The notes beneath the pieces are model-generated. The model had not been told where the DNA came from. It searched no databases and saw only the letters and a list, made by a program, of their open reading frames with translations. A program made the translations under genes and the position numbers. Source: Candidatus Thorarchaeota archaeon (GTDB lineage: Archaea; Asgardarchaeota; Thorarchaeia; Thorarchaeales; Thorarchaeaceae). Taken from it: a stretch of 12,243 nucleotides of DNA. The DNA lies in contig JBHLRS010000060.1 of assembly GCA_048882325.1 (NCBI GenBank), positions 3,790 to 16,032 of the forward strand, given 5' to 3'. The stretch's first letter is position 1. Every line of letters begins with the position of its first letter. Positions 1 through 12,243 of the stretch are shown here, one piece after another.

Positions 1-1
1 A

Positions 2-661
2 GGTGAAGAGATACGCGATAAGATTCTCCCGAAAGAAGACCTACCTCCGTTGGGTATACCTGACACTGAGAAGATGAAGGTCACACAAGATATTCTTCAA
101 AAGATGGAGAAAGTTCTAGATCCTTCTGATTGTAAGAGCATCTTGGCTGATGTTGCACACGGATTGCCACGTGACTTTAGGAAAGGAGAACGAGAGAAGT
201 ACTTGAAGGCTGGGAGTGTTGATGCCTATCTTAAACAGAAACGAGAGGACGCAATAGCTGAACTGGAGAAGCACAGGGACGAAGGAACTCTGTTCTACAA
301 CCAATACATCTCTGATGAGGTTGTTGAGTTTGTGAAGAGTCGTCCTGATGTCTTGAGCGGTGAGAGAAGAGGGAATACTATCTATCACACTAAGATTCCA
401 TTTATGGTACAGGAGTATCTTGAAACGAAAGATGAGCGAATGAAACGGTACTATGCCTGTCACTGTGCATGGGCTCGCGAATCAATCCTATCTGATGATG
501 TTGACGTTTCAGTCAACTTCTGTCATTGCAGTGGTGGTTTCACCAAGATGCCATGGGAGGCTGCATTAGATCAGCCTCTGGAGTATGAGATGGTGAAATC
601 AGTACTCAAGGGCGATGATGAATGCAGCTTTGTCATTTACCTTCCTGAAGGTGTTGAATAG
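2..661 (+). CDS. DUF6144-like Cys-rich (V4R-like small-molecule/metal-binding) protein, probably 5'-truncated by the window edge
   Basis: The frame is open from position 2 (GEEIRDKILPKEDLPPL...), upstream of the TTG called at 50. C-terminal motifs YACHCAW, FCHCSGGF and SVLKGDDECSFVI resemble DUF6144/V4R-type proteins (recognised by eye). Confidence 0.7.
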   Translation, partial: GEEIRDKILPKEDLPPLGIPDTEKMKVTQDILQKMEKVLDPSDCKSILADVAHGLPRDFRKGEREKYLKAGSVDAYLKQKREDAIAELEKHRDEGTLFYNQYISDEVVEFVKSRPDVLSGERRGNTIYHTKIPFMVQEYLETKDERMKRYYACHCAWARESILSDDVDVSVNFCHCSGGFTKMPWEAALDQPLEYEMVKSVLKGDDECSFVIYLPEGVE

Positions 662-662
662 T

Positions 663-1199
663 ATGATGAGTATTGACGAAGTTATCAGAGGACGTAGAAG
701 TGTAAGAACCTACAAGAGCGATGAGGTGAATGAGGACTTGATCAGAGAGTGTATTGAGGCTGCTACCTATGCACCAAGTGCCAAGAATGGCCAACAATGG
801 AGGTTCACAGTGCTCACTGGCGAGTCTAAGGACACACTTACGGACTTGTACAGAGAAGAATTGGGTAAACTGACCTATGATGTTGGATCCTCATTTGGTT
901 CATGTACCATGATGGAGGAAGCGCCAGTGGTCATTGTTGTCTGGAATACCAACGAACGTGGCTGGACAACAGAAGTTCATAGTGTGGCAGCAGCCATCCA
1001 AAACCTGTTGCTGAAGGCTCACTCACTTGGTCTTGGAACCTGTTGGATTGGTGATATCTTCTATGCATATGAAGCGGTCATGGGACACTTCAAAAAGCCG
1101 TGGAAGCTGCTTGCTGCAATCACTCTTGGTTGGCCGGACGTGACTCCAGGACTAAAGCCTAGATTGTCTGTTGATGAGGTTGCAGAGTTCTTGACCTAG
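663..1199 (+). CDS. Nitroreductase family flavoprotein
   Basis: Motifs RRSVRTY, APSAKNGQQWRF and AAAIQNLLLKAHSLGLGTCWIG. Start moved to ATG 663 (or 666), just after the upstream stop, with GGTG at 650-653. Confidence 0.92.
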   Translation: MMSIDEVIRGRRSVRTYKSDEVNEDLIRECIEAATYAPSAKNGQQWRFTVLTGESKDTLTDLYREELGKLTYDVGSSFGSCTMMEEAPVVIVVWNTNERGWTTEVHSVAAAIQNLLLKAHSLGLGTCWIGDIFYAYEAVMGHFKKPWKLLAAITLGWPDVTPGLKPRLSVDEVAEFLT

Positions 1200-1575
1200 C
1201 CCTTAGCAGTACATACGACAATACTGCAATCTGCAAGAGTGATAGTAGAATTATTGAGAGACCTATCACAACTGCAAAGCCTCCAAAACTGATCAGGACA
1301 AACCAAGAAAAAGCAATCATAGCGAAGCAGTCAATAAAGAGAGTGTGCCATATTTTTCTCCATGATACTAAGAGGCCTATGGCCAATGCTAAATCCAATG
1401 TATCCAATATCATGGGAAGTTTAGCAATGAAAAAGAGCCCTTCTTCTGTGATGAATATGACTGGAAAAATGAATTCACCAAACCAGTAGATCCAGTAAAA
1501 GAGAGCACTAACGCGTAGAATAGAGAAAATGCCAAGCAATATGAGATGGTAACTGTTGACTGCGTCGGTTTCCAT
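1159..1575 (-). CDS. Hypothetical membrane protein (about 4 TM helices)
   Basis: 138-aa ORF with about four hydrophobic segments. It is convergent with the nitroreductase and overlaps it by 41 nt. Confidence 0.55.
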   Translation of the reverse strand: METDAVNSYHLILLGIFSILRVSALFYWIYWFGEFIFPVIFITEEGLFFIAKLPMILDTLDLALAIGLLVSWRKIWHTLFIDCFAMIAFSWFVLISFGGFAVVIGLSIILLSLLQIAVLSYVLLRARSRTLQPHQQTI

Positions 1576-1700
1576 TTCATCGTCCGTCCGTGTGAGGCGG
1601 GTTATTTGTTTTAGTTATTGAAAGACACGTTATTTGCATTATTATTGCAACAATCTTGGTTGAGCAGAATAAACTCCGGAAATGGGACTTGAATTGTCAG

Positions 1701-1709
1701 TTTATAAAG
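1701..1709 (+). promoter_or_regulatory. Putative archaeal TATA box for the DUF998-like gene
   Basis: TTTATAAAG in the intergenic region, about 80 nt upstream of ATG 1789. Confidence 0.4.
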
Positions 1710-1788
1710 TCACAGAAGCTCTAGTCTAGAAAATCGTTCAGTAACGTACAAATCTCACATTCTGCATTCTTTTAGTGGTGAAAGCGTC

Positions 1789-2352
1789 ATGCAGTGGTTT
1801 TTGGAGAACTATAGTATTATCGCGATAGTGTTTTTCTTGGTTATAGCAGTGATTTCTCATTTACTGACACCATCCACCTATAATTGGAAGGAGAACAGCA
1901 TCAGTGAACTGGCAGCACAAAAATATTCTAACCGTTGGATAATGCAGCTGGGACTCTTCGGCTTTGGTGTCATACTCGGGAGCGGCATTGTGATGAAGCT
2001 GGTGCTGTCCACTTCATTATGGTATCTAGAAGTACCCATCTTCGCCTACGCAGTTTCAATGTCCTTGTCAGGAGTGTTCTCTACAAAACCCTTCGTTGAA
2101 GATGATGACTATTCTCACCTCCATGATAAAGCTCACTCTCTATTCGCAAACCTGACTGGGATATCATTCTCTTTGGGTGTGGCTATGCGAATGATCTTCT
2201 CTGAATTCTTTGCTGACTTCATCTTGAACACGATGTTCCTAGTTATAGTGCTACTTCTTTCAACAGCATTTAGCAGAGCAACAGAAAACAGGGGAATCAT
2301 TCAGAGGGGAATATTCTTTCTTGGTTTTCTCTGGTTAGTAGTTGTCTATTAG
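1789..2352 (+). CDS. DUF998-like integral membrane protein
   Basis: YNWKENSISELAA and H-D-x-x-H motifs, about six TM helices, and a GGTG SD upstream of the ATG. Confidence 0.75.
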   Translation: MQWFLENYSIIAIVFFLVIAVISHLLTPSTYNWKENSISELAAQKYSNRWIMQLGLFGFGVILGSGIVMKLVLSTSLWYLEVPIFAYAVSMSLSGVFSTKPFVEDDDYSHLHDKAHSLFANLTGISFSLGVAMRMIFSEFFADFILNTMFLVIVLLLSTAFSRATENRGIIQRGIFFLGFLWLVVVY

Positions 2353-2383
2353 TAGGTTGACTCAATCAATTATAGAGTTGGTA

Positions 2384-3322
2384 CTAGGCCCAGTAAGGTT
2401 TCCTGATGTATTTGTATGCGTTATGCGCAGCGAGAGCACCCTGAGCTGCAGCAACAGAGGCCAATTGGTATACCGATATAATATCTCCAGCGGCAAAGAC
2501 TCCCTCGATATTGGTCCGCATTTCAGCATCCACAACAATGAACCGTCCATTCATTTTGAGACCCAAGTGGTTGAAAACCTCATTATTCGGAACTAATCCC
2601 ACTGCAATGATGATACGATCAACTTCCAAATCCCATGTCTTTTTTGTCTGATTATTTAGAAGAGTGACTTCTTCAACCTCAGAATTCCCTCTTATTTCTA
2701 GAAGCTCTGTATTATAGAGAATTTCAGCCATCTTTTCATTAACAATTGTATCAACCCTTGTTTCTGCAGCCCTAAATTCATCCTTTCTGTGAGCAATCCA
2801 GATGTCGTGAGTGACATTGTACGCATCAATCACTGCATCAACAGCAGTGTCGCCACCGCCCACTACGAGAACCTTCTTGTCACGGAATATTTCTGGATCG
2901 ACCACATAGGGAAAGACACCACGATTTTTCCTTGAAAATTCTACTTCACCGGGTATTCCAAGTGTATTGGGACGCATTCCAGTCGCGATAATAACAACTT
3001 GAGCCTTATACTCGTCTTCAGGAGTTATGACACCCTTTTCACTGGTTATTTCTGTGACTCGCTCCTTGATCAATCGAACTCCAAGGTCCGCAGCCTGACG
3101 AACCCACTCAGCGACCAGATGAGATGCCATTATTTTCGGGGTGCCTGGATAATTGAATACATGCTTGTATGGATATATCGTTGAGAGAAGGCCTCCCCAT
3201 GTTCCACCTTCAAATACAGCAGTCCTGAGACCTTTGTATGCAGATATTATCCCTGCAGATAGTCCTGCAGGTCCTCCGCCAATGATTGCAACATCAAATT
3301 GGTTACTTTTACTGGCTGTCAT
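2384..3322 (-). CDS. TrxR-fold NAD(P)/FAD-dependent oxidoreductase, probably a ferredoxin--NADP(+) reductase (YumC type)
   Basis: FAD motif IIGGGPAGL, ATG motif, NADPH motif VVGGGDTA, HRKDEFRA and TNIEGVFAAGD. The catalytic CxxC is absent (GVFPYVVD in its place). GGLLSTIYPYKHVFNYPG resembles the YumC GGQLxxLYPEKxIYD motif. Confidence 0.85.
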   Translation of the reverse strand: MTASKSNQFDVAIIGGGPAGLSAGIISAYKGLRTAVFEGGTWGGLLSTIYPYKHVFNYPGTPKIMASHLVAEWVRQAADLGVRLIKERVTEITSEKGVITPEDEYKAQVVIIATGMRPNTLGIPGEVEFSRKNRGVFPYVVDPEIFRDKKVLVVGGGDTAVDAVIDAYNVTHDIWIAHRKDEFRAAETRVDTIVNEKMAEILYNTELLEIRGNSEVEEVTLLNNQTKKTWDLEVDRIIIAVGLVPNNEVFNHLGLKMNGRFIVVDAEMRTNIEGVFAAGDIISVYQLASVAAAQGALAAHNAYKYIRKPYWA

Positions 3323-3350
3323 TCTAACCTCACTACTCCTGTTTTATCAA

Positions 3351-3390
3351 ATCGTCAACAGATAAAATGATGTTAACGATGGTTAATAAA
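3351..3390 (-). promoter_or_regulatory. TATA box plus inverted repeat (candidate operator) upstream of the FNR-like gene
   Basis: ATCGTCAACA-N10-TGTTAACGAT (3351-3380, 1 mismatch) lies directly downstream of minus-strand TTTATTAA (3390-3383). Confidence 0.4.
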
Positions 3391-3440
3391 CAGTGGGATA
3401 AGTCAAATTTTTCATCCATAAGTCTTGTTCTACATGTTAT

Positions 3441-3650
3441 TCAAAGAGGAACTAGGCAACAGATGAATCTCATGAAGACTCCTGTAAATATCGAAAGTTC
3501 AGTAGAAATATCTCCAGTCAAAATGTATAGTGAATTCCAGTCATGGAAGTAAAGGAAAAGGATGCATAGAACTGTCCCAAGTAGAATTGCAGTGAGGAAT
3601 GATAACTTCTGATTTTCTGAAATCCACTTACTCAGCCTTTTTAGAAACAT
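3441..3650 (-). CDS. Small hypothetical membrane protein
   Basis: 69-aa ORF with a basic N-terminus and two hydrophobic segments. It is co-oriented between the KamA-family and FNR-like genes. Confidence 0.4.
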   Translation of the reverse strand: MFLKRLSKWISENQKLSFLTAILLGTVLCILFLYFHDWNSLYILTGDISTELSIFTGVFMRFICCLVPL

Positions 3651-3681
3651 AAGAGCAAGTTCCTGATTCGTTGATATCTTC

Positions 3682-4785
3682 CTAATGTTCTTCTAGATCA
3701 TCCAACCAGGTGGAGGTCCTGTCAACAGGTCTGGAAAAGATTGTTCCAACATTTTCAGAATTCTTCGCCTGATGGTATTTGAAGAAGAACTTCTCATCAT
3801 TCATACCAAGAATCTCAACCTTCCCGGTTGGGTGTGACATGATGAACCGAAATCTCTTGGTGTGCCCATCAAGTTTCTTTCTGGTTTCCTGGATTATTCT
3901 ACATCCATCATATAGTGGAACCTGGAAATGTTTCTTGACGCGTTTGACTGGTCTGCATTGAAACACATAGTAGGGAATGATACCAATTCGAACTAGGTTT
4001 CTCTGTAGTTGAGTCATGATGCTTGAATCATCATTTACCCCTCTTAGAAGAACAGTCTGATTACTGATGGTAATTCCTATATCTTGGAGTCTGTTACAAG
4101 CTTTGGTGGACTCTTCAGTAATCTCTCGTGGATGGTTGAACTGTGTGACCACATATAGACGTGTTTTGTTGGTGTAGGACTCGAGCATTTCCACAAATCT
4201 GTGGTCTGATAAGATTCTCTTTGGAAATGTGACTGGTACTCTGGTTCCAAATCTAATGAAATCGAGGTGATCTATCTCTGTTAGTGCGGTCAAAAACTCC
4301 TCTATCCGATCATTAGACAAGACAAATGGGTCTCCTCCAGTAATGAGGACATTGTTGATTTCTCTGTGACCTTGAATATAGTCTTTTACAGGTTGAATAT
4401 CCTGAACGACCTCGTTGTTGTCAACACCAACTAATCGCTTTCTGAAACAATGTCTACAGTACATTGCACACTCATTTGTAGACAATATCACAGCTGTTTG
4501 CTCATATTTGTGTTGAAGACCCGGAAGTACGGTATTATACTTCTCACCACTTGTATCGTAACTACCTTCTAGATAACTCTCATGGGATAGAGGTATTGAT
4601 AGTCTTCTAATAGGGTCCTCTTCATCACTCGCGTCGATCAAAGAGAGATAATATTTGGAAATTCTAAGTGGGTGATCTTGACAGATTTCTTCCAAGATTG
4701 CTTTGTCTTTTTCATTTACAACCAAATATTCTGCTAAATCATCAACTGTCGATATGCTATCTTCCAGAACTGCTTCCCAACTCAT
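3682..4785 (-). CDS. kamA: KamA-family radical SAM protein (lysine/glutamate 2,3-aminomutase-like)
   Basis: Motifs PGLQHKY, CAMYCRHCFRKR (CxxxCxxC), ITGGDP, RFGTRVP, NQTVLLRGVND, PYYVFQC, and a candidate PLP lysine in HPTGK. The substrate cannot be assigned. Confidence 0.9.
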   Translation of the reverse strand: MSWEAVLEDSISTVDDLAEYLVVNEKDKAILEEICQDHPLRISKYYLSLIDASDEEDPIRRLSIPLSHESYLEGSYDTSGEKYNTVLPGLQHKYEQTAVILSTNECAMYCRHCFRKRLVGVDNNEVVQDIQPVKDYIQGHREINNVLITGGDPFVLSNDRIEEFLTALTEIDHLDFIRFGTRVPVTFPKRILSDHRFVEMLESYTNKTRLYVVTQFNHPREITEESTKACNRLQDIGITISNQTVLLRGVNDDSSIMTQLQRNLVRIGIIPYYVFQCRPVKRVKKHFQVPLYDGCRIIQETRKKLDGHTKRFRFIMSHPTGKVEILGMNDEKFFFKYHQAKNSENVGTIFSRPVDRTSTWLDDLEEH

Positions 4786-4808
4786 AATATCGCAACATTT
4801 AGTTGAAT

Positions 4809-4961
4809 CTAGCTTACAGTTTCGATAGATTCTTTCTCTTTGGTTAGTTTCTGGTGTGATTTTGGTTGTGGATCACTTGTCATTCGTGAGATTATTGCTA
4901 TTTTTCTGTCTAGTTCGGGCCACTCAGCAATTGGTAGCCTCTCTCTGAATTCCTCTTTCAT
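4809..4961 (-). CDS. Unannotated 50-aa protein immediately upstream of the KamA-family gene
   Basis: Manual translation MKEEFRERLPIAEWPELDRKIAIISRMTSDPQPKSHQKLTKEKESIETVS*. SD context is AGGTGAAAACA-ATG, and the ORF ends 23 nt before the kamA ATG. Confidence 0.6.
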   Translation of the reverse strand: MKEEFRERLPIAEWPELDRKIAIISRMTSDPQPKSHQKLTKEKESIETVS

Positions 4962-4978
4962 TGTTTTCACCTGTAAAT

Positions 4979-5092
4979 ACAAATCCAGTAATATACTCTT
5001 GATAAGCAGGACTTTGTGACTGGATTCGTCATCGAATTTTTCTGGTTGTTGACACGCTCACGAGTGTGAGTAATAAGCCACCCTCAAGCGTG
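4979..5092 (-). promoter_or_regulatory. Structured 5' leader (two hairpins) of the small-ORF/kamA unit
   Basis: Minus-strand stems CACGCTT-GAGGGTG/CACACTC-GT-GAGCGTG (5092-5053) and ACGAATCCAGT/ACTGGATTTGT (5029-4979). A TTTATAAG box lies at 5169-5162. Confidence 0.4.
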
Positions 5093-5234
5093 CTGTTCGC
5101 TATGTCCTTCTTTCTAGCAATTGAGCTTGATTTTTCACTTATTAGTATTGCGTTATTTTGTCTTATAAACGGAAAAATAAGCATAATAGTTTCTTTTTTA
5201 GGGATTAGGGATTTATTAGACCCTTTTAAGTCCT

Positions 5235-5492
5235 TCATTTTTCCTTAAATGCTACCCAACGAACACCTTCATCGTCAGTCATAATTACCATTCGAAGGTT
5301 CAACTCTTTTGCATAGTTTCTAAGACTGTGATGAGAAACACCCATGAATTTCACTACATCGTCGAGATTAAGTGGATCTCCGGATTCTCTGTATTTCTCG
5401 AGAATCTTTTTGAATCGTGGGAAGTTTCTTGTTCTACCCCTACGATATCTTAAATTTCCCTCTGATTTTGTTCTTATGTCATCTAATTCCAT
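5235..5492 (-). CDS. Small basic protein, probably (winged) helix-turn-helix DNA-binding
   Basis: LNLDDVVKFMGVSHHSLRNYAKEL is HTH-like and is followed by a beta-hairpin-like segment. A TTATAAG box lies about 25-30 nt upstream, consistent with a leaderless mRNA. Confidence 0.6.
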   Translation of the reverse strand: MELDDIRTKSEGNLRYRRGRTRNFPRFKKILEKYRESGDPLNLDDVVKFMGVSHHSLRNYAKELNLRMVIMTDDEGVRWVAFKEK

Positions 5493-5622
5493 AACAATAT
5501 ATTCATATTAAATGCTTATAAGAATTCTTGTGTATATTTATTTATTTTTTATCTCTTATTTACCTCTTTCATAACCTTTATTATATTTATTACTAATATG
5601 TAATGAAAGGAATAGATTAGTA

Positions 5623-6285
5623 ATGAAATCAAAAGACGAACAGATTAAGAAAGCCGTTGTTGATACGTTGTACTGGGACAGTCGTGTTGATGCCTCAGAC
5701 ATTGATGTCGAAGTGACTGACGGAGAAGTCACATTGAGAGGAACTGTTCCAAGTTATGCAGTGAAAGAAGCCGCACTCTTTGACGCTTGGAAGATACCTG
5801 GAGTAAAGAAGGTTAACAACAACTCCTTTGTCAGATTCCCAACTACTGCAAAGACCCTGAGTGATTCAGATATTGAAACGAGTATCACAAAACAGCTAGG
5901 GTGGAATGATAGTACAAGAAATGAGAACATCCATGTCAAGGTGAAGAAAGGAGAAGTGATTCTAGAGGGACATGTTGATGCATATTGGAAATTGTTCAGA
6001 GCACAACAGATTGCATCTGACGTGATGGGTGTTGTTGATATTGAGAACAAGTTGACGGTTGTTCCTACAGAAACAGTAGCTGACCAAGTTATTGCTACAA
6101 GTATCATGAATGCAATCGATCGTAGTTATGCAGTGAACTCTGATGATGTAGATGTGAAGACGAAAGATGGTATCGTCACACTTTCTGGGAAACTCTCAAC
6201 TCGTGCTGCATGTGAGGCCGCTCTAGAGTGTGCGTATAATACCTATGGGGTAAAGGATGTTAAAGATCGATTACATATCGAATAA
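5623..6285 (+). CDS. BON-domain protein (three BON repeats, OsmY-like, no signal peptide)
   Basis: Three repeats of D-x-x-I...I-x-V-x-V-x-x-G-x-V-x-L-x-G...A-x-x-x-x-GV-x-x-V/I: GEVTLRGTV/IPGVKKV, GEVILEGHV/VMGVVDI and GIVTLSGKL/TYGVKDV. Confidence 0.92.
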   Translation: MKSKDEQIKKAVVDTLYWDSRVDASDIDVEVTDGEVTLRGTVPSYAVKEAALFDAWKIPGVKKVNNNSFVRFPTTAKTLSDSDIETSITKQLGWNDSTRNENIHVKVKKGEVILEGHVDAYWKLFRAQQIASDVMGVVDIENKLTVVPTETVADQVIATSIMNAIDRSYAVNSDDVDVKTKDGIVTLSGKLSTRAACEAALECAYNTYGVKDVKDRLHIE

Positions 6286-6293
6286 TCGCAACT

Positions 6294-6314
6294 GAAGCAG
6301 ATTCTTTCTGCTTC
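6294..6314 (+). terminator. Hairpin downstream of the BON gene (possible terminator)
   Basis: GAAGCAGA-TTCTT-TCTGCTTC forms a perfect 8-bp stem 9 nt after the stop. T-rich sequence follows. Confidence 0.4.
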
Positions 6315-6351
6315 CTATGATATTTTATTCGAAATCAGAAGAGGCGAGATA

Positions 6352-6489
6352 ATGAGTACACGTTCTTACGATTACTGTATGTGTGGTCATATTCGCAAGT
6401 GCCATGATAATTTTGATGGCAAATGTGAGAGATGTGGATGTGATGTGTTTTACAGGAGCATGCGTGTGAAGAATCGACTTGGTAAGTGA
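6352..6489 (+). CDS. 45-aa Cys/His-rich putative zinc-binding microprotein (copy 1)
   Basis: MSTRSYDYCMCGHIRKCHDNFDGKCERCGCDVFYRSMRVKNRLGK*, with a GAGGCG SD-like motif. It is 32/45 identical to copy 2. Confidence 0.85.
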   Translation: MSTRSYDYCMCGHIRKCHDNFDGKCERCGCDVFYRSMRVKNRLGK

Positions 6490-6574
6490 TTCATAGATCT
6501 GATATTACGTTTGCAAGAAACAGGTGTTTGAGGTGCAAAACAAGAAACAGATACGGGATTGTAGATTCTCTCAA

Positions 6575-7456
6575 TCAGAATGACTCATGATACGACTTGA
6601 AGAAATCATCTGGACCTAGTCGTATTGTTTCAATCAAGGTTTCATGTCCCAGGTTTTTATCAATAACCTCAGCCATATGAGCACCTGTAACATACCAGAG
6701 TCTATCTCTGTCACTCATTCTATCAAGTATTTTCCAATCATCCTCTTGTAGAGGACTATCAGCACGGGTTTCTAATTCTGTAAGGATATCGAAATACATT
6801 GAAACTCGTCTTTTTCTTGCTCGATTGTCCATGACCAGCTTGTAATCCCTGTTATTAAGCGCCTTAGCGGATTTTCTTTGCTTCAATGAAGAGTAGACTG
6901 CAAGACCTTCCATGTGGGTGCAATACTTGATTACATCACATAATTGACTGGTCCGATTGAGTTGAGAGAGATCAAACATTGGGTTGTATGCAGTATAGAC
7001 TACATGGTGAAGTTCGTGCATTGACATGAAAAGAATTTCTTGTGGATTCTTGTGAAAATCATTATGTCCCAGATTTATCAGAGCATCACCTTCAGACACT
7101 ATTCCTATATCGTATCCAAGGATGACATACAGGACACTTCTTAGGTTGGTGCCTTCAGGGAAATGACTCCACAGTTCTTTGAGAGACTTGTTGAAAGTTT
7201 TCGTTTCATTGTGAATGAATGTCAAGCTGGCCTTCACATGGTCTATCAGATTTGTATCCTTAGATAGTTGCTTCAGAATATGTTTCCAGAATAGGCTGAT
7301 GTTTTTACTTGTTTTTCGAGTTCTTAGTGCGTGAGCATGTGTCTTTATCGCAGCTTCATGATTAGTTATCTCAATCAAAGTGTCCTTGTTTGGATGAGAG
7401 AGATATTGTAATATTGGCACAACAAATGATGTATCGATTCTTACTGACAATGACAT
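6575..7456 (-). CDS. Putative Zn-dependent metalloprotease (gluzincin HExxH...E; DUF5700-like)
   Basis: HELHH motif, a downstream EGLA third-ligand motif and a WYVTGAHMA segment. Confidence 0.75.
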   Translation of the reverse strand: MSLSVRIDTSFVVPILQYLSHPNKDTLIEITNHEAAIKTHAHALRTRKTSKNISLFWKHILKQLSKDTNLIDHVKASLTFIHNETKTFNKSLKELWSHFPEGTNLRSVLYVILGYDIGIVSEGDALINLGHNDFHKNPQEILFMSMHELHHVVYTAYNPMFDLSQLNRTSQLCDVIKYCTHMEGLAVYSSLKQRKSAKALNNRDYKLVMDNRARKRRVSMYFDILTELETRADSPLQEDDWKILDRMSDRDRLWYVTGAHMAEVIDKNLGHETLIETIRLGPDDFFKSYHESF

Positions 7457-7856
7457 GAGTTAATCACTCGTTTTCAAAAAAGATAATGAGTATCCACCGA
7501 GTTGAGTCTGTAGTCATCATTAACTAGTACTTTGAAAGGTACTTTATGAGTTGAGGACCAATCTATAATTATCTTCTGATTTGCCTTAAAATCAAGAGTA
7601 CTTATGTTGAGTAGGATGGATTTGGACTGGTGAAAATGACCCCGAAAAGACTTGCAAGTCCGATGAATCCCCAGGTTTATTAAGCTAGGCGAAAATCTCA
7701 ACCTGTTGAAAGTAAAAAGGAAGAAAAAGTTCCACACTGAATGTATTACAACCAGAACTCTTTGATCTGGTCTATCGATTACCTGTCTTTCCAAGTGCGC
7801 ATTCAAAAATGGCAATGTGCTGTTCCTTTTCTTCGTAAGCTAGCAGAGGTGAAAAT

Positions 7857-7994
7857 ATGAGTACACGTTCTTATGACCACTGTTCGTGTGGCCACATTCG
7901 TGAACGCCATGACAATTTCGATGGCGAATGCGAAAAATGTAGTTGTGATGTGTTTCGCAGAAGCATACGAATAAAGAATTATCTACCAGATTGA
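7857..7994 (+). CDS. 45-aa Cys/His-rich putative zinc-binding microprotein (copy 2)
   Basis: MSTRSYDHCSCGHIRERHDNFDGECEKCSCDVFRRSIRIKNYLPD*, with SD GAGGTGAAAAT-ATG. It is a paralog of 6352-6489. Confidence 0.85.
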   Translation: MSTRSYDHCSCGHIRERHDNFDGECEKCSCDVFRRSIRIKNYLPD

Positions 7995-8028
7995 ATTATC
8001 CACAAACCAACCCAAAAAACCAAGGACA

Positions 8029-8058
8029 GTCGGGACAGCTGAATTTGACCCGGCAATC
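8029..8058 (-). repeat. Degenerate direct copy of the tRNA-Tyr 3' end (T-arm and acceptor strand); att-like remnant
   Basis: gtcgggacagctgaatttgacccggcaatc versus gtcgggacggccggatttgaaccggcaacc (9347-9376): 25/30 identical, ungapped, same orientation. Confidence 0.7.
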
Positions 8059-8090
8059 AATTTCATTCAATAAAAGTGCAAGAGCCTTCT

Positions 8091-8098
8091 TTTATAAG
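8091..8098 (+). promoter_or_regulatory. Putative TATA box upstream of tfb
   Basis: TTTATAAG preceded by purine-rich GCAAGAG, about 250 nt upstream of the tfb ATG. Confidence 0.4.
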
Positions 8099-8346
8099 GA
8101 TAATATTGTATGGAAAAGTGATTGAGAGATAAAGTAGAGAATATCTTCGGTTATTTCTTGTAGTGATCAATTAAGTTGCTGTTGCGTTAAATGATGCAAC
8201 AGACGGGGTTATTCTGTAAAGAACCGAAATGTCCCGCTTTTCCACTTGACCCCAATCAAAGCTGGTGAAAATGAGAGAAGGAATTACTAGACAATGGAAA
8301 TGTAATTGGAGAGAGTAGAAAAGAGATCACTAGGAGGAAGAGAGAT

Positions 8347-9297
8347 ATGACGAATGTCGTTAGAGCTAGAAAAAAAACTGCAAACAAACGAAGAGTTTGT
8401 GTGAACTGCGGAGAAACTTCGTTCACAGAAGATTATGTCCGGGGAGAGAGTACCTGTACTTCATGTGGACTTGTTGTATCAGAGCGTACTACTGATCAAG
8501 GACCAGAATGGAGAGCATTCACCATGGAAGAAAGGAATGCAAGAGCTAGAACAGGTGCACCAATGACTCTCACTATGGCTGATAGGGGTCTTTCAACAAT
8601 GATTGATTGGCGAAATAAGGATGCAAGCGGTAAGGCAATTACAAGCAACGCACGTGCAGCCATCTATAGAATGCGAAAATGGCATATTAGAAGTAGGCTC
8701 CATAGCTCTCAGCACAGGAATCTTAGTATTGCGATGAGCGAGATGGAAAGACTCTCCTCACAACTTGGAGTCCCGAGGGATGTCAGAGAAACTGCAGCTT
8801 TGATGTACAGAAAAGCTCTATCAAAGAGACTTGTGAGAGGAAGAAGTATTGAATCAGTTGTTGCCGCATCCGTCTACCTTGCTTGTCGGATTCATAGGAT
8901 TCCGAGAAGACTCGATGAGATTGTAACTGAATCTAATGTAGATAGGAAGAAGATAGGTCATGCAGTTCGTTTGATTGTTTCTCGAGTCAATATCGATGTG
9001 CCTTTAGCTTCTGCAAAGGACCTAATACCTAGACTGTCATCAGACCTTCATCTTGAAGGCAGAACTGTGAAGAAAGCTACTGAAATAATCAAGAACGCTG
9101 AAGAAAGATTCGTTACAATTGGGAAAGACCCTGGAGGAATCGCGGGAGCTGCACTCTACATAGCTGGAATAATAGAAGAAGACAGGCGTACTCAGAGGGA
9201 GATAGCCCATGTTTCTCGAGTCACAGAAGTGACAATTCGTAATCGTTACAAGGAACTAGTTCGCGTTCTCGGAATCTCAATCAATGTCAATTCCTAG
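8347..9297 (+). CDS. tfb: Transcription initiation factor IIB (archaeal TFB)
   Basis: Zn ribbon CVNC...CTSCG, B-reader DQGPEWRAF, two cyclin repeats (RGRSIESVVAAS, GKDPGGIAGAALYIA) and C-terminal HTH TQREIAHVSRVTEVTIRNRYKEL. GGAGG SD upstream. Confidence 0.97.
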   Translation: MTNVVRARKKTANKRRVCVNCGETSFTEDYVRGESTCTSCGLVVSERTTDQGPEWRAFTMEERNARARTGAPMTLTMADRGLSTMIDWRNKDASGKAITSNARAAIYRMRKWHIRSRLHSSQHRNLSIAMSEMERLSSQLGVPRDVRETAALMYRKALSKRLVRGRSIESVVAASVYLACRIHRIPRRLDEIVTESNVDRKKIGHAVRLIVSRVNIDVPLASAKDLIPRLSSDLHLEGRTVKKATEIIKNAEERFVTIGKDPGGIAGAALYIAGIIEEDRRTQREIAHVSRVTEVTIRNRYKELVRVLGISINVNS

Positions 9298-9344
9298 TTT
9301 AGATGATCTATGATTTGATAGACCTAAGACGATTGGAAAAGCAA

Positions 9345-9482
9345 TGGTCGGGACGGCCGGATTTGAACCGGCAACCGATGGATCTCTCCAGACAACGACC
9401 GAAGCGGTTGCCCACTACAGTCCATTGCTCTGCCAGATTTCCCAGAGATCGTCGAAACGACACTCTTTTGAGCTACGTCCCG
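9345..9482 (-). tRNA. tRNA-Tyr(GUA) with two introns (about 9438-9467 in the D-loop; 9384-9414 at 37/38) and encoded CCA
   Basis: Spliced form CGGGACG TA GCTC AATCTGGCA GAGC A ATGGA CTGTAGA TCCAT CGGTT GCCGG TTCAAAT CCGGC CGTCCCG A CCA is 77 nt with all stems paired. C1:G72 and A73 are Tyr identity elements. The anticodon is at 9418-9416. Confidence 0.95.
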
Positions 9483-9509
9483 ATTCCGGCTTGGTGTCTT
9501 TAGCATCTC

Positions 9510-9517
9510 GTTAAAAG
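9510..9517 (-). promoter_or_regulatory. Putative TATA box of tRNA-Tyr
   Basis: Minus-strand CTTTTAAC about 30 nt upstream of the mature 5' end. Confidence 0.45.
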
Positions 9518-9577
9518 GATTGCTGATTGGTAATATTGTGTTTTAGATAATTCAAACAGTTTACATGAAATCGATTC

Positions 9578-10402
9578 TCAACTACCTCCTAGGTCAACAC
9601 GGACAGCTTGTTTTGATGGTTTCATTCTTTTCCCATCCAATACCAAGTCACACAATCTGGAGTTGTAGTGAACATGAAAGTTTAGTAGATGAAACCGAAT
9701 GAGCTGTTTTAATTCGATTGAAGATAGCGGATATATTCTTTTCACGATGAATTCAGTACAAAATCGCATCAATTGCAAACGAAACAGGTTGAATGTTTCA
9801 TTTACTTTTTCCGCTACCTTAATTCTCACAGCTTCATTCTTTTCGATTTTGACTTGATTTTGTACAAAGATACCATCCTCAACAATACGACTCGCTATTT
9901 CCGCTATCAAGAATAAATCGTTTACAAATTCGATTTCAAACAAATCCCAAAATCTGTCAACCAATTGACCAAGTAACCTTATTGCAGACTGAGTAGTAAT
10001 AGCTATATGTAGAAGATATCTATCTAGAGGATAGTTAGTAGAGGGTGTCACAATCCCCTTAGCTCGGAGTTGTAAATCCTCTTCCTCTGTTAATGGCGTT
10101 TCTGTTTCATTGTTTCGAGCTAGTGAAATGTACAAATCACGATTTAATACAGTGAATAATCTTCGGAGAGCGATCTGTTGTCTTGGTTCTAAGCGTTTGT
10201 TCCTATTCAGATTAATAAGCCAATCAAGAAATAGACTGATTCCAAATACCTCAAGAAAGATGCTCATTAGTATAATCATCCAATCAATAACAAACTGATA
10301 ACCTGGTGTGACCAATCCCTTAATCCAAATCAGCGTAAGGATTGTGATGCTGCAAAACAGAACAGTAGAAACAATTGCAATAGCTCGTGTTGTTCGTTTC
10401 AT
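9578..10402 (-). CDS. Hypothetical protein with two N-terminal TM helices and a helical soluble domain
   Basis: 274-aa ORF with SD GGAGA upstream and two hydrophobic segments within residues 8-62. No family recognised. Confidence 0.75.
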   Translation of the reverse strand: MKRTTRAIAIVSTVLFCSITILTLIWIKGLVTPGYQFVIDWMIILMSIFLEVFGISLFLDWLINLNRNKRLEPRQQIALRRLFTVLNRDLYISLARNNETETPLTEEEDLQLRAKGIVTPSTNYPLDRYLLHIAITTQSAIRLLGQLVDRFWDLFEIEFVNDLFLIAEIASRIVEDGIFVQNQVKIEKNEAVRIKVAEKVNETFNLFRLQLMRFCTEFIVKRIYPLSSIELKQLIRFHLLNFHVHYNSRLCDLVLDGKRMKPSKQAVRVDLGGS

Positions 10403-10433
10403 TATTTATTCTCCAACAAGTCGTAATTACATT

Positions 10434-10787
10434 TTATGTTGAAAACATTCCACCTATGAAGCCAATGAATTCAGCTCCAAATGTTGCATAGAATAACTGT
10501 TCCATTGCTATCATTGGGAGTGAAAAAATCGTAATTACTGGGATTCCGATACCAAGAATAGGCAGTAGGTATCTTAAGCAAAACGCTTCATCTCTTGAAA
10601 CAAATTGACCACTCCATCCATAATGATATCGCCCAGTTGAATCCTTCACATAGACAACCCCTAAGAAGATACCAAGGAATCCATTAATCGTGATAGAACT
10701 GCCTAAAGGCGGGTAGATTGATGCCATCCAGAATAGAATACATATGGAGGCGACAAGTTTGATCGATTTGATCAACATCTTAAGCAT
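10434..10787 (-). CDS. Hypothetical membrane protein (about 4 TM helices)
   Basis: 117-aa hydrophobic ORF with a strong SD, GAGGTGATGTAGA-ATG. Confidence 0.7.
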   Translation of the reverse strand: MLKMLIKSIKLVASICILFWMASIYPPLGSSITINGFLGIFLGVVYVKDSTGRYHYGWSGQFVSRDEAFCLRYLLPILGIGIPVITIFSLPMIAMEQLFYATFGAEFIGFIGGMFST

Positions 10788-10798
10788 TCTACATCACC

Positions 10799-11443
10799 TC
10801 AGATGATATCCAGGGATCCTAGAAACTCGTTACTTTCGTCAACAATGGTCTGAATTCCCTCACGGACCAATTCAAAGAGATTCCTCAACCAGTCTTCAAT
10901 GAAGTCACCAGAAATCACTAATTTCCATCCTAGTATTAAGTCAATGTTGGTGACTCCAAGATTGTTCAGAGCTGTCTTCAGACCGGTAGGTAGTAAGTTT
11001 ACGTCGGAAGAAACAACAACATCGGTAACTATGCCATCGATTCCGAAGAAAGTAAGGTATATTGGTAGACTTCCTCCTATCATAATTGTAAATGAAACGG
11101 ACCAGTGACCGTCTTCTTCGATAGTTAACCAAGAACTTGATTGAGTTGCACTATTCAGGTATTCTTTGATAGTGGATTCAATGCTGTTGGATGTAATCGC
11201 GTTGACTGTAACTGTATTGTCATGCCAGTCTATTTCTTCAGTGGTATGGTCTTGAGAGATGGCTTTAGATAACCAACGATATTTGAGAGTTGTACTTCCA
11301 ACAGTGGTACCGTCATATTCTGCTTTAAGAGTAAGTTCCAGATCAACAGGCGCTCCACTCTCATTCAGTGTGTTGATAGTCACTATTCCAAGAATACAGA
11401 TTGTAAGTATCAATACGATGATAGCGGCGGGGGACCTTCCCAT
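10799..11443 (-). CDS. Hypothetical membrane-anchored/secreted protein
   Basis: 214 aa with an N-terminal hydrophobic helix followed by a Thr/Ser-rich, beta-like region. SD GGGAGTG upstream. Confidence 0.75.
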   Translation of the reverse strand: MGRSPAAIIVLILTICILGIVTINTLNESGAPVDLELTLKAEYDGTTVGSTTLKYRWLSKAISQDHTTEEIDWHDNTVTVNAITSNSIESTIKEYLNSATQSSSWLTIEEDGHWSVSFTIMIGGSLPIYLTFFGIDGIVTDVVVSSDVNLLPTGLKTALNNLGVTNIDLILGWKLVISGDFIEDWLRNLFELVREGIQTIVDESNEFLGSLDII

Positions 11444-11568
11444 TATTTTTCACTCCCTTAATGCTGCTCTATTATATCAAGAACTACATCACAAGGCACC
11501 AAGTCTGGACCTATTCTGCAGATAGCACACAGGCAATATGTGCTATATCAGACATATATACACTTTAC

Positions 11569-11577
11569 TTATATATA
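11569..11577 (+). promoter_or_regulatory. Putative TATA box of the AbrB-type gene (leaderless)
   Basis: TTATATATA about 23-31 nt upstream of ATG 11600. Confidence 0.4.
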
Positions 11578-11599
11578 GCTTCTTCCTTGAAGATTGGAT

Positions 11600-11821
11600 A
11601 TGCCGGATGATGTGATTGAAATCAGAAACATTACGAAAAGAGGAGGAAGTTTAGCTTTGAACATACCTTCTGTGGTAGCTAAACAGATGAACCTGACTGC
11701 AGGCTGTTCTGTTGTTTTTCAATATGAAATAGAAAATAATCGTATTGTAATTGAAAAGGTCGAGTCCATAAATACCGAGAAAGGCCGGAAAATCGAACTT
11801 CCCAATTCTGGTTGTGACTAG
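11600..11821 (+). CDS. AbrB/MazE/SpoVT-family DNA-binding protein
   Basis: RNITKRGGSLALNIPSVVAKQMNLTAGCSVVF...RIVIEKV fits the swapped-hairpin pattern. Start is ATG 11600 (alternatively TTG 11594). Confidence 0.85.
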   Translation: MPDDVIEIRNITKRGGSLALNIPSVVAKQMNLTAGCSVVFQYEIENNRIVIEKVESINTEKGRKIELPNSGCD

Positions 11822-11828
11822 ATTCATC

Positions 11829-11844
11829 GAGTGATAAATCACTC
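11829..11844. repeat. Palindrome/hairpin GAGTGAT-AA-ATCACTC between convergent ORFs
   Basis: Perfect 7-bp arms with a 2-nt spacer, immediately next to the tRNA-Tyr fragment. Confidence 0.55.
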
Positions 11845-11989
11845 AAGAGCAATGGACTGTAGTTGACCTGTTTCTCCCAAGTGAGTGAACATCAACAAGA
11901 AACTTCTGTGTTTCACCACTCCTCAACCGAATGTCACCATTAAACTCTAGCGTCACCCAGAGATAAGTTGAGGCATTGTCTGCAATCAT
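11843..11989 (-). CDS. Possible 48-aa hypothetical protein whose last codons are the antisense of the tRNA-Tyr fragment
   Basis: MIADNASTYLWVTLEFNGDIRLRSGETQKFLVDVHSLGRNRSTTVHCS*, with GGAGG upstream. Its start overlaps an upstream stop (ATGA). Confidence 0.4.
   Translation of the reverse strand: MIADNASTYLWVTLEFNGDIRLRSGETQKFLVDVHSLGRNRSTTVHCS
11846..11863 (+). repeat. Exact 18-bp inverted copy of the tRNA-Tyr D-stem/anticodon segment
   Basis: agagcaatggactgtagt is the exact reverse complement of 9414-9431 (actacagtccattgctct). Confidence 0.85.
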
Positions 11990-12169
11990 CGAGATACAAC
12001 TCCTCCTGCAGACCTGGCTTCTTCATCCTGTTTCACGACTGACACATCACTGTCAGCAACAGAGATTGTTTCCACAGTTTTTTCCACAGCGCGGTCATCT
12101 TCACCCTTCTCAGATTCATCGCTGAAGTTGAGAAGATCTATCTGGACATGGTGAGAAGCTGCGGACTCT

Positions 12170-12241
12170 CTAGACTACGCGCCCAATGAGTACACTCGTT
12201 TCCATTTTCCTCTTAAGCACTTCTGTATTGAACATTGAATC
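12170..12241 (-). CDS. Possible 3' end of a gene entering from beyond the window
   Basis: The frame is open from the window edge (...DSMFNTEVLKRKMETSVLIGRVV*). It is too short to assign. Confidence 0.25.
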   Translation of the reverse strand, partial: DSMFNTEVLKRKMETSVLIGRVV

Positions 12242-12243
12242 AT

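Follow-up and report, generated by a model that had tools for sequence, protein, structure and literature searches.

Two uncalled genes of a CxCGH microprotein family, predicted to bind metal, in a Thorarchaeota genome

Two 45-aa open reading frames (ORFs) in the 12,243-nucleotide stretch of Thorarchaeota DNA analysed here (the window) are predicted to be real, translated genes under purifying selection. In the reading that we favour, to which we give an even chance of being right, they would be expressed paralogous genes for metal-binding microproteins and members of a coupled-cassette family; their products would act as adaptors, possibly linked to transcription, and the protease encoded between them would be a bystander. 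The features of the window on which the analysis draws are as follows.

5623..6285, + strand: triple-BON-domain gene, 67 nt 5' of copy 1 (context), with an equal 67-nt spacing in G022
6341..6347, + strand: Shine-Dalgarno (SD)-like GAGGCGA, 4 nt 5' of the copy 1 ATG
6352..6489, + strand: microprotein copy 1 (45 aa, P0001), which diverges most among the window-type paralogues (H8Y, R17C, E24K, H34Y) yet keeps 11/11 invariant residues
6575..7456, - strand: DUF5700 putative Zn peptidase (Pfam E 1.9e-19; HELHH motif), adjacent through local synteny alone
7846..7852, + strand: SD GAGGTGA, 4 nt 5' of the copy 2 ATG, invariant in a four-species intergenic alignment
7857..7994, + strand: microprotein copy 2 (45 aa, P0002), typical of the window type
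8347..9297, + strand: accessory TFB paralogue 'TFB-x', 353 nt 3' of copy 2, with Pfam TFIIB repeats and a Zn ribbon

Coding status and selection

The two ORFs had been picked out in a sequence-only reading as a Cys/His pair, and its description of them held up on recount. Both were present, 32/45 aa were identical, 12 of the identical codons differed only synonymously, and each protein carried the pattern C-x-C-G-H-x4-H-x6-C-x2-C-x-C-x2-F. SD motifs were likewise found ahead of both ATGs (GAGGCGA and GAGGTGA). At the nucleotide level 103/138 positions were identical, with 11, 5 and 19 differences at the first, second and third codon positions. The flanks, with 25/60 identical positions on the upstream side and 13/60 on the downstream side, were close to random, so that only the coding parts of copies 1 and 2 are alike.

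The further claim, that the pair is translated and under purifying selection, was supported by the dN/dS comparison. Nei-Gojobori analysis of the window pair gave dN 0.20, dS 1.41 and an omega of 0.14, which is not near 1 (Fisher p 8e-6). Omega was 0.08-0.31 for copy 1 against its relatives and 0.10-0.30 for those copy 2 orthologue pairs in which dS was estimable, and the family as a whole had a median omega of 0.15 over 210 pairs, with a codon-position entropy of 0.37/0.38/1.00. Both remaining forward frames of the ORF pair were stop-rich. Counted from upstream sequences, GGTGA stood about 4-8 nt ahead of the ATG in 20/22 group A and B genes; the SD of copy 1 is a one-base variant of this motif, one of two such among the 22. 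There is a negligible chance that the pair are chance ORFs or a non-coding repeat: they are short and uncalled in this assembly, but the omega of about 0.15, the concentration of variation at third codon positions, the closed alternative frames, the conserved SD and the existence of over 50 intact homologous ORFs all speak against it.

Orthologues of both copies were found in related genomes. Copy 2 was 35/40 identical to the same-position orthologues of G008, G022 and G021. Copy 1 had a positional orthologue in G022, 67 nt 3' of the BON gene, with 86% mean column identity across 281 aligned columns comprising the BON 3' end, the spacer and the microprotein gene. The exact peptides of copies 1 and 2 were absent from a collection of 15 billion proteins and hence are uncalled in this assembly; their orthologues in other assemblies are called as 'hypothetical protein'. 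The bracketing of the protease gene by the two copies is a local rearrangement. A 113-aa ORF at 7474-7815 on the minus strand was rejected as a gene, as relatives do not conserve it.

The microprotein family and its Cys/His core

Intact relatives were recovered by tblastn in 24 of the 27 genomes of the genus. Within the GTDB family (Thorarchaeota, genus of SMTZ1-45), a profile search found the microprotein in 34 of 85 genomes, whereas about 315 Asgard genomes outside it gave no credible match; the microprotein thus appears restricted to a single GTDB family within Thorarchaeota. We define this Thorarchaeaceae CxCGH microprotein family from alignment A1, with ORF lengths of 39-69 aa. Eleven positions were invariant in 26 aligned sequences (D7, C9, C11, G12, H13, R15, H18, C25, C28, C30 and F33), and both window proteins carried 11/11 of them. 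When distant matches were included, C9, C11, C25 and C30 remained invariant across 60 sequences, and G12, H13, R15, H18, C28 and F33 were kept in at least 90%. The length of the basic tail was not conserved across the family, and this part of the sequence-only description was not supported. The CxCGH motif was also seen in tandem repeats and within larger proteins, which argues that it is an autonomous module. Across many species, the archaeal copies were found in three chromosomal contexts of stable synteny, those of the two other paralogue groups being unrelated to that of the window (DUF72/eL13-like/PfkB in one and a Cys/Met PLP enzyme in the other).

When the window proteins and all 60 aligned members were scanned against Pfam, NCBIfam, PHROG and PADLOC, no family passed the threshold, in keeping with the earlier view that no curated family could be assigned. 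Literature searches, which covered also FAM221, polyvalent proteins and small zinc-finger proteins of Thorarchaeota, turned up no description of the CxCGH motif. A homologous-protein search with a single microprotein query gave no match, nor did one for longer proteins, and a search with alignment A2 returned 19 small hypothetical proteins. One apparent fusion, a 392-aa member of the cluster of P0008, proved to be an MFS-type membrane protein and was discarded.

The proposal of a compact Cys5His2 metal-binding module is supported at the level of prediction. Each gene would encode a metal-binding core of about 25 residues, D-x-C-x-C-G-H-x-R-x2-H-x6-C-x2-C-x-C-x2-F, in which C9/C11 and C25/C28 would form a Cys4 knuckle pair of zinc-ribbon type, with ligand spacing like that of the zinc-binding domain (ZBD) of bacterial RNA polymerase beta'. 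H13, H18 and C30 would provide an additional three-ligand half-site, which might be completed by D7 of the same chain, by a ligand from a partner, or, in a two-metal cluster, by a Cys that bridges the metals. The AF2 models were of low confidence (pLDDT 56.7 with 26 sequences and 54.5 with 60); the inferred fold and ligands therefore derive from spacing alone. Such a microprotein may serve as a small metal-stabilised adaptor for protein or nucleic acid. The seven conserved ligands are also compatible with an Fe-S cluster in these anaerobes.

It is fairly unlikely that these are redox or metal-handling microproteins (for example Fe-S or Zn sensors, or small carriers of electrons or metal) unconnected with transcription, whose neighbourhoods are incidental. 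Five Cys and two His are invariant within about 25 residues, the hosts are anaerobes, and a thioredoxin-reductase-like flavoprotein and a radical SAM enzyme lie near several window-type loci. However, no redox partner was consistently linked. The invariant Arg15 and Phe33 and the basic FHRGMR-type segment fit a structural binding module better, as do the repeats, the occurrence in a phage polyvalent protein and the CxCG...CxxC spacing of structural zinc ribbons.

Among known domains, the closest likeness is to the beta' ZBD (Escherichia coli RpoC C70, C72, C85 and C88), which shares with the microprotein the pattern C-x-C-G-(K/H)-x-(K/R)...H...G-x(1-2)-C-E-K-C-x-x-(E/D)-V and a basic character. 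Thirteen residues separate the C9/C11 and C25/C28 knuckles, compared with about 12 in the beta' ZBD type, which places the microprotein within the Cys4 spacing of that type. Pairwise BLASTP against beta' gave E 0.002, with C9/C11/H18/C25/C28 falling on C70/C72/H80/C85/C88, and only 1 of 2959 composition-preserving shuffles matched or beat the score of the family HMM against beta' residues 69-100. The top Foldseek rows were beta' chains, at E of about 1 and on a model of pLDDT 57, and weak PHROG and NCBIfam matches pointed to RNA polymerase subunit families. Comparison with the beta' ZBD by hhalign gave a probability of 0.5%, and PDB searches with profiles A1 and A4 returned nothing relevant, that of the microprotein having no beta' match at E<=10. 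The resemblance is sub-significant at database scale. Unlike the beta' ZBD, the microprotein is free-standing and has the invariant residues H13, H18 and C30. The N-terminal zinc sites of the archaeal RNA polymerase A' subunit differ from those of bacterial beta'.

Archaeal zinc-finger micro-proteins are proteins of less than 70 aa that carry Cys knuckles and are often regulatory. Haloferax HVO_2753 and HVO_2901 and Halobacterium Brz resemble the family as stand-alone archaeal microproteins built on Cys knuckles, but those families have C(P)XCG pairs in place of the CxCGH and CxxCxC elements, two His and seven ligands found here. One distant family member matched the NCBIfam HVO_2901 model weakly (E 0.019); the window proteins matched none of these models in NCBIfam or Pfam scans.

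The sequence-only reading had noted a likeness to small Zn modules of eukaryotic and viral proteins. The viral part was partly borne out by the presence of the motif in IMG/VR phage contigs, whereas the eukaryotic part came down to a sub-threshold FAM221 signal. PF14753 (FAM221A/B, eukaryotic, of unknown function) was the only curated profile matched repeatedly, by 14 of the 60 members, at profile positions of about 104-136, which cover the whole Cys/His core. All of these scores fell far below the gathering threshold (12 bits versus 25), with E 0.16 for P0002 and a best E of 0.0097. A PF14753 search of the source genome did not include the microprotein loci among its matches. Its best match there, the Cys-rich N-terminus of a PLP-enzyme-like ORF of about 400 aa (threonine synthase by reading), was set aside as a chance match.

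In the phage sequences, a strict DNA-level motif search detected the module in 13 IMG/VR contigs as small ORFs and in one 1607-aa InPase polyvalent protein. Phage small proteins and polyvalent modules of unknown function (PHROG 17060, 6114 and 19145) share the strict motif C.CGH.R..H-x6-C..C.C..F in phage ORFs of 34-83 aa, and PHROG 17060 matched a two-repeat relative at E 1e-4. The window proteins themselves matched PHROGs only at E 0.03-0.15, and the archaeal clade differs by its partner ORF and by an N-terminus peculiar to it (MSTRSYD). That the module derives from a virus or mobile element, with a host-takeover or anti-defence role, and became fixed in Thorarchaeaceae with the window copies as remnants, is unlikely. 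In addition to the IMG/VR contigs and the InPase protein, it draws on the nearest ESM Atlas clusters, which were 88-100% viral with none named, and on AcrVIA2, matched weakly over half of the motif (E 0.66). On the other side, the archaeal copies sit in their three stable chromosomal contexts under purifying selection, the window ORFs scanned against Pfam included no integrase or viral genes, PADLOC gave no relevant match, and tblastn against 50,697 phage records found no microprotein.

A coupled partner ORF and an accessory TFB

A second small ORF lay directly 5' of the microprotein gene at 31 of about 50 loci in our tally. This partner ORF encodes 47-69 aa with the consensus MEKMKINSK.GY.RNRV.NGHGPHR.LEM, including an invariant His, and had an omega of 0.20. 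At 14/18 loci its stop lay -4 to +6 nt from the microprotein ATG, and at the remaining four the distance was 48-50 nt; in-frame fusions of partner and microprotein were found in metagenome proteins (P0011, P0012 and P0016). The partner ORF was detected in 38/85 genomes of the GTDB family and in 0 of about 315 outside it. These sequence comparisons indicate that partner and microprotein form a translationally coupled two-gene cassette, which is the commonest arrangement and, as we reconstruct it, the ancestral one. The source genome holds one complete cassette on another contig, with the partner ORF at C13:70241-70381. No partner ORF was present 5' of either window copy or of their orthologues in G008, G021 and G022. 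Both window copies are duplicates that have lost the partner and are still under purifying selection.

TFB-x was the most recurrent neighbour of window-type microproteins. Window-type copies lay within 1.5 kb of this one specific TFB orthologue in two genera and in either gene order, the arrangements seen being TFB>partner>micro, partner>micro>TFB and micro>TFB. The microprotein-adjacent TFBs were 75-91% identical to the window TFB-x, compared with 50-66% for the other TFBs of the source genome, and TFB-x orthologues (at least 72% identity) were confined to genera g1 and g3. In genera g7 and g33 the cassette was present without TFB-x. TFB adjacency held in only about half of window-type loci, and the genomes are close kin, so that shared synteny could explain much of it. 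Given neighbours in two genera and in either gene order, we infer that TFB-x is a candidate functional partner of the window-type microproteins. These paralogues would most likely be tied to the neighbouring TFB-x and may modulate transcription initiation in a lineage-specific manner.

A more elaborate version of this reading strikes us as quite unlikely. In it, partner and microprotein would form a heterodimeric two-metal module, in which the partner His completes the H13/H18/C30 site; the module would be a cofactor of the accessory TFB and a new component of Asgard transcription initiation, built on a mini-domain common to phage host-takeover proteins and possibly to FAM221 and the beta' ZBD.

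The intervening protease, a radical SAM gene and significance

The metalloprotease that the sequence-only reading had placed on the minus strand between the ORFs was confirmed as a HELHH-bearing DUF5700 protein. Its suggested functional link to the microproteins, for which conserved co-occurrence and adjacency were looked for, failed. DUF5700 adjoined the microprotein only in G000, G008, G021 and G022, the four most closely related genomes, and lay 2.5 kb away in G009. It was found in 12/27 genomes of the genus, compared with 22-24/27 for the microprotein. The two were on different contigs in at least six genomes (G002, G003, G005, G010, G015 and G027), and at least 11 microprotein carriers yielded no DUF5700 (G004, G006, G007, G011, G013, G014, G017, G020, G023, G024 and G025), giving at least 17 carriers in which it was unlinked or not found. 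In G018 and G019 about 450 nt separated DUF5700 from TFB-x, too little for the 891-nt arrangement that contains the microprotein in the window; the microprotein had no confident match in G019 and a marginal one in G018, on another contig. Paralogue groups B and C were never near DUF5700, which was present also in genera without the microprotein. A role for the microproteins as cysteine-switch inhibitors, substrates or partners of the protease that they flank is thus very unlikely, even though they are its immediate neighbours in the window and a microprotein gene divergent from DUF5700 across a spacer of about 400 nt recurs in G008, G021 and G022. By this distribution the DUF5700 protease is best described as a bystander, outside the microprotein system.

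It is scarcely probable that the ORFs encode RiPP-type precursors, that is, ribosomal peptides modified post-translationally and processed by the nearby radical SAM enzyme. The peptides are Cys-rich, two members had weak matches to sactipeptide families (E 0.025), and a radical SAM gene (3682-4785) stands 1.6-3 kb from the two copies in the window and also neighbours the microprotein gene in G008, G021 and G022. Most loci, however, had no radical SAM gene; there was no leader/core architecture and no peptidase/transporter set, and conservation extended across the whole peptide.

The analysis removes the tempting protease-inhibitor reading as unsupported. Annotation of Asgard metagenome-assembled genomes routinely misses microproteins, and here two conserved genes were wholly uncalled. 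The seven-ligand Cys/His mini-domain is uncurated and recurs in phages and in tandem repeats, and a Pfam-type model of it could annotate many orphan ORFs. Together, the coupled partner and the recurrent adjacency to TFB-x give a concrete starting point for testing how transcription may be regulated in a lineage-specific way in the archaea closest to eukaryotes.

Coding status of the two microprotein genes

The sequence-only reading had described a pair of same-strand ORFs flanking an antisense gene, and re-reading of the sequence confirmed this observation. The two products, P0001 and P0002, are identical at 32 of 45 residues. The window is archaeal, and its identical or near-identical neighbours are publicly labelled Promethearchaeota and Candidatus Thorarchaeota. 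Besides the genes listed below, it has a thioredoxin-reductase-like (TrxR-like) gene and one for a radical SAM enzyme.

Window genes considered here
5623-6285, +, triple-BON-domain protein (BON gene)
6352-6489, +, microprotein copy 1 (P0001), 45 aa
6575-7456, -, DUF5700 putative Zn peptidase
7857-7994, +, microprotein copy 2 (P0002), 45 aa
8347-9297, +, TFB

A recount reproduced the 12 identical codons that differ only synonymously. Nucleotide differences between the genes numbered 11, 5 and 19 at codon positions 1, 2 and 3, and the remaining two forward frames were closed in both. Purifying selection on a translated protein, as had been proposed, was detected for the pair (dN 0.20, dS 1.41, omega 0.14, Fisher p 8e-6, Nei-Gojobori) and across homologues (median omega 0.15, 210 pairs), with omega of 0.10-0.30 in the P0002 orthologue set and 0.08-0.31 for P0001 against its relatives. 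Codon-position entropy of the family was 0.37/0.38/1.00. Similarity collapsed in the flanks, with 25/60 positions identical upstream and 13/60 downstream; the reported SD motifs are present (GAGG(C/T)GA, 4 nt before each ATG) and are the only shared part. The exact P0001 and P0002 sequences were absent from a collection of 15 billion proteins, indicating that neither had been called in this assembly. That both ORFs and their relatives are translated genes is well supported.

Predicted metal-binding motif and distribution of the core

In A1, the 26-sequence alignment and profile of this CxCGH microprotein family, the invariant residues were D7, C9, C11, G12, H13, R15, H18, C25, C28, C30 and F33; the additional Cys17 of P0001 was unconserved. 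Metal binding is a well-supported prediction from sequence. C9, C11, C25 and C28 would coordinate one metal, and H13, H18 and C30 would provide three further invariant ligands beside this Cys4 site, a half-site that would be completed by a fourth ligand, supplied by the chain itself or by a partner, or by a Cys that bridges the metals of a two-metal cluster. The metal site could alternatively hold an Fe-S cluster. AF2 returned low-confidence models (pLDDT 56.7 with the 26 sequences and 54.5 with a 60-sequence set including distant matches), and for this reason no structure is claimed.

As the sequence-only reading had anticipated, no family could be assigned, with nothing above threshold in Pfam, NCBIfam, PHROG or PADLOC. 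The sole repeated sub-threshold profile match, PF14753 (FAM221; 14 of 60 members, best E 0.0097, profile positions 104-136), is a lead only. FAM221A contains CxCGH-type repeats. A Foldseek search with the poor AF2 model placed bacterial RNA polymerase beta' chains at the top (E ~1, 41-44% identity, 27 columns). Using E. coli rpoC for comparison, BLASTP aligned P0002 residues 9-38 with beta' 70-98 (pairwise E 0.002), pairing C9, C11, H18, C25 and C28 with C70, C72, H80, C85 and C88, with CEKC identical. The A1 HMM aligned with beta' 69-100, and 1 of 2959 composition-preserving shuffles of the segment scored as high. By spacing, the microprotein thus looks like the CxCG...CxxC zinc knuckle pair of the beta' ZBD type, but homology was unsupported by profile comparison (hhalign probability 0.5%) and likewise by a PDB profile search.

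A tblastn search with P0001 found intact open frames in 24 of the 27 genomes of the genus of SMTZ1-45. The A1 profile detected the microprotein in genera g1, g3, g7 and g33 of the GTDB family to which this genus belongs (34 of its 85 genomes), and gave no credible match among ~315 other Asgard genomes. Scanning 1.84 billion representative proteins gave 71 matches at E<=1e-3; those beyond the Thorarchaeal set were small and tandem-repeat proteins sharing the core C.CGH.R..H-x6-8-C..C.C..F. A search with a strict back-translated DNA pattern gave 40 places in 185,579 GTDB species, ~30 of them labelled Thorarchaeota or Promethearchaeota and the others in scattered bacteria, a Bathyarchaeia MAG and a single MAG under the label Hermodarchaeota. 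Among IMG/VR contigs, 13 viral contigs matched, including 34-83 aa ORFs and one InPase-type polyvalent protein of 1607 aa (L100:4059-8879, UViG_3300032342_000022), a phage protein with a single CxCGH module at about residue 435. Its occurrence in small, tandem-repeat and polyvalent proteins shows the core to be an autonomous mini-domain, with a sporadic presence in phages and bacteria and an expansion in one archaeal family.

Two members appear to be decaying. In G022, the orthologue of the 6352 copy (L040:3364-3510, contig C20) carries C9W and H13Y, while P0094, a metagenome protein nearly identical to it, is intact. In G011, the copy (L059, C25:599-700) has lost its N-terminus and residue C25.

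Paralogue groups and a partner micro-ORF

Clustering of adjoining ORFs within 6 kb on each side of 30 loci revealed three syntenic paralogue groups.

Paralogue groups of the microprotein
A (window type): neighbours include TFB, BON, TrxR-like, radical SAM and DUF5700 genes
B: between DUF72 and an eL13-like gene, then PfkB and a TRAPP-like gene
C: 55-63 aa, own N-terminus; always upstream of a Cys/Met-metabolism PLP enzyme (L055-L060, e.g. L056:568-756)

In group C a conserved box, TTTAATATA (AGTTTAATATAGTTAAT), lies ~25-30 nt ahead of the ATG; an SD is absent, so these genes look leaderless.

Upstream of group B, most group A and the g3, g7 and g33 copies lies a conserved ORF of 47-69 aa (consensus MEKMKINSK.GY.RNRV.NGHGPHR.LEM.QQ; invariant M1, E2, S8, Y12, G20, P23, H24 and M29; omega 0.20). 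In 14 of 18 loci the stop of this ORF falls -4 to +6 nt from the microprotein ATG, and in the remaining four the distance is 48-50 nt; all three relative frames occur. This pattern is the mark of two separate genes that are translationally coupled. In-frame fusions of the two occur among metagenome proteins (P0011, P0012 and P0016). The partner had no match in Pfam, NCBIfam or PDB. It was found in 38 of 85 genomes of the GTDB family, a range matching that of the microprotein, and in 0 of ~315 Asgard genomes outside it. By coordinates, it is directly upstream at 31 of ~50 microprotein loci; those without it are mostly group C and the window sub-lineage, including both window copies and the orthologues of these in G008, G021 and G022. 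The source genome, G000, retains a single cassette outside the window.

Cassette of G000
C13:70241-70381 (L046:6130-6270), -, partner ORF, 47 aa (MEKLKINSK...GYGPH...LEM), coupled to the third CxCGH copy
C13:70112-70231, third microprotein copy, group B

The protease, the accessory TFB and the window spacers

As had been read, the gene between the ORFs is antisense and encodes a putative metalloprotease; its product is a DUF5700 protein, a putative Zn peptidase in which the motif reads HELHH. The proposed functional link to this protease was rejected: DUF5700 adjoins the microprotein in G000, G008, G021 and G022 only, is 2.5 kb distant in G009, is on other contigs in six genomes, and could not be found in a further eleven that carry the microprotein, which reduces the link to local synteny. 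In G018, G019 and G003, the window-TFB orthologue adjoins DUF5700 with no microprotein between. In G018 and G019 the two genes are divergent neighbours ~450 nt apart, as against the window's 891 nt, and those contigs gave no microprotein match.

A positional orthologue of the 6352 copy occurs in G022, where it likewise follows a BON gene by 67 nt; over the aligned microprotein gene, spacer and 3' end of the BON gene, mean column identity between G000 and G022 is 86%. In G008 there is too little space for such a copy. Between the BON stop and the 6352 copy, a 7-bp inverted repeat (6294-6314, GAAGCAG...CTGCTTC, then T-rich), conserved in G022, could serve as a terminator or as a hairpin for processing. 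The 400-nt spacer as a whole has 74% mean column identity across four species; within it, the ~130 nt directly upstream of the DUF5700 start (7457-7600) stand out from the remainder as markedly conserved and contain a predicted long hairpin that is almost invariant, with no Rfam match. An overlapping 113-aa TTG ORF (7474-7815, -) is broken by stops in relatives and was rejected as a gene, so the region resembles a conserved regulatory element or leader. At 9348-9482 (-), an Rfam tRNA match covers 135 nt against a 71-position model, consistent with an intron-containing tRNA.

G000 has at least four full TFB genes. TFBs within 1.5 kb of group A microproteins were 75-91% identical to the window TFB, and the remaining G000 TFBs 50-66%. 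Orthologues at >=72% identity occurred in genera g1 and g3 only, outside which the best match was the 'main' TFB (64-69%). By these comparisons, the window gene is classed as an accessory paralogue. Its adjacency to the microprotein occurs in at least three gene orders.

Gene orders of microprotein and TFB
microprotein, TFB: window, G008
partner, microprotein, TFB: G015
TFB, partner, microprotein: G023, G024, most g3 genomes
TrxR-like gene between microprotein and TFB: G021, G022

The persistence of this adjacency across rearrangements hints at a functional tie between the microprotein and the accessory TFB. Against this, the genomes are related, roughly half of group A loci are without this TFB, and g7 and g33 carry the cassette but not the accessory TFB. 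A connection of the microprotein to transcription is a hypothesis that we rate as less likely than not. The family is a variation, covered by no curated model, on the theme of small archaeal zinc-binding microproteins; it has a distinctive seven-ligand signature, a partner gene coupled to it and a candidate link with an accessory TFB.

Follow-up and report, generated by a model that had tools for sequence, protein, structure and literature searches.

An inverted copy of part of the tRNA-Tyr gene

The window, by which we mean the whole stretch of DNA that was analysed, comprises 12,243 nucleotides of a Candidatus Thorarchaeota archaeon (C60:3790-16032) and reaches the end of its contig. It holds a tRNA-Tyr(GTA) gene; a block with three minus-strand ORFs for membrane proteins, none with a Pfam match, and a plus-strand gene of the AbrB/MazE type (11594-11821); a palindrome; and, 380 bp from the contig end, a short inverted copy of part of tRNA-Tyr, which abuts the remains of a TnpB element and a fragment of a tRNA-Arg(TCG) gene. 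The coordinates of these features, and the evidence on which each is based, are collected in Table 1.

Table 1. Features of the window from the tRNA-Tyr gene to the end of the contig
Feature	Position	Strand	Evidence or remark
tRNA-Tyr(GTA)	9348..9482	-	Rfam RF00005, 48.6 bits; orthologue comparison; genome search
Block between the copies	9535..11828	.	Pfam scan; genus-wide DNA search
Palindrome GAGTGAT-AA-ATCACTC	11829..11844	.	between the AbrB-gene stop codon and the tRNA piece
17-nt tRNA-Tyr-derived piece	11846..11862	-	exact match to 9415-9431; 16/17 identical piece in G001
Base after AGGTCA	11863	-	A on the minus strand; G, T or A in the flank lists of the family
3' non-coding omega-RNA scaffold and right end (predicted)	11864..11985	-	34-copy alignment; RNAalifold covariation
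tnpB C-terminal tail remnant	11986..12174	-	tblastn, 58% identity; translation; DNA matches in 17 congeners
First 15 nt of a tRNA-Arg(TCG) gene	12170..12184	-	compared with the intact tRNA-Arg(TCG) adjoining an element in G011
Upstream (promoter) region of tRNA-Arg(TCG)	12185..12243	-	25/27 identical to G011:C285; contig end

The tRNA-Tyr(GTA) gene is interrupted by two introns, one in the D-loop and one at position 37/38, and is the sole gene of its kind in the assembly. An ARAGORN run on the window reported no tRNA, so that this gene was missed and had to be recovered with Rfam. The sequence-only reading of the window had described an exact inverted 18-bp copy of part of tRNA-Tyr, and this observation was confirmed: AGAGCAATGGACTGTAGT has exactly two occurrences in the window, one within the tRNA gene (9414-9431, minus strand) and the other at 11846-11863 on the plus strand. 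Two matches to the 18-mer were obtained in none of 200 dinucleotide shuffles, and a search of the whole assembly (3.6 Mb, 89 contigs) gave no third copy.

The copy had also been taken for the middle exon of the gene, an assignment that does not survive comparison with orthologues. Among the 25 congeneric tRNA-Tyr genes compared, which carry from zero to three introns, the intron-less ones read GCTCAATCTGGCAGAGC and thus contain the D-loop bases AATCTGGCA. These bases are therefore exonic, and the copy corresponds to tRNA positions about 21-37, that is, to less than the whole middle exon. The exon-derived part of the copy is 17 nt only, and its minus strand, CTACAGTCCATTGCTCT, is the reverse complement of tRNA-Tyr positions 37..21.

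The palindrome reported one base from the copy is indeed present. Its predicted fold is no better than that of shuffled sequences (z = -0.2), and it is absent in G001, a related genome of a different species. The arms of the palindrome are similar to TCACTCA, the core of the right-end motif that is described in the following section.

Exact inverted repeats of 18 bp around a block of 2.4 kb would suit an inversion switch, in which recombination between the copies flips 9432-11845, as had been proposed. We regard this as the least probable of the readings considered. The window encodes no invertase or other recombinase, no integrase and no reverse transcriptase, and to the right of the copy the contig ends within 380 bp. 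A flip would cut exon 1 off from the remainder of the sole tRNA-Tyr gene and so destroy it, no 3' tRNA half lies to the right of 11863, and in G001 the corresponding piece follows the tRNA at a distance of 24 nt as a direct repeat. The block itself is nearly without DNA homologues in the genus: when 27 congeners were searched, its DNA found one 66%-identical piece in one genome and otherwise nothing, and the homology of the region upstream of tRNA-Tyr to G001 and G013 ends about 50 nt from the tRNA. Judged by these comparisons, the 2.3-kb block is a genome-specific insertion between the tRNA-Tyr promoter and the TnpB stub. Since the element lies 24-75 nt from the tRNA in relatives, both the 2.4-kb spacing and the appearance of an inverted repeat around a cassette are secondary.

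The TnpB stub to the right of the copy

Window 11450-12243 was searched as DNA against 41 relatives. Matches were confined to a segment that starts at about 11857-11881 and reaches 12174, and this 3' end of an element was recovered up to 13 times per genome, at 67-82% identity, in 17 of the 24 congeners searched. Read along the minus strand of the window, the members of the family align through ...GTTGAKGTTCACTCA-loop-...AGGT(C/T)A and diverge beyond it, and all of them share a right end of the form ...GTTCACTCA...AGGTCA. The stretch 11864-12174 on the minus strand is the 3' end of a decayed TnpB element, comprising its omega-RNA/right-end region. The tRNA piece begins 1 nt past AGGTCA, which is the guide position for TnpB elements; canonical elements of this kind use a ~16-nt guide taken from the flanking DNA just outside the right end (PMC13565253).

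This boundary bears on the eighteenth base of the copy. The base that follows AGGTCA, at 11863, is most likely the last base of the TnpB element rather than tRNA-derived, and in an empty-site comparison one element of the family terminates with ...GGGTCAG. As the base in this position varies across the family, the agreement of 11863 with the first intron base of tRNA-Tyr is probably due to chance. The earlier equation of the copy with tRNA positions 21-37 plus the first intron base is thus retained for positions 21-37 and dropped for the last base.

The 125 nt from the tnpB stop codon to AGGTCA hold a 48-aa ORF (11843-11989, minus strand), which had been read as a gene fragment. The ORF exists, but it overlies a predicted RNA scaffold with a stem CCTCAAC/GTTGAGG, an inner hairpin, GTTGATGTTCACTCA and a terminal hairpin, with AGGTCA at 11869-11864. 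RNAalifold analysis of 34 copies revealed compensatory changes at 13 of the 20 predicted pairs of the scaffold, and in the window's copy its own compensated pairs (CCTCAAC/GTTGAGG and others) are still paired; an Rfam search returned no family for this repeat. A fragment of an SSV-type int(N) gene was accordingly ruled out: the ORF lies over covarying RNA, and the continuation of its frame across the tRNA copy is a coincidence. Of the suggestion that the copy is the att site of an element extending to the right, with the ORF as a gene cut at att, what stands is the mobile element on the right. It is of the TnpB/omega-RNA type rather than one with an SSV-type integrase, and the supposed gene fragment is its scaffold.

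Upstream of the scaffold, the tnpB tail (frame 12174-11989) reads SRESAASHHVQIDLLNFSDE...GGVVSR followed by a stop codon. It represents the last ~60 codons of the gene, is acidic, and corresponds to amino acids 499-557 of a 558-aa TnpB in tblastn; an in-frame stop codon lies just upstream of it. The tail is joined to the fragment of tRNA-Arg(TCG), GGGCGCGTAGTCTAG, which is single-copy in the assembly, through the shared bases TCTAG, a join of a form typical of microhomology deletions. An intact tRNA-Arg(TCG) is absent from the assembly, and a second copy of its promoter region in the real genome would explain the break of the contig at this point.

No other copy of the TnpB family, no PF07282 domain and no Y1 (HUH) TnpA (PF01797) was found in this assembly. 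With an assembly completeness of 93% and the frequent loss of repeats, the absence of TnpB is provisional, and a TnpB partner may exist unassembled. The stub itself is dead: it carries a stop codon, it is truncated, and the assembly holds no detectable partner from its family.

Considering that the copy lies so close to the end of a MAG contig, the junction could be an assembly artefact, a chimeric join at a shared k-mer. This is highly improbable. The overlap is only 18 bp, and the k-mers usually employed by assemblers are longer than that; the junction between right end and piece recurs in the independent assembly of G001; and the contig end is accounted for by the repeated promoter region of tRNA-Arg.

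Full-length TnpB copies and guide-slot flanks in related genomes

The longer copies of the family run upstream into an ORF of 549-560 aa. The full-length protein matches PF07282 (5e-13), NF040570 'guided_TnpB' (1e-23) and the TnpB of PDB 9nzp (7e-11). In the 15 copies compared, the RuvC-I Asp (D240), the RuvC-III motif NADxN (D435) and a CxxC..CxxC zinc finger are invariant, and the canonical RuvC-II Glu is replaced by Gly throughout. A Glu at position 401, likewise invariant and located in the strand preceding the zinc finger, may take the place of the canonical residue as in 'RIIr' clades; a relocation of this kind has been described for the 'RuvC-II rearranged' TnpB clades (Altae-Tran et al. 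2023; PMC10691335). An ORF of 1513 aa neighbours tnpB and has no Pfam or NCBIfam match even at loose thresholds. No Cas1 match was found in this ORF, nor any Cas1-like gene beside the TnpB copies examined.

The copies are old, with 54-89% protein identity. The left end and the TAM were sought in an alignment of 14 upstream regions, in within-genome pairs, in MITE-like short copies and in empty-site comparisons with the genome of the window (G000); the boundaries were fuzzy, and neither a left end at base precision nor a TAM was obtained from them. The insertion junctions are likewise inconsistent, with an 8-bp duplication at one insertion and elsewhere a duplication of 3-4 bp or none. The bases 5' of the putative tRNA protospacers (AGATT, TGGAT, CGTAC, TTGAA and CCAAC) have no motif in common.

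The same piece is present in the same slot in G001, an independent assembly of a different species. There, ACAGCAATGGACTGTAG stands in direct orientation 24 nt after an intact tRNA-Tyr gene, and a reverse-complemented right end comes next; the slot piece again corresponds to tRNA-Tyr 21-37. Other copies of the family have a different segment of the same tRNA in this position. The right end is continued as AGGTCA-A-GAGCTACGTCCCG in G012, G014 and G023 and as AGGTCA-GT-GAGCTACGTTCCG in G011, G024, G007 and G015, and in both sets the slot is the reverse complement of tRNA-Tyr 1-13. These copies (class 1) have the tRNA-Tyr gene about 75 nt beyond the slot, and in G012 and G023 a full-length TnpB (549 aa) is present beside it. 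In G013, G003 and G016 the slot is TACACTACAGGGGCT, the reverse complement of tRNA-Asp -1..14, and the tRNA-Asp gene is found 7.3 kb away, in inverted orientation, in G013 and G003.

About 60 distinct right ends were collected in this survey, and 50 of their flanks were listed. At least 17 of the 50 listed flanks are tRNA-derived, in either orientation. Most of these are 13-20 nt long, with others of 28 nt (tRNA-Asp 27..-1), 41 nt (tRNA-Arg 41..1) and 44 nt. The slot pieces come from tRNA-Tyr, tRNA-Asp, tRNA-Arg and tRNA-Gly, and the cognate gene is usually in cis, at distances from 24 nt to 7.6 kb; other right ends are flanked by sense 3' parts of tRNAs. With up to 3 mismatches allowed, a partner at its own locus was found for 12 of 62 slot 17-mers, compared with 16 of 186 control windows. 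The copies flanked by tRNA-Tyr form one clade (support 100/98). Flank type tracks the type of the terminal hairpin, from which it follows that flanks have been inherited or recombined, not rewritten. One apparent case of guide replacement without transposition (L004, which has a class-1 flank and groups with class 2) was rejected on the same ground: its hairpin is also of the class-1 type, which makes it a recombinant.

Integrase-style copies of tRNA-Tyr, truncated at the 5' side (about 8-76), occur in G022 and G011, so that tyrosine-integrase elements do use this tRNA in the genus. The piece in the window might then be the attL/attR remnant of such an element, or of a virus using tRNA-Tyr. 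We consider this very unlikely, given that the repeat is inverted, measures only 17-18 nt and stems from the middle of the tRNA, that the window encodes no integrase, and that the piece adjoins a TnpB right end in two genomes.

Origin and meaning of the tRNA-derived piece

Since the stub is truncated and no TnpB partner could be detected for it, we take the inverted repeat for either a fossil target site or a fossil guide; it is neither a recombination site nor an att site nor a regulator. On balance, we lean towards the view that the 18-mer is what was left of an insertion into or beside a tRNA-Tyr copy. The ancestor would have been a member of a Thorarchaeota TnpB lineage living beside tRNA-Tyr, and it would have inserted in antisense orientation at anticodon-loop position 37/38 of a copy of the tRNA-Tyr gene, as a result of which the right-end flank would be the 5' part of that copy. 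Later rearrangements would have removed everything beyond tRNA position 21 and would have placed the 2.3-kb block, with its three membrane-protein genes and the AbrB gene, between the relic and the working tRNA-Tyr. The element would have been reduced to the tnpB tail and the scaffold by a TCTAG microhomology deletion against tRNA-Arg(TCG). The notion that the copy is the relic of a second tRNA-Tyr, also put forward in the sequence-only reading, is compatible with this course of events and plausible.

Several antisense flanks of the family reach the 5' end of a tRNA, namely tRNA-Tyr 13..1, tRNA-Asp 14..-1 and 27..-1, and tRNA-Arg 41..1. Flanks that run exactly to this end (classes 1 and 3, L104 and L110) would be expected of insertion leftovers: the match would stop at the 5' end because the upstream region of the working paralogue differs from that of the dead copy. 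To judge from these flanks, insertion into tRNA genes is a habit of the family. The piece agrees at 16 of 18 bases between the genome of the window and G001, and its conservation does not significantly exceed that of the scaffold (76%). However, the window's piece ends at tRNA position 21, short of the 5' end, so that one more deletion, common to this genome and G001, has to be invoked. A remainder of a disrupted tRNA was found at none of the left ends.

Alternatively, the piece is, or recently was, a working TnpB guide copied from a segment of the nearby tRNA gene, which we regard as possible, if rather doubtful. In one form of this explanation, TnpB-omega-RNA would home to the tRNA gene or keep the element beside it; in the other, it would cut intron-less or rival tRNA alleles, the host's own gene being shielded by the 37/38 intron, which lies between the putative TAM side and the protospacer. 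Extended to the whole clade, the explanation would make the guide slots element-borne copies of neighbouring tRNA segments or of their surroundings, and the introns in the D-loop, at 37/38 and in the T-loop shields against them; this wider version, too, is put forward only tentatively. The window might in that case be a decayed example, and its 2.3-kb block former cargo. An antisense minus-strand RNA had been suggested for the copy before; the suggestion agrees with the location of the piece in a putative omega-RNA guide slot, although no TnpB is present in the assembly. A C/D-box guide on the minus strand, assessed by eye, was rejected for its unsuitable box spacing and for the 18 nt, which are too long. 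A piece of a split or tri-split tRNA with BHB leaders was likewise rejected: its flank proved to be the end of a transposon, the assembly has an intact tRNA-Tyr, and the piece falls short of a whole exon.

A guide origin accords with the length of the slot pieces (13-20 nt), with their occurrence in either orientation and with the cognate tRNA gene in cis, as well as with the proportion of slot 17-mers that have a partner at their own locus relative to the controls. The prevalence of guide-length pieces in the family at the same time counts against an insertion leftover. So does the conservation of the class-1 13-mer, which is identical at 12 of 13 positions across lineages whose scaffolds are ~0.7 substitutions/site apart, the next 13 nt being unrelated; it suggests either selection or repeated site-specific insertion. 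Some slots (L025 and L036) copy nearby DNA that is not from a tRNA, which plain insertion would not predict and which speaks for guides. Further points in favour of guides are the intact TnpB adjoining tRNA-Tyr in G012 and G023, the compensated stems retained by the window's scaffold, and the two to three compensated changes that the adjacent tRNA of G012, G014 and G023 has within the matched 13-mer. An intron at the matching junction is present in all nine genomes with a tRNA-Tyr slot, and an intron-less gene in 9 of the 15 others, an association that is invalid as a test because the genomes are related. A hypervariable, possibly spacer-like region also lies beside GTTCACTCA in published Asgard TnpB loci (PMC10691335).

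Against working guides stand the lack of a common motif, and hence of a definable TAM, 5' of the putative protospacers, the Gly in place of the canonical RuvC-II Glu in all copies, and the absence of an assembled TnpB from the genome of the window. In G013, an intact TnpB is accompanied by a slot that matches the genome's own tRNA-Asp at 15 of 15 positions, which would be suicidal with an active nuclease and a TAM. Some flanks, moreover, reach 28-44 nt into the tRNA, as in a plain insertion.

By protein and RNA criteria, the family belongs to the world of TnpB-omega-RNA (OMEGA) systems of the IS200/IS605 type, for which ISDra2 is the paradigm (Karvelis 2021; Altae-Tran 2021; review PMC13565253). 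It shares with IS200/IS605 TnpB the RuvC motifs and zinc finger, a structured RNA that overlaps tnpB at its 3' end and extends as far as the right end, the frequency of tnpB-only and truncated copies, and the guide position of ~16 nt just outside the right end, the last being in our case a likeness of position only. Unlike IS200/IS605 elements, the genome of the window lacks a Y1 TnpA, and the family has Gly for the RuvC-II Glu and no definable TAM. One insertion of the family has an 8-bp duplication, whereas IS200/IS605 elements make no target duplication, and in many cases a segment of a nearby tRNA is copied in the slot, in place of anonymous flanking DNA.

The TnpB proteins of Cas1H-Asgard-1/-2 (PMC10691335) resemble the family in their Asgard host phylum, in GTTCACTCA at the 3' end of the omega-RNA next to a variable segment, and in the NADxN of RuvC-III, but no Cas1-like gene was found beside the copies examined here. 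Altae-Tran et al. 2023 (PMC10691335) make no mention of tRNA-derived slot content, and no description of TnpB guides derived from tRNAs turned up in the literature that was searched. The TldR proteins (Wiegand et al. 2024; PMC10705468) are TnpB relatives whose guides, like the slots of the family, match a host locus and not their own insertion site. TldR genes are single-copy and immobile, with RuvC residues lost or the domain truncated, whereas the present family is multi-copy and keeps RuvC-I and RuvC-III.

The nearest functional analogy, and an analogy only, may be the homing crRNA of type V-K CAST. Saito et al. 2021 are said to have described homing of these elements with the help of a short, delocalised crRNA of about 17 nt whose sequence matches a tRNA gene. 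Both systems would combine a tRNA copy of ~17 nt beside a gene of the Cas12/TnpB type with an element located tens to hundreds of bases from the tRNA. In contrast to type V-K CAST, the family lacks a Tn7-like transposase and a CRISPR repeat, and neither distance nor orientation is fixed in it.

For the window, we conclude that the odd inverted repeat is the edge of a dead transposon and not a switch for an essential tRNA. Taken alone, the locus is a fossil and only modestly interesting; the interest lies in the recurrence of pieces of nearby tRNAs in the guide slots of the family. If these pieces are working guides, they would constitute a natural RNA-guided nuclease aimed at essential host genes, and would account, in a way open to testing, for the patchy distribution of tRNA introns among archaea. 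Should the pieces be leftovers only, they would reveal a strong and so far unexplained preference of these elements for tRNA genes.

Insertion junctions and right ends in relatives

Alignment of locus L092 (G014:C8, from a related Thorarchaeota genome) with G000 C25:32755, in the genome of the window, delimits a 1360-bp insert made up of a piece of a different gene, the tnpB 3' part and the right end (the 3' end of the TnpB element). This insert is bordered by an 8-bp direct duplication, ATAACAAT, which is not an expected product of IS200/IS605 transposition. At L036 (G011:C392, vs G000 C46:3290-3334), the inserted DNA extends 16 nt beyond AGGTCA, the terminal motif of the right end, and these 16 nt are similar to sequence about 75 nt to the left of the insert. 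The slot of L025 (G022:C2, vs G000 C9:60438-60500), the guide position just after AGGTCA, is occupied by an inverted copy of sequence upstream of the adjacent tRNA-Gly.

At L014 and L038 (G003 and G016), right-end units occur as a tandem pair with a spacing of about 100 nt, each followed by a different tRNA-Asp piece (14..-1 and a decayed 27..), giving a layout that is array-like. In G013, the 3' end of a tRNA-Asp lies 20 nt from the end of a 1513-aa ORF that lies in divergent orientation to a full-length tnpB, and this ORF may belong to an element of ~7 kb.

Features in the window and at related loci
Feature	Location	Strand	Remarks
1513-aa ORF	L098:13-4551 (G013:C11)	+	no Pfam/NCBIfam match
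Membrane-protein ORFs (274, 117 and 214 aa)	within window 9535-11828		no Pfam match
AbrB/MazE-type gene	within window 9535-11828		lone
tRNA-Arg(TCG) promoter and first 15 nt	window 12170-12243	-	joined to tnpB tail
Pseudo-tRNA-Tyr	L073 (G022:C20)		5'-truncated, positions about 8-76
Pseudo-tRNA-Tyr	L078 (G011:C263)		5'-truncated, positions about 8-76

tRNA content of the assembly and the tRNA-Tyr neighbourhood

The MAG that holds the window has neither an intact tRNA-Arg(TCG) nor a tRNA-Asp, so its tRNA gene set is incompletely assembled. The block between tRNA-Tyr and the TnpB stub (window 9535-11828), made up of the three membrane-protein ORFs and the AbrB/MazE-type gene, nearly lacks DNA homologues among 27 congeners, and its GC content is 36-40%, compared with 44% for the genome. 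Paired 45-aa Cys/His ORFs (window 6352-6489 and 7857-7994) are conserved near the tRNA-Tyr loci of relatives, e.g. L060 and L062, as detected by tblastx.

tRNA-Tyr genes and pseudogenes in the genus

Across the genus (window 9348-9482; loci L051-L079), tRNA-Tyr carries 0, 1, 2 or 3 introns depending on the species, located in the D-loop (two unrelated introns), at 37/38 (one) and in the T-loop (one). The acceptor stem reads CGGGACG in the majority of species; three species instead have CGGAGCG or CGGAGTG, the changes being compensated. The TFIIB gene, the usual tail-to-tail neighbour of tRNA-Tyr, is linked to one of the two pseudo-tRNA-Tyr copies. Both copies look like att duplicates from integrase-type elements.
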